Part shown: in pieces, positions 1 to 64,000 of the stretch
Numbering within the stretch: the first letter of the stretch is position 1
Layout: the number at the start of each line of letters is the position of its first letter
Sequence record: DRR378314_685
Reading direction: 5' to 3' (one strand)
Length of the DNA: 64,000 nucleotides
Notes under the pieces: generated by a model
Told to the model about the DNA's origin: nothing
Databases searched by the model: none
What the model saw: the letters and a program-made list of their open reading frames with translations, nothing else
Position numbers and translations under genes: made by a program

Positions 1-1102
1 GACCTCGCTTGACCCGCATTCAAGCTATCTCGATCCCGATGATTTCCGCTCCATGCAGGTGCAGACCAGCGGGGAATATGGCGGGCTCGGCATTGAAGTC
101 ACGATGGAAGATGGCTTTGTGAAGGTGATCTCGCCGATGGATGATACGCCAGCCAGCCGGGCTGGAATTCAGCCGGGCGATCTGATCACAGCCATCAATG
201 GCGCGCCGATCATTGGACAGACCCTGAATGATGCCGTGAAGGAAATGCGCGGTGAGAAGGGGACCGATATCGACATCACCATCCTTCGCGAAGGTGTTGA
301 CCCATTCGATGTGACGCTCACCCGCGAAGTTATCCAGCAGAAATCCGTCACCTGGAAGATGCAGGAAAACGACATCGGCTATATCCGCATTTCGACCTTC
401 AATGAGCGCACGACACTGCTGCTGGAAGAGTCGATTGAGGAAATTGCCAAGGAGACTGGCTCGCGTCCGCGTGGCTTGATTCTTGACCTGCGCAACAATG
501 GCGGCGGGCTGCTCGATCAGGCTGTTTCCGTGTCTGACATGTTCTTGTCAGGCGGTGAGGTCGTGTCCACGCAAGGTCGTCGTATCTCGGATATGGAGCG
601 CTATAACGCCCGGTCTGGCGAAGTCTTCAAAGGCACGCCAATGATCGTGCTGATCAATGGTGGGTCAGCGTCTGCGTCAGAGATCGTCGCTGGCGCACTA
701 CAGGATCGCAATCGCGCGACCGTGATTGGCACAACCAGTTTCGGCAAAGGCTCGGTGCAGACAGTCATCCCGCTTGGCGCAGATCGTGGCGCAGTTCGCC
801 TCACCACGGCGCGCTATTACACGCCGGCCGGTCGCTCGATTCAGGCGCTCGGAATTGATCCGGATATCGAGATCACGCAATCGCGCCTGACCGAAGAAGA
901 GCTTGCCCGCATCAAGCGCTGGTCGGAAGCAGATCTTCCGCATGCGCTTGCCAATGAAGATGGCGAGGCTCGCCAGGACATCTCCATGCCGGACGAACAG
1001 CCGCCTGAAGACTGGGATGGTGAGGACTATCAGCTGAAAAGAGCTGTGGAAATGTTGAACGAAGGCACTGTTACCGCCAGTGCAATTCGCCGAGCTGGTT
1101 AA
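1..1102 (+). CDS. ctpA: S41 family carboxyl-terminal processing protease (5' end outside window)
   Basis: PDZ region (GGLGIEV...VISPMDDTPA), LDLRNNGGG, SASASEIVAGALQD, SFGKGSVQ; frame open back to window start. Confidence 0.93.
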   Translation, partial: TSLDPHSSYLDPDDFRSMQVQTSGEYGGLGIEVTMEDGFVKVISPMDDTPASRAGIQPGDLITAINGAPIIGQTLNDAVKEMRGEKGTDIDITILREGVDPFDVTLTREVIQQKSVTWKMQENDIGYIRISTFNERTTLLLEESIEEIAKETGSRPRGLILDLRNNGGGLLDQAVSVSDMFLSGGEVVSTQGRRISDMERYNARSGEVFKGTPMIVLINGGSASASEIVAGALQDRNRATVIGTTSFGKGSVQTVIPLGADRGAVRLTTARYYTPAGRSIQALGIDPDIEITQSRLTEEELARIKRWSEADLPHALANEDGEARQDISMPDEQPPEDWDGEDYQLKRAVEMLNEGTVTASAIRRAG

Positions 1103-1126
1103 CGAGATCTTTGCAACCTGTTAACC
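1099..1126 (+). promoter_or_regulatory. Candidate CtrA site(s): TTAA-N7-TTTG-N7-TTAACC
   Basis: Three half-sites in 11-bp phase at 1099, 1110 and 1121; the middle one is degenerate. Confidence 0.4.
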
Positions 1127-1183
1127 AGTTGGATGCAATTCTGTTCGTTCGGAATGCACCAATCTGATTAATGAGGTCCATGA

Positions 1184-2485
1184 ATGGCTAGCCGCAGGGA
1201 TGCCGACCCGTCTCCATTGCGTTCGGGTCTGACTCATACCGGATTGAGCCTGCTCGTGTTCGGAGGCATCGCCGCCAGCCTTGGCGTTGTGATCCATTAT
1301 TCTGGCAATCCGGCAAATTCAGGCCCTCGTGAGGTGCTTGCCCTGTTCGAGACAAGTCAGGGGTCGCAGGCCAATCTGAAAGCGCGCCTGAAATCGGAAA
1401 CGCCGACCGGCGTTGCGGCGACGGTCGTTCTGGCGGATGACGACACCATCGGCATGCAACCCACACTGGGCGTGGAATACAGCGAGGCGCCGGTTCTGGC
1501 TACCGAGGCCCAACCAACAGGTCAGGGCGATGAAGATTCAGCGGGTGCAGGCATTCGCATCAACGGCACCCTGGTGCGGCCGGGCGAGTCCTATGGGGAA
1601 ATAACCCGGATCACGTCGCTCGACCCCGCGCCGATTTCCGGTCTGTCAGAGCGCGTGAACGGGCTGACCCTGCCGCGTATCTCTGCTGAGGGCCGGGCAC
1701 CATCAGACGTGTACGCGCGCCCCTTTGCCAATCCGGGCAACCAGCCGGTTGTCGCGCTCGTCATCGGCGGACTCGGCATCAATGCCACACATACGAAAGC
1801 CGCGATCAACGAGCTTCCGCCTGAAGTGACTTTGTCCTTCGCGCCGGACGCCGGGAACCTCCAGTATTGGGTCAATCAAGCGCGCGAGAAGGGCCATGAA
1901 GTCCTGATCGAAGTGCCGATGGAGGCATTTGAGTACGGGCGTATGAAGATGCACCCGCAGACGCTGTTGGCAAATGATGATGGTACGCGAAACATTCCGC
2001 GGCTTGAGCGTTTGCTCAGCCGTGCAAGCGGCTATTTCGGCATTATCAACTATCAGGGTGCCAAGTTTGCAGAAGACGCAGGCGCGGTGAACTCGGTTCT
2101 GGACATTCTCAAGGATCGCGGTGTCGCGCTGATAGAAGATGGCAGCTTCTCTGGTGGTGCATTTGACACGGCAGCTGGCCAGACGAATCTGAAATATGCG
2201 CGTGCAGCCAGCACGATCGACGCCAAAATGAATGCGGATGATATCCGCAATGAGTTGCTTGGTCTGGAAACACTGGCCAAGGAAAGCGGCGGTTCGATGG
2301 GGGCAGGGTATGCCTACCCGCTAACCATCGAGATCGCGAAGGATTGGACGAAGGATCTGCAGAATCGCGGCGTTCTTCTTGCCCCTGTCTCCGCGCTGAC
2401 CGCTGAAAAGTCTGCAGAAAATGACGCGTTGCAGCCGGTGAAGACTGGAAGCTTGATGCAGGCTCCGCTAAACCCTGAAGGGTGA
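1184..2485 (+). CDS. Divergent polysaccharide deacetylase family protein (YibQ-like), N-terminal membrane anchor
   Basis: VALVIGGLG...LPPEVTLSFAP...GHEVLIEVPME; usual position between ctpA and rppH. Confidence 0.85.
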   Translation: MASRRDADPSPLRSGLTHTGLSLLVFGGIAASLGVVIHYSGNPANSGPREVLALFETSQGSQANLKARLKSETPTGVAATVVLADDDTIGMQPTLGVEYSEAPVLATEAQPTGQGDEDSAGAGIRINGTLVRPGESYGEITRITSLDPAPISGLSERVNGLTLPRISAEGRAPSDVYARPFANPGNQPVVALVIGGLGINATHTKAAINELPPEVTLSFAPDAGNLQYWVNQAREKGHEVLIEVPMEAFEYGRMKMHPQTLLANDDGTRNIPRLERLLSRASGYFGIINYQGAKFAEDAGAVNSVLDILKDRGVALIEDGSFSGGAFDTAAGQTNLKYARAASTIDAKMNADDIRNELLGLETLAKESGGSMGAGYAYPLTIEIAKDWTKDLQNRGVLLAPVSALTAEKSAENDALQPVKTGSLMQAPLNPEG

Positions 2486-2997
2486 GCGTAACAATACCTG
2501 ATCCAGACCTGTATCGGCCGAATGTCGGCCTCGCCGTGTTTTCAAAGGCGGGGCATGTTTTCATTGGCCGCAGGATAAATGGCCGTGGGGCCTTCCAATG
2601 GCAGATGCCGCAGGGCGGGATCGACAAGGGCGAAACGCCGCTTGTTGGGGCGCTACGAGAACTCGAAGAAGAAGTCGGAATTCCCGACAAGCTCGTAGAC
2701 GTTCTCGAAGAGACATCCGACTGGCTCTACTATGACTTTCCACATGATGTGAAAAAGCGCCTGCCGGGGCCCTATATCGGGCAGCGGCAGAAATGGTTCG
2801 CGTTGCGCTTCAAGGGCTCTGACAGTGATGTGCGCCTGGACCGGCACACGCCGGAATTCGATGCATGGCGCTGGGCACGTCTTGAGGAAGTTCCGTCCAT
2901 GGTCGTACCCTTCAAGCGGATGGTGTACTCCGAAGTTGCCGAACGGTTTCGGATCTGGTGCGAACCGGTTCCGGGCCACAAGGAAACCCAAGGCTAG
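2482..2997 (+). CDS. rppH: RNA pyrophosphohydrolase
   Basis: YRPNVG, WQMPQGGID, Nudix box RELEEEVG, GQRQKWF. Confidence 0.93.
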   Translation: MSVTIPDPDLYRPNVGLAVFSKAGHVFIGRRINGRGAFQWQMPQGGIDKGETPLVGALRELEEEVGIPDKLVDVLEETSDWLYYDFPHDVKKRLPGPYIGQRQKWFALRFKGSDSDVRLDRHTPEFDAWRWARLEEVPSMVVPFKRMVYSEVAERFRIWCEPVPGHKETQG

Positions 2998-3024
2998 AGA
3001 CCAGCAGACCTGAAGGGCGCCCTG

Positions 3025-3801
3025 ATGACAAAATCCCTGTTGATGATCCATGGTATCGGGTGCGGCGGAGAGGTTTGGGATCGCATGCGGCCCGGCTTTG
3101 AGGCGGCTGGCTGGCTCTGCGAAGCGCCAACCCTTTTTGCGGATCGCCGCGTTCCTGAAAACCCGCCTGAATCGCTCGCGGAACTTGGCTTGGATGATTA
3201 TGTCTCGGCAATGGCTGACAAAGCGCGCGCGATGGCGGACGAGACGGGTGCGCCGCCCGCGGTAATTGGCCATTCGATGGGCGGTCTCATTGCGCAGTGC
3301 CTGGCAGAGGAGGGGCTTGTCAGTCAGGCGGTGTTCCTGACGCCTGCGCAGCCCAAGGATTGCGCTGTGGTGACGCTGTCGGTTGCGTATACATTCCTGA
3401 ATATCCTGATCGGACGTGACCGCACCAAGGGGTACAAGATTTGGCAGTCAGGCTTCCGGTATGGCGTGCTCAACAAGGTTGCGCGTCGTCGGCATGCGGA
3501 AATCTATGCAAGTGCCCTGTATGACTCGGGCAAGGTTTATGGCGACATATCCGATGGCATTGAGATTGACGAATCCCTGATCAAAATTCCTACACTGACC
3601 ATCGCGGCAGGAGCTGACCGGGCAACGCCTGCCAAGGGAGTTCGGAAGGTCGGCGAGAAATACGCAAAGAGCCCCGTCGCCGGAGGCTTCCTGGAGTACA
3701 AGGATAACGCGCACTGGATCGTTGATGAACCGGGCACGGACAAGGTTGTGGCCGATATTGTCGCCTGGCTGGAGCGGGCTAGGCTTGATGAGAACCCATA
3801 A
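3025..3801 (+). CDS. Alpha/beta hydrolase
   Basis: IHG oxyanion motif, GHSMGG nucleophile elbow, C-terminal AHW. Confidence 0.85.
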   Translation: MTKSLLMIHGIGCGGEVWDRMRPGFEAAGWLCEAPTLFADRRVPENPPESLAELGLDDYVSAMADKARAMADETGAPPAVIGHSMGGLIAQCLAEEGLVSQAVFLTPAQPKDCAVVTLSVAYTFLNILIGRDRTKGYKIWQSGFRYGVLNKVARRRHAEIYASALYDSGKVYGDISDGIEIDESLIKIPTLTIAAGADRATPAKGVRKVGEKYAKSPVAGGFLEYKDNAHWIVDEPGTDKVVADIVAWLERARLDENP

Positions 3802-3835
3802 AGGAAAGCCCCAACCATCCGGTCAGGGCTTTCCT
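3802..3835. terminator. Hairpin between convergent genes, probable bidirectional terminator
   Basis: AGGAAAGCCC / GGGCTTTCCT 10-bp stem. Confidence 0.65.
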
Positions 3836-3854
3836 GTTTCGATAAAGATGCGGT

Positions 3855-4478
3855 TCAGCCCTTGCCAGCCATGCGCAGGAATCGGTTGCGCAGGTCTGCA
3901 TCAGATTTGAACACGCCCGTGAATTGCGTGGTGATCGTGCTGACATCCTTGTGGTGAACGCCGCGCGTGGACATGCATTCGTGGACGGCATCAATCAGGA
4001 CAGCCGTGCCCATAGGGGCCAGGCTTTCGGTGATCGCATCACAGATTTGCGCTGTCATGGTTTCCTGTGTTTGCAAGCGCTTGGAAAAGATCTCCACGAC
4101 ACGTGCCAGTTTGGAAATACCTACAACGGCTGCCGATGGCATATAGGCCACGTAAGCCTTGCCGAGGAAAGGCGCCATGTGGTGTTCGCAATGGCTTTCC
4201 ACGTCAATGCTGCGCAGCATGACGATGTCGTCATAGCCCTGCACGTCTTCAAAGGTGCGTGACAGGTACTTTACCGGGTCTTCGTCATAGCCGGAGAACC
4301 ATTCCTTGTAGGCATTGACCACGCGTTTTGGCGTATCAAGCAGGCCTTCACGCTGTGGATCGTCGCCAGCCCATGCAATGAGCGTGCGAACGGCCTCTTC
4401 AGCTTCCTGAACGGTGGGGCGCTTCACAGGCTCAGCGCGTGCCTTGTCTTTATTGGGAGTGATGGCGTCCATTGCCAT
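3855..4478 (-). CDS. folE: GTP cyclohydrolase I
   Basis: REGLLDTPKRV, SHCEHHMAPF, GISKLAR, RLQTQE, HECMSTRGV. Confidence 0.96.
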   Translation of the reverse strand: MAMDAITPNKDKARAEPVKRPTVQEAEEAVRTLIAWAGDDPQREGLLDTPKRVVNAYKEWFSGYDEDPVKYLSRTFEDVQGYDDIVMLRSIDVESHCEHHMAPFLGKAYVAYMPSAAVVGISKLARVVEIFSKRLQTQETMTAQICDAITESLAPMGTAVLIDAVHECMSTRGVHHKDVSTITTQFTGVFKSDADLRNRFLRMAGKG

Positions 4479-4496
4479 GATTGAAGTTTCCTTCGA

Positions 4497-4594
4497 CTGA
4501 GGGACGGGGGTCGAGCCGAGGCTTGGTCTGGGAAAGCGCGTTCATCTTGCTCCCCTGCCCGGACTTAACGCCCGCCCGGAGTTGATACCCTCAG
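4497..4594 (-). ncRNA. Candidate structured cis-regulatory RNA in the folE leader (THF-riboswitch-like)
   Basis: Closing helix CUGAGGG/CCCUCAG; internal GCGUUAAGU and GACCAA junction strands; ends 3 nt before the AAGGAA SD. Confidence 0.5.
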
Positions 4595-4713
4595 GGCGAT
4601 ATGAGGAACATAAGGGCGTGAATGCCCTGTTTCCAGCCCTTTCTACGGTGACGTTGCGCCAGTGGATGAGTCATTTCTTGGCTTTTTTGTACGTCGATGA
4701 TACTGGCTCGCGA

Positions 4714-4764
4714 ATGAAAACGATCCGATTTCACCGTTGTTCTGCCTGCTGCTGTTGCTGTTGA
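4714..4764 (+). CDS. Cys-rich leader peptide MKTIRFHRCSACCCCC upstream of cysS
   Basis: 16 codons with 6 Cys, 5 of them consecutive before the stop; ends 82 nt before the cysS ATG. Confidence 0.8.
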   Translation: MKTIRFHRCSACCCCC

Positions 4765-4846
4765 CGCCTCAACGCGCCATTAGGGCTGGCCATATATTCC
4801 CGAAGCCAGCGCATTCCTCAGACTTTCGAAATCGAGCCATAAGACC

Positions 4847-6232
4847 ATGACAATCCGCCTTTATGACACCGCCGCGCGCGAAAAGCGCGTATTCGAGCCG
4901 CAGGATCCGGCCCGGGTCACGATGTATGTCTGCGGGCCGACCGTCTACAATTACGCCCATATCGGCAATGCGCGCCCGCCCATCGTATTTGACACGCTGC
5001 GGCGTCTGCTGATGCGGGTGTATGGTGAGGAAGCTGTCGTCTATGCACGCAACATCACCGACATCGAAGACAAGATCATCAAGGCGAGCCAGGAGAGCGG
5101 TCAGCCGATTGTGGAGATCACCCGGAAATTCGCGGACATCTACAATGCTGACACGACGGCGCTGAACGTTCTGCCTCCGAGCATCGAGCCGTGGGCGACG
5201 CAGCATGTCGGCGAGATGATCGACATGATCGAAAAGCTTGTTCGCAAGGGCTATGCCTATGTCGGCAAGGAAGGCGTCTGGTTCTCCGTCAAGGCCATGT
5301 CCGACTATGGCAAGCTGTCAGGTCGCAAGCTGGAAGACAATGAAGCCGGCGCGCGGGTTGCGGTCGATGCGGACAAGCGCGATCCGGCAGATTTTGCCCT
5401 CTGGAAGTTCGCCAAGCCCGGCGAGCCGGAAGACGCGATCTGGGATAGCCCGTGGGGCAGGGGACGCCCCGGCTGGCATATCGAATGCTCGGCCATGGCC
5501 GCGAAACATCTTGGCAAGACGATCGACATTCATGGCGGCGGGATTGATTTGCAATTCCCTCATCATGAGAACGAGATTGCCCAATCCGAATGTGCGCACG
5601 GCGAGGTGATGGCGAATTACTGGTTGCACAATGGCTTCCTCGACATGGGCGGCGAGAAGATGTCGAAGTCTCTCGGCAATGTCGTCCTGGTTCACGACCT
5701 GCTCCAGAAATGGCCGGGCGAGGTGCTGCGCTTTGCGATGTTGAGCGGGCATTATCGCGCGCCCCTGGACTGGACCGAAGACCTGCTGAAACAGGCAAAG
5801 ACGACACTCGACCGCATCTATGGCGCACTTCGCCGGGTCTGGGCCGCTGAAGGCGGAGAGATCGATGACCGCGGCGTGTTTGATGCGCTGTGTGATGACC
5901 TGAATACGCCGGAGGCGTTGGCGTCCCTTTCCCGTCTGGCAGGGGAAGCGAACACCGCTGCCGACAAAGGCGATGTTGACGCCATGGCGACGGCACGCGC
6001 CAACCTGCTGGATGCAGGGGCGTTTCTCGGCCTGCTGACGATGACGCCGACAAGCTGGGAACAGGGCGGCGATGATGACGACAAGGCGCGAATTGATGCG
6101 CTTGTTCAGGCCCGGATTGATGCCCGCGCGGCAAAGGATTGGGCAGAGGCAGATCGTATTCGCGATGAACTTGCTGCCGAAGGTATCGAGATCATGGATG
6201 GGGCAGGCGGCTCGACCTGGAGACGGGCCTGA
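4847..6232 (+). CDS. cysS: Cysteine--tRNA ligase
   Basis: MYVCGPTVY, HIGN, GRPGWHIECS, FPHHENE, KMSKS. Confidence 0.98.
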   Translation: MTIRLYDTAAREKRVFEPQDPARVTMYVCGPTVYNYAHIGNARPPIVFDTLRRLLMRVYGEEAVVYARNITDIEDKIIKASQESGQPIVEITRKFADIYNADTTALNVLPPSIEPWATQHVGEMIDMIEKLVRKGYAYVGKEGVWFSVKAMSDYGKLSGRKLEDNEAGARVAVDADKRDPADFALWKFAKPGEPEDAIWDSPWGRGRPGWHIECSAMAAKHLGKTIDIHGGGIDLQFPHHENEIAQSECAHGEVMANYWLHNGFLDMGGEKMSKSLGNVVLVHDLLQKWPGEVLRFAMLSGHYRAPLDWTEDLLKQAKTTLDRIYGALRRVWAAEGGEIDDRGVFDALCDDLNTPEALASLSRLAGEANTAADKGDVDAMATARANLLDAGAFLGLLTMTPTSWEQGGDDDDKARIDALVQARIDARAAKDWAEADRIRDELAAEGIEIMDGAGGSTWRRA

Positions 6233-6333
6233 CAGCGTTGCCCATGACGGAAGCTTTATTTGACCTTAAGCGCGCCGTTCGGTCTGGTGCGGACCGGGCC
6301 TGAGCGTCCCGATTTCAATGCAAGACACACTTC

Positions 6334-6375
6334 GCCGCCTGATGGGCCTTTTGGTCATCATCAGGCGGCTTTTTT
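6334..6375 (+). terminator. Rho-independent terminator downstream of cysS (or of a small RNA)
   Basis: GCCGCCTGATG / CATCAGGCGGC stem followed by T6. Confidence 0.8.
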
Positions 6376-6429
6376 CGTCACAGCTGCAATGGCTTGCAAG
6401 AGGGGCGACCCAGAGCCATGTTCCCGGTG

Positions 6430-6888
6430 ATGAGCGAGCTATATCATAACCGCGTCCTGGAACTGGCAGCTGGCATCCCGCATGTTGGCGATCTGGAGTC
6501 GCCGGACGGGTCCGTGCTGAAAGTGTCCCGCGTTTGCGGATCGACCGTGAAAGTGGACCTGACACTGGACGAGGCAGGCGAGCGCGTGACCGCGATTGCT
6601 GTAGATCCCAAGGCCTGCGCGCTGGGGCAGGCCGCGACATCGATCCTGGCCGAACATGCCGTTGGCGCGACGATTGAAGAAATCATCGCGGCGCGCGATG
6701 CGCTGAAAGACATGTTGAAGGACAATGGCCCCCCACCGGAAGGCCGGTTCTGGGAGCTGCGCCATCTTGAGCCCGTGGCGGACTATCCACCGCGGCACAC
6801 ATCGACCCTGCTGGCATTTGAGGCGGCTGTCGCGGCCATCGATGAGGCACTCGCCAGTCGCGGATTGTCGCGAGCGGCAGCGAATTGA
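6430..6888 (+). CDS. IscU/NifU N-terminal-like Fe-S scaffold protein
   Basis: SRVCGS, KACALGQAA, RHTSTLL; alternative ATG at 6418. Confidence 0.82.
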   Translation: MSELYHNRVLELAAGIPHVGDLESPDGSVLKVSRVCGSTVKVDLTLDEAGERVTAIAVDPKACALGQAATSILAEHAVGATIEEIIAARDALKDMLKDNGPPPEGRFWELRHLEPVADYPPRHTSTLLAFEAAVAAIDEALASRGLSRAAAN

Positions 6889-6889
6889 G

Positions 6890-7237
6890 ATGGCCGGGCT
6901 GAGGCGGCACGCGGCGGAGAGCTTGCTTTGGCTCTACAAACACGGGCCGAGCCAGATTTTCTATGCCTTCGGCGCACGTTGCCAGCACACACCGACTTGC
7001 AGCGAATATGGCGCTGAATGTGTTGCGCGCTTCGGTTGGTGGCCGGGCATCTGGATGGCGCTGGCGCGTTTTATCCGGTGCAGGCCGGGTGGGAGTCTTG
7101 GAAGAGATCCTGTGCCCGAATCCCTACCGAAAGTGCCGTTCTGGCAGCCTTGGCGATATGGCGAATGGTCAGCCGGGAAGGTGATGGCGCGAATTGAAAA
7201 CCGGAACGCGTCGTGCCATATAAATTGCAATGAGTGA
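6890..7237 (+). CDS. yidD: Membrane protein insertion efficiency factor
   Basis: CQHTPTCSEY...RFIRCRPGG...DPVP. Confidence 0.88.
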   Translation: MAGLRRHAAESLLWLYKHGPSQIFYAFGARCQHTPTCSEYGAECVARFGWWPGIWMALARFIRCRPGGSLGRDPVPESLPKVPFWQPWRYGEWSAGKVMARIENRNASCHINCNE

Positions 7238-7295
7238 TATTCGTTGCCTTTTCGGCCCTGTTGGCCTGACAACACGAACTCGCCGGGGTGCCTGA
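7230..7295 (+). CDS. Candidate Thr leader peptide MSDIRCLFGPVGLTTRTRRGA upstream of thrS
   Basis: ACA ACA CGA ACT cluster; ATG directly follows a TTGAAA...GCCATATA promoter-like sequence. Confidence 0.55.
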   Translation: MSDIRCLFGPVGLTTRTRRGA

Positions 7296-7514
7296 CGCGC
7301 CCTTGGCCGCGCTGCTGCGCGCCCGCATCACGCACCCGTAAAAAGCCTGAGATGAACCCCGGACTCTGGTTCCGGCCTGCCAGACTGCACGTTCAATGTG
7401 TATGGGGTGGGAAATCTGGTGAAGTCGCGTTAAGCAGTCGCCGGATAAAGGGCCAGACCGGAACCGAATTTGCCGCGCTGCCTGCAGCGCCGATATGCAC
7501 GAAAAGACTGAACC

Positions 7515-9497
7515 ATGATCAAAGTTTCCCTGCCAGACGGCTCCGTTCGAGAATATGAAGACGGTGCGTCTCCGTTCGATGTCGCCAAATCCATTTCCAA
7601 CTCCCTTGCCAAGAAAGCGCTCGCCGCGCGTGTTGATGGCGAACTGAGGGATCTGATGCGCCCGCTTGAGGGGGATGCCAGCATTGAGATCGTCACGGCG
7701 AATGATGCCGATGGCCTTGAACTGATCCGCCATGACGCGGCGCATGTGCTCGCCCAGGCGGTGCAGGAACTCTATCCCGATGCACAGGTCACGATCGGAC
7801 CGGTGATCGATGATGGCTTTTATTACGACTTCGCCCGCGAGGAGCCTTTCTCAACGGAAGACTTCGAAAAGATCGAGAAGAAGATGCGCGAGATTGTCGA
7901 TGCAGACTATCCGATCATCCGCGAAGTCTGGGCGAAGGAAGATGCCATCGAGACGTTCAAGAAGATCGGCGAAGATTACAAGGCTCAGATCATCGACGAC
8001 ATCATCCCGCCGGGCGAACCGATCACGGTCTACAAGCAGGGCGAGTGGTTTGATCTGTGCCGGGGGCCGCATCTGCCATCGACGGGCAAATTGCCAAAAG
8101 CCTTCAAACTGATGAAGTTGGCGGGTGCGTACTGGCGCGGGGACTCGAAGAACGAGATGCTGCAGCGCATGTACGGCACGGCCTGGGCGAACGAGAAAGA
8201 CCTGAAAGCGCATCTCACGCGTCTGGAAGAGGCCGAGAAGCGCGACCACCGCAAGCTGGCCACGCAGCTGGACCTGTTCCATCTCGATGGCCTCGCTGCG
8301 GCGGGCTCCATCTTCTGGCATCCGAAAGGGTATCAGATCTGGCGTCAGATTGAATCCTACATGCGTCGCCGCCTCGATGCGGCAGGCTATGAAGAGATCA
8401 AGACGCCGCAGCTGATGGACTCCGTTCAGTGGGAGAAATCCGGTCACTGGGGTAAGTATCGCGAGAACATGTTCATCGTTCCGGATTTCATTCCGGAAGG
8501 GGATGAAGGCGTTGAAATCTCCGTGCCGGAAGATGCCAAGCTGATGGCGCTGAAGCCAATGAACTGCCCGGCGCATGTCGAAGTGTTCAAGCAGGGCCAG
8601 AAATCATATCGTGACCTGCCGCTTCGCCTTGCAGAATTCGGATGCTGTCACCGCAACGAGCCGCATGGCGCGCTGCACGGCATCATGCGCGTTCGTCAGT
8701 TCACGCAGGACGATGCACATATCTTCTGCCGTGAAGACCAGATCGTCGAGGAATCCATCAAGTTCTGTCGCCTCTTGGAAAGTGTTTATCGTGACTTCGG
8801 CTTTGAAGACATTGCGGTGAAACTGTCCACGCGTCCGGATGTGCGTGCCGGCAGTGACGAGACGTGGGACCGGGCCGAGAAAGGCCTTCAGGAGGCGGTC
8901 GATGCGGCGGGCCTGCCATGTGAGATCATGCCGGGCGAGGGGGCATTCTATGGTCCGAAGCTGGAATTCCAGCTGACGGATGCGATTGGCCGCGTCTGGC
9001 AGTGTGGCACGCTGCAGCTGGACTATGTGCTGCCCGAGCGTCTCGGCGCAGAATACACGGCGCCGGATGGATCGAAGCAGCGCCCCGTCATGCTGCATCG
9101 CGCGATCCTGGGATCGATGGAGCGGTTCATCGGTATCCTGATCGAAGAATTCTCGGGTGCGTTCCCGCTCTGGCTTTCGCCCGTGCAGGTCGTGGTCGCG
9201 GCGATCACAGATGCAGCGAACGAGTATGCCGAAGAGGCCGCTGAAGCCCTTCGTAAGGCAGGCCTGCGCGTTGAGACAGATCTTCGCAATGAGAAGATCA
9301 ACTACAAGGTCCGCGAACACTCCGTTCAGAAGGTCCCGATCATCGCGGTAGTCGGCGGACGCGAAGCGGAAGATCGTACGCTCGCGCTTCGCCGCCTGGG
9401 CAGCAATGGTCAGCAGATGATCTCTCTGGATGACGCATGTGTAGACCTCGCGCAGGAAGCACTGGCGCCTGACCTGAAGGTCAGCAGCGCCGAATAG
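7515..9497 (+). CDS. thrS: Threonine--tRNA ligase
   Basis: TGS domain, [43 protein letters not shown]. Confidence 0.98.
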
Positions 9498-9537
9498 ACG
9501 GGTGACAGGCCGGGCAGATCAGGAAAAGATGCGTGAC

Positions 9538-10785
9538 ATGAGTTACGCACCTTTTCTTGCCGCTGCATTCCTGTTGTGGCCGATTACCAGCATGGCGGGC
9601 ACGCAGGGCAATCCACTCTTGCTTGGTCTTGCGGCTGTTCCTGTACTGTTTATTGCACGACCCGGAATTCGGCCAAAGGCGTATGTCGTGGCGGCACTCG
9701 CATTCATTGCCTGGGACGTGATAACCGAATTCTGGTCTCCCGGGTCGAGAGGAATCATCAGCGGCAGTCTCTTCGGAGGTGACCTGGCGATTCGGTCAGC
9801 CGGATTGCGTCTCGCACTCGTCCTAGCATTCGCAGTTTTACTGGTGGGCGGTCTGCTTAAAATTCAGGAGGGGCGCGCTCAGGTGTCGTCCCGTATCATG
9901 CTGGGAAGCGTTTCGATTCACGGTGTCATGGTCTGGCTCAGCCCTTTCCTGGCGGCATCTGTCATTCCGTTTTTCTATGGTCACGATCCTGCGCAGTATC
10001 CGAGTGGGTTCCAGAATCTGGACCGGGGCGCCAATGCGTTCGCACTCGTGTTGCCCGTGCTCGCTGCGTATCTGGGAACGCGGGCGGGTCTGGCCTGGAA
10101 GGCGCTCGCGCTTGTCGCTGTTTTGGCGAGCGTCGCCAGTTTTGCCTTGCTCGGAGTATCCGCTGCCATGTTTGGCGCGATCTTGATGTTGGTCGCATTT
10201 CTGGTGGTGCGCGTGTTCCCGAAATATGGATTGCGCGGCTTGTTCACCTTCGCCGCTGCCTATCTCCTGAGTGCACCGCTCTTGATCGGCGGATTGCTGG
10301 GCTTGGTAAAGGCAGCCGGGATCAATCTGCCGGGCTCCTTCCAGTCGCGCGCCTGGTCTTGGGAGGTTGTGATCGGAAAGATCGGAGAGGCGCCGCTGCT
10401 GGGGCATGGAATTGAGGCCTCGAAAACTTGGCAGGAGACCTATGCGGAGTATCCTGACTGGATGGCGCAGCTGCCGGACTTCTGGGCCTATTATCCCGTC
10501 GTGCCCGGACATCCTCACAATATGGCCCTGCAGATATGGGCGGAGACCGGATTGATCGGGGCGACGCTTGCATCGCTGGCGATCCTGGTTCTTGGATGGA
10601 CACTTCCCCTGGGCGACAGGTTGAGGAGTGATGTGCGCTATGCGACGGGGGGAATGCTCGCAGCGGCGCTGTGTCTTTTCAGCTTCTCCTACAGTGTCTG
10701 GAACGAAGCGTTCTGGGCGACTCTGGCGCTGGCCGTCAGCGCGCTCCTTCTTCTGTCACGGCGGGTACGGGAATCGCTTGCATGA
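9538..10785 (+). CDS. O-antigen ligase (Wzy_C) family membrane protein
   Basis: Many TM segments; SR..W...PLLGHG and HPHNMALQIWAETGLIG; start uncertain (9502/9529/9538). Confidence 0.85.
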   Translation: MSYAPFLAAAFLLWPITSMAGTQGNPLLLGLAAVPVLFIARPGIRPKAYVVAALAFIAWDVITEFWSPGSRGIISGSLFGGDLAIRSAGLRLALVLAFAVLLVGGLLKIQEGRAQVSSRIMLGSVSIHGVMVWLSPFLAASVIPFFYGHDPAQYPSGFQNLDRGANAFALVLPVLAAYLGTRAGLAWKALALVAVLASVASFALLGVSAAMFGAILMLVAFLVVRVFPKYGLRGLFTFAAAYLLSAPLLIGGLLGLVKAAGINLPGSFQSRAWSWEVVIGKIGEAPLLGHGIEASKTWQETYAEYPDWMAQLPDFWAYYPVVPGHPHNMALQIWAETGLIGATLASLAILVLGWTLPLGDRLRSDVRYATGGMLAAALCLFSFSYSVWNEAFWATLALAVSALLLLSRRVRESLA

Positions 10786-11591
10786 CCCTTCCAACAATTA
10801 CGGCGATCGTGGTGAGCTATCACACCGGGCCCCGTCTTCACGAATGTCTGTATGCCCTGAAATCCGATCCGGACGTCTCCGAAATTGTTGTCGTGGACAA
10901 TGGCAACCCAGCTGATGAGCAGGAGTGGATTGATCGGTTCGTGGCAAAGTCTGACAAGGTTCATTTGGTCAGGGACGGGACCAATCCCGGCTTTGGCGCT
11001 GGCGTGAACAAGGGCGCCGCCGGCGCGCTTGGCAGGTTGTTGCTTGTGATCAATCCGGATGCCGTTCTCAGGCGCGGGTCATTGGCGCGCATGGTGGGCG
11101 CGATGGACCAGCGCGCTGAGCCCGTTCTGGTTGGCGGCAAGATATTCGATATTCATGGCCGGGAGGAACGCGGTGGCCGGCGCAATACGCTGACGCTTGC
11201 TCGTGCGATGGGGTTTGGGAAATGGACGTTGGAAAACGACCCGCCTCCAAGAGAATCCATCGAAGTCGGGGCGGTTTCCGGTGCGTTCTTCATGATCGAC
11301 CGTCAGGCATTTCGCAGCATGGGCGGCTTCGATGAAGACTATTTCCTGCATGTCGAAGACGTTGATCTCTGCCGCCGCGTGATCGAGATGGGCGGAAGCG
11401 TTGTGTATCAACCGCATGCAAGCGCGCTGCACTATGGTTCGACTTCGGATGTTCCATCTGAAGCGGTTCTCGAACACAAGGCGCAGAGCCTGTCCCGCTA
11501 TTTCCGCAAGTTTGCCAGGAGCCGGAGCGAGCGCTGGCTTGTAGCGATCCTGTCTCCGTTGATGAAACAAGCGCTCAAAATGCGTGGTTAG
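10782..11591 (+). CDS. Glycosyltransferase family 2
   Basis: IVVVDNG, NPGFGAGVN, INPD, GGFDEDYFLHVEDVDLC; ATGA overlap with upstream gene. Confidence 0.9.
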   Translation: MTLPTITAIVVSYHTGPRLHECLYALKSDPDVSEIVVVDNGNPADEQEWIDRFVAKSDKVHLVRDGTNPGFGAGVNKGAAGALGRLLLVINPDAVLRRGSLARMVGAMDQRAEPVLVGGKIFDIHGREERGGRRNTLTLARAMGFGKWTLENDPPPRESIEVGAVSGAFFMIDRQAFRSMGGFDEDYFLHVEDVDLCRRVIEMGGSVVYQPHASALHYGSTSDVPSEAVLEHKAQSLSRYFRKFARSRSERWLVAILSPLMKQALKMRG

Positions 11592-12034
11592 ATGACCGGG
11601 CGCCACTGGTCTGGTGCGAGTTCGAAGCCTCCGAAATGAAAAGCGGGTGCGACGATGCAGGAAACAAGCGTCCACGCGCCAAGGGTTTCTGCGGTCTGCC
11701 AATAGTTTGCCGGAACGATTCCCTGAGGGGAGTGGCCAGCGCGCAAATCCGGACCGAGGGTCATGGCGCGTGCCCCTTGTCCATCGGGTGGTGACAGGGT
11801 CAGGGACAGCGGGCCGCCTGCATGCCACAGCCAGAATTCGTCTGCATCAACCCGATGCCACGCAGAGACTTCATCTGCTTGCAGCAGGAAATAGATCATT
11901 GTTGACGCGGCACGTTCCCCATTGAGGGCAGGGGCGCGATAGGTTTCGCTGTAATGACCGCCTTCCGGATGCTTCCTCAGGCCCAGCATTCGAATGATCT
12001 CGTTTGCGCCGAGGTCGCCGGAAATGGCGGGCAT
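11588..12034 (-). CDS. Cupin domain protein (DUF985/cupin_5)
   Basis: HPEGGHYSET, IYFLL, SAWHRV, LVSCIVAPAF. Confidence 0.88.
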   Translation of the reverse strand: MPAISGDLGANEIIRMLGLRKHPEGGHYSETYRAPALNGERAASTMIYFLLQADEVSAWHRVDADEFWLWHAGGPLSLTLSPPDGQGARAMTLGPDLRAGHSPQGIVPANYWQTAETLGAWTLVSCIVAPAFHFGGFELAPDQWRPVI

Positions 12035-12807
12035 CAGAAGCGGTCCTTTCGGGTCCGGATCTCCGCAAAGGTGTCAACTGTATTGCCCGGATGGCCCATG
12101 GCGCTTTGCAGCGCGGGATCATCGGCGCGCAGGAATGGATTTGTCGCAAGTTCCTTGTCGAGCCGCGTCGGTACAGTCGGCAGGTCGCGTGACCGGCGAT
12201 CATCGATCCATCGAATATAGTCCGCCAGATCGGTATTGTCCGGATCGATGGTCTCTGCGAACCGAGCATTTGCCTGAGTGTATTCGTGTGCGCAGTACAA
12301 TTGCGTCTCTGGCGGCAGGGATTTCAGCTTGGACAGGCTGTCCCACATCATTTCCATAGTCCCTTCGAACACGCGGCCACAGCCAAGTGCGAAAACGGAA
12401 TCGCCGACAAAGGCAGTGTTCTGCTCTGCAAAGTGAAACGCGATATGTCCAAGTGTGTGGCCGGGCACATCCAGAATGTCTGCTGTCGCGCGGCCAAGCT
12501 CAACGCGGTCGCCTTCCGACAATTGCACATCGATACCGGGAATTTTTTCGGCTTCGCCGGCGGGTCCGTAAATCGTGCAGTCGGTTGCGTCCTTGATCTT
12601 CAGATTGCCGCCGGCATGGTCCGGATGCCAATGCGTGTTCAGGATGTGGCTGATTGACCAGCCCATTCGATCCGCTTCTGCCAGGTATTTGTCGGCATCG
12701 GGCGTGTCGATGGCGGCGGTTTGTCCTGACCAGGCTTCATGCACGAGATAGCCGTAATTATCGTTCAGGCAGGGAAATTTGTGTATGTCGAGGGTGATCT
12801 TCGTCAT
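12034..12807 (-). CDS. gloB: Hydroxyacylglutathione hydrolase
   Basis: DNYGYL, THWHPDHAGG, PGHTLGH, GCGRVFEG, CAHEYT, NPFLR. Confidence 0.95.
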   Translation of the reverse strand: MTKITLDIHKFPCLNDNYGYLVHEAWSGQTAAIDTPDADKYLAEADRMGWSISHILNTHWHPDHAGGNLKIKDATDCTIYGPAGEAEKIPGIDVQLSEGDRVELGRATADILDVPGHTLGHIAFHFAEQNTAFVGDSVFALGCGRVFEGTMEMMWDSLSKLKSLPPETQLYCAHEYTQANARFAETIDPDNTDLADYIRWIDDRRSRDLPTVPTRLDKELATNPFLRADDPALQSAMGHPGNTVDTFAEIRTRKDRF

Positions 12808-12845
12808 CAGTGTCTCCAGCAGACCAGACTAGCACAGGGCCGTTC

Positions 12846-13589
12846 ATGCGTCAGGATGCCGTCACTTTGCAACGTTTCTATGCGTCCGCCCTCGGTTTGG
12901 CGGCGGCGAGGATACTATCGGGCAAGCTGACTGACCTCTGGGGAGATGCGAGGGGACTGTCGCTACTCGGGCTTGGATACGCCATTCCGGTGCTGGAGGC
13001 TTTCGGTGGAACTCCCAGTCGCAGCGTTGCGGGGGTTCCGCTCGATCATGGGCCTGTGAATTGGAACCCGTTCGGCAGGGGAAATGCCACGGTTTCAGTC
13101 GGTGATGAACGATTGCCTTTCCCGGATGGCATGTTCGATCGCGTCATTGTGCTCCACGGATTGGAGGAGTCCGGCAATCCGCGCGCCTATCTGCGTGAGA
13201 TCTGGCGCGTCACCGCCCCTGAAGGGCGTATCGTGCTGGCGGCGTCCAATCGGTCGGGTCTCTGGTCGCGTGCGACGCGGACGCCTTTCGGACAGGGCAG
13301 GCCGTGGACCAGGGCCCAGTTGATGAATTTGCTGTCCATCGGCCTGTTTCAGGTTACCGCCTCCAGCAGCGCGCTTTACATGCCGCCTGTGGCCACGCCG
13401 CTGGTCACGACCGCCGCAGAAGGTTGGGAAGTGATGGGGCGAATGCTTGCGCCGGGGCTGGGCGGTGTGGTGCTCGTGGAGGCTGTAAAACGCCTTTATG
13501 CCTCTCCAGGAGGCGGTGCGGAGGCACCTGTGACCGGAAAAGTGCGTTTGACGCGGCCTGCGACAACCAATGGTCGCGAAAGACATTGA
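12846..13589 (+). CDS. Class I SAM-dependent methyltransferase-like protein (YafS-like)
   Basis: LPFPDGMFDRV...LREIWRV.APEG; divergent from gloB, a common arrangement. Confidence 0.82.
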   Translation: MRQDAVTLQRFYASALGLAAARILSGKLTDLWGDARGLSLLGLGYAIPVLEAFGGTPSRSVAGVPLDHGPVNWNPFGRGNATVSVGDERLPFPDGMFDRVIVLHGLEESGNPRAYLREIWRVTAPEGRIVLAASNRSGLWSRATRTPFGQGRPWTRAQLMNLLSIGLFQVTASSSALYMPPVATPLVTTAAEGWEVMGRMLAPGLGGVVLVEAVKRLYASPGGGAEAPVTGKVRLTRPATTNGRERH

Positions 13590-13657
13590 CGCCCCAACCG
13601 GGCGCTCTGTACTTTAGAAAGACCTAATAGGCATTACAGATCAAAGGATTGAGCGCC

Positions 13658-14002
13658 ATGAAACTCGTAACCGCCATCTTCAAACCAAGCCGGCTGGATG
13701 CGGTCATCGATGCGCTGTCCGAAGCGGGCGCAACCGGTCTGACCGTCTCCGAAGTTCGTGGCTATGGTCGCCAGTTGGGCAAGACAGAAGTCTATCGCGG
13801 CGCTGAGTATGAAGTGCGCCTGCTGCCAAAGGTGAAAGTGGAGGTCGCATGTCCCGCGGCATCTGCTGAACGCTATGCAGAGGCGATCACGCAGGCGGCG
13901 AATACCGGCACAATCGGCGACGGCAAGATCTTCATCTACGATCTTGACAGCATCATCCGGATTCGTACCGGCGAGCGCGATGAACAGGCTGTTTCCGGCT
14001 AG
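13658..14002 (+). CDS. P-II family nitrogen regulator
   Basis: YRGAEY T-loop, TGTIGDGKIF, RIRTGE. Confidence 0.95.
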   Translation: MKLVTAIFKPSRLDAVIDALSEAGATGLTVSEVRGYGRQLGKTEVYRGAEYEVRLLPKVKVEVACPAASAERYAEAITQAANTGTIGDGKIFIYDLDSIIRIRTGERDEQAVSG

Positions 14003-14376
14003 TCTTCGCTGCCGGGTTTGAAGCTTGCCTCTTCAGCGCCGTGATGGAGCTGGAGGTTCAGCAGCACACCTTTTGCGACCGGGAGCAACCAGAGCGACAA
14101 TCCCACAACGGCTGCACACAGCACGATGAACGCAATGATCATCGGCACCAATGGCAATGGGCTCATCGGCAGCAGGAACAGGAATGGCGCGAGCAGCAAC
14201 AGCACGCCAAACCCGACGAAAAAGGCGGGTCCGTCCGCCGTATCGGCTGATGACATGTCCCGCCCGCAAACCGGGCATGTCTCGTGCAGTTTGAGGTAGG
14301 AGCTGTACAGCTTGCCCTCACCACACTGGCCGCAGCGTTGTCGAATTCCGGAAAGGATGGGGGAGGGTTGGCTCAT
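13999..14376 (-). CDS. DUF983-like membrane protein
   Basis: CGQCGEGKLY...CPVCG...DGPAFF followed by two TM helices. Confidence 0.82.
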   Translation of the reverse strand: MSQPSPILSGIRQRCGQCGEGKLYSSYLKLHETCPVCGRDMSSADTADGPAFFVGFGVLLLLAPFLFLLPMSPLPLVPMIIAFIVLCAAVVGLSLWLLPVAKGVLLNLQLHHGAEEASFKPGSED

Positions 14377-14377
14377 C

Positions 14378-14482
14378 TGTCGATACCTTTGCTCGGTGTC
14401 GTATCGCGTTGCTTCGTGTCGTCATTTGTCGCGATATGTTGCGTTCTGTCGTTCAAATGTAAGTGTGATGTCGCGGCTGTCA
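14378..14482 (+). repeat. 10-bp-phased TGTCG array A
   Basis: Cores at 14397, 14407, 14417, 14427, 14437, 14447; flanking copies at 14378, 14469, 14478. Confidence 0.85.
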
Positions 14483-14572
14483 TCTGCGGTAGATGGTTGC
14501 AGGGACATCAGACCTTGACCAATCGCGCCGCATTCCGCACCAGAGCGAGCGAAATCTGACTGCAGGAACTCC

Positions 14573-15520
14573 ATGACCAACCCCGTCTTTGAAAAGATCG
14601 CCATCATCGGCGCCGGCCTGATCGGCGCGTCCATTGCCCGGGCGACCCGCGCCTATGGGGCAGCGGAGACGGTCAGCCTGTATGACGCCGATCTGGATGT
14701 GCGCCAGCGTGCGGCCGCGATTGATCTCGGCAAAATCGCAGACGATCTGGCAACAGCGGTCGCGGATGCCGATTGCGTTATCCTGTGTGTGCCGGTTGGC
14801 GCGCTGAAAACTGTTGCCGCTGAAACCGTTCCGCTGATGAAAGCCGGCGCGATCCTGACAGATGTCGGCTCGGTGAAGGGGCAAGCGGCAGACGCCTTGG
14901 CGGCGGCGGCGGACGGGCACGTTCACATCATTCCCGGCCACCCGATTGCAGGTACTGAGCAATCCGGGCCGGAAGCGGGCTTTGAGACCCTGTTCCGGAA
15001 TGCCTGGCATATTCTGACCCCTCTCAAGGTAGACGGCGAGGAGTATGCCGAGGCGGTGTCTCGCCTCGAATCCTTCTGGACGCAGCTTGGCGCGACGGTC
15101 GAGACGATGGATGCCGCGCGGCATGACCGCGTTCTGGCGATCACGTCTCACCTGCCGCATCTGATTGCCTTCAACATCGTGGCGACAGCCTTCGACATGG
15201 AGACGGTGGAGCAGGGCGAAGTGGTGAAATACTCCGCCGGTGGTTTTCGGGATTTCACGCGTATTGCTGCCTCCGACCCGGTCATGTGGCGCGATGTGTT
15301 CCTCAACAACAAGGATGCCGTGCTGGAGTGTTTGGGCCGATTTTCTGAAGACCTGGCCGCGCTGCAACGGGCCATTCGCTGGGGCGACGGCGAGACGCTG
15401 TTCAATGAATTCACGCGGGCGCGCTCAATCCGGAAAGCCATCATTGATGCCGGCCAGGATTCCGGCGCGGTGAACTTCGGGCGCAACCAGCGCAAGGGAG
15501 ACGGAGATGAAAAAGCTTGA
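14573..15520 (+). CDS. tyrC: Prephenate/arogenate (cyclohexadienyl) dehydrogenase
   Basis: GAGLIGAS, TDVGSVK, HPIAGTEQSG, SHLPHL, GGFRDFTRIAASDP.MW. Confidence 0.93.
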   Translation: MTNPVFEKIAIIGAGLIGASIARATRAYGAAETVSLYDADLDVRQRAAAIDLGKIADDLATAVADADCVILCVPVGALKTVAAETVPLMKAGAILTDVGSVKGQAADALAAAADGHVHIIPGHPIAGTEQSGPEAGFETLFRNAWHILTPLKVDGEEYAEAVSRLESFWTQLGATVETMDAARHDRVLAITSHLPHLIAFNIVATAFDMETVEQGEVVKYSAGGFRDFTRIAASDPVMWRDVFLNNKDAVLECLGRFSEDLAALQRAIRWGDGETLFNEFTRARSIRKAIIDAGQDSGAVNFGRNQRKGDGDEKA

Positions 15521-15746
15521 GCTGACCGAAGAACGCCGCGTGACCTTGCGCGGGCATTTGCAAACCCTGTTTGCCACTGAGTTCGACGAACGGCTGAGCG
15601 ATTTCCGCGCCGACGACATTATTGACCTGATGATCAAGACCCTTGGCCCGGCTGTCTACAATCAGGCCGTGGCCGATGTTCGGGCGCATCTGCAGGGAAA
15701 GCTGGACGATCTGGACGGTGAAGTCTGGGTCGAAGACAGCCACTGA
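15507..15746 (+). CDS. DUF2164 family protein
   Basis: LGPAVYNQAVAD motif; 79 aa; overlaps end of tyrC; GGAG RBS. Confidence 0.8.
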   Translation: MKKLELTEERRVTLRGHLQTLFATEFDERLSDFRADDIIDLMIKTLGPAVYNQAVADVRAHLQGKLDDLDGEVWVEDSH

Positions 15747-15814
15747 CGCAGGTTTCACGCGCTTGTGTGTAGTGCGCGACTGAACCATGCGGCATGGTCC
15801 CGCGTATGAGACGC

Positions 15815-16339
15815 ATGACCCAAACGCTTTCCCGCCGCGCGTTGCTCCTCACCGGGGCCGCCTCGCTAGGCCTTGCCGCCTGTTCCATCAATTCGACCTC
15901 TGAAGCGGCGGATGCCGAGAACGAGAACAATGAGGATCGCTATGCGGACTCAAAATGGCGGCAGCTGACCGAAGCGGACTGGAAAGCGCGCCTCAGCGCG
16001 GCGGCCTATGGCGTGATGCGCAAGGAGGGCACGGAGCGGCCCTTCACGTCTGACCTGAACAATGAGGCCCGCACCGGCACCTATCATTGTGCGGGCTGTG
16101 ACCTGCCGCTGTTTTCATCGGATACAAAGTTTGACTCCGGCACAGGCTGGCCGAGTTTCTTTGATGTGCTGCCCGGCGCAATGGGAACCAAGCCTGATCG
16201 CAAGCTTATCTATGTGCGTACAGAATATCACTGCGCCAGATGCCTCAGTCATCAGGGGCATGTCTTCGAGGATGGCCCGGCACCGACCGGCCTGAGATAT
16301 TGCAACAATGGCGTCGCACTGACCTTCAGACCGGCCTGA
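15815..16339 (+). CDS. msrB: Peptide-methionine (R)-S-oxide reductase with Tat/lipoprotein signal
   Basis: GTERPF, KFDSGTGWPSF, HQGHVFEDGP, LRYCNNG; N-terminal SRRALL...LAAC. Confidence 0.93.
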   Translation: MTQTLSRRALLLTGAASLGLAACSINSTSEAADAENENNEDRYADSKWRQLTEADWKARLSAAAYGVMRKEGTERPFTSDLNNEARTGTYHCAGCDLPLFSSDTKFDSGTGWPSFFDVLPGAMGTKPDRKLIYVRTEYHCARCLSHQGHVFEDGPAPTGLRYCNNGVALTFRPA

Positions 16340-16346
16340 CCGAAAC

Positions 16347-17678
16347 CTATTCGATGATTTCCATGCCTTCGGGAATGATGAAAGGCGCGGTGGCCACTTC
16401 GACGCCCCCGGTTTCGATCACTTCGCCCGGCCCGCCTTCGCGGCGCTCATAGGCCTCTGCAAGAGACAGATAGGGTGGGACATGGATCCAGCCTGAATTG
16501 GCATCATTCTGCGTGATCTCGAAGTGCAGGTGGAACGTGGTCGGAGTGCCTCCAAAATCGTTGGAGACATATCCAATGTGCTGGCCTGCGGTGACGGGAT
16601 CACCGGCCTTCACCTCCAGTTTGCTCATGTTCATGTGCATGTACTTGTAGATCCGGCCGCCCGCGCGCAGATTCACGCTATAGGTGCCAACATGAGAGAT
16701 GATGCCGTCCTCCACAGCGACCACCTTGTGCAGGGCGCGGTCCGCCGCTGATGTGCGGCGCAGCGTATTGCAATCCGCCGCTGTGCCGACACGAATGTCC
16801 TGCCCCTGATGAACCTTTGGAAGAGGGCAGTAGGGAGAGGTGCGATTGGCCGAGCGGACTTCGCAGAAATTATCTCGCCACGGATAAGTGTAATTGCGCG
16901 CATCGCATTGGTCGCCGCCTGCAACGCCGCCGCCAAAGCTGAACACTTGTGACTGAAGATAGGCCGGCGCATCCGCAATCGGGAAGACGATGTCGGGCGC
17001 ATAGGCAATCTGGTCAGGCGCGCCCTGACCGGAGCCGGGCAGCAGCGCGCCAGCTTCGAAATAACTGAACGTGGGCTCGACAGGGTCCGGAAGGCTGACT
17101 GTGTCGTCGCCACCATCATTCGCTGGCGTATCCGTATCGCCCGGCGTGTCCGGAGCCTGGGTGTCATCTAAGCCTGCATCATCATCAGATGGGGGATTGG
17201 TGTCGGTATCGTCGCCAGTGTCCAGATCAGTGTCGATGTCTGTGTCCGGAACGGTGTCTGTGTCGTCAGGATTGTTTGTATCCGCATCCGGTTCGCCGTC
17301 GGTGGTATCGTCCGCGGCGGGCGTGTCGGCGTCGTCTGCGGGTGCATCCGCGTCGTCTGTGTCAGTTGCCGCATCCGTATCGTCAGGAAGGTCGTCGCTT
17401 CCATCGTCAGGCTCTGCCGGATCATCCGTTACGGGATCAGCCGGCATATCCGGCCCGGCATCTACATCGCCGTCATCTGTGCCCGTGTCTCCACCCGTAC
17501 CGTATGGATCATCCACGGGGGCAGAGGGCGGTGGCGGCCCCGGTGCGCCCGGCGGAACAGCCGGGCCTGTGTCCGGCGTTTCCGGGCTTGGCCCGCCATC
17601 CCCCGGAAATCTCACAAAGTCGCATGCGGCGAGCATCAGAGCGGTGCTCGCCAGTAGCAGCAATCTCGTTGGTTTCAT
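16347..17678 (-). CDS. M23 family metallopeptidase lipoprotein with long Asp/Thr/Pro-rich linker
   Basis: Lipobox LAAC; HQGQD and HLHFE Zn motifs; start overlaps stop of upstream gene. Confidence 0.82.
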   Translation of the reverse strand: MKPTRLLLLASTALMLAACDFVRFPGDGGPSPETPDTGPAVPPGAPGPPPPSAPVDDPYGTGGDTGTDDGDVDAGPDMPADPVTDDPAEPDDGSDDLPDDTDAATDTDDADAPADDADTPAADDTTDGEPDADTNNPDDTDTVPDTDIDTDLDTGDDTDTNPPSDDDAGLDDTQAPDTPGDTDTPANDGGDDTVSLPDPVEPTFSYFEAGALLPGSGQGAPDQIAYAPDIVFPIADAPAYLQSQVFSFGGGVAGGDQCDARNYTYPWRDNFCEVRSANRTSPYCPLPKVHQGQDIRVGTAADCNTLRRTSAADRALHKVVAVEDGIISHVGTYSVNLRAGGRIYKYMHMNMSKLEVKAGDPVTAGQHIGYVSNDFGGTPTTFHLHFEITQNDANSGWIHVPPYLSLAEAYERREGGPGEVIETGGVEVATAPFIIPEGMEIIE

Positions 17679-18322
17679 CAACGCGTCCCCGCAATTACCA
17701 GCTTGTTGGTGACCTCCAGAGCTTCCTGCTCGGAGATACACTCGGCTTCACTTGTTGGCAGCGCCTTACACTCGAACTCAACGAGATAGTCAGCGCCATA
17801 ACGTGAGAAGGAGACTTGGGCGCCCGTCATTGTAGACGTATAGGTCAGCACCGGTTCGGCCTCGTCTTCCGGGCGCGCATCGGCGCCAATCACTTCATTG
17901 GTTCCGTTTACGACGATGTCATAGTCGATGCCGGGATAGGCCGCGAAATAGCCATCGCTCATGGGCTGGAAGCGTACACCGCCCTCAGCGCCCTGAGGCA
18001 CGACGATGCCGGTCGGCAGCAGGACCGGAACGGGCGGAGCGTTGCTGCCGGACGCGACCTGGAATCCGGTTTCGCTGTCTTCACTGGAGCGCGCGGCCAT
18101 GTCGGCGCGGGCGGCTTCCCAGTCAATCGTAGCCGTGCTGGCCGTCATCACCGGGCGTTCCGCTTCGGTAGGCATCTCGACCTGCGCTTCTTCCTCGGGG
18201 GCAGGGGGGGCAGTGATTTCGACCGGTTCAGGCTCATCGGGGGATCTCGCGATCAGAAAATCGCAGGCCGTCAGGGAAACGGCGCATGCGGAAGCGATCA
18301 GGATCGTGCGGGTAGCAGTCAT
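17678..18322 (-). CDS. Hypothetical lipoprotein
   Basis: Lipobox LTAC; start and stop overlap both neighbours. Confidence 0.75.
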   Translation of the reverse strand: MTATRTILIASACAVSLTACDFLIARSPDEPEPVEITAPPAPEEEAQVEMPTEAERPVMTASTATIDWEAARADMAARSSEDSETGFQVASGSNAPPVPVLLPTGIVVPQGAEGGVRFQPMSDGYFAAYPGIDYDIVVNGTNEVIGADARPEDEAEPVLTYTSTMTGAQVSFSRYGADYLVEFECKALPTSEAECISEQEALEVTNKLVIAGTR

Positions 18323-18894
18323 TTGCGTTTGTCCTCTCCGGGATGGGCAACAAAGTCCGGGTCTGCATAGGCAACCCCGTCGATCGACAGAATCCTTGTG
18401 CGGATTTCCTCGATCCGGCCGCGCGTGGCATCGACGCCTGCGGGCAGCGTATAGGCAAGGCTGATCTCTCCGGAATAGCTCGCGCCGACGAGCTTGAACT
18501 CCTTCAGCGCCGGAATGTCTGCAGCGAGATCATCAAAGGCGGCCAGCGCCGTGTTGCGGTCGCGCTTGTAGTTGCGGCAGATCGTGTCGATCTCCGGCCG
18601 CCCTTTGAGGCGAACAATGAACGTAACCTCTGCGGGGCCAGATGCGGCCGGGGCGTCTTTGGATGTGGAGGCCGCCTGAACCTGTTCCACGCCGACACTT
18701 CCGATTGGGGGGCGGGGATCCGTTGTCGGCTCCTTTACGGGCGAGACGACGCTGCCCTGCTGGATGGCCGGTTGCGGCGTATCCGGATCATCATTTGCCA
18801 CGAAGACCAGGCCCACCGCGCTCCCCAACAGGGCGATTCCGGCAATGCCAAGGGGGCCGCCGACATGTATGGGGGAGGGGCGGCGCTTTGACAT
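18319..18894 (-). CDS. Membrane-anchored hypothetical protein with subtilase-propeptide-like C-terminal domain
   Basis: One N-terminal TM helix, Pro-rich linker, FIVRLK...GVAYADPDFVAH. Confidence 0.65.
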   Translation of the reverse strand: MSKRRPSPIHVGGPLGIAGIALLGSAVGLVFVANDDPDTPQPAIQQGSVVSPVKEPTTDPRPPIGSVGVEQVQAASTSKDAPAASGPAEVTFIVRLKGRPEIDTICRNYKRDRNTALAAFDDLAADIPALKEFKLVGASYSGEISLAYTLPAGVDATRGRIEEIRTRILSIDGVAYADPDFVAHPGEDKRK

Positions 18895-21188
18895 TACTCG
18901 CCGCCGCTACTCATCTTTTCCGGCACCAGCGCCAGGTCCAACAGGCCCTGACCGCACGGGCGTGAACACATGCCCTCGCTGCCTTCAATCGGCGTGGTGC
19001 CCGGATAGAGCGCGCAGGAGCCGGAGCATTGTTGCGCAGAGCGGGGCGACACAGCCGCCAGCAGGGTCGCCTTCAACTCGTCCGGCGTCGCGTCCGGGTC
19101 GCGGGCCTTTAACAGGGCGAGCGCGGCAGAGACATGCGGCGCTGCCATCGATGTGCCCTGTTCGAAGGCGTAGTAGCAATCTTCAACAGCGTCGCCCGTC
19201 AGCGGGTCATAGCAATTGGTTGCGGCCTTGGTGGACAGCACGCCGTCCGGGCGACCATCGCCATTGTCATCACGCGTCAGATCCCCACCCGGTGCCAGAA
19301 TGTCGACTTCCGGACCAAAGTTCGAATAGGGCGCGATCACGCCGCGGGCATCGCCTGCCGCCACTGTGATGACGTTGGCGCAGCCGCCGGGCGCGTAGTA
19401 TTGCGTGGCGACACGGGCATTGCCCGCAGCGGACACGACGATCACGCCGCGTTCCGTGACGGAGTCGATGGCGTCTTGCAGAGAGGCCGGGCAGAATTCG
19501 AACAGGCCGATGGACAGGTTGATCACGTCCGCCGGATTGTCGTTCCAGATCTCGTTGCCTTCTTCATCTTCGGCCGGGATCAGCCCGCCCGCCCAGCGGA
19601 TGGCATCATTGATGTCAGACAGTCGACCGCCGCATTTGCCGAGTGCACGAACGGGAACGATCTTCACATTCCACGCACCGCCCGCAACGCCGGAGGCATT
19701 GTTGGTGGCTGCGGCGCCGATCGTGCCGGCCACATGCGTGCCGTGGAACGTGTCAGCGGCATAGGGCACAGACGGGTCACACAGATCGCCGGGGTCATTC
19801 GGGTCGCTGTCACGGCCATCGCCATCGTTGCCCATGCGCGGATCGGATACCATGTCCCAGCCCGGCGCGATGTTCGGGGAATCCTTGATGTCCGGGTGTT
19901 CCAGCTGCAGGCCGGTATCCACCACCGCGACGACGACGTCTTCAGAGCCTTCCGTTCCCTGACGGGTCCAGAAATCCTGAAAGCTTGAACCGCCAATGGA
20001 TTCGCCTTCGCCGGAGCCATTGTTCTGGAAGTGCCACTGCAAATCCCAGAGCGGATCATTCGGCGTGATGGAGGCATCGGTGATGACATCTGGCGTCACG
20101 CCCGTGCCGGTAGTCGGTGTATCCGGTGTGGGTTTGCGGGCGAACTGGTTCTCGAAAATATAGTCTTTCTCGACATATTCGAATTGTCCGGACTCGCGCA
20201 GATCTTTCACGATGCATTCTGTGGCCAGGACCGGGCTCGACTGTACCTGCATCATGTCCGGATTGTCGGGGCACTCCAGCTTGGCATCGACCGCGAGGAA
20301 ATTCTGCAGCGCGCTGCGTGGGGCGCGCTCAGGCGTGAACTGGGTCGGGCTCGCGCCATCCTCGCCAATCTGGATGACCATCTGGCCTTCGCGCGACAGG
20401 GCAACTTCGCCGCCCATGCCATATTTTGACAATGTGTCGAGCATGACGGAGTTCGCATCACGCTGCGCGGTGATTGCATCGCGGCTGATGACGGAGCGGC
20501 GCGCCAGTTTGCGGGCAGCCTTCTGCTCGATCACCGGGGCGGATTCCAATGAGCGTGTGTTCAGGGAACGGGTACGCTTGACCGGGGCTGGCTCTTTCGC
20601 GGCGGCTTGCTCCAGTTCGCGGGAGGCTTCCTCGATCTTCTGAAGGGTCTGCTCTCTGGCCGCGGGGTCCAGCTTGATTTTCGGCATCACGCGTGCGGGC
20701 TGTACCGTCAGGCTGCGTGTGGTGGAGGGCGCTGCGGGTGCGGGCGCTGTGATGGCGTCCATGTCTGCGTCCGGCGCGCTTTCCAGCGCGACCTCTTCCT
20801 CGGCGACCTCCTCAAGCGCTTCCGGGTCTTCCAGGAACAATGCGTCGTCTTCGACAACTGCCATCGCCTCGGCCGGCGGAATGTTTTTTGGTTTTGCGAT
20901 GATGGAGCCAATGGCGAACATCGAGCTGGCGCTGGCCGTTTCGAAATTCATGTCGTTGCGCACTGTGCCGGCGATTGCGCGATCTGCGATGTCGACGGCT
21001 TCCAGTGCGTTTGGTGACGATGGCTCGACAATGGTCCGTCCGCTCAGCTGATCCAGGGTCGAATCGGCCAGATCGCGGGCGCGTTCGAGACGCAAATCCT
21101 GTTGGTCGCAGGATGACAGGGCGAGCAGGCCCGCCATGGCTGTGCCGAGTGCCAGACCGGCTGGCTTAGACATCAATTTCCGCAGCAT
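18894..21188 (-). CDS. S8 family serine peptidase, probable lipoprotein
   Basis: Catalytic triad motifs VVDTG, HGTHVAG, GTSMAAPHV; AAGN oxyanion; LSSC lipobox. Confidence 0.93.
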   Translation of the reverse strand: MLRKLMSKPAGLALGTAMAGLLALSSCDQQDLRLERARDLADSTLDQLSGRTIVEPSSPNALEAVDIADRAIAGTVRNDMNFETASASSMFAIGSIIAKPKNIPPAEAMAVVEDDALFLEDPEALEEVAEEEVALESAPDADMDAITAPAPAAPSTTRSLTVQPARVMPKIKLDPAAREQTLQKIEEASRELEQAAAKEPAPVKRTRSLNTRSLESAPVIEQKAARKLARRSVISRDAITAQRDANSVMLDTLSKYGMGGEVALSREGQMVIQIGEDGASPTQFTPERAPRSALQNFLAVDAKLECPDNPDMMQVQSSPVLATECIVKDLRESGQFEYVEKDYIFENQFARKPTPDTPTTGTGVTPDVITDASITPNDPLWDLQWHFQNNGSGEGESIGGSSFQDFWTRQGTEGSEDVVVAVVDTGLQLEHPDIKDSPNIAPGWDMVSDPRMGNDGDGRDSDPNDPGDLCDPSVPYAADTFHGTHVAGTIGAAATNNASGVAGGAWNVKIVPVRALGKCGGRLSDINDAIRWAGGLIPAEDEEGNEIWNDNPADVINLSIGLFEFCPASLQDAIDSVTERGVIVVSAAGNARVATQYYAPGGCANVITVAAGDARGVIAPYSNFGPEVDILAPGGDLTRDDNGDGRPDGVLSTKAATNCYDPLTGDAVEDCYYAFEQGTSMAAPHVSAALALLKARDPDATPDELKATLLAAVSPRSAQQCSGSCALYPGTTPIEGSEGMCSRPCGQGLLDLALVPEKMSSGGE

Positions 21189-21392
21189 GTGAGATATCCC
21201 CGTGCGTTTCCCAAGATACTCCCAGCCTCTTAAGTTAACCCTTTAGCAAGATTATGACGAGGGTGGGGCATTGTCCAACCATAACCCGCTTCCGGGCTGA
21301 ACGTCGTGTCGGAATTCGGTTGCCTGCCTGTCCCAACGGCACGCCCGTCATGATGCTGGACATTTTCCGATGACGGGCCGAAGACAGATGAC

Positions 21393-22679
21393 ATGAGCGC
21401 AGGGCAAATGATTCCTCCAGACATGTCACGGCCAGACCGACGCGGTGCGTTCTTCCTTTTATTCTTCTCTCTCATGGCAATTGGCGCGGGCAATACGATG
21501 CTGATCGCAGCAGTCTTGCCACCGCTCACGCGGGAGATCGGACTGCCGGACTGGATGGCCGGCGCGGTGTTTGGTCTTTCGGCGCTGTGTTGGTCGCTGA
21601 TGTCTCCATTCTGGGGCGGGCGGTCCAATCGGTGGGGCAGGCGGCCCGTCGCGGCGCTTGGCCTTGCGGGCTATGGCGTCTCCATGCTGCTCCTCTTCCT
21701 GACAGGACTGCTCACCCTGACAGGTGTGCTGACGGGCACGTTTCTCATGTTTGCCTGCCTTGCCATGTCGCGGTCCATTTTCGGCCTTATCGGTTCCGGC
21801 ACGAACCCCGCCGCGCAGGCCTATGTTGCAGACCGGACCAGCCAGGCGGAGCGTCAGTCAGAAATCGCCTTCATCACATCCGGCTTCAGCGTCGGCACAG
21901 TGATCGGCCCGGCCTTCGCCGCGGCGCTTGTGGCCACGCTGGGCCTGCTCAGCCCCTTGCTGCTGACGGCGATCATCGCTTTCACCATGTCGGCCATGAT
22001 CTGGTTCCGCCTGCCGGAAGATCGCGCACCTGTGACAGATGCCACGCAGATTGAGGAAATACCGGGCGCGCGCGGCTTGTGGCGCTCCGGCCCGGTCTTG
22101 CCGTTTCTGATCTTCGCAGTTTGCCTGTCGCTGACGACCGGCGTGCTGACGCAGGTTTTCGTCTTCTCGGTGATGGACAAGCTGGGCGTGTCCGGGAAAG
22201 AAGCCGCGCAATTCACCGGGCCAGCCTTCACCGTGGGCGCGCTTGCCGTTCTGCTAGCGCAGCTCGTGCTGATCCCGCGCATGAAACTGAAGAACAAGAC
22301 GCTGATGTGGGGCGGGTGCCTGCCCTTGTTGGCGGGGGCTTTGCTGATGGTGTTTGCGCAGGATTACGCCAATCTGATCCTCGCCCAGTTCTGCATCGGG
22401 CTGGGGCAGGGGCTGGCGCGGCCGGGCTTTTCCAGCGGCGCGTCACTGGCTGTCTCGCCGCAACTTCAAGGCAATGTGGCCGGACTGGTGATCTCGGCGA
22501 ACGGCATGGGCTTTATCATCACGCCCTTCTTCGGCCTGTTCGTATATGAGTATGTCCATCCCCAGCTGCCCTTCCTGTTCTGCGCAGCCTTGCTGGCCTT
22601 CATGATCCTTTATGCGCGGTTCGGGCTGAAGGATGGCGTCGGCGAGCCAGATGAAGACGAGGCCGCCGACGCTCTTTGA
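21393..22679 (+). CDS. MFS transporter
   Basis: About 12 TM segments; motif A G.RSNRWGRRPV; AQAYVAD. Confidence 0.9.
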   Translation: MSAGQMIPPDMSRPDRRGAFFLLFFSLMAIGAGNTMLIAAVLPPLTREIGLPDWMAGAVFGLSALCWSLMSPFWGGRSNRWGRRPVAALGLAGYGVSMLLLFLTGLLTLTGVLTGTFLMFACLAMSRSIFGLIGSGTNPAAQAYVADRTSQAERQSEIAFITSGFSVGTVIGPAFAAALVATLGLLSPLLLTAIIAFTMSAMIWFRLPEDRAPVTDATQIEEIPGARGLWRSGPVLPFLIFAVCLSLTTGVLTQVFVFSVMDKLGVSGKEAAQFTGPAFTVGALAVLLAQLVLIPRMKLKNKTLMWGGCLPLLAGALLMVFAQDYANLILAQFCIGLGQGLARPGFSSGASLAVSPQLQGNVAGLVISANGMGFIITPFFGLFVYEYVHPQLPFLFCAALLAFMILYARFGLKDGVGEPDEDEAADAL

Positions 22680-24023
22680 TCAGTTTGTGCTGGAGGCGAC
22701 GCCGACAGCCGGGCTGCCCATGACCGCAGACAATGCCTGCTTTGTCGGATAGCCGTCTGCGACCAGTCCTTTTGACTTCTGGAAGGCCTGGAGCGCGCCC
22801 TTCGTGCGGCGGCCGGGAATGCCGTCGACCACGCCTGCATCAAAGCCGCGTGCGTTCAGCTCGGCCTGGAGGACTTTGATCTCAGCCACGGTCAGCGGAG
22901 TCAGATGGGTTGGCCAGGATGCGACCGGGCCGGTCTGGCCTCCCATGGCATCGCCTGACAGGCCAACCGCAAATGCATAGGAATCCGCATTGTTGTAGGT
23001 CTTGAAGGCCTTGAAATTGTTGAAGAGCAGGTATTTCGGGCCTTCTGCCCCGGCGGGTAGCCAGAGTTCGGCATAGTTCGCGCCGCCCGTATTGAATGCG
23101 CCGCCCCGTGCCGGCACGAGCCCCGCGCCGGACCAGGTTTCCACGCGGCGTTCATTGCCATCGGCCAGGCTGAAATCAAAGCCGGTTGGGGCCAGTACTT
23201 CGATGCCCCAGGGCTGGTTCAGCGTATAGCCGGAATTGGCGAGATAATTGGCGGTCGAGGCGAGGGCATCGGCCTCATTCTCCCAGATGTCCTTCTTGCC
23301 GTCGCCGTCAAAATCCTCGGCATAGGCAATGAAGGTGGAGGGCATGAATTGCGTGTGACCCATCGCGCCTGCCCACCCGGCGATCAGATCATCTCGGTCT
23401 GCATCGCCTTGTTCCAAAATCTTGATGATGGAGAGAAGCTCGCGCTCGGCGAGGCTCTTGCGGCGGCCTTCGACGGCCATGTTGGCGAGCACGTTCGGCG
23501 CATCGAAATTGCCTTTCACCGCACCAAAGCTTGTTTCCATCCCCCAGATAGCGACGATCGCTTCACGGTCGACATTGTAGGCGGCCTCCAGCGCGTCGAA
23601 GAGCGCGGGGTTTTCAGCAAGGCGGGAGGCACCGGTGCTGATGCGGCTATTGCTCATCGGGACGCGGAGATAGTCCCAGATCGGCTTGGCGAATTCGGCC
23701 TGGTCTTCAATCCCGGTCTTGGCAGGCTGGAAGGCGGAGCCCAGCCAGAGTTCCAGAGGCGAGATTCCAGATAGAACCGATTTCACCACATCGCGGTCAT
23801 GGCCCGCTGCGAGCGCCTTCTCGGAAAAGGCAGCGCGCCAGGCGTCCATACCGGCATGCCCGGAGGATGCGTATGTGATGGGGCCGGTTTCCGGCGCTGG
23901 AACGGGCGCAGGGCCTGCGATGGGCGGGGCAGCCTGTCCGGAACTCGTCGCACAGGCAGCGACCAGCGCAGTCATTGCGGCGGCGGCAATAATGTGAGAG
24001 CGCTTCAGCGCGATGAGGGCCAT
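22680..24023 (-). CDS. Lytic murein transglycosylase (MltB/SLT_2) with C-terminal peptidoglycan-binding domain
   Basis: AIWGMETSFG, WAGAMGHTQFMPS, DALASTANYL, DGIPGRRT; lipobox VAAC. Confidence 0.92.
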   Translation of the reverse strand: MALIALKRSHIIAAAAMTALVAACATSSGQAAPPIAGPAPVPAPETGPITYASSGHAGMDAWRAAFSEKALAAGHDRDVVKSVLSGISPLELWLGSAFQPAKTGIEDQAEFAKPIWDYLRVPMSNSRISTGASRLAENPALFDALEAAYNVDREAIVAIWGMETSFGAVKGNFDAPNVLANMAVEGRRKSLAERELLSIIKILEQGDADRDDLIAGWAGAMGHTQFMPSTFIAYAEDFDGDGKKDIWENEADALASTANYLANSGYTLNQPWGIEVLAPTGFDFSLADGNERRVETWSGAGLVPARGGAFNTGGANYAELWLPAGAEGPKYLLFNNFKAFKTYNNADSYAFAVGLSGDAMGGQTGPVASWPTHLTPLTVAEIKVLQAELNARGFDAGVVDGIPGRRTKGALQAFQKSKGLVADGYPTKQALSAVMGSPAVGVASSTN

Positions 24024-24134
24024 TTTTCCAGCTCCTGAAACTGCACGCTCATGACAGCGTGCATCCTTGACTCTTTGCATCGGATTCATTACCCGCTCCG
24101 CTTTCCAATTCCTTATGATCCACAGGCTAGGCCC

Positions 24135-24260
24135 ATGAAAGTCCGCTCGTCTCTCAAATCGCTCAAGTCGCGCCACCGCGACTGTAAGATCGTGCGCCGC
24201 AAGGGCCGCGTTTACGTCATCAACAAAACCGACCCACGCTTCAAAGCAAAGCAGGGCTGA
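24135..24260 (+). CDS. rpmJ: 50S ribosomal protein L36, type B (Zn-independent)
   Basis: [41 protein letters not shown]. Confidence 0.97.
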
Positions 24261-24291
24261 CGTGAACATGAACAGGTAATGAGGCGGCACT

Positions 24292-24900
24292 ATGGCTGCT
24301 GAAATTGCGCTGTTCGATCTTGGGCATGTGGTTCTCGACTGGGAACCCTCCCGGCTTTACACGAAGATATTTGATACGCCGCAGGAATGTGATGTGTTCC
24401 TGTCGGATGTCTGCACCATGGCGTGGCATACACGGCATGATGCCGGCGTAAGCTTTGCTGACAATGCGGCTGAGCTGATCCGGCTTTACCCACACTATGA
24501 AGCAGAAATCCTCGCCTGGGGCCGGCGATGGATGGAAATGTTCGATGGCTATATGGATGGCACGGCTGAGCTGATCGCACGGCTGGATGCGCGCGGCGTG
24601 CCGCTCTATGCCCTGTCGAACATGCCGGCCGATCCGTGGGACGAGATGCTTGAAGCATTCGATGTGCTGCGCCGCTTTCGCCATGTCGTCGTGTCGGGGC
24701 AGATCAACATGATCAAGCCGAATGCCGACATCTATCATCACGCGCTGAAGATGATGGACGGGCCTGACCCGGATAAGGTCATATTCATCGACAACAGCCT
24801 GCCCAATGTCGAAGCGGCAGACGCGCTGCGCTTTCGGACGCACCATTTCAAGCATGCAGAAGGGCTCGAGCAGGCATTGGTGCAAGAGGGCCTGTTGTGA
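24292..24900 (+). CDS. HAD family phosphatase
   Basis: FDLGHVVLD, ALSN, KPNADIY, FIDN. Confidence 0.88.
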   Translation: MAAEIALFDLGHVVLDWEPSRLYTKIFDTPQECDVFLSDVCTMAWHTRHDAGVSFADNAAELIRLYPHYEAEILAWGRRWMEMFDGYMDGTAELIARLDARGVPLYALSNMPADPWDEMLEAFDVLRRFRHVVVSGQINMIKPNADIYHHALKMMDGPDPDKVIFIDNSLPNVEAADALRFRTHHFKHAEGLEQALVQEGLL

Positions 24901-24948
24901 CGGCCAAGAAAGCTTGTCGCGGCGCGTATGCGGCATAATATCGAAATC

Positions 24949-25479
24949 ATGATACGCGCGCTTTTTCTGGCAGTTCTGTTCCTTGCGGGGGCAGCGCATG
25001 CTGAACCCAGTGAAGACATGTTCGAAAAATTGCGCGCCGCCCCCAGCGACAGCGAAGCGCATGACGTTGCCATGGACATCTGGGCCTCGTGGATGGAGTC
25101 CGGTTCGCCAACTGTGGATGTCATCATGCAGCGGGGCGTGGACGCCCAAACGGGCGGCGATCTTGAAACGGCGCGGGCCTTTTATGATCGCGCCATATTG
25201 ATCAAGCCGGATTATGCTGAAGCGTGGAACCGCCGGGCGTCACTCTTCCTGATGGACGAGAATTATCCCGAAGCCCTGCGGGACCTGAACGAGACCTTGC
25301 GGCTGGAGCCCCGGCATTTCGGCGCATGGTCGGGTCTCGGCATCATGTTCGAACAGATGGGCTCTCCCAAGAACGCGCTTGAAGCCTATCGGGAGGCCCT
25401 GAAAATCTATCCGCGCATGCAGCAGGCGATTGTCGCAGAGAAGCGGCTGTCCAAGATCTCTGAAGGTCAGGGCCTTTGA
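24949..25479 (+). CDS. Exported tetratricopeptide repeat protein
   Basis: Signal peptide ending AHA; AEAWNRRA, LEPRHFGAW repeats. Confidence 0.87.
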   Translation: MIRALFLAVLFLAGAAHAEPSEDMFEKLRAAPSDSEAHDVAMDIWASWMESGSPTVDVIMQRGVDAQTGGDLETARAFYDRAILIKPDYAEAWNRRASLFLMDENYPEALRDLNETLRLEPRHFGAWSGLGIMFEQMGSPKNALEAYREALKIYPRMQQAIVAEKRLSKISEGQGL

Positions 25480-26414
25480 GGCGCATGATTACGGCCACCG
25501 CTCTCGGTCTTTGCGCACTTGGTACGGGCGCGTGCGTGACCAGCGCCGCCTACAAGAACAAGATCGAGTCCCAGCATCCGCCGATTGGCGCAACTGTGCC
25601 TGTAAATGGCGAGACGGTGCACGTGATCCAGGAAGGGGAGGCTGGCCCGCCTGTCCTGATGATCCACGGAGCCAGCGCGAATGCGCGCGAGTTTACCTGG
25701 ACGCTGTCTCCGCGGCTTCGCGACGAGCATCGCATCTTCATGGCTGACCGTCCCGGTCACGGGTATTCAGACCGACCGGATGGCGCGCACGACCTTGGCG
25801 TACAGGCCGAGCAGATGGCGGGCGTGCTCGATACGCTGGCACCGGGTGAAAAGGCCGTCCTTGTGGGGCACTCCTTCGGTGGTGCAGTCGCCTTGCGGGT
25901 CGCATTGGACAGGCCAGAGCTTGTGAAAGGGCTCGTCCTGCTGGCGCCGGTCACCCATGATTGGGGCGGCGGTGGTCAGGCCTGGTACAATTCGCTCGCT
26001 GCGCCGCCAGTGCTGGGCCCTGTGTTCAGCCAGCTGCCACCCCTTGTTGGCCCCGGCCAGCTCGCCGGGGGGATCACGAGCGTATTCGATCCTGCGCCCG
26101 CACCGGATGCCTATTCGGAAAAATCCGCCATCGGATTGCTGTTCCGCCCCAGGAATTTCCGCGCCAATGCACGGGATGTGAAAGCGCTGGAAGACCAGTT
26201 GGCGGAGCAGTCGAAACGCTATGGAGAGCTGGACCTGCCGATCACGGTGTTTTCCGGCAGCGGCGACACGGTGATTTCGCCAAAGCTTCATGTCGGCGAA
26301 CTCAAGAAACAGGTGCCTGTTGATCTCGTGATCCTGCCGCATGAAGGGCATATGCCGCATCATGGTGAGGGCGGCGCTGTCGCTGACGCCATTCGCCGTC
26401 TGGCCAGCGAGTGA
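25476..26414 (+). CDS. Alpha/beta hydrolase, probably exported
   Basis: IHGAS, DRPGHGYS, GHSFGG, GHMPHH; start may be ATG 25485. Confidence 0.88.
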   Translation: MRRMITATALGLCALGTGACVTSAAYKNKIESQHPPIGATVPVNGETVHVIQEGEAGPPVLMIHGASANAREFTWTLSPRLRDEHRIFMADRPGHGYSDRPDGAHDLGVQAEQMAGVLDTLAPGEKAVLVGHSFGGAVALRVALDRPELVKGLVLLAPVTHDWGGGGQAWYNSLAAPPVLGPVFSQLPPLVGPGQLAGGITSVFDPAPAPDAYSEKSAIGLLFRPRNFRANARDVKALEDQLAEQSKRYGELDLPITVFSGSGDTVISPKLHVGELKKQVPVDLVILPHEGHMPHHGEGGAVADAIRRLASE

Positions 26415-26468
26415 AACTCCGGCTAAGACGCGCCTTCTTTTTCGAACCCGATTCCCAAGGAGACTCTC

Positions 26469-26732
26469 ATGGACGACGACGCCTCGATCACCCATCTCAC
26501 CGAAGCGACCCGCGAGAAACTCCGCCAGACCGTCGCCAAGATCGAGCGTCTGGAAGAGGAGAAGAAAGAGGTCGCCGAGCAGATCAAGGAAATCTACGCC
26601 GAAGCCAAGGCGTTCGGCTTTGACACCAAGGCGCTGCGCCAGGTGATCAAACTGCGCAAGGTCGACAAGGCTGAGCGCGAAGAACAGGAAATGGTGCTCG
26701 ACACCTATTTGTTGGCCCTCGGCGAAGCCTGA
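26469..26732 (+). CDS. gapR: Nucleoid-associated protein GapR (DUF2312)
   Basis: IERLEEEKKE..E.IKEIYAEAKA.GFDTK.LR. Confidence 0.93.
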   Translation: MDDDASITHLTEATREKLRQTVAKIERLEEEKKEVAEQIKEIYAEAKAFGFDTKALRQVIKLRKVDKAEREEQEMVLDTYLLALGEA

Positions 26733-26774
26733 GCGGGTTTGCGTCCGGCGCAATAATCACCATATTCTCCGCTC

Positions 26775-27308
26775 ATGGGCCGAGATGTCGACGAACGCAA
26801 GAAACGTGCGGCGCTCCGCAAGCTGCGGAAAGCGGCGGCCTTGGCTGAGCAGGGCCTCGGCCCGCCGTTGTCCGATTGGGAAAAGCAATTTCTTGAAGAG
26901 GTCGAAGAGCGGATCGAGACCTATGGCTCCGCCTTTGCCGACCCGCTGAAGGGCAGTGATGGTGAAGCGTTGTCCAGCCTGCAGCAGATGAAGCTGAAGG
27001 AAATCGACAAGAAGGCCCGCGGCAAGGCGCGCTCGGGCTTTGGCGCGAAGAAGAAGAAGCCTGGTGGCTTCAACAAGCGACCGCCTCCGCGTGTGCGCCA
27101 GCTGGATGATGATCTCGAAGAGGATACGCCGCCGCCCGAGGCTGAAAAGCCGGTGCGTGGCACGCCGAAACTGGTTCGTGCCTCTGATCTGAAACCAGAC
27201 CCTCCCAAGGACACGCCGCCCAAGCCTGCAGAGGCGCTTGTTCGTCAGTCTGATCCTCCGAAGCGCCCGGCATTCCGTGTGATTGAGGGGGGAAAGCAGG
27301 GCGAATAA
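26775..27308 (+). CDS. Hypothetical charged protein with Pro-rich tail
   Basis: Open frame filling the gap after gapR; ends RPAFRVIEGGKQGE. Confidence 0.7.
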   Translation: MGRDVDERKKRAALRKLRKAAALAEQGLGPPLSDWEKQFLEEVEERIETYGSAFADPLKGSDGEALSSLQQMKLKEIDKKARGKARSGFGAKKKKPGGFNKRPPPRVRQLDDDLEEDTPPPEAEKPVRGTPKLVRASDLKPDPPKDTPPKPAEALVRQSDPPKRPAFRVIEGGKQGE

Positions 27309-27370
27309 ACCCATTTGTCCTGTCTGTGCGTATAGTTTTCTGAAGATCCGACATTGGAAGGATATCCCGC

Positions 27371-28231
27371 ATGAAGACTGTCGTAATCACCGGCGCATCC
27401 ACCGGCATTGGTGCCGCTGCCGCGCTCTATCTTGCCAAGCATGGCTGGTGCGTCTTTGCGGGCGTGCGAAAGCAGGCAGATGCCGATGCGCTGAGCGCGC
27501 GGTCAGAAGGCGACATTCGCCCTCTGATTCTGGACGTTACCAAACAGGACCAGGTTGACGCTGCGGTGGAGACTGTATCAGAATTCCTGAAAGGGCAGAC
27601 GCTGACCGGGCTCATCAACAATGCCGGCATCGCGAACATGGGCCCGCTTGCGATCCAGCCTCTGGATGATTTCAAGGCGCATTTCGAGGTGAACGTCTTC
27701 GGCCTGTTGCGCGCCTCGCAGGCGTTTGCGCCGCTGCTGGGCATGGACAAGGCACGGACTGGCGCGCCCGGCCGGATCATCAACATCACAAGCGTCGGCG
27801 GCCGCATCTCTGCGCCATTCCTCGGGGCCTATACTGCCACAAAGCATGCGGTCGAGGCGATGACGGATTCCCTGCGCCGGGAGCTTGTCATCTTCGGCAT
27901 CGATGCCATCGCCATTGGGCCGGGTTCTGTGAAGACGCCGATCTGGGACAAGGCCGAGGAAGCAAATTCCGATGGTCCGTATTCCGGAAGCGCATGGTCA
28001 GAGGCATTGGAAAAATTCGAGCAGGTCATGCTGAAGGGGGGACGCGATGGCCTGCCTCCGGAACAGATCGCCAAGGTGATCGAGATCGCGCTGGACGACG
28101 CGACACCGCGCGCAAGATATGCGCCCGTGCCGAACAAGTTGACCAATTGGTACATCCCGAACCTGTTGCCCAAGCGTATGTTGGACGGTGTGTTCTGGAA
28201 GCGCTTTGGACTGTCCAAGCCGGACAAGTAA
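27371..28231 (+). CDS. SDR family oxidoreductase
   Basis: TGASTGIG, NNAG, YTATK. Confidence 0.92.
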   Translation: MKTVVITGASTGIGAAAALYLAKHGWCVFAGVRKQADADALSARSEGDIRPLILDVTKQDQVDAAVETVSEFLKGQTLTGLINNAGIANMGPLAIQPLDDFKAHFEVNVFGLLRASQAFAPLLGMDKARTGAPGRIINITSVGGRISAPFLGAYTATKHAVEAMTDSLRRELVIFGIDAIAIGPGSVKTPIWDKAEEANSDGPYSGSAWSEALEKFEQVMLKGGRDGLPPEQIAKVIEIALDDATPRARYAPVPNKLTNWYIPNLLPKRMLDGVFWKRFGLSKPDK

Positions 28232-28308
28232 ATTTTCCCGCAGGCATTGACGAACCGCGGGGAAAGGGCGCGCATTCTCCTGAAAAACAAAACGGGAGGA
28301 ATACGCAT

Positions 28309-29181
28309 ATGGCCAATCTGGACGGCAAGGTTGCCATCATCACAGGCGGTGCCAGCGGCATCGGCCTGGCGGGGGTCGAAACATTTGTGGCCGCCGGCGC
28401 GAAAGTGGTCGCTGGCGATATTCAGGACGAAAAGGGCCAGGCGCTGCAAACGCGGTTCGGCGATGACAAGGTTCTGTTCGCTCACTGTGACGTCACCGAC
28501 ATGGCCCAGCTCGAAGGCATTATGGGTACGGCCGTTGATCACTTTGGCCGGCTCGACATCCTCTGGAACAATGCCGGGCATGGCGGCACGCCCGACCCGA
28601 TCGAAGAGCTGGACCTGGACGCCTATGACCAGACCATGTCGCTCTTGTTGAAACAGGTTTTTGCGGGCACGAAATTCGCGGTTCCGTACATGAAGGAAAA
28701 TGGCGGCTCTATCATCAACACGTCGTCCATCAGCGCCGTCTGCGCAGGCTATGCGCCGATCACCTATTCTGTCGCCAAGAAGGGCGTGGCGCATTTTTCG
28801 AAACTGGCTGCGGCGGAGCTGTCCAAGTACGGCATTCGCGTGAACGCGGTCCTGCCGGGTTTCATCGCTACATCCATCTTTGGCGCATCGCTTGGTTTGC
28901 CGCGCGAACAGGCCGACCAGATGGCGGCCATGCTGGTCGAGGCGGGCGGCAGCATGCAGCCGGCCGGACGGGTTGGTAAGGGTGAGGACATTGCCGAGAT
29001 GGCGGCGTTCCTCGCATCTGATGCGGCGAGTTTCGTCACCGGAGGTGAGTTCCTGGTGGATGGCGGCATGACGGTTGGCCCGCGCCACTCCTGGGACGAA
29101 TCAGCTGGCGGGCCACTTCTGGATGCGCTGGGCATCACGCCGGAGCAAGCTGAACAGATGCGCGCCCAGATGGGCAATTGA
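28309..29181 (+). CDS. SDR family oxidoreductase
   Basis: TGGASGIG, NNAG, YSVAK, VDGG; GGAGG RBS. Confidence 0.92.
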   Translation: MANLDGKVAIITGGASGIGLAGVETFVAAGAKVVAGDIQDEKGQALQTRFGDDKVLFAHCDVTDMAQLEGIMGTAVDHFGRLDILWNNAGHGGTPDPIEELDLDAYDQTMSLLLKQVFAGTKFAVPYMKENGGSIINTSSISAVCAGYAPITYSVAKKGVAHFSKLAAAELSKYGIRVNAVLPGFIATSIFGASLGLPREQADQMAAMLVEAGGSMQPAGRVGKGEDIAEMAAFLASDAASFVTGGEFLVDGGMTVGPRHSWDESAGGPLLDALGITPEQAEQMRAQMGN

Positions 29182-29196
29182 TGCCTGCCCGAGGCG

Positions 29197-29484
29197 CTAT
29201 GGGGCTTCCGATAGCGCCTCTATGCCGGGGATGGACTCGACCTTGGCCAGCAATGCAGGCAGCGTCTTTGCACGTGCGACGGGACGTCCGATCTCGTCAG
29301 CTATCACAAACCCGGTTTTTGACTTACTGAGGGGGAACCGGCGCCAATGGGCGCGTGTTCGGAAGATCCAGACCTGTTCAGGTTCGTGTCCCGATGCGGC
29401 CCAGCCGGTCCACATGTGATCGGCAGGCAGCTCACGCCACAGGCGGTCGATTTCCTCCAGTTCGGAAGGCGTAAAACAGCCCAT
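29197..29484 (-). CDS. Hypothetical protein (95 aa)
   Basis: Fills the gap between SDR and DMT genes; globular composition; no motif recognised. Confidence 0.55.
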   Translation of the reverse strand: MGCFTPSELEEIDRLWRELPADHMWTGWAASGHEPEQVWIFRTRAHWRRFPLSKSKTGFVIADEIGRPVARAKTLPALLAKVESIPGIEALSEAP

Positions 29485-30418
29485 GAATACTCGCCCCGAT
29501 CAGTCTCAAATCACAGACCTAGAGGGCAAGCCTGCTTCGCGCAACATTGAGGGCGCGCTCTGGATGCTGGCTTCAGGCGCCAGCTTTACCGTGTTCCTCA
29601 CCCTGTCGAAGCTGCAATCAGCGCATTTCGATCCCGGTTTCCTCGCATTTTGGCGGTCAGGTGTCGCGTTGATCGTGGTGTTGCCCGTGATCTTCCAGCA
29701 GGGGCTCAGCATCATGAAAGTGCATCAGCCGGGCATGCTGTTCCTGCGCAGCCTGTTCGGAACGCTGGGCTTTGCGGCCGGGTTTTATGCCGTTTCGGAT
29801 TCTGTCGGCCTGCCGCTGTCGGAATTCAATGCGATCAGTTTCTCCCGCGCCATGTTCGTCACAATCTGCGCGGTGATTTTCCTGCGAGAACGGGTTGGAC
29901 CCCATCGCTGGGGGGCGACGATCGCTGGATGTATCGGCGTGATGATCATGATGCAGCCGCAGCTGGGCGTCAGTCTGGGCATGGTACTGGCGCTGATCGC
30001 CGCGTTCTGCATGGCTGGGGCGATCACGCTGGTGAAGTCCCTGACGCGCCTGCACCGTCCGATGACCCTGCTGATCTGGGCGAATTTGCTCTCGTCGGTG
30101 ATGCTGTTGCCGCTCGCCATCTACACCTGGCCGGACGTGCCACCATCCCTTGCCGACTGGGGCTATATTGGCGTGATGGGGATGTGCGGCGTTATCGGAC
30201 AATATTTCTACATTCGCGGCATGAGCGTAGGCGACGCATCCTTCCTGTCGCCGATCGACTATATGCGGTTGCCGATGGCGGCGCTTGTGGATTGGGGGCT
30301 GTTCCACGTTCTGCCGGGAACCTGGACCTGGATCGGCACAATCGTGATCGTCGGCGCGACCATGTACATCACCATTCGGGAACAACGCCTCAAGCGCCCG
30401 ACGGCGCCCCCGCTCTAG
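29483..30418 (+). CDS. DMT/EamA family transporter
   Basis: About 10 TM segments; FLRERVG..RW, SPIDYMRL; start uncertain. Confidence 0.88.
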   Translation: MNTRPDQSQITDLEGKPASRNIEGALWMLASGASFTVFLTLSKLQSAHFDPGFLAFWRSGVALIVVLPVIFQQGLSIMKVHQPGMLFLRSLFGTLGFAAGFYAVSDSVGLPLSEFNAISFSRAMFVTICAVIFLRERVGPHRWGATIAGCIGVMIMMQPQLGVSLGMVLALIAAFCMAGAITLVKSLTRLHRPMTLLIWANLLSSVMLLPLAIYTWPDVPPSLADWGYIGVMGMCGVIGQYFYIRGMSVGDASFLSPIDYMRLPMAALVDWGLFHVLPGTWTWIGTIVIVGATMYITIREQRLKRPTAPPL

Positions 30419-30419
30419 A

Positions 30420-30950
30420 TCAGGCGGTTTCTTCCGGGCGGACGGCGCCGCGCCACGTCGCGCCGGCGGCCACAAAACTGGCCACGGCCATGACGCCCGC
30501 AATCACACCGTTCCCGCCTGCCATGGACAGGCCCAGTATATAGAAGGGCGCATCCGTACAGGAGGGGACATGCATCGGTTCGTTGAAGTCGCGGATGACG
30601 AGCGGGTCGATCGGCCCTTCGCCGCTGCATCCTTCTGGCGGTGGCAACAGGCCCCATTCCACGCCGGCATGGTAGAAGGCGACGATCACGCCCACAATGA
30701 AGGCGAGGCCGATCATCACGTTCAAGGCCACGAGGAAGCGCCGCTTCGGGATCAGCCGCCACAGGACCAGTCCCGTAACTGTCATGGCGATCAACGCCCA
30801 ATAGACTTCACGTTGCCGCAGGCAGAGCGGGCAGGGGGCGAGACCGCCAAATGTCTCAAAGGCGTGTGCGGCTGCCAGCATGAGGGCAGACAGCGTCATC
30901 GCCACGAGTGGCCATTTCCAGTCTTTCAGAAGGGATCTCACAAAATCCAT
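30420..30950 (-). CDS. dsbB: Disulfide bond formation protein B family
   Basis: PCPLCLRQR, YHAGVEWG, second Cys pair, LGLSMAG. Confidence 0.88.
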   Translation of the reverse strand: MDFVRSLLKDWKWPLVAMTLSALMLAAAHAFETFGGLAPCPLCLRQREVYWALIAMTVTGLVLWRLIPKRRFLVALNVMIGLAFIVGVIVAFYHAGVEWGLLPPPEGCSGEGPIDPLVIRDFNEPMHVPSCTDAPFYILGLSMAGGNGVIAGVMAVASFVAAGATWRGAVRPEETA

Positions 30951-31015
30951 GCGTCAGCTAAAGCCGGGCAACAGCATGACCACAATGCGGCGCAAGGTCA
31001 CTTTGTCGTTATTTG

Positions 31016-31621
31016 TCAGCCAAACAGGCTGACCGCGCCGAACATGACCGCACCGGCCAGGCCGCTGACCCATGCCGATCCGATGATCAATCCGGCGATG
31101 ACCATGAGCCCGTCTTTCTGCATCAGGCCGAAAGAGGCGATCGCCACGGCAAAGCCTGGCACCGTGTTGGTCATCGGCAATGGCACGAGAATCGACGCAC
31201 AGAAAATGCACAGGAACAGGCCGATCACCCGCTCGGAGCGCTTGCCGGTGATCATCGTGAAGCGCGGGCGAACAATCCGCTCGATCCAGCCGAGCCACTT
31301 GCGACCGCCCGCCGCCATCTGCGTCAGGCCTTTGCGGTCGATTTTCCGGTTGCCCAGCTTGTCCGGCATCCAGGGCTGTTCCCGCCCCATTGCCATCTGT
31401 GCGGCCAGCGCCATCATCGGCAGGGACACGATTTGCGGCACGCCATAGAGAAACGGAATGCAGCAGGGCAGGGCCAGCAGGAAAAGGCCCGCGCCAAACG
31501 CGCTTTCATCCAGCTGGTCAAAGATGGCGCGAAGGGAAAACCCTTCTTCTGGTGCACGTTCGGCCAGCGCCTCGATGGTCTGCAGCAGTGTCTTTTCGGA
31601 CGGAAACTCGGTGGAAGTCAT
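31016..31621 (-). CDS. ExoD family membrane protein
   Basis: LLALPCCIP, QMAMGR..PWMP, PLPMTNTVP, QKDGL. Confidence 0.87.
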   Translation of the reverse strand: MTSTEFPSEKTLLQTIEALAERAPEEGFSLRAIFDQLDESAFGAGLFLLALPCCIPFLYGVPQIVSLPMMALAAQMAMGREQPWMPDKLGNRKIDRKGLTQMAAGGRKWLGWIERIVRPRFTMITGKRSERVIGLFLCIFCASILVPLPMTNTVPGFAVAIASFGLMQKDGLMVIAGLIIGSAWVSGLAGAVMFGAVSLFG

Positions 31622-31708
31622 GGAAAAGCTGTTAGATGTCTTTGATCGCTACGTCGAGTAGATTGACATCTGCCGCAGCAATCGGCAGGAGAAGCGCTCC
31701 CGTTTTGG

Positions 31709-31795
31709 GCCTCTGTGGCGGAATTGGTAGACGCGACGGATTCAAAATCCGTTTCTGGTGACAGAGTGCCGGTTCGAGTCCGGCCAGAGGTACCA
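31709..31795 (+). tRNA. tRNA-Leu(CAA)
   Basis: Acceptor GCCTCTG/CAGAGGT + ACCA; anticodon arm ACGGA-TTCAAAA-TCCGT; long variable arm; GGTTCGAGTCC. Confidence 0.97.
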
Positions 31796-31806
31796 TCGGG
31801 AATTCT

Positions 31807-32529
31807 CTAGTACTCGTACTTTTCTATGTGCGTCAGCGTCAGCGTGTAAGCCGCATCGGCCAGATCGCTTTCCTGCGTCTGCGCGGTCAGAACACCTTCG
31901 ACCCAGACGGCTTGCGCCAGATCCTTGAGCAGGATCGGGCCTTCAGCCATGACAAACAGCGTCTGGTTCGGCGGTGGGGGAGGCGCATGAATACAGGCGC
32001 CGAAATAAGGCACCAGAAGGAATTCGGTCACCTCCGCCTTCGCGCCATATTCAAACGGCACGGTATAGCCCGGAATGCGCACTTTCTTGCCGTTCAGCTC
32101 GGGCACGGTGTTGAACGTGCCGATCTGGACCATGGCGTCCGCGGCAGAGCCTTCCGCGATGCCGCCGCCAGCGCCGTACAGCATAGACATCTGGCTCTGA
32201 TACATCTGGGCAAGGCGCTCTTCCTCGCCCTCCGGCATAAGATCTTCCCAGCCAATCTCGATCACGCCGCGAGCCTTGGCCTCAGCGGCCTGACGCTCGC
32301 GCTCTGCGGCGCGTTCGGCAATGGCTTTCTCGCGGGCGGCTTTGCGCTCGGCGTCGCTCTGGCCGATCTTGTCTCCGACTTGCGGCCCATCCGAAGCGGG
32401 CGTGGCCTCAGCCTGCTTAACGGGTTGCGCCTCTTGCGCGGTATCTTGCTGCGGCGTTTCGGCGGCGCCGCAAGCGGCCAGGGCTGTGGTGACCATAGCG
32501 GCGAAGAGGAAGGAGGAAATCTGTTTCAT
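31807..32529 (-). CDS. DUF3299 lipoprotein (ZrgD-like)
   Basis: WEDLMP, IPGYTVP, EFLLVPYFGACIHAPPPPPNQ; lipobox LAAC. Confidence 0.88.
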   Translation of the reverse strand: MKQISSFLFAAMVTTALAACGAAETPQQDTAQEAQPVKQAEATPASDGPQVGDKIGQSDAERKAAREKAIAERAAERERQAAEAKARGVIEIGWEDLMPEGEEERLAQMYQSQMSMLYGAGGGIAEGSAADAMVQIGTFNTVPELNGKKVRIPGYTVPFEYGAKAEVTEFLLVPYFGACIHAPPPPPNQTLFVMAEGPILLKDLAQAVWVEGVLTAQTQESDLADAAYTLTLTHIEKYEY

Positions 32530-32580
32530 GCGGCCCAATCTAGGACGTGAAACCGCCGCCCGCCAGTGGGCATGAGCGGT

Positions 32581-33849
32581 TTACACGCGAATTGACAAAC
32601 CATCTGCCAGAGACCGGCGAAACGCCATCCAGGCCGGGATTGCCCCTGCCAGCAGCGCCGCGCCTGTCACGGCCAGCAATGTGTAGAGGTCTGTCAGGCC
32701 AAGACCGGTTCCGATCAGGGAAATGCCAAAACGTTCCGCCACCATCGGTCCGGCGACCAGCAACAAGGCATGGATCAGAATGATGCCGACAAGCGCGCCG
32801 AGGAATCCGACAAGCCCGGCTTCCAGAACGAGCAGGGTGAAGATGTGACCGGGCCGTGCGCCCACGGCGCGAAGGATGGACATTTCCCGGCGGCGCTCAT
32901 TCAGGCTGGTCAGGATGGAGGTGAGGATCGACACCACGCCCACCGCGATCACGAAGATCGACACGGCGAGCAATGCGCGCTCGGCGATCGCGGTCACGCT
33001 CCACAATTCAGCGAGGGCCTGAGAGGGGATGATCGCCATCAGAGGCTCGCCGCGATTGGTATTGATCTCACGGCGCGTCGTCAGGATCGTGCCCTTGCGC
33101 TCCAAGCCGAGGAATATGGCGGTCACGGTTTTGGGGGTCAGGTCGAACGACCGGATGGTTTCTTCACTGATCGTATCCGCCAGTGGGTTCTTCGCGCCGG
33201 TTTCCCAGCCGACATGAATGGCGGTGATCGCCTCCAGTGAGACATGTACCGTCTGGTCCACAGGTGTGCCGGTGGGGGCAAGGATACCAGAGACACGGAA
33301 GGGGCGATTGTCGTGGCCCGATCCGAAATCTGCCTGCCCCAGCCCGTGCGAGAGGATCATCGGGCTGCCAATGTCATAGCCAAGTTCACGCGCAACATCT
33401 GCGCCGATCACAGCATCGAACAAATCGTCAAACCGCGCGCCTTCCGCCAGCGTCAAATCCTGCTGGCGACCATACTTGTAATGATCAAAATATTCCGTTG
33501 TCGTGCCCATGACGCGAAACCCGCGATGGCTGTCACCGAGGGAAATCGGCACGGCCCAGTCCACGTCCGGGCGATTGGCGATTTGCTGATAGGTGGGCCA
33601 GGAAATCTCGGCTGTGGCGCTGCCCATGCGGAATACGGAGTAAAGCAGAAGGTTCACACTTCCCGTCGGCGCGCCAACGATCAGTTCGGTGCCGGAGATC
33701 GTGTTGCCGAAACCTTCACGTGCGCCTGTGCGCGCCTTGTCGACGCCGAGGAAAAGCGCCACCGACAACGCCACCGCCAGCAGGGTCAGCAATACCGACC
33801 CCTTGCGGTTCATCAGGCTTTTCCAGGCCAGCGAAAGAATCGCGCTCAT
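32581..33849 (-). CDS. ABC transporter permease, MacB/FtsX type (ZrgC-like)
   Basis: LLLYSVFRMG, PISLGDSHRGFRV, ERRREMSILRAVGA. Confidence 0.9.
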   Translation of the reverse strand: MSAILSLAWKSLMNRKGSVLLTLLAVALSVALFLGVDKARTGAREGFGNTISGTELIVGAPTGSVNLLLYSVFRMGSATAEISWPTYQQIANRPDVDWAVPISLGDSHRGFRVMGTTTEYFDHYKYGRQQDLTLAEGARFDDLFDAVIGADVARELGYDIGSPMILSHGLGQADFGSGHDNRPFRVSGILAPTGTPVDQTVHVSLEAITAIHVGWETGAKNPLADTISEETIRSFDLTPKTVTAIFLGLERKGTILTTRREINTNRGEPLMAIIPSQALAELWSVTAIAERALLAVSIFVIAVGVVSILTSILTSLNERRREMSILRAVGARPGHIFTLLVLEAGLVGFLGALVGIILIHALLLVAGPMVAERFGISLIGTGLGLTDLYTLLAVTGAALLAGAIPAWMAFRRSLADGLSIRV

Positions 33850-34541
33850 GCGTTCACCCCTGCGCGGTTGATGTCACTCAAATCGACCGCGCGGTCGAAA
33901 TGATCAGCAAGTCCGGCATCATGGCTGACAAACAGCAGCGCCGCGCCTGTGCGCTGGGCTTCCTCACTCAGCAGGCTGATGAACTGGTCCCGTACATGGG
34001 CGTCCAGCGCAGAGGTCGGCTCGTCGGCGATCACGATTTCAGGACCACCGATCAGGGCCCGTGCCGCCGCCACGCGCTGTTGCTGCCCGACTGACAGGTC
34101 AGACACGCGCCGCGAGAGAAGGGATTCATCCGTCAGGCCCAGCCGTGCAAGCAGGCGGCGAGCCTCGTTCTCTTCCGTTCCGTCGATGGCTGCCCGCCGT
34201 TTTGGCGAAAACCGCAGCGGAAGCGTGACATTTCCGATGACGGACAGATACGGCACCAGATTGAACATCTGGAAGATGACGCCCAGATGATCTGCTCTCA
34301 GCCGGTCGCGAGTGGCAGGCTTCAGTGTCGTCAGCTCATGCCCCAGAATCTGCACGCTGCCAGAGCCTGCTTCCAGAACGCCCGCAACAATGCCGAGCAA
34401 GGTGGACTTGCCGGAGCCCGATGCCCCGCGCAAGAACAAACGCTCGCCAGCGTTCAGCGTGAACGACTCAATGTCGAGCACATCGCGGCCAAGAGCCCAC
34501 GCAAAGCGCAGATCCGAGATCGAGACGACCGGGTCCGTCAT
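33846..34541 (-). CDS. ABC transporter ATP-binding protein (ZrgB-like)
   Basis: GASGSGKST, LSVGQQQRV, IADEPT. Confidence 0.93.
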   Translation of the reverse strand: MTDPVVSISDLRFAWALGRDVLDIESFTLNAGERLFLRGASGSGKSTLLGIVAGVLEAGSGSVQILGHELTTLKPATRDRLRADHLGVIFQMFNLVPYLSVIGNVTLPLRFSPKRRAAIDGTEENEARRLLARLGLTDESLLSRRVSDLSVGQQQRVAAARALIGGPEIVIADEPTSALDAHVRDQFISLLSEEAQRTGAALLFVSHDAGLADHFDRAVDLSDINRAGVNA

Positions 34542-34542
34542 A

Positions 34543-35247
34543 TCAGGATCCGAAAGGCAGGAACGGGCTTTCCGGCGTCAGGACCGCGGAGGCGGTTTCG
34601 CCTGCTTCGCCAAGATAGACGGCCTCGACAGTCTCGAACGCGTCATAGGTCTCGAAGCCAGTGAACATGAGGCCATCCAGTTGGCTTGGCCGGCGACAAT
34701 CCCAGACAATGGAAAGTGTCATCGCGGCATGATCGCCTGACCGGCGCAGATCCGCAGACCGCTCCACCAGATCACACCCGGCATTGCCCATCAGTTCTGT
34801 CAGGCCTTCGGCATATTTTTCAAGGTCGGAGGATTTCTTCTTCGTTTTCTCCGAAAGGCCGAAATTGGCCAGCGGGGCATCAATGGAGATGGTGACGAAA
34901 TTGTTCTCCTGGGTCACGGCCAGTTCAGCCGCGCCATGCACGTGGGCTTCGCCTCCTGCGTGCTCATCCTCATGATGGTCGTGCGCGTCATGGTCGCCAT
35001 GTTCCTCATGCGCATCGTGATCATCCTCGTGGTCGGCATGTGCATCATGCTCTGCGTGATCGTCATGATCATCATGCGCCTCGGTGTCCGAAACAGGGGA
35101 GGCGTCTTCTACCGCCTCAACCGGGGGAGGCGCTGCTGCCTCGGTGGCTTCTGGCTCATAGGGCTGCTCCGCGCTGCACGCGACGCAAAGTGCCAGCCCC
35201 ATGCCTGCAAGACTCAGAAAGGCCCCCCGGCCGTATGAAAGACTCAT
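34543..35247 (-). CDS. His-rich DUF2796/ZrgA-like metal-binding lipoprotein
   Basis: His/Asp-rich tract followed by AHVHG; lipobox-like VAC. Confidence 0.83.
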   Translation of the reverse strand: MSLSYGRGAFLSLAGMGLALCVACSAEQPYEPEATEAAAPPPVEAVEDASPVSDTEAHDDHDDHAEHDAHADHEDDHDAHEEHGDHDAHDHHEDEHAGGEAHVHGAAELAVTQENNFVTISIDAPLANFGLSEKTKKKSSDLEKYAEGLTELMGNAGCDLVERSADLRRSGDHAAMTLSIVWDCRRPSQLDGLMFTGFETYDAFETVEAVYLGEAGETASAVLTPESPFLPFGS

Positions 35248-35311
35248 ATCGTCGCTCCGTTCACCCCAATCGGGATATTCAGTAAAAACAGGAAAATCTG
35301 CTCGCAAGCGG

Positions 35312-35335
35312 GATAATGGTACCATATAACACGTC
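35312..35335. promoter_or_regulatory. Candidate Zur box
   Basis: TGGTACCATATAACA (35317-35331) matches 12/15 of TGTTATAATATAACA; lies between divergent metal-uptake operons. Confidence 0.6.
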
Positions 35336-35403
35336 TTCGCAAGGCCGCAGGATGCGGTTTTTAAACCGTACCTGACTGTTACCGGACGAGCCGACCGCTT
35401 TCC

Positions 35404-36225
35404 ATGTTTGAATCCATGCAAGCCCCCCTGTTTTTTGGCTTGATCGCGGCGTTTGTCACGACCATCGGGCTGATCGCTGTCGCCATGCGCGGGGATTGGA
35501 GCGCGCGGTTTTCAGCCGTCATCGGCCTCGCTGCCGCCGGCATGCTTGTCACGCTCACCCTGTTGCACATCGCCCCGGAAGCCTTCGCCGCAAGCCCCCG
35601 GGCACCTTACTTCATGCTGGCCGGCTTTCTTGGCGGCCTGATCCTGAACTACACGCTCAGCACATTCTTTCCCGAAGGTGCGGGTGGGGGCCGCATCGCC
35701 GCCGTCACGCCGGTTCTGGCTATCGCCATCCATTCCTTGATTGACGGCGTCATTTACTCGGTCACCTTTGCCGCCAGCTTCTCGGCGGGCGTGTACGCGG
35801 CTGTATCGCTCATCCTGCACGAGTTTCCGGAAGGCGTGATCGCCTTTGCCATCCTGCGCCGCCATAATTTCACGAACCGGCAATCCTTTCTGTTCGCCTT
35901 TCTCGCTGCGTCGGCCACGACCCCTCTGGGGGTGATCCTGTCATCACCCTTCATGTACTTCCTTGGGCCTGAGGCGATTGGCGCGCTGTTTGCTGCGTCG
36001 GCTGGCCTGCTGCTCTATGTGGCGACAGGGCCCCTGATGGCGCCCCTAAAGGAAGAGCCCCCCGTGCGCAGCTTGGTCGCCCTGTCGCTGGGCGTCCTGA
36101 CCGCGCTCATTATCTCGATGCTTCCGGTTCATGATCATCACGATCACGGATCGGGACACGACCATGACCATGATCACGGCCCCATCATCATGGAAGCGCC
36201 ACGGCCCCTGCCGGACGAGATCTGA
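35404..36225 (+). CDS. ZIP family metal transporter with His-rich C-terminal tail
   Basis: IHSLIDG and LHEFPEG signatures; HDHHDHGSGHDHDHDH. Confidence 0.9.
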   Translation: MFESMQAPLFFGLIAAFVTTIGLIAVAMRGDWSARFSAVIGLAAAGMLVTLTLLHIAPEAFAASPRAPYFMLAGFLGGLILNYTLSTFFPEGAGGGRIAAVTPVLAIAIHSLIDGVIYSVTFAASFSAGVYAAVSLILHEFPEGVIAFAILRRHNFTNRQSFLFAFLAASATTPLGVILSSPFMYFLGPEAIGALFAASAGLLLYVATGPLMAPLKEEPPVRSLVALSLGVLTALIISMLPVHDHHDHGSGHDHDHDHGPIIMEAPRPLPDEI

Positions 36226-37034
36226 TGCGGGGCCGGTTTCTCGCCTTCATCCTGTGCTGCCTTGTGGCATGCCTGGCGGCGACCCTGATGTCCCAATCGG
36301 CCATCGCCCATCCCGAGGATGAGTTGTGCCTGCCGGATGGCGGCATGGACCCGGCCCTTTGCCGCGAGTTGCAGGCGCTGGACCGGGCCGGGCGCGTCCG
36401 CAGCTTTGAGGGCGGCATCCCCGGCGGAGAGATTTCGCTGGACCGGACGCCACTGGAAACCGGAATCTTCTACATCCGCATCGGGTTTGAACACATCCTG
36501 CCGATGGGCGTGGATCATATCCTGTTTGTGTTGGCGCTGTTCTTTTCAACGCGGCGGATCGGCCCCCTTCTCTGGCAGGTCTCGGCCTTTACCCTCGCGC
36601 ATACGGCGACGCTGGGCCTGACGGCGGCGGGCCTGATTGCCCCGCCTGCCAGCATTGTGGAGCCCTTGATTGCCTTCACCATCGCCTGGGCCGCGCTGGA
36701 GAACATCCTGTTCAGGGAGCCGAGCGCCTGGCGGCCGGCGCTGGTCTTTGGCTTCGGTCTGATCCACGGAATGGGGTTCGCCGGCGCGTTCGGCGATCTC
36801 GGCCTGCCGGCTGACATCTTCTGGCCCGCGCTGATTGGCTTCAACATTGGTGTCGAAATTGGCCAGTTGGCCGTGATCGGCATGGCGCTTGCATTTGCGA
36901 TCCTGATCAGGAGCGTCCTGAGGCAAGCGGGTCGGCCAAACCTTTATCGGCCGGTTCTGGTATGGCCGGTTTCGGCATTCATCGGAGTAATTGGGCTCTG
37001 GTGGGCGATCGAGCGGGCATTCCTTAACCCTTAG
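36225..37034 (+). CDS. HupE/UreJ family metal-binding membrane protein
   Basis: GFEHIL..G.DHILF, FTLAHT.TL, FGLIHGMGFA, FNIGVEIGQ. Confidence 0.9.
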   Translation: MRGRFLAFILCCLVACLAATLMSQSAIAHPEDELCLPDGGMDPALCRELQALDRAGRVRSFEGGIPGGEISLDRTPLETGIFYIRIGFEHILPMGVDHILFVLALFFSTRRIGPLLWQVSAFTLAHTATLGLTAAGLIAPPASIVEPLIAFTIAWAALENILFREPSAWRPALVFGFGLIHGMGFAGAFGDLGLPADIFWPALIGFNIGVEIGQLAVIGMALAFAILIRSVLRQAGRPNLYRPVLVWPVSAFIGVIGLWWAIERAFLNP

Positions 37035-37074
37035 CCTGTCAAAGTGCGCTCCAGTTGAACTGGACTGCGCCCTT

Positions 37075-37680
37075 ATGGCTTCACGCGACTGGATCAGACA
37101 TTTCGGATCGGCCCTGCTGGCATCTGCGCTGGCGGGCTGGATCGGCTATGCTGAATACGCGTCGGCTTTTGTCCCGCGCGCCGATGATGAGGGGCTTGCG
37201 CAGGAACAGGTTTATTCAGAAGCCGCCGCCTGGCGTGGTGCGGAAGCCAAGCAGGCGCGTAATGCCATGATCGCCTCGTGGCTTGGCGGGCTGAGTGATG
37301 CCGGGTTTGCCGAGTATTCGGTACGGCATCTGGACAAGGGGCTGATCTACGCAATCCGCTTTCGAGATCCGACGGATCGGGACGACATCAACGCCCTTTG
37401 GGTGGCCGTGCCGGATGGGCCTGACCTGCCGGCATCAGTGCGCCTGCGCACGCCGCAACAGAATGCGACCCCGAAAGCCATCCTTGAGCAGCAATCCTGC
37501 ACGAGCAGCCGGACCCTGAAAGTGTCTGAAACAGAACTGCCGCGTGAACAGGCCGAAGCCCAGGCGGTCTCGCAGCTGAGCACCTATCTGGAAGCGCCCG
37601 ATCCAATGCCGATCACCGTTCTGAGTGAGGCGCGCGATCTTTGCCGCGACATTTCGCGAATTCTACCGACGCCTGAATAG
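37075..37680 (+). CDS. Hypothetical protein with N-terminal hydrophobic segment
   Basis: Open frame filling the gap; no motif recognised. Confidence 0.55.
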   Translation: MASRDWIRHFGSALLASALAGWIGYAEYASAFVPRADDEGLAQEQVYSEAAAWRGAEAKQARNAMIASWLGGLSDAGFAEYSVRHLDKGLIYAIRFRDPTDRDDINALWVAVPDGPDLPASVRLRTPQQNATPKAILEQQSCTSSRTLKVSETELPREQAEAQAVSQLSTYLEAPDPMPITVLSEARDLCRDISRILPTPE

Positions 37681-37693
37681 CATCAACGCGTGA

Positions 37694-38986
37694 TCAGGCG
37701 AGCTTTTCGGCGGCTGCCTCGTCGGCGGCGCGCATGGTGAAGCGCTTGGTGAACTCTGTCACGCGCGGCGCGATTTCCGTGCGGAAGCGTTTGCCATTGA
37801 ACACGCCATAATGGCCGACGCCGGGCTGGACATAGTCCGTCTGCATATCTTCCGGCAGGCCGGAGCAGATATCATGAGCGGCCTGTGTCTGGCCGATGCC
37901 AGAGATGTCGTCCTTTTCACCCTCTACCGTCATCAGCGCCACATCGCGGATCAGCTCCGGTTTCACGACATGTGTGCCGCGATAGCGATAAACGCCCCGC
38001 GCCAGCTGGTGCTCTTGGAAAACGCGCACGATGGTCTGCAGATAGAATTCTTCGGTCAGGTCGAGGACTGACAGGTATTCATCATAGAATTCCCGGTGCT
38101 TGCCGACATTGTCCCCATCGCCTTCGACCAGATGGTTGAAGAAGTTCCAGTGCGCATCGACGTGGCGCGACCAGTTCATGTTCATGAACGAGGCAAGCTG
38201 GACAAAGCCTGGATAGACGCGCCGGAACATGCCGGGATAGGGGCCCGGCACGGTATGGATCATGTTCTCTTCAAACCATGACAGCGGCTTTTCCTCTGCC
38301 AGTACGTTCGGAATGGTCGGGCTGAGGCGGGTGTCGATGGGAGAGCCCATGAAAGTCATTGAGGCCGGACGGGCCGGATCATCATCTTCGGCCATCATGG
38401 CAATCGCGGCCAGCACAGGCGGGCCTGGTTGGCACACGCCCAGCACATGGGCGCCCGCGCCAAGGAAGGTCAGCATGTTGCGGATATGGTCGATGTAATC
38501 GTCCAGATCGAACCGGCCGAGCCAAACCGGCGCCATGCGTGCATCCTGCCAATCGGTGATATAGACATCATGTGTTGGCAGGAAGGCCTCAACGGTTCCG
38601 CGCAGAAGGGTGGCATAGTGTCCAGACAGGGGGGCCGCGATCAGAAGGCGCGGTTGCGGGCCCAGCTTGTCGGCATTGCGCGCAGCGGCCAGCGCCTCAG
38701 GATCCTTGCGGAAATGAACCATGTTGCACCACGGCGAACGCCAGGCGACGGTCGGCGTGACGCCCACCGGCGCGCTGTTCACGCTCACGCTGTCGATGCG
38801 CCATTCCGGCTTTCCATAATACCGCGTGGCGCTTTCGAACACGTCCGCCATTGCGGACAGGGAGCGCCCATATTCGGTATGTCCAAATGGGTTCAGCGGA
38901 GAGCTGAGCGCGGCGCGGCTGGCCCGGGCGGCGATGCGAACTGGCGCCATCGCAGCGCGGTTCATTTCAACAAGCGAGTAGAGCAT
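37694..38986 (-). CDS. phaZ: Intracellular polyhydroxyalkanoate depolymerase
   Basis: APLSGHYATLLR, GVCQP, VEGEKDDISG.GQT, VGHYGVF. Confidence 0.95.
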   Translation of the reverse strand: MLYSLVEMNRAAMAPVRIAARASRAALSSPLNPFGHTEYGRSLSAMADVFESATRYYGKPEWRIDSVSVNSAPVGVTPTVAWRSPWCNMVHFRKDPEALAAARNADKLGPQPRLLIAAPLSGHYATLLRGTVEAFLPTHDVYITDWQDARMAPVWLGRFDLDDYIDHIRNMLTFLGAGAHVLGVCQPGPPVLAAIAMMAEDDDPARPASMTFMGSPIDTRLSPTIPNVLAEEKPLSWFEENMIHTVPGPYPGMFRRVYPGFVQLASFMNMNWSRHVDAHWNFFNHLVEGDGDNVGKHREFYDEYLSVLDLTEEFYLQTIVRVFQEHQLARGVYRYRGTHVVKPELIRDVALMTVEGEKDDISGIGQTQAAHDICSGLPEDMQTDYVQPGVGHYGVFNGKRFRTEIAPRVTEFTKRFTMRAADEAAAEKLA

Positions 38987-39006
38987 CTGTCACACATCTT
39001 CCATGT

Positions 39007-39018
39007 TGCGGTGCAGCA
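39007..39018. promoter_or_regulatory. Candidate PhaR/AniA operator TGCGGTGCAGCA
   Basis: Fits the TGCRNYGCASMA-type motif I recall for rhizobial PhaR; 20 bp upstream of the phaZ start. Confidence 0.7.
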
Positions 39019-39225
39019 TAGGTCTCAAACGGAGTGAGGGCAAACGGATTCGCCAGACGGGTGTGTCCTCCCCCAAACGGGCCCGATCGGGTTAGTCCGC
39101 AAATTTCACGCAAATTTACCAAGACCGGACAGGGTATGTTTAAGTCGCCGGACGTATTTTCTCCTGGCAGTGGAGTGATTGCGATGTTCCTCAAATGCCA
39201 GCCAAACCCTCATCGTGGTGGCCGC

Positions 39226-39567
39226 ATGACGCGGGCGCTGATCTATGAACAGTCGCCGGGCCAACGGTTCGCGATCGACGCCGAGATCCTGCACAAGCAG
39301 CCGGAATTGCTGAATGATTTCGGGCGCTACATGCATGCCCGTTTCCGCATTCTGGATGCCGTGGCCTACTTTATATGTCTGGCCGGTGTGCTGGCCTCTC
39401 TCGCCCTGGTCTGGTGGGCTTTCCTGCCGGGCATCGCCATCTGCACCATGATGTTGGCGGTCAATCGCAAGGCGGCTGGCGAGATTGCACGCAAAGCGGC
39501 AAAGAAGTCCGTCGATGACTTCCGCAAACTTCACGAAATGGGCTGTCTCTGGCTGGTGTTCGCCTGA
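39226..39567 (+). CDS. Hypothetical small membrane protein
   Basis: Two hydrophobic helices; start uncertain. Confidence 0.6.
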   Translation: MTRALIYEQSPGQRFAIDAEILHKQPELLNDFGRYMHARFRILDAVAYFICLAGVLASLALVWWAFLPGIAICTMMLAVNRKAAGEIARKAAKKSVDDFRKLHEMGCLWLVFA

Positions 39568-39572
39568 TCCGC

Positions 39573-39989
39573 CTAGATGCGCACCATGCCCAGGACGGCA
39601 GAAACAATCGCCACCAAAGCGAACATGAGTGAAAAGCTGACCGACACCGCGCGCTGGTCTTTGCGGCTCGTGCGAACGCCTTTGGCTTTCTTGCCCGGTG
39701 CCAGCATCCAGCGATTTGAAAAGAACCCGAACGCCGCCAGCAATGCCGTGACCGCGGCCGCCCAACTGGTGGCCAGCAGATAGAATGCCCCCGATGCCAG
39801 CATCATGCCGGCGATGGGCGTTGAGGTCTGCAGCAGCAATTCCCGCACATGCCGATCCGCGCGCGAACCATCCAGTTTGTCAAAACTGCAATTCGGCGAT
39901 GCGATGGCGGCGACCCATGAGGCGCCGATGGCCATCGCTCCGAAGAGCAGGCCGAGATGGGTGGCAGTGGTGGAGAGACCTTGAAGCAT
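39573..39989 (-). CDS. Hypothetical 4-TM membrane protein
   Basis: Four hydrophobic segments with a basic loop. Confidence 0.7.
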   Translation of the reverse strand: MLQGLSTTATHLGLLFGAMAIGASWVAAIASPNCSFDKLDGSRADRHVRELLLQTSTPIAGMMLASGAFYLLATSWAAAVTALLAAFGFFSNRWMLAPGKKAKGVRTSRKDQRAVSVSFSLMFALVAIVSAVLGMVRI

Positions 39990-40041
39990 GTCGCAATTAT
40001 GCGCCGGATTCGCGTATCAGCCTAGAGAAAGCTTACCGGAG

Positions 40042-40160
40042 GCGACACGGCGCAACGCGCTGGCGACCTCCGGCAAAACAATTGGCGACATGTTGCGACA
40101 TATGGCGACACTGGGCGACAGATCGCAACAAGCCGCGACGGGCGACGACAAACGTCTACA
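40042..40160 (-). repeat. 10-bp-phased TGTCG array B (CGACA on the + strand)
   Basis: Cores at 40086, 40096, 40106, 40116, 40126, 40136, 40146, 40156; more at 40043, 40053, 40064. Confidence 0.9.
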
Positions 40161-41286
40161 GGGCGGCTTCGTACACTTTCGCGTAATCGTCAGCGCTCAT
40201 CGGCTTCGGATTGCCGAAATGCGCCAGATCCTTCAGCGCGTATTCCACAACGCCCGGCGCATCGTCTGCACTGAGGCCGATTGCGGAAAGCGTTGCCGGA
40301 ATGCCGATATCTGCGTTCAGCTCTGCAATCGCATCGCCCAGATCCGCGCCCGGTTTCAGGCCCATGGCCTGGCGCAGGCGGGCGTACTTCTCATCCGCCG
40401 TGCCTTCGTGGAAGCGCAGGATATGCGGCAGGAAGATCGCATTCAGTGTGCCGTGGTGCAGTTTCTTTTCATGCAGGCGGCCCGCAGCATGTGACAGGGC
40501 GTGGACGCCGCCCAGACCCTTCACAAAGGCCAGTGCGCCCTCATAACTGGCCATCATCATGTGCCAGCGGGCGTCTGCATCAGAGCCGTCCTGCACGGCC
40601 TTTTTCAGCCAGCCATTCCCGACAGAGCGGAACACGCCTTCATAGGCGATGCCTTCGGCAGGCGGGTTCACGGAAGGGGAGAGCACGGACTCGATGCAAT
40701 GCGTGACAGCATCCATGCCCGTTGCAGCGGTAAGTCCTGCTGGCAGGCCCAGCGTCAAATCCGGGTCACAGATTGCTGTCGCCGGGATCAGGTTTGGCGA
40801 AACGATCGTTTCCTTGCGCCCATTCTCGAGAACGATGACCATGCCGACGGACACTTCAGAGCCAGTGCCGGAGGTGGTCGGAATGGCGATCAGGGGCGGG
40901 ATCTTGCCGATCTTCTTCGCGCCGCCCGTGATCGCCGCATAGGTTTCCAGCGGCTCGTCATGGCTGACCAGAAGGCCAATGCCCTTGGCATGGTCCATAG
41001 AAGAGCCACCGCCCAGCGCGATCAGGCCATCCGCGCCGCATGCCTTGTAGGCCGCGGCAGCTTCCTTGGTTTGCTTTTCAGTCGGGTTGGGAACCGTTTC
41101 AGCGAATACGCCCGCCGGTGCAACGCCTAGCGCGTCTTCCACCTTTGCCAGGATACCTGCCGCCTTGATGCCCGGATCCGTGACGATGAAGGGGCGAGAC
41201 ATGCCCAGCTTCTTGGCTGTACCGGCCAGCTGCTTCAGTGCGCCGGAGTCAAAGATACAGGTTGTGAGATAATTGATGACGGGCAT
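40156..41286 (-). CDS. Iron-containing alcohol dehydrogenase
   Basis: GGGSSMD, PTTSGTGSEV, DAVTHCIE, HALSH...HHGTLN. Confidence 0.93.
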   Translation of the reverse strand: MPVINYLTTCIFDSGALKQLAGTAKKLGMSRPFIVTDPGIKAAGILAKVEDALGVAPAGVFAETVPNPTEKQTKEAAAAYKACGADGLIALGGGSSMDHAKGIGLLVSHDEPLETYAAITGGAKKIGKIPPLIAIPTTSGTGSEVSVGMVIVLENGRKETIVSPNLIPATAICDPDLTLGLPAGLTAATGMDAVTHCIESVLSPSVNPPAEGIAYEGVFRSVGNGWLKKAVQDGSDADARWHMMMASYEGALAFVKGLGGVHALSHAAGRLHEKKLHHGTLNAIFLPHILRFHEGTADEKYARLRQAMGLKPGADLGDAIAELNADIGIPATLSAIGLSADDAPGVVEYALKDLAHFGNPKPMSADDYAKVYEAAL

Positions 41287-41475
41287 GCCGTGGTTCCTCG
41301 CTCGAATGTTTCCTCAACGCCCATGTGCCCTAGCGGCAGTGCGAAGTTCAAGCCTGACCGTGGGAGAACCATCTTCCTGTTGCAAACTGGGCAGAGGCGA
41401 GCCCAGAGCCTGAGCGCGCACATTCCCAGAATCGCAACCGGTCGAAGCGCTCGCAATCGGGGAGATTACTTATTC

Positions 41476-41496
41476 GCGATGCCATGTCGCGCGACA
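41476..41496. promoter_or_regulatory. Candidate RegA/PrrA-type site overlapping palindrome TGTCGCGCGACA
   Basis: GCGAT-N5-GTCGC at 41476-41490; perfect 12-bp palindrome at 41485-41496; upstream of ompW. Confidence 0.4.
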
Positions 41497-41597
41497 CGGC
41501 CCCGCGCGTCAAAACGGGCAATTACTCCCATGAAAACATAGGCGTAGGTGGCGGTCATCCGGCGCAGATTGGTGCGCCAAAATTGGAGTGAAAGACC

Positions 41598-42278
41598 ATG
41601 AAACAGCTTCTCCTTGCCTCTCTGGTTGCCGGGGCGACCTGGCTTGGAACAGCGCCTGTCGCATCGGCAGACGAAAACCCGTGGATGGTGCGCGGACGTG
41701 TGATCGGCGTTCTCCCGGACGAGTCCGGAGACCTGTCGGTTGCCGGATCGCGCCTGGCTGGCGATGTCGACATTTCGGACCAGTACGTGCCTGAACTCGA
41801 CATCACTTACTTCTTCACGAAGAACATCGCAGCGGAACTGATCCTCGGCGTGACCCCACATGATGTGAAGGCCACGGGCGTCACGGTGCCAGGCGCGCTC
41901 GACAATGCCACGATTGATCTGGGCGATGTCACGCTGCTGCCGCCGACGCTGACACTTCAATATCATTTCGTGAATGACAGCCAGTGGAAGCCCTATGTGG
42001 GCGCGGGCATCAATGCGACTTTCTTCTTCAACGAAGATGAAGGCCCGGTCGCGGACGGTATCGACTACGATACCAGCGTCGGCCTCGCCCTCCAGGCCGG
42101 GGTTGATTATGACCTCGATGGAGAGCCAGGCGGCTGGGCCATCAATGCGGACATCAAGAAGATCTGGATCAATCCGGACGTGACTGTCGATTTCACCACG
42201 GCGCTTGGCGCAACAGTGGATGCTGACGTGGACATCAATCCGCTCGTGGTGGGACTGGGGCTCGGATACAAGTTCTGA
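41598..42278 (+). CDS. ompW: OmpW family outer membrane protein
   Basis: Signal peptide; PELDITYFFT.NIAAELIL, LPPTLTLQYHF; terminal GYKF. Confidence 0.94.
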   Translation: MKQLLLASLVAGATWLGTAPVASADENPWMVRGRVIGVLPDESGDLSVAGSRLAGDVDISDQYVPELDITYFFTKNIAAELILGVTPHDVKATGVTVPGALDNATIDLGDVTLLPPTLTLQYHFVNDSQWKPYVGAGINATFFFNEDEGPVADGIDYDTSVGLALQAGVDYDLDGEPGGWAINADIKKIWINPDVTVDFTTALGATVDADVDINPLVVGLGLGYKF

Positions 42279-42336
42279 GACCCGATTGCCGAAGGCGGGG
42301 TTTCCCATTGAATCCCGCCCTCGCATTCTCCTCCTT

Positions 42337-42372
42337 GGCCGCGTTCTTTCCCGATGAGCGCGGCCTTTTTTT
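42337..42372 (+). terminator. Rho-independent terminator of ompW
   Basis: GGCCGCGTTC / GAGCGCGGCC stem followed by T7. Confidence 0.85.
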
Positions 42373-42428
42373 GGCTTTCTGCAGACCGGGCGTTGCGGCC
42401 TTCGCCGTCCCGTATACAGATTGCGATC

Positions 42429-44264
42429 ATGGCTATTCTTTCTGTCAAAGATCTACGGGTTTCCTTCGACACGCCGGACGGTGTGGTCGAAGCGGTCAAG
42501 GGTATCAGTTTCGATGTCGCCAAGGGCGAATGCCTTGGCATTGTCGGCGAAAGCGGTTCGGGCAAGAGCCAGTCGGCCCTCTCTGCGCTCGGCTTGCTCG
42601 CGGGCAACGGAACCGCCTCCGGGCGGATCGAATTTGACGGCATCAACATGCTGGACGCACCGGACGCGACGCTACGCGACATTCGCGGCGCGCGCATGTC
42701 GATGATCTTTCAGGATCCGCTGACCAGCCTGACGCCCCACATGACAGTGGGCGCGCAGATGCGCGAAGTGCTGGCCCTTCACAAGGGACTGAAGGGTGAA
42801 GCGGCAGACCGCCTCTGCGTCGAGTGGCTTGAGAATGTGCGCATTCCGGAAGCGGCTCGCCGGATGAACCAGTTTCCTCACGAACTGTCAGGCGGCATGC
42901 GCCAGCGTGTGATGATCGCCATCGCCATGCTCTGCAATCCGGAACTTCTGCTGGCGGACGAGCCGACCACGGCGTTGGATGTAACGGTTCAGGCGCAGGT
43001 GCTTGAGCTGATGGACGAGTTGAAGCGTGAGACCGGTACCGGCATCGCCCTGATCACGCACAATATGGGCGTCGTCGCGCGCATGTGTGACCGGGTGATC
43101 GTTATGCGTCATGGCGAGATCGTGGAGCAGGGGAGCGTCGACGATATCTTCTACCGCCCGCAGGCCGACTACACGAAAATGCTGCTCAATGCCGTGCCGA
43201 GAATTGATGAGCCGGATCGTCCCGGTCGTCCTGTTCTGTCAGATGCTCCGGCGCCAGGCACAGAGCCGGTCCTCAAGGTAGAGGACATGAAAATTCACTT
43301 CCCGATCTCGGTCAAAGGTGGCCTGTTCGGGAAGACCAAACCGCTCAAGGCCGTGGACGGTGTCTCCTTTGACCTGAAGCCCGGCGAAACCCTCGGCGTT
43401 GTCGGCGAGTCCGGTTGCGGCAAATCCACCCTTGCGCGCGGTGTGTTGAATTTGATCCCGCCGACTGATGGCACGGTCGCGTGGCTTGGCAGGGACATCT
43501 CCAAGGCTGGGCGGAAGGAAATGAACGCCCTTCGCGATGATTTGCAGATCGTCTTTCAGGATCCGCTGGCCAGTCTGGATCCGCGCATGTCCATCGGAGC
43601 CTCCATCGCGGAACCGCTTCAGGTGCACCAGCCACGCCTGACGCGGGCCGAGCGCGAGGCAAAGGTTCGCGAAATCCTGCCACGCGTTGGTCTCGACCCG
43701 AACCTGATCAACCGTTACCCGCACGAATTGTCGGGCGGGCAGAACCAGCGTGTGGGCATCGCCCGCGCCATGATCCTGCAGCCAAAACTGGTGATCTGCG
43801 ATGAAGCTGTCTCTGCGTTGGATGTCTCGGTCCAGGCGCAAGTCGTTGATCTTCTGATCGAGCTTCAGAAGGAATTCGGCCTCGCGATGATCTTCATCAG
43901 CCACGATCTCGCGGTCGTTCGGCAGATCAGCCACCGCGTTATGGTGCTTTATCTGGGCCGCGTGGTGGAGCTCGCAGGCCGCGACGCGATCTATAATGAA
44001 GCGCGCCATCCCTATACGAAGGCCCTGATCGCGGCGGTGCCAAACGCCGATCCGACGGGTGAGCGCAATCGCGAGCGCCTGCGCCTGACGGGCGATTTGC
44101 CCAGCCCGCTGGATAGCCGGGCAGCGCTGCGGTTCATGAAGTCGAAGCTGGTCGATGATGCAGATGCGGACCAGTACAAGCCGAAACTCGTGGAAGTCAG
44201 CCCGGGTCACCTCGTGGCCGAGCACGATCCGGTGATGGGTGGGGAAGGGCTTCTGGCCAGCTGA
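42429..44264 (+). CDS. Fused OppD/OppF-type peptide ABC transporter ATP-binding protein
   Basis: Two NBDs: [19 protein letters not shown] and [20 protein letters not shown]. Confidence 0.93.
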
Positions 44265-44351
44265 TCTCCCAGTAAAATGCGGGGCTTGTAAGCTTGGCTT
44301 AAGACGAATGTGCGAGGGTCACGGTTCTAGTATTGCCGGAGCCTGCGCATT

Positions 44352-45227
44352 TTGCCTCAACTAATCGGTCTTGTTCTCGTGCTCGTCCTCGTGATGGGTG
44401 GCCTTGCCCTGACCGGCGGGCAAGGCGTGATGCAGGCATTGCCGTTTGAACTGGCCCTGATCGGCGGTGCGGCTGTTGGCACGCTATTGATCGGGAATTC
44501 GCCCAAAGTTGCCAAAGAGGCCTTCGGCGGCTTTGTTCGTTCGTTTCGGGGTAGCCGCTGGCATCGCGCACAACACCGCGAATTGCTGGTCCTGTTGGCG
44601 ACCCTGATGCGCAGGGCACGTCAGGATGGATTTGTCTCGATTGAACGCGACATAGAGAATCCGGACGATTCTGCCCTCTTCGCGACAGCGCCCGCAGTTC
44701 AGGCAGATGCGGCGGTTCGCGACATGATCTGTGATTCCTTTCGCCTGATGGCGCTGGATCTGTCCGACCCGGCGCGGGCCGAAGCGCATATGGAACAAGC
44801 TGTTGCGCTTCATGTGGATCAACGGATGAAGGCCGTGAACGCGTTGAATACGGTGGCAGATGCGCTGCCTGCGCTCGGCATTGTGGCCGCTGTGCTTGGC
44901 ATCATCAAGACAATGGGGTCTATCGACCAGTCACCAGCCATTCTTGGGATGATGATTGGAACCGCGCTGCTGGGAACGTTTCTCGGTGTGTTTCTCGCTT
45001 ATGGCGTCGTTGGGCCTGTTGCAGCGCGTTATGGCCAGATTGTTGAGGATGAGGCACAGCCTCTTGATGTGGTACGCACCGTACTGTCTGCATTTGGCAG
45101 CGGCGTTCAGCCCGGAATAGCCATTGAGCTCGGCCGCACAGCCATTCCCGTCGAACAGCGCCCGGACGCTGACTCTGTAGAACGCGCCCAGACGAGCGCG
45201 CGCTTTACCGAACGTGCCGTAGCCTAG
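44352..45227 (+). CDS. motA: Flagellar motor stator protein MotA
   Basis: ARQDG...IERDIENP, ADALPALGIVAAVLGII.TM, ALLGTFLG, IELGR; TTG start. Confidence 0.9.
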   Translation: MPQLIGLVLVLVLVMGGLALTGGQGVMQALPFELALIGGAAVGTLLIGNSPKVAKEAFGGFVRSFRGSRWHRAQHRELLVLLATLMRRARQDGFVSIERDIENPDDSALFATAPAVQADAAVRDMICDSFRLMALDLSDPARAEAHMEQAVALHVDQRMKAVNALNTVADALPALGIVAAVLGIIKTMGSIDQSPAILGMMIGTALLGTFLGVFLAYGVVGPVAARYGQIVEDEAQPLDVVRTVLSAFGSGVQPGIAIELGRTAIPVEQRPDADSVERAQTSARFTERAVA

Positions 45228-45280
45228 CCTCACATCCATTGCGCGTTGACCGCACTGGAATGAAGCCGCATCACCGGTAG

Positions 45281-46291
45281 ATGCCCCAAATTCGACTGGC
45301 CACGTTCAATTGCGAAAACCTGATGATGCGGTGTGATTTCGCGCGCTCGGGTCTGGCCAATGCGCGCAGTCGCCTGACAGAAGTCGATGATGCCCAGACC
45401 GCTGAGCAGGTGGACGCAGTGTTCGATGTCTTGTCGGAGGATGACCGGACCCTGACGGCGCAGGCACTCGTGGCGGCAAAGGCCGAAGTTTGTGCCCTGC
45501 AGGAAGTCGAAAACCTTGTCACGCTCACCGCATTTGACAATCGCTATGTGTCGCGCTGGGCAGGGCAGCCCTTCGGCCAACGTGTCCTGCACGAAGGCAA
45601 TGATAGCCGCGGCATCGATGTCGGCCTGCTTTCGTCCCACCCAGTAGTGTTTCAGCGCAGTCACGCACGTGCCACGTTTGGCCGGCTTGGCATTCGACCG
45701 CCGAAGGGCGCATCGGTGAATGACTACGTGTTCCGGCGGGACTGTCTGGAAGTGGATATTGTGAAAGAGGGACGGCAGCTGACGCTGTTTATCTGTCACT
45801 TCAAATCCATGCATGGGGGCCGCAAGCGCACGGCCTCGGTGCGTGAAGCGGAAGCCCAGGCTGTGCGGAAGATTGTCAGTCAACGCTTTGAGACGCCCGC
45901 GTCAGAGGATTGGGTGATTCTGGGTGACTTCAATGATTACTGGGAAGTAGACGGCAAGCCAGCCCCGTCGCACGGACTCGGCCCGTTGGTTGGCGATGGC
46001 TTTGCGGTCGATCTGGCCAGCCGCGCAATTGCCGATCCTTTTGACCGATGGACGCATCATTATAGTGGTGACGACACCTATGGTGCGCTGGACCATATCT
46101 TTTTGTCGCCAAATCTCGCCGCGCAGAATCCGGCGGCAAATGTTGAGATTGTTCGCGCTGGTTCGCCCTATCGGGCGGCGCGATACGACGGAGATCGCTT
46201 CCCCGGTGTAGGCTGGATTACGCCGAAAGCATCAGACCATTGCCCCATGGTTGCGACTTTAAAGTTTGAAGGCCGCGCTGCGGCACCCTAA
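45281..46291 (+). CDS. Endonuclease/exonuclease/phosphatase family protein
   Basis: ATFNCENL, LQEVE, HFKS, LGDFND, LDHI, ASDHCP. Confidence 0.9.
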   Translation: MPQIRLATFNCENLMMRCDFARSGLANARSRLTEVDDAQTAEQVDAVFDVLSEDDRTLTAQALVAAKAEVCALQEVENLVTLTAFDNRYVSRWAGQPFGQRVLHEGNDSRGIDVGLLSSHPVVFQRSHARATFGRLGIRPPKGASVNDYVFRRDCLEVDIVKEGRQLTLFICHFKSMHGGRKRTASVREAEAQAVRKIVSQRFETPASEDWVILGDFNDYWEVDGKPAPSHGLGPLVGDGFAVDLASRAIADPFDRWTHHYSGDDTYGALDHIFLSPNLAAQNPAANVEIVRAGSPYRAARYDGDRFPGVGWITPKASDHCPMVATLKFEGRAAAP

Positions 46292-46329
46292 TTTATGTGG
46301 GCTTTGGTAACCAAGGGGGCCGCAAGGCT

Positions 46330-46854
46330 GTGTCACGTTTTGATAAACTGATCGAGACGGTGGAGGCCTATCAGGCCCTCGCTGCCGAGAATTATGACCG
46401 GATCCGAACATTGGCTGAGGAAGTGCGCAGTGGTTTCTGCGACTATCTTGGCGCGAGTGACGGCGTTTGTGTCCATCTTGTGCCACCGGTCGGTGAGTAC
46501 AAGCCGAAAGCCCATGGTGATGCCGCATTTTCCATTCCACCGCGCGGATTTCGCCTGCTCGGGCCGATTGCATTCGGCCTGGCAGTAAGGGTTTCCCGGG
46601 ACACCGATTGGCTGCGGCTGGTGATGCGGTGTCGCAAGATTGGCGACAAATTCATGATCCAGATTGAGGATGGCTCGGAATACGAGTTCAGCCTGCCGTT
46701 AAAAGACGCCGATCCTGAGCCATTTTACGACCATCTTTATCAGCACATCCTGCTCTGGTTCTCAGACCATATCGAGCGCTACAAAGTGGGCGACTATGGA
46801 ACCCGTGAGATCGGATTCGACTTTGCTGATGACATAAATGCCGCTCAAGCCTAG
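46330..46854 (+). CDS. Hypothetical protein
   Basis: Open frame; GTG start after AAGG (alternative 46297); IGFDF near the C-terminus. Confidence 0.65.
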   Translation: MSRFDKLIETVEAYQALAAENYDRIRTLAEEVRSGFCDYLGASDGVCVHLVPPVGEYKPKAHGDAAFSIPPRGFRLLGPIAFGLAVRVSRDTDWLRLVMRCRKIGDKFMIQIEDGSEYEFSLPLKDADPEPFYDHLYQHILLWFSDHIERYKVGDYGTREIGFDFADDINAAQA

Positions 46855-46900
46855 TTTTTTGACGAACTGGTGGGCAGGGTGGACCTAGAACGGGGCTGGT

Positions 46901-48829
46901 ATGGACCAATTTGATTTTGCACTGGCGGCCGCGGGGTCCAGCGAGTTGATCTTTGCGTGCGCATTGATTGGCGCACTCGGCATCGGCGCACAATGGATTG
47001 CATGGCGCATTCAGGCGCCGGCCATCGTGTTGATGGCCTTGGCAGGTCTCGCCGTCGGACCGCTGTGGACGGTCATTTTTGGCGAGCCGTTGCTCAATCC
47101 GGAAAAAGTGTTCAATGGCGGCAGCAATGAGTTGCTCAGGCCGATTGTGTCACTGGCTGTCGCGGTCATCCTGTTTGAGGGTGGTCTCGTTCTGAAGTTC
47201 GAGAATTTGCGCGATGCGGGCGCTGCCGTGCGGCGCATGGTGTTCCTGGGCGGGCCATTGGCGTGGGCGTTGGGTACATTTGCCGCGCACTATGCAGCGG
47301 GCCTTGATTGGGGCAGTTCCGTTGTGTTTGCAGGCGTGTTGGTGGTTACCGGGCCGACCGTGATCATGCCCTTGCTGCGGCAGTCAAAGCTTGGGGGCCG
47401 AACGGGTCAGTTCCTGAAATGGGAGGGCATCGTCAACGACCCCGTTGGTGCGTTGTTCGCCGTTGCCGCGTTCGAGATCATCCGCGTGGCGGCGACGGGC
47501 GAATCCATTCTTGGCAAAGGCGCGATGATCATCGTTGCTGCGGCGCTGGGTGTGGGTCTCGGGTTTGCGTTTGGCTGGGCGATTGTCAGGGCCTTCCGTC
47601 AGGGCTGGACACCTGAATATCTCAAGGCGCCGATCATCTTCGCCTCGATTATCCTTTGCTACGCTCTGGCAGAAATGATCGAGAAGGAAATCGGTCTTGT
47701 GGCTGTGACGGCCTACGGCATGACACTGGCCAATTCGCGGCTCGCGGGCCTCGCAGAGCTACGAAAGTTCAAGGAAGACATTGCAGTATTGCTTGTCTCG
47801 GGCGTGTTTGTGATCCTGACCGCGAATTTGACGCCGGATGTTATCCGCCGCGCGTTGACGTGGAACACGCTCGCCTTCCTGATGGCGATGCTGTTCATTG
47901 TGCGTCCGCTTTCGGTTTGGATCGCGACCTGGGGCACACTGAAGCGCAATGAGGCCATCCTGCTTGGCTGGATCGCGCCGCGCGGTATCGTTGCTGTCGC
48001 TGTGTCCAGCCTGTTTGCAACCCTGCTTGAAGACCTAGGTCGACGCGGGGATTCTCGTTTTTACTTCTCCGGCGCCGAGCAGATCACTCCGCTTGCTTTC
48101 GCTATGGTGTTTGTCACCGTCGTCCTGCACGGATTCACGATTGGCCCGCTGGCGCGGCGTCTTGGTCTGGCGCGGAAAGAGCGTCCGGGCGTCCTGCTGG
48201 TCGGCGTGAACCCGTGGAGCATTGATCTGGCGAAGGTTCTGAAAGATGTCGGCATCGAGCCGATTCTTGCCGACAACAATTGGCGACGCCTGCGGCCAGC
48301 ACGTGAGGCGGGACTGAATACGTTCTTCGGGGAAGTCCTGTCTGAAGAGGCCGAAGTGCGCCTCGATCATGCGGCGTTTGACCAGGTCGTCGGCCTGTCT
48401 GCGAACGAGCCGTACAATGCACTCGTTTCCGGGCATTTCGCACCGGAACTTGGACGGCACCGAGTCTATCAGCTGTCTGCGCAGGACACCGAGGAAGAGG
48501 ATCCACGCGCCATTGGCATGGGTACGCGCGGACGCACCCTGATCCGTCGGGGCAGGGGGTATGACGGCCTGATCCGCGATCACTATCGGGGCTGGACCTT
48601 TGGCAAGACGAAGCTGACCGAGGAATACGATCTTGCGGAGTATCGCAAGGATCGCCCGAAAGCCGATATCATCGCGGAAATCCGCCCGGATGGCACCTTG
48701 ATCTTCCTTGGGCCGAACCGTGAGGCGCGCGGCGGCGACGGAGTCACCCTGATCAGTTTCGGTCCGGCACGTGAAATGGAAGTTGCAAAAGAGCCTGAAG
48801 ACATCAGCTCTGACGGCAATCACGGCTAG
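46901..48829 (+). CDS. CPA1/NhaP-type cation:proton antiporter with C-terminal Rossmann (RCK-like) domain
   Basis: ILFEGG, VTGPTVI, WEGIVNDP, APRGIVA. Confidence 0.9.
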   Translation: MDQFDFALAAAGSSELIFACALIGALGIGAQWIAWRIQAPAIVLMALAGLAVGPLWTVIFGEPLLNPEKVFNGGSNELLRPIVSLAVAVILFEGGLVLKFENLRDAGAAVRRMVFLGGPLAWALGTFAAHYAAGLDWGSSVVFAGVLVVTGPTVIMPLLRQSKLGGRTGQFLKWEGIVNDPVGALFAVAAFEIIRVAATGESILGKGAMIIVAAALGVGLGFAFGWAIVRAFRQGWTPEYLKAPIIFASIILCYALAEMIEKEIGLVAVTAYGMTLANSRLAGLAELRKFKEDIAVLLVSGVFVILTANLTPDVIRRALTWNTLAFLMAMLFIVRPLSVWIATWGTLKRNEAILLGWIAPRGIVAVAVSSLFATLLEDLGRRGDSRFYFSGAEQITPLAFAMVFVTVVLHGFTIGPLARRLGLARKERPGVLLVGVNPWSIDLAKVLKDVGIEPILADNNWRRLRPAREAGLNTFFGEVLSEEAEVRLDHAAFDQVVGLSANEPYNALVSGHFAPELGRHRVYQLSAQDTEEEDPRAIGMGTRGRTLIRRGRGYDGLIRDHYRGWTFGKTKLTEEYDLAEYRKDRPKADIIAEIRPDGTLIFLGPNREARGGDGVTLISFGPAREMEVAKEPEDISSDGNHG

Positions 48830-49545
48830 CTGCCTGCGGCCTGTAGCGTGGCACCATGAACCCGCAACCAGTTGCGGTGTGTCTTCCAGTCTACGCAACA
48901 GGTGGAAACGTGGGCCCAAAAGCGGGGCGAGTGATTCATTTCCAGCAAGTGCGCGCACTCATGAGCCGCGACATAGTCAAGGACAGCTGGCGGCGCCATG
49001 ATGAGCCGCCACGAGAAGGACAGTTTTCCATCTGCGGTGCACGATCCCCAACGTGAGCGCGTGTCTTTCACTGATATCTCGCTATAGGTCACGTTCAGGC
49101 GGGCGGCATGGCGTTTTACGGCGCGGGTGATGTCTGCGCGGGCCTGCTTCTTCAGGTATCTCGTCGTGCGTAAATGCAATGTATCGGGGTCGCCCGGGGC
49201 GCATAGCGTATTCGGATCGCCGGGAACCAGGCGCGCGACGCGGCCGTCCCCAATGGCGGTCAGACGACAAGGCGCGCCGCGATAGGAAATCACGCTGCCT
49301 TCCTCGAAACTGACTGCATCCGGCAAGTGCCGCAACCGGCTGTGAATCCAGTCAACGCGTTCAGCCGCAAAGGCTGCCGCGTCCTTGATCTGACGGCGTG
49401 AAGGCGCAACAGCGACCGCTTCCCTGCGGCGTTCATCCAGCCGAAGGATCAAGCGCCGCGCTTTCGAGTTCACTTCGAGGCGAACGCGGATCTCGTCCCC
49501 GTCCGGTCCACTCAGTGTCACGGTCTGGCCATTGTTGTATGGCAT
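48826..49545 (-). CDS. YgjP/DUF45-type Zn metalloprotease domain protein
   Basis: SRWGSC, YVAAHECAHL.EMNHS.RFW. Confidence 0.9.
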   Translation of the reverse strand: MPYNNGQTVTLSGPDGDEIRVRLEVNSKARRLILRLDERRREAVAVAPSRRQIKDAAAFAAERVDWIHSRLRHLPDAVSFEEGSVISYRGAPCRLTAIGDGRVARLVPGDPNTLCAPGDPDTLHLRTTRYLKKQARADITRAVKRHAARLNVTYSEISVKDTRSRWGSCTADGKLSFSWRLIMAPPAVLDYVAAHECAHLLEMNHSPRFWAHVSTCCVDWKTHRNWLRVHGATLQAAGS

Positions 49546-49614
49546 GTTAATAATCTCATATTAGGTGACGGGCGCACTCGATACGCTGGCATCAACTATT
49601 TTAAGGGACCAAAC

Positions 49615-51234
49615 ATGAAATATCTGCTCACAGGCGTTGCCGCCATCGCCATGCTTACGGCTTGCGGGGACAATGACAAGCCAGATGATGGTGCAAGCTC
49701 AGAATATGCTGTGCAAGACATCACAGCGCGCGCGGGTGACCCGGCAACTGCACCGCAGGCATTGGCCGCTTTCGCGCTGGATGGGTCCGATTCGACGCGT
49801 CTCACATTCGCGGGTAGCGACATCAAGGGCGACAAGGCCGTATTCACGGATGTGACGCTTTTGTCGGCCGATGATGACGACGATTCAGACGAGGACGGCA
49901 TCGATCTTGATGGCACCGTCGTAAAGGCGAAGAAGCTTGAGCTTGATGGCCTCGCAATGGTCGACGGGAAAGCAAGCTTCTCGAAGATGGTCATGAGCGA
50001 CATTTCGCTCGTTCCGACAGACCCGGAAGAGGCCGAAGAGGGAAGCGCAACGATTGGCTCGATCCAACTTGTAAATCCTTCACCTGAACTGGCAGCCTGG
50101 GTCGCGAGCGCATTCAGTGATGCCGATCATGGTGACCTGCCGACCGGCGACGCCCTGTCGTTCGACCTCTGGTCAGTTGGCGATGTTAACATGCAGATCA
50201 ATGAAGAAGACGGCGAGACCGGTACCTTCCTGATCGATGCCATTTCCGTCAGTGGCCTGAAAGACCGCAAGGCAGCGGGGATGTCCCTCAAGAACATGAA
50301 GTTTGACATGTTCGACCCGTCTGAAGACACGACCGTGAAAGCGAATATCGGTGATGTCAGCGTCGAAGGCTTCGACTTTGCGGTATTTGCACCGGAAGAA
50401 GGCGAAAGCCTAGAGGACAGTTTTGAGTCAGGCTTCATGTCTGGACTGAATGCTCAGGACCCTGCGAATCCAGGCTACAAGTCCATCAGCATGAAGGACC
50501 TCAACTTCGATGTATCCGGCGTCAATTTCGATATGCCGTCTCTCGTTTCCAAAGTGAGCCACGACAAACAGGGCCGCGCGGTGAAGGTCGTGACCGAACC
50601 GGTGAAGATGGTGCTGAATGCAGGCGATGGCGAACTTGGCCAACAACTGGGTACGCAACTTGCGACGCTCGGCTATGAAAAGCTGGAGCTGACCATGGCG
50701 AGCGAGCAGTCTTACGATCCGGATGCTGACATTGTGACCTTGGCCAAGGGTAAGAACTACTGGGAGCTCAAAGATGGCTTCCGCCTCGATTTTGGTGCCA
50801 AGTATGAAGGCGCCAGCGCAATGGCAGCTGCGCAGGCAGAGCAGGGTGACGCATCTGCAGACCCATCTGCCATGATGGATGCTGTCATGGAGAAGCTGAC
50901 GATCCATTCGCTTGACCTGGCGCTGGACGATAATGGCATCGTGGATCGTGCCTTCAACGCATACGCGGCCCAGAGCGGCGAAGACCCGCAGCAATTGCGC
51001 AATCAGACTGCTGGTATGTTGGCCATGGCTCCGATGATGGCTGCTGGATCCGGTATCGATCCGGAATTGGTGACAGAAGCTGCAACAGCTCTGTCCAGCT
51101 TCATCACCGATCCGAAAACCTTGACGCTATCGTTGAACCCGGCTGCGCCGCTGAAAGTATCAACGCTGGCAGACATGGAAGATCCGTCTGGTCTGACCAA
51201 GTCGGCGCTCGGTTTCTCGGCCTCCAACGAATAG
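49615..51234 (+). CDS. Hypothetical acidic lipoprotein
   Basis: Lipobox LTAC; strongly biased codon usage; own terminator. Confidence 0.8.
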   Translation: MKYLLTGVAAIAMLTACGDNDKPDDGASSEYAVQDITARAGDPATAPQALAAFALDGSDSTRLTFAGSDIKGDKAVFTDVTLLSADDDDDSDEDGIDLDGTVVKAKKLELDGLAMVDGKASFSKMVMSDISLVPTDPEEAEEGSATIGSIQLVNPSPELAAWVASAFSDADHGDLPTGDALSFDLWSVGDVNMQINEEDGETGTFLIDAISVSGLKDRKAAGMSLKNMKFDMFDPSEDTTVKANIGDVSVEGFDFAVFAPEEGESLEDSFESGFMSGLNAQDPANPGYKSISMKDLNFDVSGVNFDMPSLVSKVSHDKQGRAVKVVTEPVKMVLNAGDGELGQQLGTQLATLGYEKLELTMASEQSYDPDADIVTLAKGKNYWELKDGFRLDFGAKYEGASAMAAAQAEQGDASADPSAMMDAVMEKLTIHSLDLALDDNGIVDRAFNAYAAQSGEDPQQLRNQTAGMLAMAPMMAAGSGIDPELVTEAATALSSFITDPKTLTLSLNPAAPLKVSTLADMEDPSGLTKSALGFSASNE

Positions 51235-51259
51235 GTCGCCGAGCAAATCAGACATATTG

Positions 51260-51296
51260 GCGCGTGCATCCCGTGTGGGTGCACGCGCTTTTCTTT
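51260..51296 (+). terminator. Rho-independent terminator
   Basis: GCGCGTGCATCC / GGGTGCACGCGC stem followed by TTTTCTTT. Confidence 0.8.
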
Positions 51297-51326
51297 GCGT
51301 GCTAGTCGAGGCATAGACTAGCTGTC

Positions 51327-52148
51327 ATGAAACTGGCTTTTTTTGGAGATGTGGTCGGAAAGCCCGGCCGGCAGGCCGTGTTGGACCATCTACCGGGTCT
51401 GAAAGCGCGTCTGCGTCTGGATTTTGTTGTCGTGAATGCAGAAAATTCCGCAGGCGGCTTCGGGTTGACCAGCGCAATTGCGGAGGAGTTCTTCGCGGCT
51501 GGTGCGGACTGTCTGACGCTGGGGGACCATGCCTGGGACCAGCGCGAGGCGCTCACTTATATTGAACGCGAACCTCGTCTGCTGCGCCCACTGAATTATC
51601 CGCCGGCTGCCAAGGCGCCCGGTAAGGGCGCAAACCTGTTCAGCCTGCCCGATGGCCGCCGCGTGGGCGTGATCCAGGTTCAGGGTAACGTGTTCATGAA
51701 ACAGGTGTTGAGCAATCCGTTCTCCGCGGTGGATGAAGCGCTCGATTCGATGCCGCTTGGCGCTGTGGCTGATGCGGTGATTGTGGATATGCATTGCGAG
51801 GCGACCAGTGAGAAAATGGCGATGGGCCATTACTGTGACGGTCGGGCCAGTCTGGTTGTTGGCAGTCATACGCACGTGCCAACCGCCGATACGATGATCC
51901 TTGAAGCGGGTACGGCCTATCAGACAGATGCTGGCATGTGCGGTGACTATGATAGTGTGATCGGGATGCAGAAGCAGATCTCGCTCTATCGCTTCGAAAC
52001 CCAGCTTCCCGGCGAACGCTATCAACCGGCCCTGGGCGAAGGTACACTCTGCGGAACCTATGTTGAGACAGATGATGCGACCGGGCTTGCGACCCGTATC
52101 GAAGCCATTCGCGTCGGCGGAAGGCTCAGCGATGCGGTGCCTTTCTGA
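51327..52148 (+). CDS. YmdB/TIGR00282 family metallophosphoesterase
   Basis: FGDVVGKPGR, NAENSAGGFG, DMHCEATSEK, GSHTHVPTAD, TDAGMCG. Confidence 0.93.
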   Translation: MKLAFFGDVVGKPGRQAVLDHLPGLKARLRLDFVVVNAENSAGGFGLTSAIAEEFFAAGADCLTLGDHAWDQREALTYIEREPRLLRPLNYPPAAKAPGKGANLFSLPDGRRVGVIQVQGNVFMKQVLSNPFSAVDEALDSMPLGAVADAVIVDMHCEATSEKMAMGHYCDGRASLVVGSHTHVPTADTMILEAGTAYQTDAGMCGDYDSVIGMQKQISLYRFETQLPGERYQPALGEGTLCGTYVETDDATGLATRIEAIRVGGRLSDAVPF

Positions 52149-52165
52149 CCTCTCCTGAAACTGAA

Positions 52166-52193
52166 GCGCCCCGAGACCTCGGTCTCAGGGCGT
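52166..52193. terminator. Hairpin between convergent genes
   Basis: GCGCCCCGAGAC...GTCTCAGGGCGT. Confidence 0.55.
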
Positions 52194-52206
52194 TCGTGGA
52201 ACCGAG

Positions 52207-52845
52207 TTATTTCCCCGGCTGCGCAGTGTAGCGGAGATAGGGTTTCACCGCCTTGTAACCTGACGGGAAAAGCCGATCGATCTCGTCAGGATCTGTCAGC
52301 GATGGCACGATGATCACATCATCTCCGTTCTGCCAGTTCACAGGAGTCGCAACCTTGTGATTGTCGGTGAGTTGAAGGCTGTCGATGAGACGCAGGATTT
52401 CGTCAAAGTTCCGCCCGGCACTGGGCGGGTAAATGATGGACGCGCGAATTTTCTTGTTCGGATCGATGACATACACAGCGCGCACGGTGACTTTCGCGTC
52501 CGCACTTGGATGGATCATGTTGTAGAGGGTTGCCACGCTCCGGTCTGGATCGGCGATGATCGGGAATTCCACGGTTGTGTCTTGGGTTTCCTCAATGTCA
52601 GAGATCCAATTCTTGTGGTCCTCCAGACTGTCGACGGAGATCACCAGTGCTTTTGCGCCGCGCCTTGCAAACTCGTCCTTGAGTTTAGCTGTATAGCCGA
52701 GCTCCGTGGTGCAGACAGGTGTGAAATCGGCCGGGTGAGAGAAGAAGACCACCCAGTCTTCGCCAATCCATTCGTGAAACCGAATGCGGCCTTCTGTCGT
52801 GTCGGCTTCAAAGTCCGGGGCAACGTCGCCAATCAGAAGGCTCAT
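52207..52845 (-). CDS. 1-Cys peroxiredoxin (Prx6 type)
   Basis: FSHPADFTPVCTTE, GRNFDEILR, ATPVNW. Confidence 0.95.
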   Translation of the reverse strand: MSLLIGDVAPDFEADTTEGRIRFHEWIGEDWVVFFSHPADFTPVCTTELGYTAKLKDEFARRGAKALVISVDSLEDHKNWISDIEETQDTTVEFPIIADPDRSVATLYNMIHPSADAKVTVRAVYVIDPNKKIRASIIYPPSAGRNFDEILRLIDSLQLTDNHKVATPVNWQNGDDVIIVPSLTDPDEIDRLFPSGYKAVKPYLRYTAQPGK

Positions 52846-52971
52846 ATTACCATACTCCTGTCTCTTGATTTCTGACAGGAAAGTGGTGCCTAAGAAGAAG
52901 CAAACCAATGCGCAGCATCTCAAGCTGTCGATAAGTTTTTCTAATGCCCGGTCAGGGAAGAAGGAATTTGA

Positions 52972-53502
52972 ATGAAACGTCTCATTCTCATGCGTCATGC
53001 CAAGACCGAACCCTGGGCAGAAGGCATTGACGATTTTAGCCGGGCGTTGACCGAGCGTGGGAAAGAAGATGCAAAGCGCATGGCCGAGGAACTTGTTGCC
53101 ACCGGCTGGAGCCCCGAACGCATTCTCGTATCAACTGCGCGTCGGGCGCGGGAGACCTGTTCTGAAGTGGCGAAGATTGTGGAGGGCGAGAAGGTACGCC
53201 CGATGGAAAACCTCTATCTCACCGGCGTTCGCGGTCTGACCGAGGCCATCTGCCACAATGACGGGGCAGGTACCCTGATGGTGATTGGGCATAATCCGGG
53301 ACTGCATGATTTCGCCATGGAGATTTTGCGCGAAGCCGGGAGCCAGGATCATCAGGAATCTGTCAGGCTGATCGAGAAATTTCCGACTAGTTGCTGCGCT
53401 CTCTTCGAGAGTGAACAGGACGGGGCCTTTCTGCCGGTCCATTTCAAACTGACTCAAATTCTGCGTGCGAAGGACCTTCGCGAGGCTGATGCGTCACTCT
53501 GA
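52972..53502 (+). CDS. sixA: SixA-like histidine phosphatase
   Basis: MRHAK, STARRARET, IGHNPG, FPT. Confidence 0.85.
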   Translation: MKRLILMRHAKTEPWAEGIDDFSRALTERGKEDAKRMAEELVATGWSPERILVSTARRARETCSEVAKIVEGEKVRPMENLYLTGVRGLTEAICHNDGAGTLMVIGHNPGLHDFAMEILREAGSQDHQESVRLIEKFPTSCCALFESEQDGAFLPVHFKLTQILRAKDLREADASL

Positions 53503-53504
53503 CG

Positions 53505-53532
53505 AAAAAAGCCCTGCCGGTGAAGGCAGGGC
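53505..53532 (-). terminator. Rho-independent terminator of the urcA-family gene
   Basis: GCCCTGCC / GGCAGGGC stem with A6 on + (U6 on -). Confidence 0.8.
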
Positions 53533-53591
53533 GGAGATCCTGGTCGGTCAGGCGGTTTGGAGAGGCTGAGACCCTGCCGACCGGATCAGTG

Positions 53592-53897
53592 CTAGTTTGA
53601 TTGGTAGTGCACGTTGGTGAACGTGTCGTGGTCCACGTAAGCGACGACCTTCTTCATCATTTTACGTTCGCATTGGCGCACAGCCAGCGCTTTTCCGAAA
53701 TTGTAAGCGACGTGTTCTGAAGTACACCGAGCGTTCACTTCGTCGCGGATACGGTCGTACTCTTCCTGGGCACCGACAACCGTTTCCAGTTGCGTACGGT
53801 TCACGTCGATTTCCATCTTGAATTCATCTGACGCGGCAAAGGCTGGCGCGGTGGCGACGGAAGCGGCGACGGCAAGAGCGGTGAAAATGCGGATCAT
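53592..53897 (-). CDS. UrcA-family periplasmic protein
   Basis: Signal peptide ending AFA; L.T..GAQ..YDRI......C...C pattern; 101 aa. Confidence 0.65.
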   Translation of the reverse strand: MIRIFTALAVAASVATAPAFAASDEFKMEIDVNRTQLETVVGAQEEYDRIRDEVNARCTSEHVAYNFGKALAVRQCERKMMKKVVAYVDHDTFTNVHYQSN

Positions 53898-53995
53898 GGC
53901 AGTATTCCTTTCGAATTTCGGTGAGATAATCAGGGCAGGGTGGCTGGCGCCGCATCGATCAGGGGATTGGGGGATGCGGCGCCAGCAGGACAGGC

Positions 53996-54178
53996 TTAGC
54001 GGGCTTCGCGGCGGGCGAAGCGACGGCGGCGGCGGACCAGAAGGTTCTGACGACCCTCCGCTGTGACATCATTGGCCGGCCGGGTCCGGTGAGTTGCCTC
54101 TCCGGTCATGATGGAGAGGGCCATCATGCTTTCGGTGGCTGGTGCGGCGATGTCGCTCTGACGGGCGCGGGGGATCAT
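53996..54178 (-). CDS. Small basic hypothetical protein (60 aa)
   Basis: AAGGA RBS; upstream promoter; RRRRRFARREAR tail. Confidence 0.5.
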   Translation of the reverse strand: MIPRARQSDIAAPATESMMALSIMTGEATHRTRPANDVTAEGRQNLLVRRRRRFARREAR

Positions 54179-54244
54179 GATTTTCAATTCCTTCTAGCTT
54201 TCTGTTGATGTCCTTGGCGAGACCATCCCGCCGCCGACACCCTC

Positions 54245-54290
54245 TATCTAGGTCAGAAATTATCGAAAATCAATAAGTTTTTATCGAAAA
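54245..54290 (-). promoter_or_regulatory. Sigma70-like promoter TTGATT-N17-TAGATA with two TTATCGAAAA operator-like boxes
   Basis: -35 at 54273-54268, -10 at 54250-54245; boxes at 54260 and 54281. Confidence 0.55.
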
Positions 54291-54452
54291 ATAATAAATG
54301 CCAACAAATTCAAGGCACTGTTGTTTGCCGAATATCGATATGGTTGCGCGTTTTTCAAGTCAAGCGATGCCGAATAAACTGGAGAAGAATTCATGCAATG
54401 CATTGTAGCGCTGAATCGATGCGACAAGCGGAACCCGTTCCGTTCGCATGGA

Positions 54453-55991
54453 TCAGGCATGGCCACCCAAATCGAAGCTGAGCTGAACCGACTTGGCAGG
54501 TAAGGCGTGGATACGTCCAGACTTCGACATGCCCGCCCTGCGCGCCATATTCGGCCGTGCCGGAACACCAAATGGCAACGCATGCGAACTTTGCTCAGGG
54601 AACAGGTGACGGCGAGCCGCCCTGGCCGCAGCCATATGATCAACCATTCTCATCGGATAGGATTGGCCCAGGACAATGCCCTTCTCGGCGAGCAGACTTT
54701 TTGGGGCATCCCAAGGCGAGTGGATCAGCGCGTCCGGCAGGTCAGCGATTTCAGGTATCCATTTTCGAATGAAGGTGCCCTCAGGATCGCGCATCTGGGA
54801 GTGTCGTACCGGATTCGGAATTTGCCCGACGGGGTGTGAGCTGATGCCGACAACTTTCCGTGCGTTTCCATAGAACAGGGCCCCGTCAAAATCGGTGGAG
54901 AGCCGCGCCAGATGCTGGGCAGGCGCAGTCGGATCCAGCCAGAGATGGCACGTCGCGAATGACAGAAGCAGGCTGCGCAACCCTGATTCGAGGCGTCCGG
55001 TGGCCTGAAGGCAGCGCATGCTGGCATCAAGAAGTGGGAAACCTGTGCGGCCACTGGCCCAGGCAGCCAGGCGGGGATCTGCCGCGCCGACCATTTCACG
55101 TTTGAAAATATCATTTGGAAGACCGGCATTCTCAACCTGCTCATGACGTGGTTTGGCGGTCAGCAGGCGAGACCTATGTTCCAGATTCTCAACAAATGCG
55201 TCGAGCGAGGCGGCAAACGTCTCATCCCCATCGGATAGAAGGGCACCTTTGGCACGCATCGCCGCCTGCCAGACCTCGCGATCCGATAATGTGCCCCAGT
55301 TCAGGTAGGGGGACAGGCCGGAGGCTGATGATTCCCGGTCCGTAACAGAGAGATTGCGTTTGGAGGCCGGCCGTCCGCGACCTGCCAGATATTGGCGCAG
55401 CTGAAGCACACCATTGGTGCGGCCTCCAGTCTTGCGGCCTGCACATGCGTCGTCATCCAATCCGTAATCTGATGCGACCGGCCAGTCTTCCGACACCATA
55501 TCCGGCGTGTCCAAGTTTTCCGGTGCATTGAGACGTGGCTGGCGCATGTAGTGCCGGAAAGCGGTTTCCGACTCTCCCGGAGTTATTGGCATCGCACGCC
55601 TTACGGCCTGCTCGCGCAATGGGATTCCGGCTTTCATGGCCCAGCTGCGGACGTGCTGAACGCGTTCCGTCTCTTCCGGATCGTGACTTGCCGCATGGAA
55701 GTGGAGGGAGGCGATCCCGTACTGGGTGTGAATTTGCGACAGGACTTCGGCTGCGTTGCCGGATCTCAGGCACAACTTGCTTCCGCGTTTGCGCAGGGCA
55801 CCGTCGAGATCTGCAAGGGATTCCAGAAGAAAGTCGAATTGGCGGCCGGATGTGTCTGGGCGATGCCAATGCCGGGTGTCAAAAATGTAGAGGGGCAGGA
55901 CCTGCCCGCCTGATGCGCAGGCGGCCACAAGGGCTGCGTGATCATGCACCCGCAAGTCTCGTCTGAACCAGATGACATGTAAATCGTTCAT
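54453..55991 (-). CDS. Photolyase/cryptochrome-fold protein, degenerate
   Basis: WFRRDLRVHDH.AL, SGLSPYL.WG, GRTGFPLLDASMR, DPEG.FIRKWIPE. Confidence 0.88.
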   Translation of the reverse strand: MNDLHVIWFRRDLRVHDHAALVAACASGGQVLPLYIFDTRHWHRPDTSGRQFDFLLESLADLDGALRKRGSKLCLRSGNAAEVLSQIHTQYGIASLHFHAASHDPEETERVQHVRSWAMKAGIPLREQAVRRAMPITPGESETAFRHYMRQPRLNAPENLDTPDMVSEDWPVASDYGLDDDACAGRKTGGRTNGVLQLRQYLAGRGRPASKRNLSVTDRESSASGLSPYLNWGTLSDREVWQAAMRAKGALLSDGDETFAASLDAFVENLEHRSRLLTAKPRHEQVENAGLPNDIFKREMVGAADPRLAAWASGRTGFPLLDASMRCLQATGRLESGLRSLLLSFATCHLWLDPTAPAQHLARLSTDFDGALFYGNARKVVGISSHPVGQIPNPVRHSQMRDPEGTFIRKWIPEIADLPDALIHSPWDAPKSLLAEKGIVLGQSYPMRMVDHMAAARAARRHLFPEQSSHALPFGVPARPNMARRAGMSKSGRIHALPAKSVQLSFDLGGHA

Positions 55992-55992
55992 G

Positions 55993-56007
55993 GAACAAAT
56001 ATAGAAC
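55993..56007 (-). promoter_or_regulatory. Alphaproteobacterial LexA (SOS) box GTTC-N7-GTTC
   Basis: Perfect GAACaaatataGAAC on +; overlaps predicted -10; 1 nt from the ATG. Confidence 0.88.
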
Positions 56008-56120
56008 ATTGTTCCTCTTTGTCCAATCTTTTCGGCGCATGCGCTAATTCATTGCGAAACCGAAACAAATTCAACTTCTGGTTTCTTGCGGGTCAATGGT
56101 AAAGTTCGTCTTTACCATTT

Positions 56121-57554
56121 ATGGGAGCTGAGGGAGTTACTGCGCGGGATCGTTTCCCGCTGCATCTGTTTGATAATCTTGCTGAACCGAAGCCCGACCC
56201 GCGATTGGCGGAGGATGCGGCCGAGGCCTTCCCAGCAAGATTTCTTGGCATGTCTGCCAAGACCGGTATGGCTACTGATCAGGCCAAACTGCTTCGACAT
56301 TTGCTGGCAGTGTCCGGAGTCTGCGGACTTTGTGCGCCTGGTTGGTTGCTATCGATTTTTGGAGCCGTGGGGATTGGCGTATTCGCGTTGGTGATTCTGT
56401 ATCGGCTCGGCCTGGTCCTGTTCGGCCCGAGTTCCGTTCATCTCCTGACCAATCCCGCATCGCTGTCGCTGCTCCTGCCGACCTACACGATCCTGATTGC
56501 TCTCAAGGACGAGGCGGCATGCATGCCGCAATTGGCAAACAGTCTGATGTCGTTGGAATATCCCCGGCGCCTGCTGGATGTGAAGCTTCTTTTGGAGGAG
56601 GGGGATCATGATACGAAAAACGCGATCCATGAGCAGATATGGCCCGAGGGAACTGAGCTTTTGGTGCTGCCGCCCGGTCAGCCGCAGACGAAACCGCGTG
56701 CGCTGAACTACGGCCTGGCGCGGGCCAGGGGAGCATTTGTCACGGTCTATGATGCGGAGGATCGTCCGAACCCCGGTCAGCTGATGGAGGCGGCCCGCCG
56801 GTTCGCCTGGGACCCGCAGCTTGCTTGTGTGCAGGCGCCACTATCGGGCAATGTGCGTGGCGGCGGCTGGTTGTCGCGCCATTGGGCGCTGGAATACGCA
56901 ATCCAATTCAACCGCATGATGCCGGCGCTGGCCCGGTTGCGTATGCCGATCCCACTTGGCGGAACCAGCAATCATTTTCGCAAGGCGGCACTTCAGGCGG
57001 TTGGCGGCTGGGACGCCTGGAATGTGACCGAAGACGCCGATCTCGGACTGCGTTTCGCAAGATTGGGGAAGAAGGTTGATGTTATTGCGCCGCCGACTGT
57101 CGAAACCCCACCTCAACAGCTCGATGTATGGGTCGGTCAGCGATCCCGCTGGTTGAAGGGGTTCATCCAGACCTGGTTCGTTCTGATGCGGTATCCATCC
57201 ACGGCCATAAAGGAGATGGGCGTTCTGGGGTTCATCTCGATGCAATTGACCCTCGGCGCATCGATCTTGTCGGCACTTGTCCATCTGCCTTGGCTTGTCT
57301 GGTGCGCGGTTTGCCTCTTGGTGCCGGACGCAAGTATAGGTTCGGTCAGCTTGGGCTTGTTGGCAGCGTCCTATGCTGTTGGCGTGATTGCGGCGCTGAC
57401 TGTACCGACGTCGTCTTTTGCGGTCCGGCTGCGGGATATCCTGACTATCCCTTTTTATTGGCCTCTTCAGTTCTTCGCTATGATGCGCGCGCTTTACAGC
57501 CTGTCGCGGCGACCGCATTTCTGGGTGAAGACGCCACACGATATGGACGCCTGA
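56121..57554 (+). CDS. Membrane-bound processive-type glycosyltransferase family 2
   Basis: TKPRALN, YDAED, GGTSNHFR, VTEDADLG, QRSRWLKG, W.KT.H; start uncertain. Confidence 0.9.
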   Translation: MGAEGVTARDRFPLHLFDNLAEPKPDPRLAEDAAEAFPARFLGMSAKTGMATDQAKLLRHLLAVSGVCGLCAPGWLLSIFGAVGIGVFALVILYRLGLVLFGPSSVHLLTNPASLSLLLPTYTILIALKDEAACMPQLANSLMSLEYPRRLLDVKLLLEEGDHDTKNAIHEQIWPEGTELLVLPPGQPQTKPRALNYGLARARGAFVTVYDAEDRPNPGQLMEAARRFAWDPQLACVQAPLSGNVRGGGWLSRHWALEYAIQFNRMMPALARLRMPIPLGGTSNHFRKAALQAVGGWDAWNVTEDADLGLRFARLGKKVDVIAPPTVETPPQQLDVWVGQRSRWLKGFIQTWFVLMRYPSTAIKEMGVLGFISMQLTLGASILSALVHLPWLVWCAVCLLVPDASIGSVSLGLLAASYAVGVIAALTVPTSSFAVRLRDILTIPFYWPLQFFAMMRALYSLSRRPHFWVKTPHDMDA

Positions 57555-57665
57555 CGGAGCCGGGGACAGCGCCCCCACATTTTCTAACGCAAGGTCAATG
57601 CTTGGCGGTCCTTCGGCTTGGGCATACAGTCGATGCACGATCTGTTGCCCCCAGAGGAGTCCGAT

Positions 57666-58880
57666 ATGGCGTATGATGAATCAGTCGACCTAGAGCAGTT
57701 TCGCGCTGAAACGCGCGAATGGCTTGAAGAAAATTGCCCCCCTTCGATGCGTACGCCCATGAAGGATGACGAGATTGTCTGGGGTGGAAAACGCGAAAAG
57801 TTCAAGAACCCTGAAGCCAAGGTCTGGCTGGAGCGGATGGGTGAAAAAGGTTGGACCGCGCCGGAGTGGCCAGCAAAGTATGGCGGCGGCGGCCTCAGCC
57901 GAGAGCAGAACCGCGTGCTGCAGGAAGAGCTGCGCCGCATCAAGGCGCGGCCTGCCTTGTTCTCTTTCGGGCTCTGGATGTTCGGCCCGGCGCTTCTGGA
58001 ATTTGGAAATGAAGATCAGAAACTGCGCTTCATCCCGGATATCGTGAAGGGCAAGACGCGCTGGTGTCAGGGCTATTCCGAGCCGGGCGCAGGGTCTGAT
58101 CTGGCAGACTTGCAGACGCGTTGCGAAGACAAGGGCGATCACTACCTGATCAATGGTCAGAAAGTCTGGACCTCGTACGCTGACAAGGCTGACTGGATTT
58201 TCTGTCTGGTGCGGACCGATACGAGCACCAAGCATGAAGGGATCAGCTTCATCCTGTTCGACATGGAGAGCGAAGGCGTTGAAGCGCGTCCCATTCTGCT
58301 GATTTCCGGCGAGAGCCCATTTTGCGAAACATTCTTCACGGATGTGAAAGTGCCGAAAGATCAATTGGTCGGCGAAGTGAATGGTGGCTGGCAGATCGCC
58401 AAACGCTTGCTGCAATTCGAGCGCTCGTCCATTTCTGCCGGAGGCTTTGGCGGCACAGGTGGCTCTGGCATTCTGGGGCCGGAAGAATACGCCAAGATGC
58501 ACATTGGCACCGACAGTGAAGGTCGCCTGATAGATGGTGACCTCCGTGGGCGGATCACTGACCACAAGATGTATGCCAAGGCATTCAACCTGACTGTTCA
58601 ACGCCAGGCAGAACAAGCCAAAGCGGGCCAGCAAGTTGGCCATACGGCATCCATTCTGAAGTATGGTGCTGCGAAGATGAACCAGGACCGGCATGAGCTA
58701 CTCGTTGAGGCGCTCGGCACGGAAGGGCTTGGCTGGGAAGGCGAGGGCTTTGATCCGGCAGCCAAGAAGGTCACGCGCCAATGGCTGCGCTCAAAAGGTA
58801 ACTCGATCGAGGGCGGTACGAGTGAGATCAATCTGAACGTGATCTCCAAACGCGTGCTGGGTCTCAAGGACCACAAGTAA
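57666..58880 (+). CDS. Acyl-CoA dehydrogenase (catalytic-type subunit)
   Basis: CQGYSEPGAGSDLA, NGQKVWTS, SIEGGTSEI. Confidence 0.93.
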   Translation: MAYDESVDLEQFRAETREWLEENCPPSMRTPMKDDEIVWGGKREKFKNPEAKVWLERMGEKGWTAPEWPAKYGGGGLSREQNRVLQEELRRIKARPALFSFGLWMFGPALLEFGNEDQKLRFIPDIVKGKTRWCQGYSEPGAGSDLADLQTRCEDKGDHYLINGQKVWTSYADKADWIFCLVRTDTSTKHEGISFILFDMESEGVEARPILLISGESPFCETFFTDVKVPKDQLVGEVNGGWQIAKRLLQFERSSISAGGFGGTGGSGILGPEEYAKMHIGTDSEGRLIDGDLRGRITDHKMYAKAFNLTVQRQAEQAKAGQQVGHTASILKYGAAKMNQDRHELLVEALGTEGLGWEGEGFDPAAKKVTRQWLRSKGNSIEGGTSEINLNVISKRVLGLKDHK

Positions 58881-58883
58881 CCC

Positions 58884-59207
58884 ATGTCGTCCACGCAGAT
58901 CATCCTTCTGTTTCTCGGCACACCGTTCATGGCCGGAGTCCTGGCTCCGTTCTTCCGTGGGCGTTGGCTGGTGCAGTCGGCTGTGTGGATGTTCGCGCTG
59001 CTGTCCACACTTGCCGCACTTTATGTGTGGGCGGGTATGGAGGCGGCGCGCCTCGAATTGACAAGCATCAGGCTGGCACTCGCTGCCAGCGCTCTCTGGA
59101 GTACGGCCGGGCTGGCCGGACTGCTGGTTGGGCGCGAAGCGGAAAACGTGCGGCGTGTTGCAAAGAACACCAGGGACAAACGCAAGGCTTCGGAGATATT
59201 CAGATGA
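58884..59207 (+). CDS. Small 3-TM hypothetical protein
   Basis: Hydrophobic helices and basic tail; ATGA overlap with next gene. Confidence 0.6.
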   Translation: MSSTQIILLFLGTPFMAGVLAPFFRGRWLVQSAVWMFALLSTLAALYVWAGMEAARLELTSIRLALAASALWSTAGLAGLLVGREAENVRRVAKNTRDKRKASEIFR

Positions 59208-60340
59208 CATTCCTTTTGACGGAAGACCAGGAAATGCTGCGGGATACCGCAATGGCATTTGCGCGCGATGAACTGCCAGTGACGCGCCTGCGCAAACTGC
59301 GTGATAGTGGGGCAAATGGTGTAGACCCGGACACACGCCAGAAGCTGGCCGAACTTGGCTTCTTCGGTGTGATTATTCCGGATGAGCCAGGCGGTGAGCA
59401 TTTCGGGCTTGTCGGCTTGGGTCAGATCCTGGAAGCGCAGGGGCGGACTTTGGCTGCTACACCCGTGCTTCAAACCGCATTGATCGCGGCCAGTGCGTTG
59501 CAGTTGGGTGGCAGTGCGGAACAACAGGCTGAATGGCTGCCAAAGATTGCTGGCGGAGACGCGACATTTGCGCTGGCGCTTGACGAAACCGCGCACTTCA
59601 ATCCACTCGGTGTTGCAACGGAAGCTGAGCGTAATGGTCAGGGCTACACGCTGAATGGTATGAAGCGTTTCGTTGCAGATGCGCATCATGCTGACATGCT
59701 GATCGTGGTGGCCCGCACTTATGGCGAGGCGGGAGACAGGCACGGACTGACGCTGTTCCTTGTGCCAGCCGATGCCAAAGGCGTGTCAGTTCAGGCGCTG
59801 AACTCCGTCGATTCGCATGGCGCGGCTCATATCACGCTGGAAGATGTGATCGTTCCGGACAGTGCAATCATAGGCGCAGTGGATAAAGGCGCCGATGTGC
59901 TGGAGCCAGTTCTTGATCGGGCGGCCATTGGACAGGCGGCAGAAATGCTTGGCAGTGCGCAAGCGGCATTCGACATGACACTGGAATACCTGAACAGCCG
60001 CAAACAGTTCGGCCAGTTGATTGGATCGTTCCAGGCTCTGCAGCACCGCGCCGCAAAGATGTTCACCGAATTGGAACTGACACGCTCTTGCGCGGCAGCT
60101 GCGCTTGCTGCCGTTGATGAGGGCAAGGACAATGTCGCCGAACTTGCAAGTCTCGCAAAAGCGAAGGCGAGCGAACTGGTGCATCTGGTGTCCAATGAGT
60201 GCGTGCAGATGCATGGCGGTATCGGCATGACGGATGATGCTGATCCGGGCCTCTACATGAAACGTGCTCGTGTGCAGGAAGCCATGTTCGGATCTGCCAG
60301 CTGGCACCGGGATCGCTACGCGCGCCTTGCAGGCTACTAG
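59204..60340 (+). CDS. Acyl-CoA dehydrogenase (partner-type subunit)
   Basis: RKQFGQLIGSFQALQHR, QMHGGIGMT; GGAG RBS. Confidence 0.92.
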   Translation: MTFLLTEDQEMLRDTAMAFARDELPVTRLRKLRDSGANGVDPDTRQKLAELGFFGVIIPDEPGGEHFGLVGLGQILEAQGRTLAATPVLQTALIAASALQLGGSAEQQAEWLPKIAGGDATFALALDETAHFNPLGVATEAERNGQGYTLNGMKRFVADAHHADMLIVVARTYGEAGDRHGLTLFLVPADAKGVSVQALNSVDSHGAAHITLEDVIVPDSAIIGAVDKGADVLEPVLDRAAIGQAAEMLGSAQAAFDMTLEYLNSRKQFGQLIGSFQALQHRAAKMFTELELTRSCAAAALAAVDEGKDNVAELASLAKAKASELVHLVSNECVQMHGGIGMTDDADPGLYMKRARVQEAMFGSASWHRDRYARLAGY

Positions 60341-60360
60341 CGGTTCGGAAACACTGAATG

Positions 60361-60401
60361 AAAAAAGCCGGGAAGGTCTGATCCTTCCCGGCTCTATTTT
60401 T
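60361..60401. terminator. Bidirectional terminator
   Basis: A-tract, AGCCGGGAAGG / CCTTCCCGGCT stem, T-tract. Confidence 0.8.
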
Positions 60402-60421
60402 ATCTCGCAAGAGACGCTGGC

Positions 60422-60850
60422 TTAGCCCTTCAGAACCGAGCCCTTCTTCAGAGCTTTGGCAATCAGGTAGTACATGACTGGACGATGTTTTGCGCGAACG
60501 GACTTTCCGTACTTCGCAACGGCGTCGGCAATGGCTGCGTCTGCTTTCGCATCGTCAGTTACACCAAGCTTCTTTGCAATGAAGCCTTTCTTGATGCGGG
60601 CCAGTTCTTCCTTGTCGGACGCAGCGACCGTCGCAGAGTCGGCCTTGTAGATTGTTGGCCCACAAGCTTTCACGGCGGCATTCAGAAGATCCATGTCGGA
60701 GCGTTTTTCACCAACCTTGTCTTTCAGGTCCGTGACATACTTCTCCATCAGCACTTCTTTCGGAGAAGGTGCCTTGGCGGCTTTTGTTGCAGTTGGTGCA
60801 GCGGCTTTCTTCGGCGCCGCGGCTTTCTTGGCTTTGGTTGCTTTTGCCAT
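60422..60850 (-). CDS. DUF2853-like protein with Lys/Ala/Pro-rich N-terminal tail
   Basis: CGPTIY.AD..TVA.SD..EL..IKK.F...KLG, K.R.V.YY; GAGGAG RBS. Confidence 0.8.
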   Translation of the reverse strand: MAKATKAKKAAAPKKAAAPTATKAAKAPSPKEVLMEKYVTDLKDKVGEKRSDMDLLNAAVKACGPTIYKADSATVAASDKEELARIKKGFIAKKLGVTDDAKADAAIADAVAKYGKSVRAKHRPVMYYLIAKALKKGSVLKG

Positions 60851-61133
60851 GGGAGTTTCTCCTCAATGGGCCCGACGAACGGGCGTGTTTGAATTTACGC
60901 AGCTCACAATACGAATCAGTTTGAAACGTGAATTGGACACTGAACTGTTTTTCCACAGCCTGCCAACCCCTTTTCGGTAGTGAAACGATTCTCAGCAACA
61001 TGAAGTATACGGACAAAATGGCAGTTGGGTTGCTGTTCGCACGTTTCGTTAAGGGCGTGAACTACATTGATTGACCTGTGCGGATTGGGAGTACACATCT
61101 TGAGTGCAAACCAGACATGAGATGAGGGCTGAC

Positions 61134-62723
61134 ATGTTCCGATACTTGCCGTGGATCACTATCGTACTCCTGCTTGTCGGGTGTCTTGTGTTTTGGAGAC
61201 TGCAGCCATGGCTACTGTACGCAGCTGCCGTGCTTGCACCATTTGCGCTGACTGGCCTGTATGACGTCTTCCAGCGCAAGCACAGTCTTTGGCGAAACTA
61301 TCCATTGGTGGCGCGGATCCGTTGGGTGGCGGAGGAGCTTCACCCCTTTCTGCGTGCCTACATTGTCGAGAGCGAAACAGAAGGTCGCCCTTTTAATCTG
61401 GAAGATCGGGCGATGGTGTACCGCCGAGCAAAGAATGTATCTTCGGTGGAGCCGTTTGGCAGTCATCTGGATATGGACAAGCCGCCCTATGAATGGCTGG
61501 CGCACTCTATCGCCGCACAACACCCCATCGAGAGCGACCCGCGCGTGATGGTGGGCGCGCCTGGCACGTCCCAGCCCTATTCGGCAAGTGTCTTCAATAT
61601 CTCCGCCATGAGTTTCGGGTCTCTGGGAGCGCACGCTATCTCAGCCCTTTCAAAAGGCGCCGCACTTGGGGGGTTCTATCACGACACGGGGGAAGGGGGT
61701 GTCTCGCGCTATCACCGACAGGGAGGCGGTGACTTGGTCTGGGAGCTTGGGTCTGGCTATTTCGGGTGTCGCGCATCTGATGGAAGCTTTGATGCTGCCA
61801 AGTTCGCCGAAACTTCCGCAGACCCCCAAATCAAGATGATCGAGGTGAAGCTGAGCCAGGGTGCCAAGCCAGGGCATGGCGGCGTGTTGCCGGGCGAGAA
61901 GGTGACTGCGGAAATCGCAGAAGCGCGCGGCATTGAAATCGGCCAGACTTGCATCTCTCCGCCTTCGCATTCTTCTTTCTCGACGCCCATCGAGATGCTG
62001 GAGTTTGTTGCCAGATTGCGTGATCTGTCAGGTGGCAAGCCTGTTGGTATCAAGTTCGCAGTCGGCAACCGGTGGGAAACCCTGGCGATCTGCAAGGCGA
62101 TGCTGGAAACAGGTCTGCGCGTTGACTTCATGGTTGTTGACGGCGGCGAAGGTGGGACCGGCGCTGCGCCTGCGGAGTTTCTAGACCATGTTGGCGCCCC
62201 CTTGCGTCAGGCACTCGTTCTGACGCGTAACGCCTTGGTTGGAACGGGGCTGAAGGATGAGGTTCGCCTTGCATGTTCGGGCAAGCAGATCAGCGCGTTC
62301 TCAATGGCCTCGTCTCTGGCACTTGGCGCAGATTGGGTGAACACAGCGCGTGGCTTCATGTTTGCGCTTGGCTGTATCCAGTCCCTCAATTGTCACAACA
62401 ATACGTGCCCGACGGGCATTGCGACATCGAACATGTCACGCCAGCGTGGTCTGGTCGTCGAAGACAAGGCGATCCGCGTCAGGAATTTTCATCACAATAC
62501 GGTAAAGGCGCTGATGGAAGTCGTCGGTGCCGCAGGGTGCGCGCATCCTTCTGAGCTGACGCCTCGCCATGTGATGCACAGGGTCACTGAAGACATCTCC
62601 TATACCGCCGAACGAGCCTACCAACTGATCTCCAACGGGCAATTGCTGGATGCGCCTGATGAGACCCAATTGGCTGAGGAATGGCGCATGGCACAGGCGG
62701 CAAGTTTCCACCCAGCAATTTAG
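61134..62723 (+). CDS. FMN-binding glutamate synthase family protein
   Basis: SAMSFGSL, DTGEGG, KLSQGAKPGHGG, DGGEGGTGAAP, CIQSLNCHNNTCPTG. Confidence 0.92.
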   Translation: MFRYLPWITIVLLLVGCLVFWRLQPWLLYAAAVLAPFALTGLYDVFQRKHSLWRNYPLVARIRWVAEELHPFLRAYIVESETEGRPFNLEDRAMVYRRAKNVSSVEPFGSHLDMDKPPYEWLAHSIAAQHPIESDPRVMVGAPGTSQPYSASVFNISAMSFGSLGAHAISALSKGAALGGFYHDTGEGGVSRYHRQGGGDLVWELGSGYFGCRASDGSFDAAKFAETSADPQIKMIEVKLSQGAKPGHGGVLPGEKVTAEIAEARGIEIGQTCISPPSHSSFSTPIEMLEFVARLRDLSGGKPVGIKFAVGNRWETLAICKAMLETGLRVDFMVVDGGEGGTGAAPAEFLDHVGAPLRQALVLTRNALVGTGLKDEVRLACSGKQISAFSMASSLALGADWVNTARGFMFALGCIQSLNCHNNTCPTGIATSNMSRQRGLVVEDKAIRVRNFHHNTVKALMEVVGAAGCAHPSELTPRHVMHRVTEDISYTAERAYQLISNGQLLDAPDETQLAEEWRMAQAASFHPAI

Positions 62724-62899
62724 CGGGAATACGAGAAGGGGGCGGCCGCATCACAGTTTCACCGGAACCAGCCTTGTTTCATCCGGTTCTGTGCTAGTGC
62801 ATAGAAAGCGGGCAGCATGATGGTTTCCGCATCCAGTCTTTGGCCGCGCGCTTTGGTCATGGCTGGACGCGGGTTAGACCAAGTGGGACAGGATGGGCA

Positions 62900-64000
62900 A
62901 TGACTGAAACTGAGACGCCAAAGCGTAGTCGACTGATTGCGATTTCGAACAGGACCGCTGCGGGGCAGGAAAGCCGCGCCGGTGGGCTCGCTGTGGCTTT
63001 GTGGGACTCGCTTGCCGATACACGAGGACTCTGGATCGGCTGGAGCGGTCGCATTCTGGACTTTCCCAGCAATCGCGCCCGCAAATCCAGCGAGGATGGC
63101 GTGGAGTTTGCCCTGACGGACTATTCCCGCGATCAGTTCGATGGGTTTTACCTGGGCTATTCAAACAGCGTGCTGTGGCCAGTGATGCACAATCGTATCG
63201 ATCTTGCCGTCTTCGATTCTTCGTTCTTTCGCTATTATGTGGAGATCAACGAGAAATTTTCCGACATTGTGCGACGTCAGGCGACAGAGGACGACTTGAT
63301 CTGGGTGCACGATTACCACTTCCTGCTTTTGGGCGGTATATTGCGGGAAGAAGGATGGACAGGACGCTGCGGTTTCTTCCTGCATATTCCATTCCCCTCT
63401 CCAGAAGTCTTTCGCGCTATTCCGGAGCATCGCAAGCTTGCGAAAGGCCTGTGCGCTTATGATGTTGTCGGCCTGCAATGCCGGAAAGATCTGGCCAATC
63501 TGGCGCAGTACCTGGAAGAGGAATTCGGCGCCGAGGAACAGCCAGATGGCAAGTTCCTGGTTGAAGGTCGTATTGTGCATTTGCTGCATTGTCCGATCGG
63601 CATCGACAGCAAGTCATTCGCGCAGACAGCGCAGGACGAACCAGCAACGCGCGCCGCAAGCCGCCTGTCCCGGTTTCTTGGAGAGCGGGATCTGGTCATC
63701 GGTGTCGACCGAATGGATTACTCCAAGGGATTGCCACAGCGTTTCGAAGGCATGGCGGATCTGTTCGACAGATATCCCGAGCTGCACGGCAAGATCTCGT
63801 TCACGCAGATCGCGCCGCCATCGCGCTCCGTTGTAGAAGAATATGCGCAGCTTCGCGAACAGCTGGATGCCCTGTCCGGGCGCATCAATGGAGACTATGG
63901 TGATCTCGACTGGATGCCGATCAGGTATCTCGCACGCGGATATGATCGCGAGGAGATTGCCGGTCTATATAGACTTGCCACGGCGTGCCTTGTGACGCCT
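62900..64000 (+). CDS. otsA: Trehalose-6-phosphate synthase (3' end outside window; absent from ORF track)
   Basis: Read from DNA: RLIAISNR, AGGLAVAL, IWVHDYH, GFFLHIPFP, GVDRMDYSKG. Confidence 0.93.
   Translation, partial: MTETETPKRSRLIAISNRTAAGQESRAGGLAVALWDSLADTRGLWIGWSGRILDFPSNRARKSSEDGVEFALTDYSRDQFDGFYLGYSNSVLWPVMHNRIDLAVFDSSFFRYYVEINEKFSDIVRRQATEDDLIWVHDYHFLLLGGILREEGWTGRCGFFLHIPFPSPEVFRAIPEHRKLAKGLCAYDVVGLQCRKDLANLAQYLEEEFGAEEQPDGKFLVEGRIVHLLHCPIGIDSKSFAQTAQDEPATRAASRLSRFLGERDLVIGVDRMDYSKGLPQRFEGMADLFDRYPELHGKISFTQIAPPSRSVVEEYAQLREQLDALSGRINGDYGDLDWMPIRYLARGYDREEIAGLYRLATACLVTP

Follow-up and report, generated by a model that had tools for sequence, protein, structure and literature searches.

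The folE gene in the stretch of DNA analysed here (64,000 nt from sequence record DRR378314_685, hereafter the window) is preceded by a conserved leader RNA at positions 4594-4497 of the minus strand, which we describe as an unreported folE riboswitch candidate matching no catalogued family. Our comparative analysis indicates that the element is a conserved, folE-specific leader RNA that recurs across genera and families with structural support, and the observation of a THF-riboswitch-like RNA in the folE leader, made in a preliminary description of this sequence, stands. We favour the explanation that the folE 5′ UTR contains a cis-regulatory RNA not described so far, with the element as its aptamer-like domain, which would sense a pterin or folate and act on translation, and we consider this reading reasonably probable. 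The general features of a riboswitch are present, namely a conserved structured 5′ UTR element, a coherent gene and support from sequence variation. No report of the element was found in the literature searched, which consisted of openly available papers without the supplementary motif tables of large-scale non-coding RNA screens.

The element is built from three helices on the minus strand and ends 2 nt 5′ of the folE Shine-Dalgarno (SD) sequence. The 5′ strand of the closing helix P1 is CUGAGGG (4588-4594), whose core CUGAG pairs with CUCAG (4497-4501); the latter is the end of CCCUCAG (4503-4497), in which two C are shared. A single-stranded J1/2 linker, UAUCAACUCC (4578-4587), contains UCAAC (4584-4580), which resembles J12 of THF-II, and leads to GGGCGGG (4571-4577), the 5′ strand of the 7-bp helix P2, which pairs with CCCGUCC (4502-4508). 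P2 is followed by a near-invariant internal loop formed by J2/3, CGUUAAGU (4563-4570), on the 5′ side and by J3/2, CUCGACC (4509-4515), on the 3′ side. Together with the preceding G, J2/3 makes up the THF-I junction 9-mer GCGUUAAGU (4571-4563) that leads into P3, and the CGA of J3/2 corresponds to the CGA of THF-I ACGAA. The P3 hairpin (CCGGGC...GCCUCGG, 4516-4562, 47 nt) has an invariant CCG/CGG base, is free in length and sequence in its remainder, and holds an optional A-rich bulge, AGACCAA (4529-4523). Past P1, the dinucleotide UC is followed by the SD sequence GAAGGA (4489-4494), which lies 10 nt 5′ of the AUG. The two shared C can be claimed either by the last GG of the P1 5′ strand or by the first GG of P2.

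The coordinates, the closing helix and the strings quoted in the preliminary description, which include UCAACUC (4585-4579), GGGCGGGCGUUAAGUCCG (4577-4560) and CGGCUCGACCCCCGUCC (4518-4502), are all correct on the minus strand, and its remark that the element ends close to the SD is right, the gap being 2 nt. Two of its structural proposals fared differently. A three-way junction had been drawn through GUCCGGG/CCCAGAC, but this pairing occurs only in long-P3 variants and is absent from many copies with a P3 of 12-20 nt; because the extra pairing sits in the optional part of P3, we reject the three-way junction. ACCAA (4526-4522), which had been taken as the equivalent of THF-I ACGAA, likewise falls within the optional part of P3, and it is CUCGACC that forms the conserved counterpart. 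In long P3 variants the 3′ side frequently has an A/C-rich bulge, which reads AGACCAA in Hyphomonas, GACCCUC or GAACCCUC in Terricaulis-like copies and ACAGAACAU in Henriciella-like ones; this bulge is missing from short variants and may be an optional tertiary contact. Folded by itself, the window element has a minimum free energy (MFE) of -45.5 kcal/mol and a z-score of -0.22, with 76 of 200 shuffles folding equally well; since this single-sequence fold is not distinctive, the comparative data are decisive instead.

The gene directly 3′ of the element is folE (3855-4478, minus strand; AUG 4478-4476), which encodes GTP cyclohydrolase I (PF01227, E = 2.1e-70). Upstream, cysS is divergent on the other strand, and folE appears monocistronic because its downstream neighbour, an alpha/beta hydrolase gene, is convergent. 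The folE start, AUGGCAAUGGAC (4470-4478, minus strand), contains two in-frame AUG codons, two codons apart; this doubling is kept in Hyphomonas-type leaders, while most other genera have the second only (AUGGAC/AUGGAU). A small upstream open reading frame, running from an AUG at 4611-4609 to a UGA inside CUGAGGG, was rejected because its frame is not kept (the distance from AUG to UGA, counted by eye, is 21 nt in the window and 22 nt in the relatives L008 and L011).

Further upstream, the region at 4608-4646 of the minus strand consists of GTAGAAA (4646-4640), CTGGAAAC (4636-4629), a 15-nt GC-rich spacer with an inverted repeat AGGGC..GCCCU (4628-4613), and TTATGT (4613-4608). Two candidate -10 boxes are present, TTATGT with CTGGAAAC 15 nt upstream of it, and TAGAAA (4645-4640), and either would place the whole element inside the 5′ UTR. 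A sigma-70 consensus scan returned nothing. The arrangement is shared by 27 of 27 distinct Hyphomonas-type leaders from the genus, which read GTAGAA(A/T), 3-4 nt, CTGGAAAC, a fixed spacer of exactly 15 nt and YTATGT. TAGAAA and TGGAAA lie 10 bp apart in the manner of a direct repeat, and the GC-rich spacer contains an inverted repeat of at least 4 bp and of changing sequence in 18 of the 27 leaders. This region may be a promoter with an operator, or may instead form a 5′ RNA hairpin.

Contigs from four RNA libraries, each from a different study, cover folE and enter the leader, which shows that leader and gene are contiguous in these libraries. Two of the contigs, ending at 4634 and 4627, span the whole element, and two stop inside it, at 4587 and 4574. 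Over 4640-4850 there was no RNA contig; these are assembled contigs only, so their ends do not equate to a transcription start. A consensus terminator scan found no terminator-like site.

Searches of related genomes delimit the distribution of the element. FolE was found in 61 of 61 relatives. Among the same-genus folE leaders with upstream DNA, all 29 keep the two arms of the element almost unchanged, with a middle that varies from about 13 to 41 nt (a 30th locus, L024, lacks upstream DNA and was left out). In other families of the order, some folE leaders carry the same core and some carry other sequences, and these leaders gave no Rfam match. Within the order, a covariance model of P2 and the P3 base (R1, 11 bp) matched 62 of 151 genomes, which fall into 15 of 40 genera, nearly always once per genome. 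By family, the matches amount to 30/31 (f1), 29/30 (f3), 3/30 (f5), 0/30 (f2), 0/29 (f6) and 0/1 (f4). A sample of the class (151 genomes, one per family) yielded two matches, namely the nearest genome and one match of 23.7 bits. One genome (G135) encodes three folE paralogues, each behind its own diverged element (L084, L085 and L086; 57.8, 39.1 and 35.2 bits). Overall, there is in essence one element for each folE gene.

An exact-pattern scan of 185,579 species genomes, one per species, found at least 120 stretches. Among the 120 matches listed, R1 assigns 27.8-93 bits to 105 (71 from the first 80 and 34 from the other 40) and a weak score or none to the remaining 15; by rough arithmetic, about 34 chance matches are expected over the whole scan. 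Titles of 102 of these 105 listed matches name Caulobacterales, Alphaproteobacteria or Pseudomonadota, and the other three carry the labels of metagenome-assembled genomes (MAGs) from other taxa. These three (L147, L162 and L170, titled Ferrovibrio terrae, Candidatus Sulfopaludibacter and Burkholderiales) are typical Aquidulcibacter- or Hyphomonas-type copies followed by folE, at 58-78 bits, and their contigs are probably mis-binned. Eight matches from other phyla among the first 80 listed stretches have at most a weak R1 score and belong to no Rfam family, and were therefore set aside as chance; a ninth stretch (L139), from a Caulobacteraceae MAG, gave no R1 match.

A pool of 120 aligned rows (alignments A3 and A4), less five low scorers (L100, L115, L156, L175 and L180) and after de-duplication, provides 107 non-redundant elements. 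The FolE N-terminus is encoded directly downstream in 104 of the 107, and the other three were fetched as folE upstream regions and have too little downstream DNA. FolE also follows in 34 of 37 stretches from a further batch, the three without it being low scorers, and in every one tested of the de-duplicated pattern-scan copies that score at least 27.8 bits. The element is confined to part of the order Caulobacterales, where two families carry it almost completely and a third partly. Its carriers are Hyphomonas, Henriciella, Ponticaulis, Terricaulis, Vitreimonas, Aquidulcibacter, Robiginitomaculum, Maricaulis and allied Caulobacterales/Hyphomonadaceae MAGs.

The copies share a common layout of P1 (CUGAG/CUCAG), a linker of 8-13 nt (counted in the relatives from after CUGAG to the first G of P2), a 7-bp P2, the internal loop CGUUAAGU/CUCGACC and a P3 of 10-47 nt. 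In alignment A4 (68 distinct rows), which was aligned to the model structure and so favours it, 95.7% of cells pair, compared with 42.6-61.2% when the partners are slid by 1-3 columns. None of 500 shuffles of A4 matched the observed percentage paired, both-side changes, pair types or covariation score, which are four of the five measures used. Changes on both strands are seen at the two inner pairs of the P3 base, and the 95 distinct P3 sequences, 10-47 nt long, nearly all fold into a hairpin (mean z -1.95). This variation with the hairpin kept is the strongest evidence for a function of the element as RNA. P2 cells are 96.3% paired, with seven of seven pairs in 84 of the 107 copies; changes in P2 are one-sided only (GC/GU/AU), and mismatches at its centre occur as U.U or C.U in Robiginitomaculum-like copies and as G.A in Aquidulcibacter-like copies. 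P1 is near-invariant on both strands, with three uncompensated single substitutions (L085, L098 and L118), and reads CUGAG/CUCAG in 74 of 76 exact-match type-A copies, the remaining two being one UUGAG/CUCAG and one misassigned type-B row. Because P1 hardly varies, its support consists of conservation across the variable linker of 8-13 nt. Judged from these patterns, structural support is strong for P3, moderate for P2 and a matter of conservation for P1.

The internal loop is the most conserved part of the element. J2/3 reads CGTTAAGT in 80 of the 107 copies and CGTTAAGA, which differs at the last base only (A), in 23, with other forms in four. J3/2 is CTCGACC in 87 copies, and the other listed forms are 5-9 nt long. 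The linker contains AAC in 58 of 80 type-A copies and UCAAC in 28, and is otherwise variable outside the Hyphomonas-like genera.

Our classification of the 107 copies reveals two architectures, with 80 copies of type A (the window's own), 25 of type B and two odd ones (L097 and L128). In type B the upstream CUGAGGG is missing, and a C-tract past P2 pairs with the G-rich SD (CCCCUUUGAAAGGGG and similar), whose strand, AAGGGG or GGGG, stands in a hairpin directly after P2. This pairing appears in the MFE fold of 21 of the 25 copies, and in a 22nd (L049) in a shifted register. P1 is closed by a strand on its 5′ side in type A and by the SD, on the 3′ side, in type B, an arrangement that resembles a circular permutation. 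In both types the SD 7-mer begins at a median distance of 7 nt past the end of P2, and in type A the SD lies 0-8 nt past P1. The G-rich strand of both types includes two additional G, which could pair with CC in place of the first GG of P2. Both competing GG are conserved, with alignment columns 13 and 14 invariant G and 74 of 80 type-A linkers beginning with GG, which may reflect a strand-exchange switch or a junction motif. Inspection of type-A linkers and loops by eye found no anti-SD pairing beyond 3 bp, and when SD accessibility was estimated from partition functions, imposing the aptamer constraint produced no consistent shift (means from 0.49 to 0.59 in type A and from 0.39 to 0.43 in type B).

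The catalogued RNA families do not account for the element. At the gathering score, a cmscan of the whole window against Rfam 15 returned neither THF-I nor THF-II, the sole match being a tRNA gene (31709-31792, plus strand, 59.3 bits). A search of 4400-4900 at E<=10 gave two spurious matches only, again with neither THF class, in agreement with the preliminary description, which had stated that the element fits neither known class cleanly. The Rfam cut-offs are 36 bits for THF-I (RF01831) and 41 bits for THF-II, the folE motif (RF02977). RF01831 proved sensitive, with 98 of 151 Clostridia genomes above its cut-off. RF02977 scored above its cut-off in 0 of 41 relatives and was silent in the 151 class representatives, and as it matched nowhere, this model is without a positive control. 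In the reverse direction, R1 scored at most 1.6 bits on a true THF-I riboswitch.

THF-I, which also controls folate genes, folE included, nevertheless shares short strands with the element. The Rfam consensus reads ...CGcuAAGuG[P3]aCGAA[P4]gCG on a real match. Of 31 THF-I loci sampled, 22 were parsed by pattern, and among these GCGUUAAGU stands at the P2-to-P3 junction in 15 and ACGAA past P3 in 19. The THF-I strings quoted in the preliminary description are thus real, and the window has the same 9-mer in the same structural place, identical to the commonest THF-I form of the 5′ junction strand. The THF-I form of J2/3, CG(c/u)uAAGuG, is found in the window and kept in 80 of the 107 copies, with 23 more off at the last base. 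A P3 base of CCG...CGG is frequent in both RNAs, both have CGA past P3 (ACGAA in THF-I, CUCGAC in the element), and both follow the order P1, internal loop, P2, junction and P3. The sequence in the window is GCGUUAAGU-CCG...CGG-CUCGA-CC, so it retains the THF-I three-way-junction strands, with their order and their positions in the structure unchanged, although on the 3′ side CGA alone is shared with ACGAA and one extra nucleotide precedes it in J3/2. According to the accessible text of PMC9881143, this junction is one of two pterin sites in THF-I, with contacts at U25 and C53. At the position of the element that corresponds to the ligand-contacting U, 80 copies have U, 23 have A and two have C, a variation that does not suit a strict THF-I-like contact. 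In construct numbering, U25 and C53 are presumably the U of UUAAGU and the C of ACGAA.

These likenesses raise the alternative that the element is a true, much reduced member of THF-I that has lost P4 and the pseudoknot, which would affect its filing only and leave the mechanism the same. The shared order from P1 through a one-sided loop, P2 and the junction to P3, with GCGUUAAGU, the CCG/CGG base and the CGA past P3 in matching places, is what such a member would show, yet we regard this alternative as unlikely. P4 is absent, with the 7-nt CUCGACC lying between P3 and the P2 3′ strand in 87 of the 107 copies, and the junction of the element is consequently two-way rather than three-way. The P3 loops are unconserved and reach down to 3-4 nt, too short and variable for the L3 pseudoknot of THF-I. 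Moreover, the element lacks a 3′-side J2/1, with 0-1 unpaired nt between P2 and P1, and its linker is unrelated to THF-I GAGUAG. Infernal gave no score in either direction, and the phyla differ: the THF-I examples were sampled from Clostridia, whereas the element occurs in Gram-negative Caulobacterales, has no terminator and appears translational. Short junction motifs can also converge on the same ligand.

THF-II is described in the accessible text of PMC6800512 and PMC9881143 as a two-helix hairpin, P1-J12-P2-J21, with the ribosome-binding site (RBS) in the right arm of P1, and is reported there only from Rhizobiales and metagenomes (PMC6800512). The J12 sequence in the accessible text of PMC9881143 is UCAAC (residues U18, C19, A20, A21 and C22), J21 is U44, and C22 contacts the ligand. 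Like THF-II, the element stands directly before folE in Alphaproteobacteria, resembles a small rod-like hairpin with a conserved asymmetric internal loop between two helices, and has the RBS built into or abutting its closing helix. Hyphomonas-like copies further share the linker UCAAC and have one U separating the P2 and P1 3′ strands, comparable to U44 of J21 as given in that source. In contrast to THF-II, the element has one extra helix, three in all, and places its SD past P1 (type A) or in the 3′ arm of a separate hairpin after P2 (type B). Its invariant loop, CGUUAAGU/CUCGACC, is without a THF-II counterpart, and the single U is U, C or A across copies (GU 36, GC 15, AU 6, other 8). The preliminary description had pointed to UCAACUC as a THF-II string. 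The UCAAC within it does equal J12 as numbered in the accessible text of PMC9881143, but UCAACUC does not survive as a defining feature, because UCAAC occurs in 28 of 80 type-A linkers, in Hyphomonas and close kin only, and is not family-wide.

Our data are best explained by an aptamer whose internal loop would enclose the pterin moiety of a ligand such as THF, DHF, dihydroneopterin or a similar reduced folate or pterin. We infer a pterin pocket because the loop strands are those of the THF-I junction site and because the sole gene under control encodes the first enzyme of the pathway; by this analogy, the ligand is probably a reduced pterin or folate. Ligand binding would stabilise a stacked P1-P2-P3 rod, and the bound rod would lower translation initiation. 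This is clear in principle for type B, in which the SD supplies a P1 strand, so that the bound fold would be an SD-sequestering OFF state. In type A the SD lies outside P1, where the bound fold shows no evident route to occlude it. The helices beside the conserved loop barely covary and P1 is near-invariant, which counts against the aptamer reading.

It is distinctly unlikely that the element is instead a riboswitch that works as an ON switch or answers another signal, such as the substrate or a purine (GTP, guanine), a preQ0/queuosine-pathway compound, ZTP, or an oxidised or degraded pterin. FolE also feeds the preQ0/queuosine path, and the acceptance of guanine-like compounds by THF-I speaks for this alternative. 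Here the ligand would close P2, whose first GG would take two C from the SD hairpin (type B) or from the GGG of P1 (type A). Indeed, the CCCC that pairs with the type-B SD overlaps the last two nucleotides of the P2 3′ strand, the two competing GG are conserved, as a strand-exchange switch needs, and the usual riboswitch logic, in which the ligand closes the pocket-side helix, would free the type-B SD and switch translation ON. The exchange in type A, however, alters nothing visible at the SD, and in three type-B copies (L049, L036 and L038, by eye) a CCUU/AAGG hairpin can form beside a full P2, with no competition. In addition, the accessible text of PMC6800512 and PMC9881143 presents end-product repression as the norm in the two validated THF classes as well as in folE leaders.

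Similarly improbable is a conserved leader structure that, rather than sensing a metabolite, is recognised by a small RNA or by a protein, such as FolE itself or a translational repressor, or that governs mRNA stability. The sequence conservation of P1 and the loop, accompanied by little covariation, is also the look of a sequence-specific protein site, but a near-invariant asymmetric loop combined with helices and a free hairpin is the usual anatomy of an aptamer, and the loop strands coincide with the validated pterin pocket of THF-I. Moreover, the element precedes each folE paralogue and lacks a linked partner gene, as its neighbours are cysS and the hydrolase gene. It is extremely improbable that the element is an operator at the DNA level or a fortuitous GC-rich palindrome without a function as RNA, since, although the single-sequence fold is no better than shuffles, P3 retains its hairpin potential from 10 to 47 nt, and the element is strand-specific at a fixed SD distance, restricted to folE leaders in 104 of 107 copies and downstream of both candidate -10 boxes.

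To our knowledge, only two THF aptamer architectures have been described, of which THF-I occurs mainly in Firmicutes and THF-II in Rhizobiales. We give an even chance to the proposal that the folE element is a third folate/pterin riboswitch class ('THF-III'), with the THF-I pocket strands set in a two-way loop, two circularly permuted forms, and a specificity, for one reduced pterin or another or even for a purine, and a sense, OFF or ON, that may differ from those of both known classes. If the pterin-sensing aptamer is real, it would add a third THF architecture, confined to marine and freshwater Caulobacterales, and would explain folE control in a group without a catalogued folate riboswitch. 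It would also mean either that a handful of THF-I junction nucleotides is enough to build a pocket or that this solution evolved on two occasions. The two forms would be a natural circularly permuted aptamer pair with the closing helix tied directly to ribosome access, and the short-P3 forms would offer a compact natural pterin sensor of about 60 nt for structural and synthetic-biology work.

A different conserved hairpin was observed just before the SD in three Caulobacteraceae-type folE leaders (L037, L044 and L045) from family f2, which lacks the element (0/30 genomes). It reads GGGAGAG-YGGCG-CGCGUC...CCGG...CCGG-CGCNACUUCG-YCGC, is unrelated in sequence to the element and gave no Rfam match. 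This hairpin occupies the same place in the folE 5′ leader and may be a further folE leader motif.

Follow-up and report, generated by a model that had tools for sequence, protein, structure and literature searches.

An upstream open reading frame (uORF) of 16 codons, six of them for cysteine, lies directly before cysS in a Hyphomonas-type alphaproteobacterium, and we consider it, at a probability of about 0.7, to be a regulatory leader ORF of cysS that senses the charging of tRNA-Cys. The uORF was read in a 64,000-nt stretch of DNA, hereafter the window, and was compared with the corresponding regions of two related Hyphomonas-type genomes (L001 and L002). The sensor reading had been proposed in the initial annotation of the sequence, and it is supported by the in-frame conservation of the Cys codons and by a kept promoter spacing. 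The elements at the center of this reading are the following.

Positions 4714..4764, plus strand: leader ORF MKTIRFHRCSACCCCC followed by TGA, 16 codons, as read from the sequence.
Positions 4738..4761, plus strand: Cys codon 9 (4738-4740) and Cys codons 12-16 (4747-4761), the presumed stall site.
Positions 4765..4846, plus strand: spacer from the uORF stop to cysS, 82 nt.
Positions 4847..6232, plus strand: cysS, cysteinyl-tRNA synthetase of 461 aa (assigned with Pfam), the presumed regulated gene.

The uORF begins with ATG at 4714-4716 and stops with TGA at 4762-4764. On re-reading, the location given for it earlier (4714-4764), the mixture of TGT and TGC codons, and the distance of 82 nt to cysS were exact to the base. 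The encoded peptide is Met-Lys-Thr-Ile-Arg-Phe-His-Arg-Cys-Ser-Ala-Cys-Cys-Cys-Cys-Cys, with the Cys codons TGT (9), TGC (12), TGC (13), TGT (14), TGC (15), and TGT (16). The Cys run is beyond chance. In the six-frame translation of the window, the CCCCC of the uORF was the sole run of at least five Cys, and none of 100 dinucleotide shuffles produced one. Of the codons in the long ORFs of the window, 1.1% (101/9394) specify Cys, and at that frequency the probability of at least 6 Cys among 15 residues is 7e-9. TGT serves in three of the six Cys codons, compared with 30% in the long ORFs, a preference that rests on too few codons to be meaningful. The other Cys runs of the window (CCCC at 14204 on the minus strand; CCC at 34078, 30102, 39838, and 30976) were rejected as leaders because each falls within a lengthy off-frame stretch instead of a short leader ORF. 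No tRNA-Cys gene was found within the 64,000-nt window. Short Cys uORFs belong to a type of small ORF that annotation pipelines overlook; translation of the present one is what we infer. The product of the downstream gene matched the Pfam families tRNA-synt_1e (E 1.7e-123), DALR_2, and CysS_C, and it is 87% identical to CysS of Hyphomonas beringensis.

Both related genomes carry an orthologous uORF.

L001, positions 1869-1919: orthologous 16-codon uORF MFDVRFALCPACCCCR.
L002, positions 1871-1921: orthologous 16-codon uORF MTLSMFTVSYRCTCCC.

A 16-codon ATG uORF ending 79-82 nt from cysS is therefore a feature of all three Hyphomonas-type genomes (spacers of 82 nt in the window, 81 nt in L001, and 79 nt in L002), and each uORF contains four to six Cys. 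The initial annotation had made its reading depend on conservation of the Cys run in frame, and the run is kept: each of the three genomes has Cys at positions 12, 14, and 15, the run being CCCC in L001 and C-T-CCC in L002. Synonymous TGC/TGT swaps separate the species at positions 12, 15, and 16. Among codons 1-11, only 9 of 33 columns are invariant, and Met1 and Phe6 are the only conserved residues besides Cys. The retention of in-frame Cys by TGC/TGT swaps while the neighboring codons diverge supports a leaderless Cys-tRNA-sensing leader ORF. The Cys run is absent from L003, the nearest other relative with folE-cysS synteny (68% CysS identity). A covariance model made from the three leaders recovered no further member from 80 comparison loci and the window (next best E = 0.34). 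That next-best match was a palindromic hairpin of the leader itself (hairpin 2, described below), read on the opposite strand.

The comparison loci were the best 80 of at least 600 matching stretches from a search of genome contigs. Cys-dense ATG uORFs (≤40 aa, in the 300 nt before cysS) were present in 6 of 78 loci and in 4 of 378 control regions (Fisher p = 0.0025); when the two Hyphomonas loci were left aside, the count was 4 of 76 (p = 0.03). The excess of Cys uORFs before cysS extends to unrelated lineages. One such locus (L070, Rhodobacteraceae), which cannot be aligned with the Hyphomonas leaders, has the uORF MTTTCIICCCITG 95 nt before cysS, preceded by TTGGCG in the same promoter-ATG layout. 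Another (L048) has a 27-aa ORF with 9 Cys and a good Shine-Dalgarno sequence (SD) 55 nt before cysS; its product looks metallothionein-like from the sequence.

Two promoter-like hexamers precede the uORF in the window.

Positions 4678..4683, plus strand: -35-like hexamer TTGGCT; CTTGGC is invariant in the window, L001, and L002.
Positions 4701..4706, plus strand: -10-like hexamer TACTGG, 17 nt past the -35-like hexamer and 7 nt ahead of the ATG.

The pair TTGGCT-N17-TACTGG, reported earlier as lying 7 nt ahead of the ATG, was borne out at these positions, as was the reported lack of an SD: GGAG, GAGG, and AGGA are all absent from the 20 nt before the uORF ATG. In the alignment of the three leaders, CTTGGC forms columns 18-23, and the -10 columns T42, A43, G46, and G47 are invariant. 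A generic sigma-70 scan of the window gave 0 sites and did not call the leader promoter because the -10 hexamer is without its final T; the promoter case rests on conservation instead. The hexamer pair ends 6-7 nt ahead of the ATG in all three Hyphomonas-type genomes and in L070, with no SD. The composite pattern TTGGC-N18-TAnnKK-N6/7-ATG matched once in the window (0.02 expected) and exactly at the uORF ATG of L001, L002, and L070, these four sequences being the ones from which the pattern was derived. The conserved spacing from promoter to ATG, together with the lack of an SD, fits a leaderless mRNA, and the window uORF mRNA is probably leaderless on these sequence grounds.

For the regulation of cysS we infer the following scheme, which as a whole is slightly less probable than the sensor reading taken by itself. 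Transcription would start from TTGGCT-N17-TACTGG, either exactly at the A of ATG 4714 or 1 nt ahead of it, and a 70S ribosome would begin on the leaderless 16-codon message. When charged tRNA-Cys is ample, the ribosome would pass the six Cys codons, terminate at TGA 4762, and depart. The empty leader would then fold, with the Cys tract pairing with the conserved post-stop sequence and codons 5-9 pairing with a segment that lies 13-29 nt ahead of the cysS ATG, and cysS expression would be low. Under a shortage of charged tRNA-Cys, the ribosome would stall on codons 9-16; its footprint would keep these pairings open and cover the first nucleotides past the stop, and cysS expression would go up. 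As output, the SD-poor initiation region of cysS would be unmasked, in the manner of the mycobacterial sORF Ms5788A, possibly with Rho polarity added. Within the sensor reading, unmasking appears to be the likeliest output, tentatively and at less than even odds; a Rho-dependent step comes after it, and the remainder falls to other outputs.

The predicted structural elements of the leader are as follows.

Positions 4745..4784, plus strand: hairpin 1 (helices H3 and H4), predicted with RNAalifold, in which the Cys tract and stop codon are paired with ..UCAACGCG..UAGG.
Positions 4785..4810, plus strand: hairpin 2, GCTGGC/GCCAGC, a 6-bp stem closing a 14-nt loop; no U-tract follows.
Positions 4726..4740, plus strand: 5' strands of the predicted long-range helices H1 and H2 (uORF codons 5-9).
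Positions 4818..4834, plus strand: 3' strands of H1 and H2, 13-29 nt ahead of the cysS ATG.

The output does not run through an intrinsic terminator. A terminator scan called none in the window, and none was called in L070 either. The earlier remark that a U-tract is missing held up, the longest T run in the spacer being 3 in the window, 2 in L001, and 2 in L002. The GCTGGC/GCCAGC hairpin that had been described without a U-tract is present at 4785-4810, with its arms at 4785-4790 and 4805-4810. Its pair probability was 0.97 in the window, 0.00 in L001, and 0.01 in L002, where it is degenerate and only 4 of 6 pairs are able to form. In the consensus structure, 90.9% of cells were paired compared with 32-50% when the partners were slid, a test biased by the derivation of the structure from the same three sequences. 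The paired cells were 91.7% for H3 and 92.6% for H4, with no compensatory changes, and both sides had changed in 4 of 11 pairs of H1/H2; the alifold covariation term was unfavorable (+1.01). For single sequences, the probabilities of H3 and H4 in the window were 0.19 and 0.03, and that of H4 was 0.75 in L002 and 0 in L001; for hairpin 1, which contains Cys codons 12-16, the probability was 0.75 in L002 but 0.03 in the window and 0 in L001. The probabilities of H1 and H2 were 0.68 and 0.01 in the window and 0 in L001 and L002. The window leader folded with z = +0.97, and 170 of 200 shuffles folded at least as well. No MFE structure was shared by the three leaders, whose MFE folds differ from one another, and no shared alternative pairing (terminator versus antiterminator) was found in them. 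When a stalled ribosome was modelled, the accessibility of the cysS initiation region rose from 0.28 to 0.51 in L002, from 0.54 to 0.60 at most in the window, and from 0.49 to 0.53 in L001; the modelled effect is clear in L002 only. The folding tests on the three leaders do not separate Rho-dependent from translational control. L003 without a Cys run, folding at shuffle level, near-zero helix probabilities, the sigma-70 scan miss, the covariation term of +1.01, and an overly strict conservation of the post-stop block were counted against our best explanation.

That block is a further element of the leader.

Positions 4775..4790, plus strand: invariant 16-nt block CGCCATTAGGGCTGGC, identical in the window, L001, and L002; function unexplained.

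The block is the best-conserved part of the leader and lies past the stop codon, not in the ORF. A search of the window found only its own site as an exact match and 4 matches at ≤3 mismatches (1.16 expected), and the block core was present in only 2 of 80 loci. To judge from the alignment, the block is conserved more strictly than the sensor model needs. It may be an output device, with the stalled ribosome hiding or exposing a sequence-specific site recognized by Rho, an RNase, or some other factor, although we regard this proposal as doubtful. The block sequence AUUAGGGCUGG (AUUAGGG..UGG) presumably resembles the T-box sequence; the discriminator of tRNA-Cys is U73. A T-box leader was rejected, with no T-box model match at E ≤ 10 in 4400-4950 or at gathering score in L001-L003, and T-box pairing was rejected likewise, with UGG inside hairpin 2 and UGGC mismatched to U73. 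No other Rfam 15 family was found in 4400-4950 at E ≤ 10 (noise only, such as PhotoRC-I at E 0.94 and HOTAIR_3 at E 2.9), and nothing in L001-L003 reached the gathering score. A second promoter, a sigma-54 site, and a regulon operator were judged by eye and set aside: the -10/-12 candidates are not kept in L002, and the block is unique in the window. Read-through of the stop into the conserved in-frame PLGLA was rejected because the stop of the L001 uORF is TAA and the codons do not change in a synonymous manner.

The novelty implied at first is weaker than it seemed, since a Cys-codon uORF before alphaproteobacterial cysS has already been published as uORFC-8-2, a bioinformatic prediction of terminator-based control in Rhodobacterales with Ruegeria sp. 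TM1040 as the seed genome and 145 examples (Brewer et al., 2021, RNA Biol, PMC8632094). That paper describes two stems, the first of which holds the Cys codons and the second of which has a U run behind it in all cases, together with an AUG uORF whose tandem Cys codons usually occupy positions 14 and 15 (PMC8632094). By this description, the Hyphomonas leader shares with uORFC-8-2 the target cysS in an alphaproteobacterium, a short AUG uORF, Cys at 14-15, the mixture of UGC and UGU, and the logic by which a stall at Cys codons yields more CysS; the two stems, with Cys codons in the first, are predicted in the consensus structure. It differs in having no U run behind the second stem (3/3 leaders), four to six Cys where the motif has two, an apparently leaderless uORF, and the invariant 16-nt post-stop block. 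The Hyphomonas leader is a lineage-restricted, terminator-less variant, set apart from uORFC-8-2 by the motif's published description. Hyphomonas was formerly placed in Rhodobacterales, the order of uORFC-8-2, and its order is now Hyphomonadales. In our literature searches, Brewer 2021 alone was found on cysS uORFs, nothing was found on leader peptides of alphaproteobacterial cysS, and a search for Caulobacter leaderless cysteine uORFs gave nothing on this element, judged from the listing.

Leaderless Cys leaders are also known from other phyla. Mycobacterial polycysteine leaderless sORFs, such as Ms5788A, unmask a ribosome-binding site (RBS) (Canestrari et al., bioRxiv 10.1101/834739). Like the apparently leaderless Hyphomonas uORF, they are leaderless short ORFs with consecutive Cys codons at the 3' end, about 80-100 nt before the target; they need no intrinsic terminator, and a stalled ribosome keeps the inhibitory duplex open, as is proposed for Hyphomonas. 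The mycobacterial Cys tract, however, forms a very stable duplex directly with the downstream gene's SD, whereas the Hyphomonas Cys tract is predicted to be paired with post-stop sequence and not with the cysS RBS, and codons 5-9 alone are predicted to reach the cysS upstream region, weakly. The Hyphomonas target is moreover a synthetase and not a Cys-metabolic operon, and the phylum is another. In Deinococcus deserti, a leaderless Cys leader peptide precedes cysS, and the transcription start site was mapped at its AUG (de Groot et al., 2014, PMC4007540). The arrangement, a leaderless ORF with Cys codons directly upstream of cysS, is the one proposed for Hyphomonas, the start site being mapped in Deinococcus only; the leader there has 10 codons and two Cys, comes from an unrelated phylum, has no sequence similarity, and has a mechanism that is putative as well. 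The pheM-pheST and trpL leaders each have an SD as well as mutually exclusive terminator and antiterminator structures that include a U tract. The Hyphomonas leader shares with them a cognate-codon run in a short leader ORF, and with pheM a target that is an aminoacyl-tRNA synthetase, but it has neither an SD nor a terminator U tract. With tnaC-tnaA it would share a stall site that abuts the uORF stop and occlusion of the RNA just behind it, and both leaders do without an intrinsic terminator. tnaC senses free tryptophan via the nascent peptide and not tRNA charging, whereas the Hyphomonas leader is proposed to read tRNA charging, and its rut site is only putative.

The same sensor could act through Rho, as in tnaC. 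Rho would load on the naked C-rich RNA past the stop and terminate transcription before or early in cysS, and a ribosome stalled near the stop would block the Rho site. Such an output would suit the absence of an intrinsic terminator from all three genomes, the Cys codons that abut the stop, so placed that the footprint of a stalled ribosome would extend over the first ~12-15 nt past it, and the weak, inconsistent RNA-switch predictions, which fit a mechanism without alternative hairpins. In each of the three leaders, the first 18 nt past the stop have many C and few G (8C/3G, 8C/3G, and 6C/4G), and the C/G ratio of the whole spacer is 1.65 in the window; however, this ratio is inconsistent among the genomes (1.15 in L001 and 1.00 in L002) and was dropped as a proxy for a rut site. 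The 82-nt spacer also leaves little room for Rho to load and release the transcript before translation of cysS begins, and the G-rich AGGGCUGG of the block is untypical of a rut site. We hold a Rho-dependent output to be possible, if rather unlikely. Classical attenuation, with the leader as a plain member of uORFC-8-2, hairpin 2 as the terminator, and hairpin 1 as the Cys-codon stem, draws on the cysS target, the AUG uORF, Cys at 14 and 15, and two stems with Cys codons in the first. It is contradicted by T runs of 3, 2, and 2 where the published motif has a U run in all cases, by the lack of a called terminator, and by the form of hairpin 2, just 6 bp with a 14-nt loop and degenerate in L002; we rank it as the least probable of the explanations.

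Two further explanations would detach the uORF from cysteine sensing. The uORF could be neutral for regulation or a chance ORF, its conservation stemming from an overlapping RNA or DNA element formed by the block and its pairing partner. The best-conserved sequence does lie outside the ORF, past the stop codon, and GUUG in the Cys codons is the 5' arm of hairpin 1, so that pairing could hold UGU-UGC. This explanation is nevertheless improbable, given a Cys run seen in 0 of 100 shuffles, 16 codons kept in 3/3 genomes, TGC/TGT swaps that keep Cys 12, 15, and 16 where pairing alone would not require Cys, a kept start codon and promoter-like spacing, and the excess of Cys uORFs before cysS in unrelated lineages. 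A functional peptide, small and Cys-rich, for example metal- or redox-active, and adjoining cysS by position only, would explain why the Cys residues are kept, and the metallothionein-like ORF of L048 offers a parallel. Yet beyond Met1, Phe6, and Cys no residue is conserved in the three species, the number and placement of Cys vary, 16 residues ending in a bare Cys run have no fold-like pattern, and the sensor model itself predicts a site immediately ahead of the gene for the cognate synthetase. We regard a functional peptide as highly improbable.

Cysteine was long without a described leader-peptide attenuator, as stated in 2020 in the mycobacterial preprint (bioRxiv 10.1101/834739), and the alphaproteobacterial cysS uORF is so far a prediction only. 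The principle itself would not surprise specialists. The Hyphomonas leader is a compact and clean candidate, with 16 codons, six Cys, no terminator, and an apparently leaderless layout. If the block is indeed an output device, the leader would represent a tnaC-like, factor-dependent attenuation that is set by tRNA charging and controls an aminoacyl-tRNA synthetase. To our knowledge, such attenuation is undescribed in Alphaproteobacteria. Study of the leader could explain how, with no intrinsic terminator involved, the charging state of a tRNA is relayed to a synthetase gene, and it could also reveal the role of the invariant post-stop block.

The cysS gene of the window is preceded by a short upstream open reading frame (uORF) that ends in a run of cysteine codons. 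Because folE lies upstream on the other strand, the uORF falls within a 368-bp divergent intergenic region with the following features.

3855-4478, opposite strand: folE (GTP cyclohydrolase I), upstream neighbour
4678-4683, plus strand: TTGGCT, -35-like, 17-nt spacer to the next hexamer
4701-4706, plus strand: TACTGG, -10-like, 7 nt before the uORF ATG
4714-4764, plus strand: uORF, ATG at 4714-4716, 16 codons plus TGA, product MKTIRFHRCSACCCCC
4785-4790 and 4805-4810, plus strand: hairpin 2 stem, GCTGGC/GCCAGC, 6 bp, 14-nt loop
4847-6232, plus strand: cysS, ATG at 4847, cysteinyl-tRNA synthetase (Pfam tRNA-synt_1e, E 1.7e-123; DALR_2; CysS_C)

The uORF reads ATG AAA ACG ATC CGA TTT CAC CGT TGT TCT GCC TGC TGC TGT TGC TGT TGA, and an 82-nt spacer separates its stop from the cysS ATG. 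Direct reading bore out the layout described in the initial annotation, namely an ORF from ATG 4714 to a stop at 4764, located 82 nt before cysS; no Shine-Dalgarno (SD) sequence (GGAG, GAGG, and AGGA are all missing from the 20 nt 5' of the ATG); TTGGCT-N17-TACTGG 7 nt 5' of the ATG (4678-4706); and a GCTGGC/GCCAGC hairpin without a U-tract. The longest T run 3' of this hairpin is 3, and a terminator scan made no call there. Shortly 3' of cysS are a YidD-domain ORF (6725-7237, plus strand; listed at 170 aa, the domain spanning residues 66-130) and thrS (7515-9497, plus strand; 660 aa); two aminoacyl-tRNA synthetase genes thus lie about 3 kb apart or less.

The cysteine run was compared with chance expectation. 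When the whole 64 kb is translated in six frames, CCCCC at 4747 is the sole run of at least five Cys; such runs occurred in 0/100 dinucleotide-preserving shuffles, and runs of at least four averaged 0.16 per shuffle. Cys accounts for 1.1% of codons (101/9394) in the long, high-GC3 ORFs of the window, and at this background six Cys in 15 codons have a binomial probability of 7e-9. The remaining Cys runs in the window (one CCCC, at minus-strand position 14204, and four CCC) all lie within long off-frame stretches, none in a short ORF ahead of a gene.

Orthologous loci were collected by a CysS protein scan of species-representative genomes; of at least 600 stretches that matched, the top 80 were analyzed. 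The closest among them were L001 (Hyphomonas beringensis, 87% CysS identity), L002 (a Hyphomonas MAG, 79%), and L003 (a Pseudomonadota MAG, 68%); the other 77 showed 44-59% identity and were spread within and outside Proteobacteria. The genus Hyphomonas is placed in Hyphomonadales. Leaders were compared among the three Hyphomonas-type genomes (window, L001, and L002). Both relatives carry an ATG-initiated uORF of exactly 16 codons, at 1869-1919 in L001 (MFDVRFALCPACCCCR, stop 81 nt before cysS) and at 1871-1921 in L002 (MTLSMFTVSYRCTCCC, stop 79 nt before cysS). The Cys run is conserved in frame, with Cys at positions 12, 14, and 15 in 3/3 genomes. Synonymous codons are used at position 12 (TGC/TGT/TGC in window/L001/L002) and position 15 (TGC/TGC/TGT); at position 16 (TGT/CGT/TGC) the Cys codons of the window and L002 likewise differ synonymously. 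The only non-Cys residues common to the three peptides are Met1 and Phe6. Invariant alignment columns number 9/33 in codons 1-11, 11/18 in codons 12-16 plus the stop, 22/26 in the first 26 nt 3' of the stop, and 5/22 beyond. The frame can be extended further 5' in the window (a 60-aa TTG ORF) and in L001 (upstream ATGs), but these extensions are not conserved.

Among the cysS orthologues, L001 and L002 have a Cys run upstream, and L003 and most others of the 80 top-ranking loci (out of at least 600) have none. A covariance model of the three leaders scored its own members at E ~1e-21 to 1e-27 and found no further member in the window and these 80 loci (next E = 0.34); the sequence-level element is therefore confined, among these loci, to this genus-level group. 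L003 keeps the folE-cysS synteny and has no Cys run. It carries a 21-codon ORF (1939-2004, plus strand; MTFHRDWFKSPSNQDNKQEKC) with a single Cys as the last sense codon, whose TGA overlaps the cysS ATG (ATGCTGA); this overlap suggests translational coupling replacing the Hyphomonas arrangement.

Directly upstream of folE, the same intergenic region holds an element of some 100 nt that resembles a riboswitch.

Window ~4487-4600, minus strand: folE-upstream element
L001 ~1650-1760, minus strand: folE-upstream element
L002 ~1660-1750, minus strand: folE-upstream element
L003 ~1790-1895, minus strand: folE-upstream element

It is kept almost letter for letter in all four, even in L003 at 68% CysS identity, and of the 80 top-ranking loci (out of at least 600) only L001-L003 share its core CGGGCGGGCGTTAAGTCCG. 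Its outer helix, CUGAGGG/CCCUCAG, stops immediately ahead of the SD-like AAGGA of folE, and a variable insert of 0 to ~45 nt occupies the middle of the element. Each of the 23 predicted pairs is invariant or changed on one side, with 0 both-side changes. No Rfam match was found at E <=10 (window 4400-4950) or at gathering score (L001-L003). The known folE motif, the THF-II riboswitch, is described as ~62 nt and, in that account, only from Rhizobiales and metagenomes (PMC6800512). The folE-upstream element may be a diverged THF-II or else a folE-associated RNA of a kind not yet described.

Cys-dense uORFs in other lineages were sought in the 300 nt upstream of cysS as ATG-initiated ORFs no longer than 40 aa in which some stretch of 5 residues holds 3 or more Cys, in 78 of the best 80 (of at least 600) loci, two with too little upstream sequence being excluded. 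Six of the 78 were positive (L001, L002, L014, L048, L070, and L078), compared with 0/78 on the opposite strand of this region and 2/76, 1/74, 0/76, and 1/74 in four further 300-nt regions from these same loci (pooled controls 4/378, Fisher p = 0.0025; 4/76 and p = 0.03 after removal of the Hyphomonas loci L001 and L002). Under a looser definition (ATG ORFs up to 40 aa long that include CC, within 350 nt), 10 loci were positive versus 4 on the reverse strand. The uORFs of L070, a Rhodobacteraceae MAG (1864-1905, plus strand; MTTTCIICCCITG, 95 nt before cysS), and L014, Dongia sedimenti (1938-1967, plus strand; MTDCCCGCD, 33 nt before cysS), are independent and unalignable. The L070 leader has no terminator (no U run) and no notable fold (z = -0.41). 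L078 is the weakest case, at 214 nt from cysS. Most cysS genes among the best 80 of at least 600 loci have no such uORF, e.g., Paracoccus (L037) and Asticcacaulis (L008). The ORF of L048, an alphaproteobacterial MAG (1862-1945, plus strand; 27 aa, 9 Cys, MTHQSCSCKKCDCHGNCGKNCACGCCK, stop 55 nt before cysS), has a good SD, AAAGGAG, and may encode a metallothionein-like small protein rather than a leader, or be an unusually long Cys leader.

A sigma-70 promoter scan made no call at the uORF, since the -10 hexamer ends in G, not T. Housekeeping promoters of alphaproteobacteria have a CTTGAC-like -35 and a CTA-containing -10, which the Hyphomonas pair fits. In the upstream alignment of the three genomes, invariant columns are grouped in CTTGGC and T-A-n-n-G-G; the 17-nt spacer separating them is not conserved, and the second block ends 7, 6, and 7 nt before the ATG in the window, L001, and L002, respectively. 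L070 shows the same layout (TTGGCG-N17-TAGGTT-N6-ATG). The composite pattern TTGGC-N18-TAnnKK-N6/7-ATG has one match in the window (0.02 expected; a match in 2/100 shuffles); in the best 80 of at least 600 loci it falls exactly at the uORF ATG of L001, L002, and L070 and at two unrelated places (L004 and L021). As the pattern was built from the same four sequences, these counts show the layout to be rare, not predicted. With no SD and the ATG located where transcription usually begins relative to a -10 element, a leaderless uORF mRNA would be the simplest reading.

RNAalifold folded the three leaders into 30 pairs in five helices, tabulated here together with a conserved 16-nt block.

4745-4784, plus strand: H4 and H3 (hairpin 1), Cys tract and stop codon paired with UCAACGCG..UAGG
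4785-4810, plus strand: H5 (hairpin 2)
4726-4740 with 4818-4834, plus strand: H1 and H2, uORF codons 5-9 paired with a 3' strand 13-29 nt before the cysS ATG
4775-4790, plus strand: 16-nt block CGCCATTAGGGCTGGC, identical in window, L001, and L002

In this structure, built from the same three sequences, 90.9% of cells are paired versus 32-50% with slid partners; both-side changes affect 4 pairs, all in H1/H2, a number equalled in 10/500 shuffles for a structure so derived. The alifold covariation term is unfavourable (+1.01). Single-sequence folds are mutually discordant: the MFE is -28.9 kcal/mol for the window (leader 4714-4870; z = +0.97; 170/200 shuffles fold at least as well), -48.8 kcal/mol for L001 (z = -2.74), and -45.0 kcal/mol for L002 (z = -2.17). 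L001 forms a different long hairpin, its Cys tract pairing with the 3' arm of hairpin 2. In single-sequence ensembles most of the helices have low probability: values in the window are 0.68 (H1), 0.97 (H5), and 0.03 (H4); in L002, 0.75 for H4 and near 0 for the others; in L001, ~0 for all.

The outputs considered next are graded for the case of a Cys-tRNA-sensing leader. Classical terminator attenuation is very improbable, as none of the three leaders holds an intrinsic terminator. To mimic a stalled ribosome, nt -12 to +14 around codon 9, 12, 14, or 16 were kept unpaired. In L002 this raised the mean probability of being unpaired across the cysS initiation region (-20 to +10) from 0.28 to 0.51; the gain was small in the window (0.54 to no more than 0.60) and in L001 (0.49 to no more than 0.53). 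On sequence analysis, translational unmasking is a tentative choice for the output, somewhat ahead of Rho-dependent termination. The latter is rather unlikely. As proxies for Rho loading, the first 18 nt 3' of the stop are rich in C (8C/3G, 8C/3G, and 6C/4G in window, L001, and L002), but whole-spacer C/G ratios are 1.65, 1.15, and 1.00.

The 16-nt block bears on a further possibility. It is more strictly kept than the Cys codons, in species whose peptides share almost only Cys; it occurs once in the window, and its core is found only in L001 and L002 among the best 80 of at least 600 loci. A ribosome halted at the final Cys codons would have its leading edge at about the start of the block. 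Base pairing does not by itself appear to call for such strict conservation, and the block may be a factor-binding or switch sequence; that it constitutes a new factor-dependent output device is doubtful.

Comparable leaders have been described. The uORFC-8-2 motif, seeded on Ruegeria sp. TM1040, comprises 145 examples, described as solely upstream of cysS in Rhodobacterales. Its uORF begins with AUG and has tandem Cys codons, as a rule at positions 14 and 15; the first of two stems contains the Cys codons, and a 3' U run is found in all cases. Its authors propose ribosome-mediated transcription attenuation, and the motif description reports no experiment (Brewer et al., 2021, PMC8632094). The Hyphomonas element resembles this motif in gene context and Cys-14/15, but it lacks the terminator feature and was therefore not filed as a member. 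Mycobacterial leaderless poly-Cys sORFs were shown to be Cys-responsive translational attenuators in which the Cys tract pairs with a downstream SD, with no terminator (Canestrari et al., bioRxiv 10.1101/834739). The Hyphomonas element is likewise apparently leaderless, with the Cys tract at the ORF 3' end and no terminator; unlike that class, it has no evident Cys-tract-to-RBS duplex. In Deinococcus deserti, the mapped cysS mRNA 5' end gives a leaderless 10-codon leader with two Cys (de Groot et al., 2014, PMC4007540). A literature search on cysS uORFs and alphaproteobacterial cysS leader peptides found nothing further.

As far as sequence reaches, the Cys-sensing role proposed in the initial annotation is supported, and the uORF is probably (roughly 70%) a Cys-tRNA-sensing regulatory leader ORF for cysS. 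The Hyphomonas leader would then represent a lineage-restricted variant of a published kind of leader rather than a new principle.

Follow-up and report, generated by a model that had tools for sequence, protein, structure and literature searches.

Array B and its surroundings

What is the function of a row of TGTCG cores, set exactly ten bases apart, that lies between an alcohol dehydrogenase gene and a small membrane-protein gene in the window (the whole stretch of 64,000 nucleotides analysed here)? A sequence-only reading of this row, termed array B, had proposed a protein that binds cooperatively and head-to-tail along one face of the DNA. The features of the locus are:

40156-41286 (- strand): iron-containing alcohol dehydrogenase (Fe-ADH) gene, upstream flank of array B, Pfam PF00465/PF25137
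40086-40160 (- strand): array B main track, eight slots, unit TGTCGC-N4; five central cores kept in L406, the locus of a further species
40042-40068 (- strand): array B satellite cores GGTCGC, CGTTGC and TGTCGC in roughly helical phase; all three hexamers unchanged in L406
40021-40034 (- strand): relic of a TetR-like gene, comprising its last codons and stop; array-less relatives have the gene here
39989-39994 (- strand): an isolated core in inverted orientation that overlaps the membrane-protein start codon; also in L406
39573-39989 (- strand): gene for a 138-aa hydrophobic protein, downstream flank of array B, no Pfam family

The described row of eight cores was recovered as eight consecutive slots at exact 10-bp pitch on the - strand, each with at most one mismatch to TGTCG and five of them exact. 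The slots read TGTAG (40160), TGTCG (40150), CGTCG (40140), TGTTG (40130) and then TGTCG at 40120, 40110, 40100 and 40090, and every spacer is different. The first slot is the weakest because it overlaps the Fe-ADH stop codon, and a ninth, at 40080, has two mismatches to the core. Three more cores had been reported beyond the main track, and these begin at 40068, 40057 and 40047, following gaps of 22, 11 and 10 bp. The flanking genes had been named as an Fe-ADH and a four-transmembrane protein; the first assignment is supported by Pfam, while the 138-aa protein has three or four hydrophobic stretches. The TetR-like label of the relic is one that we presume from the sequence of the complete gene in relatives.

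The expected enrichment over composition controls was found: in 200 order-4 Markov simulations of the window, no 5-mer ever recurred four times at 10-bp pitch. The window itself has two such places, both being overlapping words of array B. An Rfam search gave no structured-RNA match at array B, and no sigma-70-like site was present in 39500-40400. The gene for the 138-aa protein occurs in all 25 genomes of the genus that were searched, and array B is therefore not tied to it. RNA contigs from two metatranscriptomes cross array B, possibly through DNA carry-over.

A genome-wide family of phased arrays

Gene content suggests that the window comes from a Hyphomonas-like alphaproteobacterium, one of a small group of marine bacteria. 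The genome nearest to the window is G001, an assembly in 60 contigs that has 69% of sampled 31-mers in common with it. Exact TGTCGY-N4-TGTCGY pairs number 79 in G001 compared with 3 in G008 and 0 in G011, and the 79 pairs merge to about 66 loci, or approximately one per 55 kb. The genome scan for phased cores, proposed as a check on the sequence-only reading, gave 33 matches to a four-core pattern in G001 and 0 to the reversed control; reversed-pattern controls in this genome returned 0-1 matches throughout. The array unit is TGTCGC-N4, the sixth base being C in 74% of 92 paired units. Spacings between cores on the same strand peak at 10, 20/21, 30/31, 41/42 and 51 bp, at loci that were selected by motif, and the same peaks appear in 124 kb of continuous sequence (itself array-rich) and are absent from 160 kb of sister DNA. 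Inverted core pairs show no spacing peak in G001. The pitch of about 10.3 bp indicates double-stranded DNA. The density of single cores is barely raised (3.7 versus 3.3 per kb), and the signal lies in the phasing.

Two other members of the family were found in the window:

14378-14474 (+ strand): array A, between divergent DUF983 and prephenate dehydrogenase genes; not in five congeners
63262-63296 (- strand): weak third array of four slots (two exact), within coding sequence; the G008 ortholog is without phased cores

The arrays are spread evenly. On 13 large contigs of G001 their counts are proportional to contig size (chi-square p=0.91, with one size being a lower bound). A bias towards the origin or terminus, suspected initially, was ruled out by these even counts and by arrays lying 42 and 35 kb from the dif candidate at G001:C62:72841. 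This candidate was located with a putative dif motif; the dif-like site is common to three congeners and agrees with the half-way point of the complete genome G043. Replication-strand bias was ruled out on contig C1, where seven arrays are on the plus and nine on the minus strand. A single ParR-like centromere, one of the analogues suggested for array B, is not supported, given some 66 loci spread over the genome.

By the gene calls made for this analysis, 48 of the 66 loci (73%) lie in genes, many of them mid-gene. The remaining 18 are intergenic, which is a somewhat larger share than the 17% expected (p=0.02). The host genes (ligA, pgi, pyk, argF, rpe, glmU, truA, hisD, spoT, nuoM, cobS and fzlA) serve housekeeping and metabolism, are unrelated to one another and show no functional theme. 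Inspection revealed no cognate gene adjoining any of the 66 loci, and no shared flanks among the arrays inspected. Within genes, GCGACA is on the coding strand at 38 of 48 loci, compared with 57-67% under coding-constraint nulls (p 0.002-0.07). Array B is a member of a lineage-restricted, genome-wide family, much of which is written into coding sequence, and is not a local promoter element. Control of promoters is made less likely by the even spread and by the location of many arrays in the middle of genes, both of which favour a role at the level of the chromosome, as with SlmA sites (PMC3116907) or HIP1 (PMC5861425).

Two individual loci may be mentioned. At L025 (G001:C45:245929-246100), the array is followed directly by a REP-like palindromic element. 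At L664 (G001:C34, near 32300), one array pair lies in a chromosomal gene resembling those of class D beta-lactamases, which matched the OXA-1090 family model above its cut-off.

Restriction to one clade and conservation of the cores

Among 80 genomes of its genus, G001 is the only one rich in arrays, with 45 matches to a three-core pattern versus at most 2 in each of the other 79. At the family level, a four-core pattern matched 18 times in G001, and 3 of 250 other genomes had 1-2 matches. At the class level, 399 of 400 other genomes had at most 5 three-core matches, and one class genome with 62 carries a copied repeat with fixed flanks. G312, an unpublished genome, contributes a single entry to this tally. 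Array B is absent upstream of the orthologous 138-aa gene in all 24 congeners compared.

Among 39 of 45 metagenome loci, array B was found in one further species (L406, identical to L433), which is 89% identical over 6.4 kb at this locus. The prediction that cores would be kept at the orthologous locus was borne out at a single locus in a single sister species: array B's five central cores are identical at 30/30 bases and their spacers at 10/20 (Fisher p=1.8e-5). Over all eight units, the figures are 44/48 for cores and 17/32 for spacers, and the four-fold sites of the flanking genes are identical at 208/308. As the sequence-only reading had held, array B is not a slippage-type repeat; its cores are kept and its spacers have drifted between the two species. 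Such conservation would also be expected from molecular drive or biased repair. Core-breaking variants occur within the species, for example at 40100, where G001 and three of four runs differ, and at 40116, which differs in one contig (depth 5); selection on each core is therefore weak. Turnover of the motif, by which congeners would carry arrays built on a different word, is not supported in the sample covered: 60-80 kb of each of four congeners, scanned without presetting a motif, contained no such arrays at 10-bp pitch.

Origin of the arrays

Between Fe-ADH and the membrane-protein gene, the nearest array-less relatives have a two-gene cassette whose last gene is the TetR-like one. In the array clade, the cassette has been lost, its last codons are retained and array B occupies the gap.

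The clearest genic case is ligA, which in G001 carries six GCGACA cores at spacings of 10, 11, 10, 10 and 10. No such row was found in 23 other ligA orthologues. The gene is 2100 nt long in G001, G008 and G011, showing that the cores were gained by substitution and without indels, and outside the array it is not enriched in cores. Residues that differ from both sisters make up 6 of 19 within the array versus 45 of 681 elsewhere. When 20 loci were compared with sisters, nine were gap-free (aligned to a sister without a full pair), six had length changes and five were uninformative; near-cores were already present in the sister at three of the nine gap-free loci. Tandem repetition, copying of an element and chance are ruled out for ligA and eight other gap-free loci, which changed by substitution without indels. 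Most likely, the arrays postdate the divergence of the two-species clade from its congeners, having formed within genes through point substitution and between genes through substitution combined with small changes of length.

A predicted binder and the search for it

Helical phase, direct orientation, free spacers and kept cores are best read, by analogy with BldC and RdfS, as the sites of a cooperative head-to-tail binder. We tentatively prefer, with confidence that falls just short of even, the explanation that the 66 or more arrays are tracks for such a TGTCGC binder, which would have a chromosome-level job and be kept by weak selection. A sequence-specific protein would read TGTCGC and stack head-to-tail, with one subunit per helical turn, to form a short filament; its fold would most likely be a winged helix like those of BldC, Xis and RacA. 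The filament may load, compact, bridge or mark the nucleoid about every 55 kb, and the tracks would not serve to control neighbouring genes. The coding-strand bias of GCGACA is left unaccounted for by this model.

Searches of G001 and four to five sisters for HTH_17, HTH_23, HTH_24, ParA, ParB, SciP and RegA proteins identified no protein that was gained or altered in step with the arrays; for HTH_23, HTH_24 and ParB, part of the matches was inspected as sequence. HTH_17 gave 11 matches in G001, ten of which were inspected and proved to be mobile-element proteins, MerR/SoxR, antitoxins or the terminase of a gene transfer agent (GTA), and the eleventh has matches of equal size in sisters. The ParB search returned one canonical ParB and five other matches in open frames of 499-673 aa, a size class also found in sisters; judged by frame size, these five include no Noc-like ParB paralogue.

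A ParA-like islet (L460, G001:C56:130152-131679, - strand) lies between array loci on its contig, adjoining what we take to be uvrB. Its two genes code for a ParA-like ATPase with an N-terminal hydrophobic segment and for a partner of 127 aa that weakly resembles Rho_N. The islet was rejected as the source of the binder since it is sporadic, occurring in 12 of 251 family genomes including the array-less G243.

The TGTCG-N5 unit in phages and other lineages

Arrays of TGTCG-N5 found elsewhere are analogies and not evidence on G001. When species genomes were scanned for four exact cores, at least 120 matches were obtained, many of them perfect tandem repeats. Among those listed, matches with varied spacers include some that precede HTH_17 clusters, some that adjoin a ParA/DUF3408 pair and some that fall within genes of a winged-helix/coiled-coil family. 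Clostridial matches resemble tandem Spo0A boxes. The winged-helix/coiled-coil family (proteins P0001-P0122; 1086 matches) has no Pfam DNA-binding domain and occurs at alphaproteobacterial loci of mobile appearance. Three of its genes were examined and contain 9, 4 and 7 phased GCGACA pairs:

L115:1225-2007 (- strand): winged-helix/coiled-coil gene with phased pairs
L065:1296-1808 (+ strand): winged-helix/coiled-coil gene with phased pairs
L118:1166-1933 (+ strand): winged-helix/coiled-coil gene with phased pairs

These pairs are probably binding sites of the family's own proteins. A model of the family gave TM-scores (by target) of 0.57-0.68 against BldC, Xis and RacA, with E above 0.05; the fold search returned nothing at E<=0.001, and a PDB sequence search with the P0001 alignment returned coiled coils only. 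The family was not found in G001 by single-sequence and profile searches, the profile being run without a positive control genome.

Six of 49 genomes chosen by such matches contained 40-169 three-core matches. In those inspected among the six, the arrays are mostly in copied intergenic repeats with shared flanks, unlike those of G001. Copied intergenic repeat families were recorded in:

G728, G730, G697, G716, G722, G513 and G699 (L545-L590): TGTCG-N5 repeats in Dehalococcoidia, Gemmatimonas, Terriglobia, Verrucomicrobiia, two alphaproteobacteria and one Bathyarchaeia genome

The Gemmatimonas copies are often divergent pairs. A separate case is an Oscillospiraceae contig (L063/L591, G684:C24:88-432) where about 35 phased TGTCG/TGTCA units, nearly all with different spacers, lie near a phage-terminase-like gene. 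In viral contigs, among the matches listed, arrays adjoin genes for integrase, excisionase, initiator, primase and terminase (99 ORFs; no neighbour control). The unit is found in phages and, as part of copied repeats, in at least six distant lineages, which suggests that the phenomenon may be recurrent.

Comparison with known systems

Plasmid parC centromeres and phage iterons consist of helically phased short direct repeats with free spacers, and occupy one locus beside the cognate gene, whereas the arrays of G001 are genome-wide. REP/MITE elements and tandem repeats differ in that the G001 arrays have no copied flanks or whole units, and the length of ligA is unchanged. Known uptake sequences are single words of 9-12 bp.

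BldC binds direct repeats head-to-tail (PMC5859096). The sites of BldC, Xis and RdfS filaments (PMC5859096, PMC11963761) resemble the G001 arrays in having a short asymmetric word, directly repeated about once per helical turn in a variable number of units. In contrast, BldC reads AATT-N4-C at promoters (PMC5859096) while the G001 word is TGTCGC and most sites are in genes, RdfS has no consensus (PMC11963761), and no protein of the BldC/Xis/RdfS kind was found to track the arrays in G001.

Uptake sequences of Pasteurellaceae (USS) and Neisseriaceae (DUS) are similar in being lineage-restricted words that accumulate by point changes, much of them in genes, with no link to gene function (PMC2817400). 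In Haemophilus influenzae, 65% of USS are in ORFs, and a drive model has been put forward (PMC2817400). They comprise hundreds to thousands of single words (PMC2817400), compared with the roughly 66 multi-core phased tracks described here.

SlmA sites are mainly in coding regions (PMC3116907), and sites of SlmA, Noc and MatP (PMC3116907), like the G001 tracks, number in the tens and are mainly coding, with a chromosome-level function in those systems. SlmA and MatP sites are single palindromes, excluded from or confined to the terminus (PMC3116907), whereas the tracks of G001 are asymmetric and approach to within 35-42 kb of the dif candidate; and for Noc, no Noc-like paralogue was found in G001. 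Cyanobacterial HIP1 is likewise an over-represented word, conserved within and between genes, with a proposed nucleoid role and no known binder (PMC5861425), but is a palindromic octamer that is far denser, phylum-wide and periodic at 10-90 kb rather than phased at 10 bp (PMC5861425).

The ingredients are known singly, as phased direct-repeat operators and as genome-wide words in coding sequence, while their combination fails the defining tests of each family that could be tested here. No description of such arrays was found in the open-access full-text literature. There is a real chance that the arrays, predicted to be dispersed chromosome-wide binding sites, represent a mechanism that is new in kind.

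Alternative explanations

The main alternative is molecular drive: DNA with phased TGTCGC tracks would be preferred by a packaging or uptake machine (the small terminase of a GTA or phage, or a receptor for competence), and alleles that add cores would spread by recombination, as uptake sequences do. A protein would still bind, but the arrays need not benefit the cell. We consider this unlikely, though deserving of weight. The distribution is that of an uptake sequence, being genome-wide, on both strands, largely within genes and without a link to gene function; amino-acid changes were tolerated in ligA; and exact-core pairs are absent from three stretches of 19-20 kb (an ICE-like region, an integrated relaxase element and the GTA cluster), a small sample. 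The GTA-like cluster of G001 (L214, L544; G001:C7:38000-58400) includes a small terminase with an N-terminal helix-turn-helix that is only 51-53% identical to those of the nearest sisters, versus 86% for the large terminase, and two viral arrays, among the matches listed, adjoin large-terminase genes. Against this, the cluster itself has no array, and known uptake sequences are single words and not multi-core tracks. The small terminase was rejected as the binder, as its helix-turn-helix form is present in 44 of 80 genus genomes and G017 and G022 have a similar recognition helix and no arrays. Drive fits the distribution equally well as the track model but is without a matching machine. The cluster also carries a ParA-like gene and partner between terminase and portal.

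Improbable, in our view, is a decoy defence, whereby the arrays soak up or handcuff a phage or plasmid replication initiator, excisionase or repressor that reads TGTCGC-N4 iterons. Such a defence predicts the independence from position that is seen, and among the viral matches listed the unit lies in or beside replication-initiator (4), excisionase-like (3) and integrase (5) genes; these counts are uncontrolled, however, no element of this kind is known to infect the clade, and one long array would presumably be cheaper than dozens of recoded genes.

Quite improbable as well is a mutational ratchet without selection, for which we know of no precedent, in which a bound filament, repair or methylation would bias the fixation of errors towards a core one turn away. 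The near-cores at the same place in sisters at three of nine gap-free loci and the core-breaking variants that segregate within the species are compatible with it, and the coding-strand bias of GCGACA could reflect transcription-linked mutation. A ratchet would still require a protein to set the phase, and is difficult to reconcile with the barely raised density of single cores or with the rest of ligA, which is not enriched.

It is very improbable that the arrays are ordinary promoter operators for a conserved regulator, for example SciP or RegA/PrrA, whose sites had been noted as resembling TGTCGC. The SciP half motif GCGAC (PMC4287350) does occur within the core, the share of intergenic loci is somewhat higher than expected, and arrays A and B are 50-170 bp upstream of genes. 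The full SciP site is the inverted repeat GCGNC-N5-GNCGC (PMC4287350), and a SciP/RegA regulon would have this or a half site at -60 to -90 of promoters, whereas 48 of 66 loci are in genes, many mid-gene, with no functional theme and no inverted-repeat spacing. Nor is the suggested link to either regulator supported, since array-rich G001 and its array-less sisters have nearly the same SciP and exactly the same RegA helix-turn-helix.

A decayed tandem repeat, a copied REP/MITE-like element or chance is scarcely credible: the TGTCG-N5 unit does sit in copied intergenic repeats with shared flanks in other phyla, and in G001 one of the arrays is in a linker of low complexity that contains a duplicated 21-bp unit, but the arrays inspected have no shared flanks, substitutions occurred inside conserved genes without indels, and reversed controls gave 0-1 matches.

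Implications

It is possible, though we would not call it probable, that the two-species clade recently gained a filament-forming binder (probably derived from a mobile element) and that its chromosome, essential genes included, was rewritten with dozens of phased tracks, either as a new nucleoid-organising system early in domestication or through a new molecular drive, with a packaging or uptake machine favouring phased multi-core DNA. The origins of the SlmA, Noc, uptake-sequence and HIP1 site systems are hard to study because these systems are old. The G001 system is young, and its array-less congeners, with DNA about 80% identical, display the ancestral sequence base by base; together with the strains and the sister species, this makes selection versus drive directly testable. 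If the binder organises DNA, it would bear on chromosome handling in stalked budding bacteria, in which a second step of chromosome segregation proceeds by a mechanism described as unknown (PMC6650430). The arrays are restricted to one clade and are therefore not a general mechanism of that step.

Other features of the window

Three segments (17119-17499, 54407-54623 and 55084-55694) had no blastn match in the syntenic DNA of four congeners. The only Rfam match in the window is a tRNA gene at 31709-31792 (+ strand).

Follow-up and report, generated by a model that had tools for sequence, protein, structure and literature searches.

A NewCRY-like photolyase-family gene with a LexA-type operator and a candidate beta-clamp-binding tail, probably from Hyphomonas

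The window analysed here, a stretch of DNA of 64,000 nucleotides, carries on its minus strand a coding sequence (54453..55991) for a NewCRY-like photolyase-family protein of 512 amino acids, counted from an ATG at 55991 to the stop codon at 54453-54455. The reading frame as a whole is uninterrupted over 518 codons (54453..56009, minus strand), in agreement with the initial annotation, which had described an intact frame of about 512 codons. Two Pfam domains were found on this strand: an N-terminal alpha/beta (antenna) domain (PF00875, DNA_photolyase, 3.7e-35; residues 6-128, 55608..55976) and an FAD-binding helical domain (PF03441, FAD_binding_7, 1.4e-42; residues 302-461, 54609..55088), the latter with a pocket that looks remodelled when aligned with E. 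coli Phr. The AlphaFold2 model of the protein (pLDDT 88.6, pTM 0.86) has a two-domain photolyase fold, and its top Foldseek matches were 4u63, 6kii and 1np7 (TM 0.76-0.81, identity 24-26%). Pfam and the model comparison thus both find the alpha/beta and FAD-binding helical domains that define the superfamily, so the photolyase scaffold is kept as first proposed. All specific NCBIfam photolyase/cryptochrome models scored far under their cut-offs, the E. coli-type Phr model PRK10674 giving 142 bits against a cut-off of 506. Genome-wide statements below refer to the nearest genome, G001, which has 69% of sampled words in common with the window and possesses a separate canonical photolyase.

The substitutions that had been picked out by eye in the FAD pocket and Trp chain were checked in an alignment of 116 family proteins, to which E. 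coli Phr (K-12 locus L003) and the canonical photolyase of G001 were added. For the E. coli protein we assumed the customary residue numbers and roles, that is a Trp triad W382-W359-W306 and a set of CPD- or N5-contacting residues. All four replacements (GRLESG, LEHR, DP and NARK) hold in the alignment. First, GWMHNR has become GRLESG (54981-54998, minus strand), with W338 = R, N341 = S and R342 = G. Second, W277 is H (LEHR), W359 is P (P354 in LDP, 54930-54932, minus strand) and N378 is F. Third, GGWQW has become GNARK, with W382 = A and W384 = K (F373..GNARK, 54855-54875, minus strand). The Trp triad is absent, with A, P and V at its three positions, and the contact set E274, W277, N341, M345, W384 and N378 reads N, H, S, S, K and F; Y222 is A. 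D372, D374, R344, S238 and the S-x-L-S / LS(P) phosphate motif are retained. Given that D372, D374, R344 and the LS(P) motif are still there, FAD binding and some photochemistry could persist. Compared with class I/III CPD photolyases (E. coli Phr; A. tumefaciens PhrA, 4u63), the protein has the fold (TM 0.77-0.81), both Pfam domains and D372, D374 and R344 in common, but its identity is only 24-26%, its NCBIfam scores fall well short of the cut-offs, the Trp triad, E274, N341, M345 and W384 are missing, F stands for N378, and a disordered tail of 50 residues is added.

By alignment and membership comparisons, the protein is one of a large family, and this family corresponds to NewCRY, an orphan subfamily already published (Emmerich 2020, PMC7736829). 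The available text of that paper describes NewCRY as devoid of E274 and N341, and the window protein is a two-domain member of the superfamily without either residue. Outside the subclade to which the window protein belongs, the main family (102 sequences) has mostly replaced E274 by R (96), N341 by F (74), N378 by H (100) and W382 by A or V (93), while W338 and H378 are each kept in 100 of the 102; the E274 and N341 replacements fit the NewCRY description as far as it is available. In Table S1 of PMC7736829, HNE_3082 of H. neptunium carries the same cluster label, 'classA', as VC1392 (VcCry2), which the available text names as a NewCRY member and reports to bind FAD. Family member P0052 is HNE_3082 by length (536 aa) and name, so a relative 44% identical to the window protein sits in the same cluster as VcCry2; the table has no entry for the window protein. 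A further protein search with a gammaproteobacterial member as query found no Vibrio protein among the 120 matches listed, which make up the second set used for the tail motif below. Other features that the family has in common with NewCRY as described in the available text are two domains, bacterial occurrence, former annotation as CPD photolyase and co-occurrence with NewPHL. In our loci, NewPHL adjoins the family gene in 23 of 111 cases, and other photolyase-family genes make up 17 of its 70 close same-strand neighbours, in both counts in other taxa. The same text estimates that NewCRY accounts for about 8% of all photolyase/cryptochrome sequences. With its strongly conserved, different pocket, the NewCRY main branch may be made up of active flavoproteins.

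Read directly on the minus strand, the region upstream of the gene consists of TTGGAC (56026-56021), 17 nt, TATATT (56003-55998), 6 nt and the ATG at 55991, with a GTTC-N7-GTTC box over the -10, precisely the layout of the initial annotation. A consensus scan of 54200-56300 ranked this TTGGAC/TATATT site best (10 of 12 matches) among five promoter-like sites, compared to a mean of 1.0 in shuffles. The box, GTTCTATATTTGTTC (55993..56007, minus strand), is of the alphaproteobacterial LexA type and holds the -10 in its spacer; the Caulobacter SOS box is likewise GTTCN7GTTC (PMC9578287 Table 1, listing da Rocha et al. 2008). As a bare pattern GTTC-N7-GTTC is not above chance in the window (2 matches, 1.58 expected) and is not enriched in G001 (96, against 101 for the reversed control). 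The weight given to the box therefore comes from its conservation and from the location of the same box type in G001.

As for conservation, all 14 loci examined share the box, a -35 of TTG type (at the same distance in 10 of them and one base off in the others), the -10 TATNTT and, six bases further on, the ATG; the 13 bases between -35 and box are not conserved and the flanks have diverged. All 10 loci fetched from the genus have the identical box layout, and none of 20 from other genera of the order does. As for location, G001 has the same box type before lexA, recN, comM/YifB, an rSAM-UDG-linked gene and a Y-family polymerase gene, and only one-mismatch boxes at recA. The operator thus lies in a promoter here and at core SOS genes in G001, as in alphaproteobacterial LexA regulation. 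The window gene has the direct-repeat operator in common with the alphaproteobacterial SOS regulon and differs from it in that the operator wraps the -10 with no room for a leader. On these comparisons, the gene is very probably controlled by LexA.

The probable start codon (55989..55991, minus strand) stands 6 nt past the -10 and 1 nt past the box. GTTC[CT]ATG and the 6-nt spacing from -10 to ATG are invariant across the 14 loci, a Shine-Dalgarno sequence is not conserved, and the N-terminus read from this ATG agrees with family N-termini in other genera. A leaderless start, which had been suggested at the outset, is what this layout favours, with moderate confidence. An upstream in-frame ATG at 56009 ('MFYICS...') was considered and rejected as start: its codons are the operator, some relatives have TTG in its place, and its SD-like GAGGA shows no conservation. 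The translated box, 'MFY[IVFL]CSM', opens 43 of 121 database proteins. RNA contigs from three metatranscriptome runs cover 54520-55047, 55085-55413 and 55461-55960 of the gene, and another spans 56014-56272, with none bridging 55960-56014; showing neither a 5' end nor a level, they say nothing firm about start site or induction.

Outside the genus, the picture is different. We found no LexA-type box before family genes of other genera in 72 of 78 loci and in 20 of 20 loci, and no CTGT-N8-ACAG, GAAC-N4-GTTC or cyanobacterial LexA box before family genes of other phyla in 78 loci. Likewise, 22 of 23 NewPHL operons have no LexA box upstream, and the sole perfect site among the 23 NewPHL-NewCRY operons lies 294 nt upstream, has a spacer rich in G+C and is probably a chance match. 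SOS control would thus be a trait of this lineage and not of the family. The SOS review PMC9578287 does not mention photolyase.

The protein ends in a basic tail (residues 475-512, 54456..54569, minus strand) that is predicted to be disordered, with pLDDT below 50 at residues 475-498, 500-502 and 504-512. At residues 503-508 (54468..54485, minus strand), followed by GGHA and the stop codon, we found the QLSFDL reported initially, a candidate beta-clamp-binding motif placed, as in clamp ligands, in a disordered terminal region. Its Q503 is invariant in a 51-sequence alignment (A1). In the last 45 residues, the strict motif occurs in 101 of 121 family proteins (shuffles: mean 1.0, maximum 4). 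The form Q-aliphatic-x-[L/M/F]-x-[F/L] is carried by 104 of 121 relatives. Members with the motif come from Alpha-, Beta- and Gammaproteobacteria, Cyanobacteria, Chloroflexota, Planctomycetota and Verrucomicrobiota; it was seen in none of 8 Bacteroidota members and in none of 8 non-family photolyases. The tail around it is disordered and variable, yet the motif itself persists across phyla, and by these alignments it is a hallmark of the family.

The resemblance to clamp motifs that had been claimed for QLSFDL is partial. The canonical clamp-binding motif (CBM) is Q-phi-x-[L/M]-[F/L] or Q-phi-x-[L/M]-x-[F/L] (PMC11139829), and the window tail has in common with known ligands the invariant Gln, hydrophobic residues at positions 2, 4 and 6 and a place near the end of a disordered tail, but its position 4 is F where the canonical definition has L or M. 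Among the family proteins, 63 of 121 have a canonical CBM and a further 41 have F at position 4. In a second set, the canonical motif is present in 108 of the 120 marine relatives listed, mostly as ...DDxQLSLF at the extreme C-terminus, and relatives carry the exact sequences QLSLF, QLDLF, QLSLPL and QLSLDL. A second difference from known ligands lies in the flank: CBM flanks are mostly acidic (PMC11139829), while in the family the 25 residues preceding the motif carry, at the median, a net charge of +6. The word 'photolyase' does not occur in the clamp review PMC11139829. Taken together, the tail probably binds the clamp (DnaN), and the combination of SOS control with a clamp hook is well supported by the sequence comparisons.

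The tail could also be read in another way. In plant and animal cryptochromes signalling resides in C-terminal extensions, and the protein might be a light- or redox-sensing signalling protein of the cryptochrome type whose tail motif binds a partner other than the clamp or serves as a degradation tag. The available text of PMC7736829, which gives no known function for NewCRY, suggests such a signalling role, and the basic flank sets the motif apart from known CBMs. However, hundreds of relatives carry a motif identical to the clamp consensus, most members of the second set terminating in the pentapeptide QLSLF, and SOS control indicates DNA damage and not light. Moreover, according to the available text of PMC5241685, a V. 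cholerae triple knockout of cry1, cry2 and phr retained its blue-light transcriptome; the same text reports VcCry2 as induced by blue light and not by SOS. We therefore consider a signalling role distinctly unlikely and prefer the clamp-binding reading of the tail. Clamp, DnaN, replication, SOS and LexA do not occur in the main text of PMC7736829.

The window protein belongs to a fast-evolving subclade within one genus, which is probably Hyphomonas. In a quick IQ-TREE run with SH-aLRT support only, it falls in a fully supported clade of 15 rows that has a long stem (0.58) and branches from within the proteins of the genus. The description of the gene as a degenerate photolyase has to be modified in one respect: the losses are real but mostly not private to it. 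Those of W382, W384, E274, N341, M345 and N378 belong to the whole NewCRY subfamily, and only W338, W359, W277 and H378, which other NewCRY-type members of the family have not lost, are additionally missing in the subclade of 14-15 members that includes the window. Outside the subclade, 131 family columns are at least 90% conserved; the subclade retains the residue at 113 of them and has changed it at 18. These 18 cluster at E. coli indices 218-236, 274, 338, 345, 359, 370-378, 397, 403 and 98-104, and most of them vary within the subclade: position 338 is R in 6, Q in 3, H in 2, S in 1 and T in 1, and position 277 is Q in 6, E in 2, L in 2, H in 1 and K in 1. In the antenna domain, the family-conserved E/E at index 103/104 is altered and variable too.

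Such a pattern, with a long stem, long branches and relaxed former pocket positions, could come from a decaying gene whose box and motif are inherited leftovers devoid of present function. The initial annotation had named a dN/dS near 1 as the sign of decay. Between the window and the G001 gene, which differ synonymously at 20 codons and non-synonymously at 12, we obtained 0.19; deeper pairs gave about 0.14-0.16, and by this measure the gene is under purifying selection. The frame is unbroken in all 14 subclade proteins, which are 49-98% identical, the 113 of 131 conserved columns are retained, and operator, start and tail motif are intact at all fetched loci of the genus. Pieces of the gene in the three metatranscriptome assemblies point the same way, as weak evidence. 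Decay is thus very improbable.

It is harder to decide against a protein that is still a light-driven repair flavoenzyme, working on ssDNA or non-CPD lesions with an unconventional pocket and electron path and delivered by its tail and by SOS induction to gaps where forks have stalled. The full fold, the retained D372, D374, R344 and S-x-L-S motif, and purifying selection all suit an enzyme, as do the strongly conserved main-family pocket (H378 and W338), the family gene's neighbours in other taxa, NewPHL and further photolyase genes, and the FAD bound by VcCry2 in the available text of PMC7736829. In the subclade, however, the pocket residues have not been replaced by a new fixed set but are mostly variable, and they differ even between the window protein and a 98% identical relative, with 2 of the 12 amino-acid differences from the G001 gene falling at former pocket positions. 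The antenna-site columns are relaxed as well, and the Trp chain is gone (W382 A, W359 P, W306 V). We hold a repair flavoenzyme to be rather unlikely here; loss of photorepair in the subclade of the window appears the better account of its pocket, and we lean towards it.

Our best explanation, which we put forward as probable as a whole, is that of an SOS-induced protein of the NewCRY branch that docks on clamps and, in the window's subclade, does not photorepair. In the genus (probably Hyphomonas) the gene stands alone. It would be read from a sigma-70-type promoter whose -10 lies within the LexA operator, and its transcript would probably begin at or beside the ATG. Because of this position of the -10, LexA would hold the gene off until DNA damage yields RecA filaments. 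The tail would then dock the protein on clamps remaining at gaps or stalled forks. Proteins of the main family, often encoded in operons with the ssDNA-specific photolyase NewPHL, may act at clamps as flavoproteins on UV-damaged, probably single-stranded, DNA. In the subclade, family-conserved cofactor, substrate and antenna positions are altered or variable while scaffold, tail and operator are retained, and the protein would most likely act without photorepair, either binding lesions or DNA while clamp-bound or competing for the clamp pocket. The lesion sensor or adaptor first proposed is thus supported in part, by the conserved operator, the tail motif and selection; the degeneracy it started from is mostly family-wide. 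ImuB, a catalytically dead Y-family polymerase, is an SOS-induced clamp-binding adaptor whose role has been shown by experiment. It has no homology to the window protein, and the likeness is one of logic, a scaffold without catalytic residues combined with SOS induction and a clamp motif, here read from sequence.

More broadly, and only tentatively, since we would not expect all of it to hold, the NewCRY branch might consist of sliding-clamp clients that were rewired into the SOS response, with a leaderless transcript, in one genus and then gave up the pocket in a subclade. If so, this would be the first link of the photolyase/cryptochrome superfamily to the replisome. NewCRY members would be tethered through DnaN at primer ends beside UV-damaged ssDNA gaps, often together with NewPHL, at sites beyond the reach of excision repair; if clamps next to lesions in ssDNA gaps are where they act, the frequent pairing with NewPHL would also be explained. 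The subclade protein would work through occupancy; at stalled forks, for instance, it could gate the access of polymerases to the clamp. NewCRY, published in 2020, is large and widespread and has no function attached beyond a guess at light signalling, and a clamp-type tail makes its role testable. The window lineage offers a natural experiment, LexA control followed by pocket loss with scaffold, tail and operator kept, in which a possible role at the clamp without catalysis can be told apart from photorepair. In the open-access literature searched, neither a clamp motif nor LexA control is described for a photolyase-family gene in Alphaproteobacteria.

Among other proteins of G001, the Hda-like protein starts ...SQLSLGF, and the Y-family polymerase preceded by the SOS box contains RQLDLL.

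On the minus strand of the window, an open reading frame of 518 codons (54453-56009) holds the coding sequence of P0001, a photolyase-family protein of 512 aa that starts at the second ATG, at 55991; the intact frame of about 512 codons claimed in the initial annotation is thereby confirmed. The promoter layout described there could likewise be read directly in the sequence. A -35-like hexamer TTGGAC (56026-56021, minus strand) is followed after 17 nt by a -10 TATATT (56003-55998, minus strand), TGTTCC and then the ATG, and a pattern match places a GTTC-N7-GTTC box, GTTCTATATTTGTTC, at 55993-56007 on the same strand. The box spacer holds the -10, a single base separates the box from the ATG, and in a consensus scan this promoter was the top promoter-like site in the region (10/12 matches). 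Nearby are a divergent gene for a family-2 glycosyltransferase, a small ORF that matches no family, and genes for a histidine phosphatase, a 1-Cys peroxiredoxin, a YmdB-like protein and an acyl-CoA dehydrogenase. Since none of the immediate neighbours in the window is a DNA-repair gene, the gene stands alone.

GTTCN7GTTC is the SOS box of Caulobacter (Table 1, PMC9578287). The bare pattern is not enriched, either in the window (2 versus 1.58 expected) or in G001, the nearest genome (96 versus 101 in a reversed control). Rather, the box gains weight from the same box type at SOS genes of G001 and from its conserved position across loci. First, boxes with a T-rich spacer lie directly 5' of lexA, recN, comM/YifB, a UDG-linked radical-SAM gene and a Y-family polymerase gene of G001, whose recA has one-mismatch boxes. 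Second, the box stands at the identical place in 10/10 fetched same-genus loci versus 0/20 loci from the order's other genera; it was also found in two Rhodobacterales loci and three MAG contigs. The L004 contig (Acidobacteriota MAG), whose gene and promoter are nearly the same as in L005 (Hyphomonadaceae MAG), is probably mis-binned. Common to 14 aligned loci are a TTG-type -35, a 17-nt stretch unconserved in its first 13 positions, GTTC, TATNTT, TGTTC[CT] and ATG; no conserved Shine-Dalgarno was found in these loci, and the 6 nt between -10 and ATG would leave no leader. The proposal of a SOS-controlled, leaderless gene draws its support from this shared box/-10/ATG layout and, for SOS control, from the boxes at SOS genes of G001, but none from the bare box, which is not above chance. 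The translated operator, MFY[IVFL]CSM, forms the N-terminus of 43/121 database proteins, which shows how widely the box occurs and also that gene callers set starts prematurely. The [AT]TG ahead of the first GTTC can be mistaken for a start codon, so that many family proteins carry a spurious MFYICS, and in the window (55993-56009) the operator repeat unit resembles TGTTC with an 11-bp period. Metatranscriptome contigs include parts of the gene, without its 5' end.

P0001 has both photolyase domains (PF00875, 3.7e-35; PF03441, 1.4e-42), and none of the specific photolyase/cryptochrome models of NCBIfam came near its cut-off. The solved structures nearest in sequence (E about 1e-41 to 1e-36) are 6kii and those of plant cryptochromes. 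The AlphaFold2 model, made with a 51-sequence alignment, is confident (pLDDT 88.6, pTM 0.86) with disorder at residues 475-512, and its Foldseek matches are the class III photolyase 4u63, 6kii, 1np7 and cryptochromes (TM 0.76-0.81, 24-27% identity). By aligning 116 family proteins with E. coli Phr (K-12 record) and the canonical photolyase of G001, we found that the substitutions named in the initial annotation are all real (W338R, N341S, R342G, M345S, W277H, W359P, N378F, W382A, W384K and W306V) and that D372, D374, R344 and S235/S238 are retained. For the substituted and kept positions, residue numbers and roles follow the literature on E. coli Phr.

A word-indexed search found 816 relatives of P0001 among 8000 scored candidates, the best two being 98% and 69% identical and all others at most 58%. 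The main family has a strongly conserved signature, GWLNFRMRA ... HLWLDW ... TDFEPGIHYPQAQMQSG; in the alignment it retains W277, W338 and W359 and has R at E274, F at N341, H at N378, A/V at W382 and M at W384. By these residues the signature fits NewCRY, a subfamily delimited by a sequence-similarity network (Emmerich et al. 2020, PMC7736829). That article, which also names E274 and N341, describes NewCRY as 8% of the superfamily, earlier annotated as CPD photolyase, without E274 and N341 and with no known function; its representative VcCry2 binds FAD. Table S1 of the article puts HNE_3082 (H. neptunium) and VC1392 in the same cluster, 'classA', and the H. neptunium family member P0052 matches HNE_3082 in length (536 aa) and name. 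The tie of P0001 to NewCRY, as far as that table goes, runs via P0052/HNE_3082 and not via the VcCry2 sequence.

A profile search covering 151 genomes of the order gave bimodal scores, family-level matches reaching 524-870 bits versus about 230-290 bits for canonical photolyases. Family-level matches were present in 34 genomes, including 11/11 of the window's genus, which is probably Hyphomonas, going by the source organisms listed for the nearest database proteins. G001 encodes an orthologue of P0001 together with a separate canonical photolyase. In G008 and G055, of the same genus, the NewCRY-like gene is the sole photolyase-type match at E <= 1e-60, and a canonical photolyase may be absent from both. 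A quick maximum-likelihood tree placed the window in a fully supported 15-row clade with a long stem (0.58), nested among same-genus proteins. At 131 columns conserved in at least 90% of the 102 family proteins outside this subclade, its 14 proteins keep the family residue at 113 and are changed at 18. These 18 cluster around the flavin/substrate pocket, plus two acidic N-terminal-domain positions, and the majority vary among the 14 proteins; newly fixed are P at W359 (14/14), F at H378 (13/14) and R at Q383 (13/14). The window and G001 genes differ by 20 synonymous and 12 non-synonymous codons; dN/dS is 0.19, against the value near 1 of a decaying gene, and former pocket positions take 2 of the 12 replacements. 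Thus the whole gene is under purifying selection, with the old active site largely unconstrained. Photochemistry has probably been lost in the subclade protein. The initial annotation's proposal of a clamp client that is induced by SOS and non-catalytic still stands, but most of the supposed degeneracy is normal for a known subfamily and only a second layer of loss is lineage-specific.

The last 40-50 residues of family proteins are basic and variable, and near the C-terminus they contain Q-L-[SAD]-[LF]-[DP]-[LF], Q503 being invariant in the 51-sequence family alignment. Within the final 45 residues the strict motif occurs in 101/121 proteins, whereas 200 shuffles gave 1.0 on average and never more than 4; the loose motif occurs in 117/121. 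The canonical clamp-binding motif, as defined in a 2024 clamp review (PMC11139829), is exact in 63/121, and a further 41, including the window's protein, differ solely by F at position 4 (shuffled counts, 1.3 and 0.2). In a second set, seeded by a gammaproteobacterial member, 108/120 match, and most proteins terminate in exact ...QLSLF, QLTLF or QLKLF. Among genome loci, family members of Proteobacteria, Cyanobacteria, Chloroflexota, Planctomycetota, Verrucomicrobiota and others have the motif; it was found in 0/8 Bacteroidota members (L058, L060, L062, L063, L065, L077-L079) and 0/8 non-family photolyases examined. Some motif-less Bacteroidota members adjoin FeS-BCP and SDR genes. In G001, the Hda-like protein starts ...SQLSLGF and the SOS-boxed Y-family polymerase (L099) contains RQLDLL at an internal site some 60 residues from its end; with this polymerase, no NCBIfam Pol IV model reaches its cut-off. 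The clamp-like character claimed for the window's QLSFDL is supported by conservation across the family, but F at position 4 departs from the canonical motif and the upstream flank is basic, whereas the review describes the flanks of known motifs as mostly acidic. From the motif we infer that the tail may bind the clamp. Many same-genus tails (P0020, P0023-P0031 and others) have a second motif, Q[AG]DLPF, 25-35 residues before QLSFDL, where the window tail retains just ...HALPF...

Outside the window's genus, the family gene shares an overlap with the end of the gene that precedes it, whose product has a FAD-binding domain at the N-terminus and a GFF motif at the C-terminus. This preceding gene is NewPHL, described in Emmerich 2020 (PMC7736829) as an ssDNA-specific CPD photolyase; SPL of Xu 2021 is the same protein. 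NewPHL adjoins the family gene in 23/111 loci, and overlapping two-gene NewPHL and NewCRY-like operons occur in many Alphaproteobacteria (L006, L014, L017, L019, L021, L027, L029, L149-L157 and others). Photolyase-family genes make up 17/70 close same-strand neighbours (12 NewPHL-like, 2 two-domain and 3 FeS-BCP type). At a few loci, a FeS-BCP or two-domain photolyase is also adjacent to NewPHL/NewCRY-like genes. No LexA box was found at 22/23 NewPHL-NewCRY operons; the one perfect site, 294 nt upstream with a G+C-rich spacer, is probably due to chance. Since such operons elsewhere are without the box, the window's genus seems to have lost the NewPHL partner and put the gene under LexA, and one subclade to have given up the pocket. 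NewPHL was not found in G001.

Together, these observations make a DNA-damage-induced, clamp-docking NewCRY protein the best-supported account, as judged from sequence. Full-text searches of the openly available literature found nothing relevant on photolyase/cryptochrome with clamp-binding motif, beta clamp or DnaN, nor on photolyase with LexA/SOS box in Alphaproteobacteria or Hyphomonas. The main text of PMC7736829 has 0 occurrences of clamp, DnaN, replication, SOS or LexA, and photolyase is unmentioned in the clamp review (PMC11139829) and the SOS review (PMC9578287).

Boxes of G001 also lie 5' of three ORFs (L086, L105 and L089): a glyoxalase/VOC-fold ORF of 129 aa, preceded by two boxes that overlap, a 134-aa SnoaL-like ORF, and an ORF that matches no family and lies behind four GAAC repeats. 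Each is a candidate uncharacterised SOS gene.
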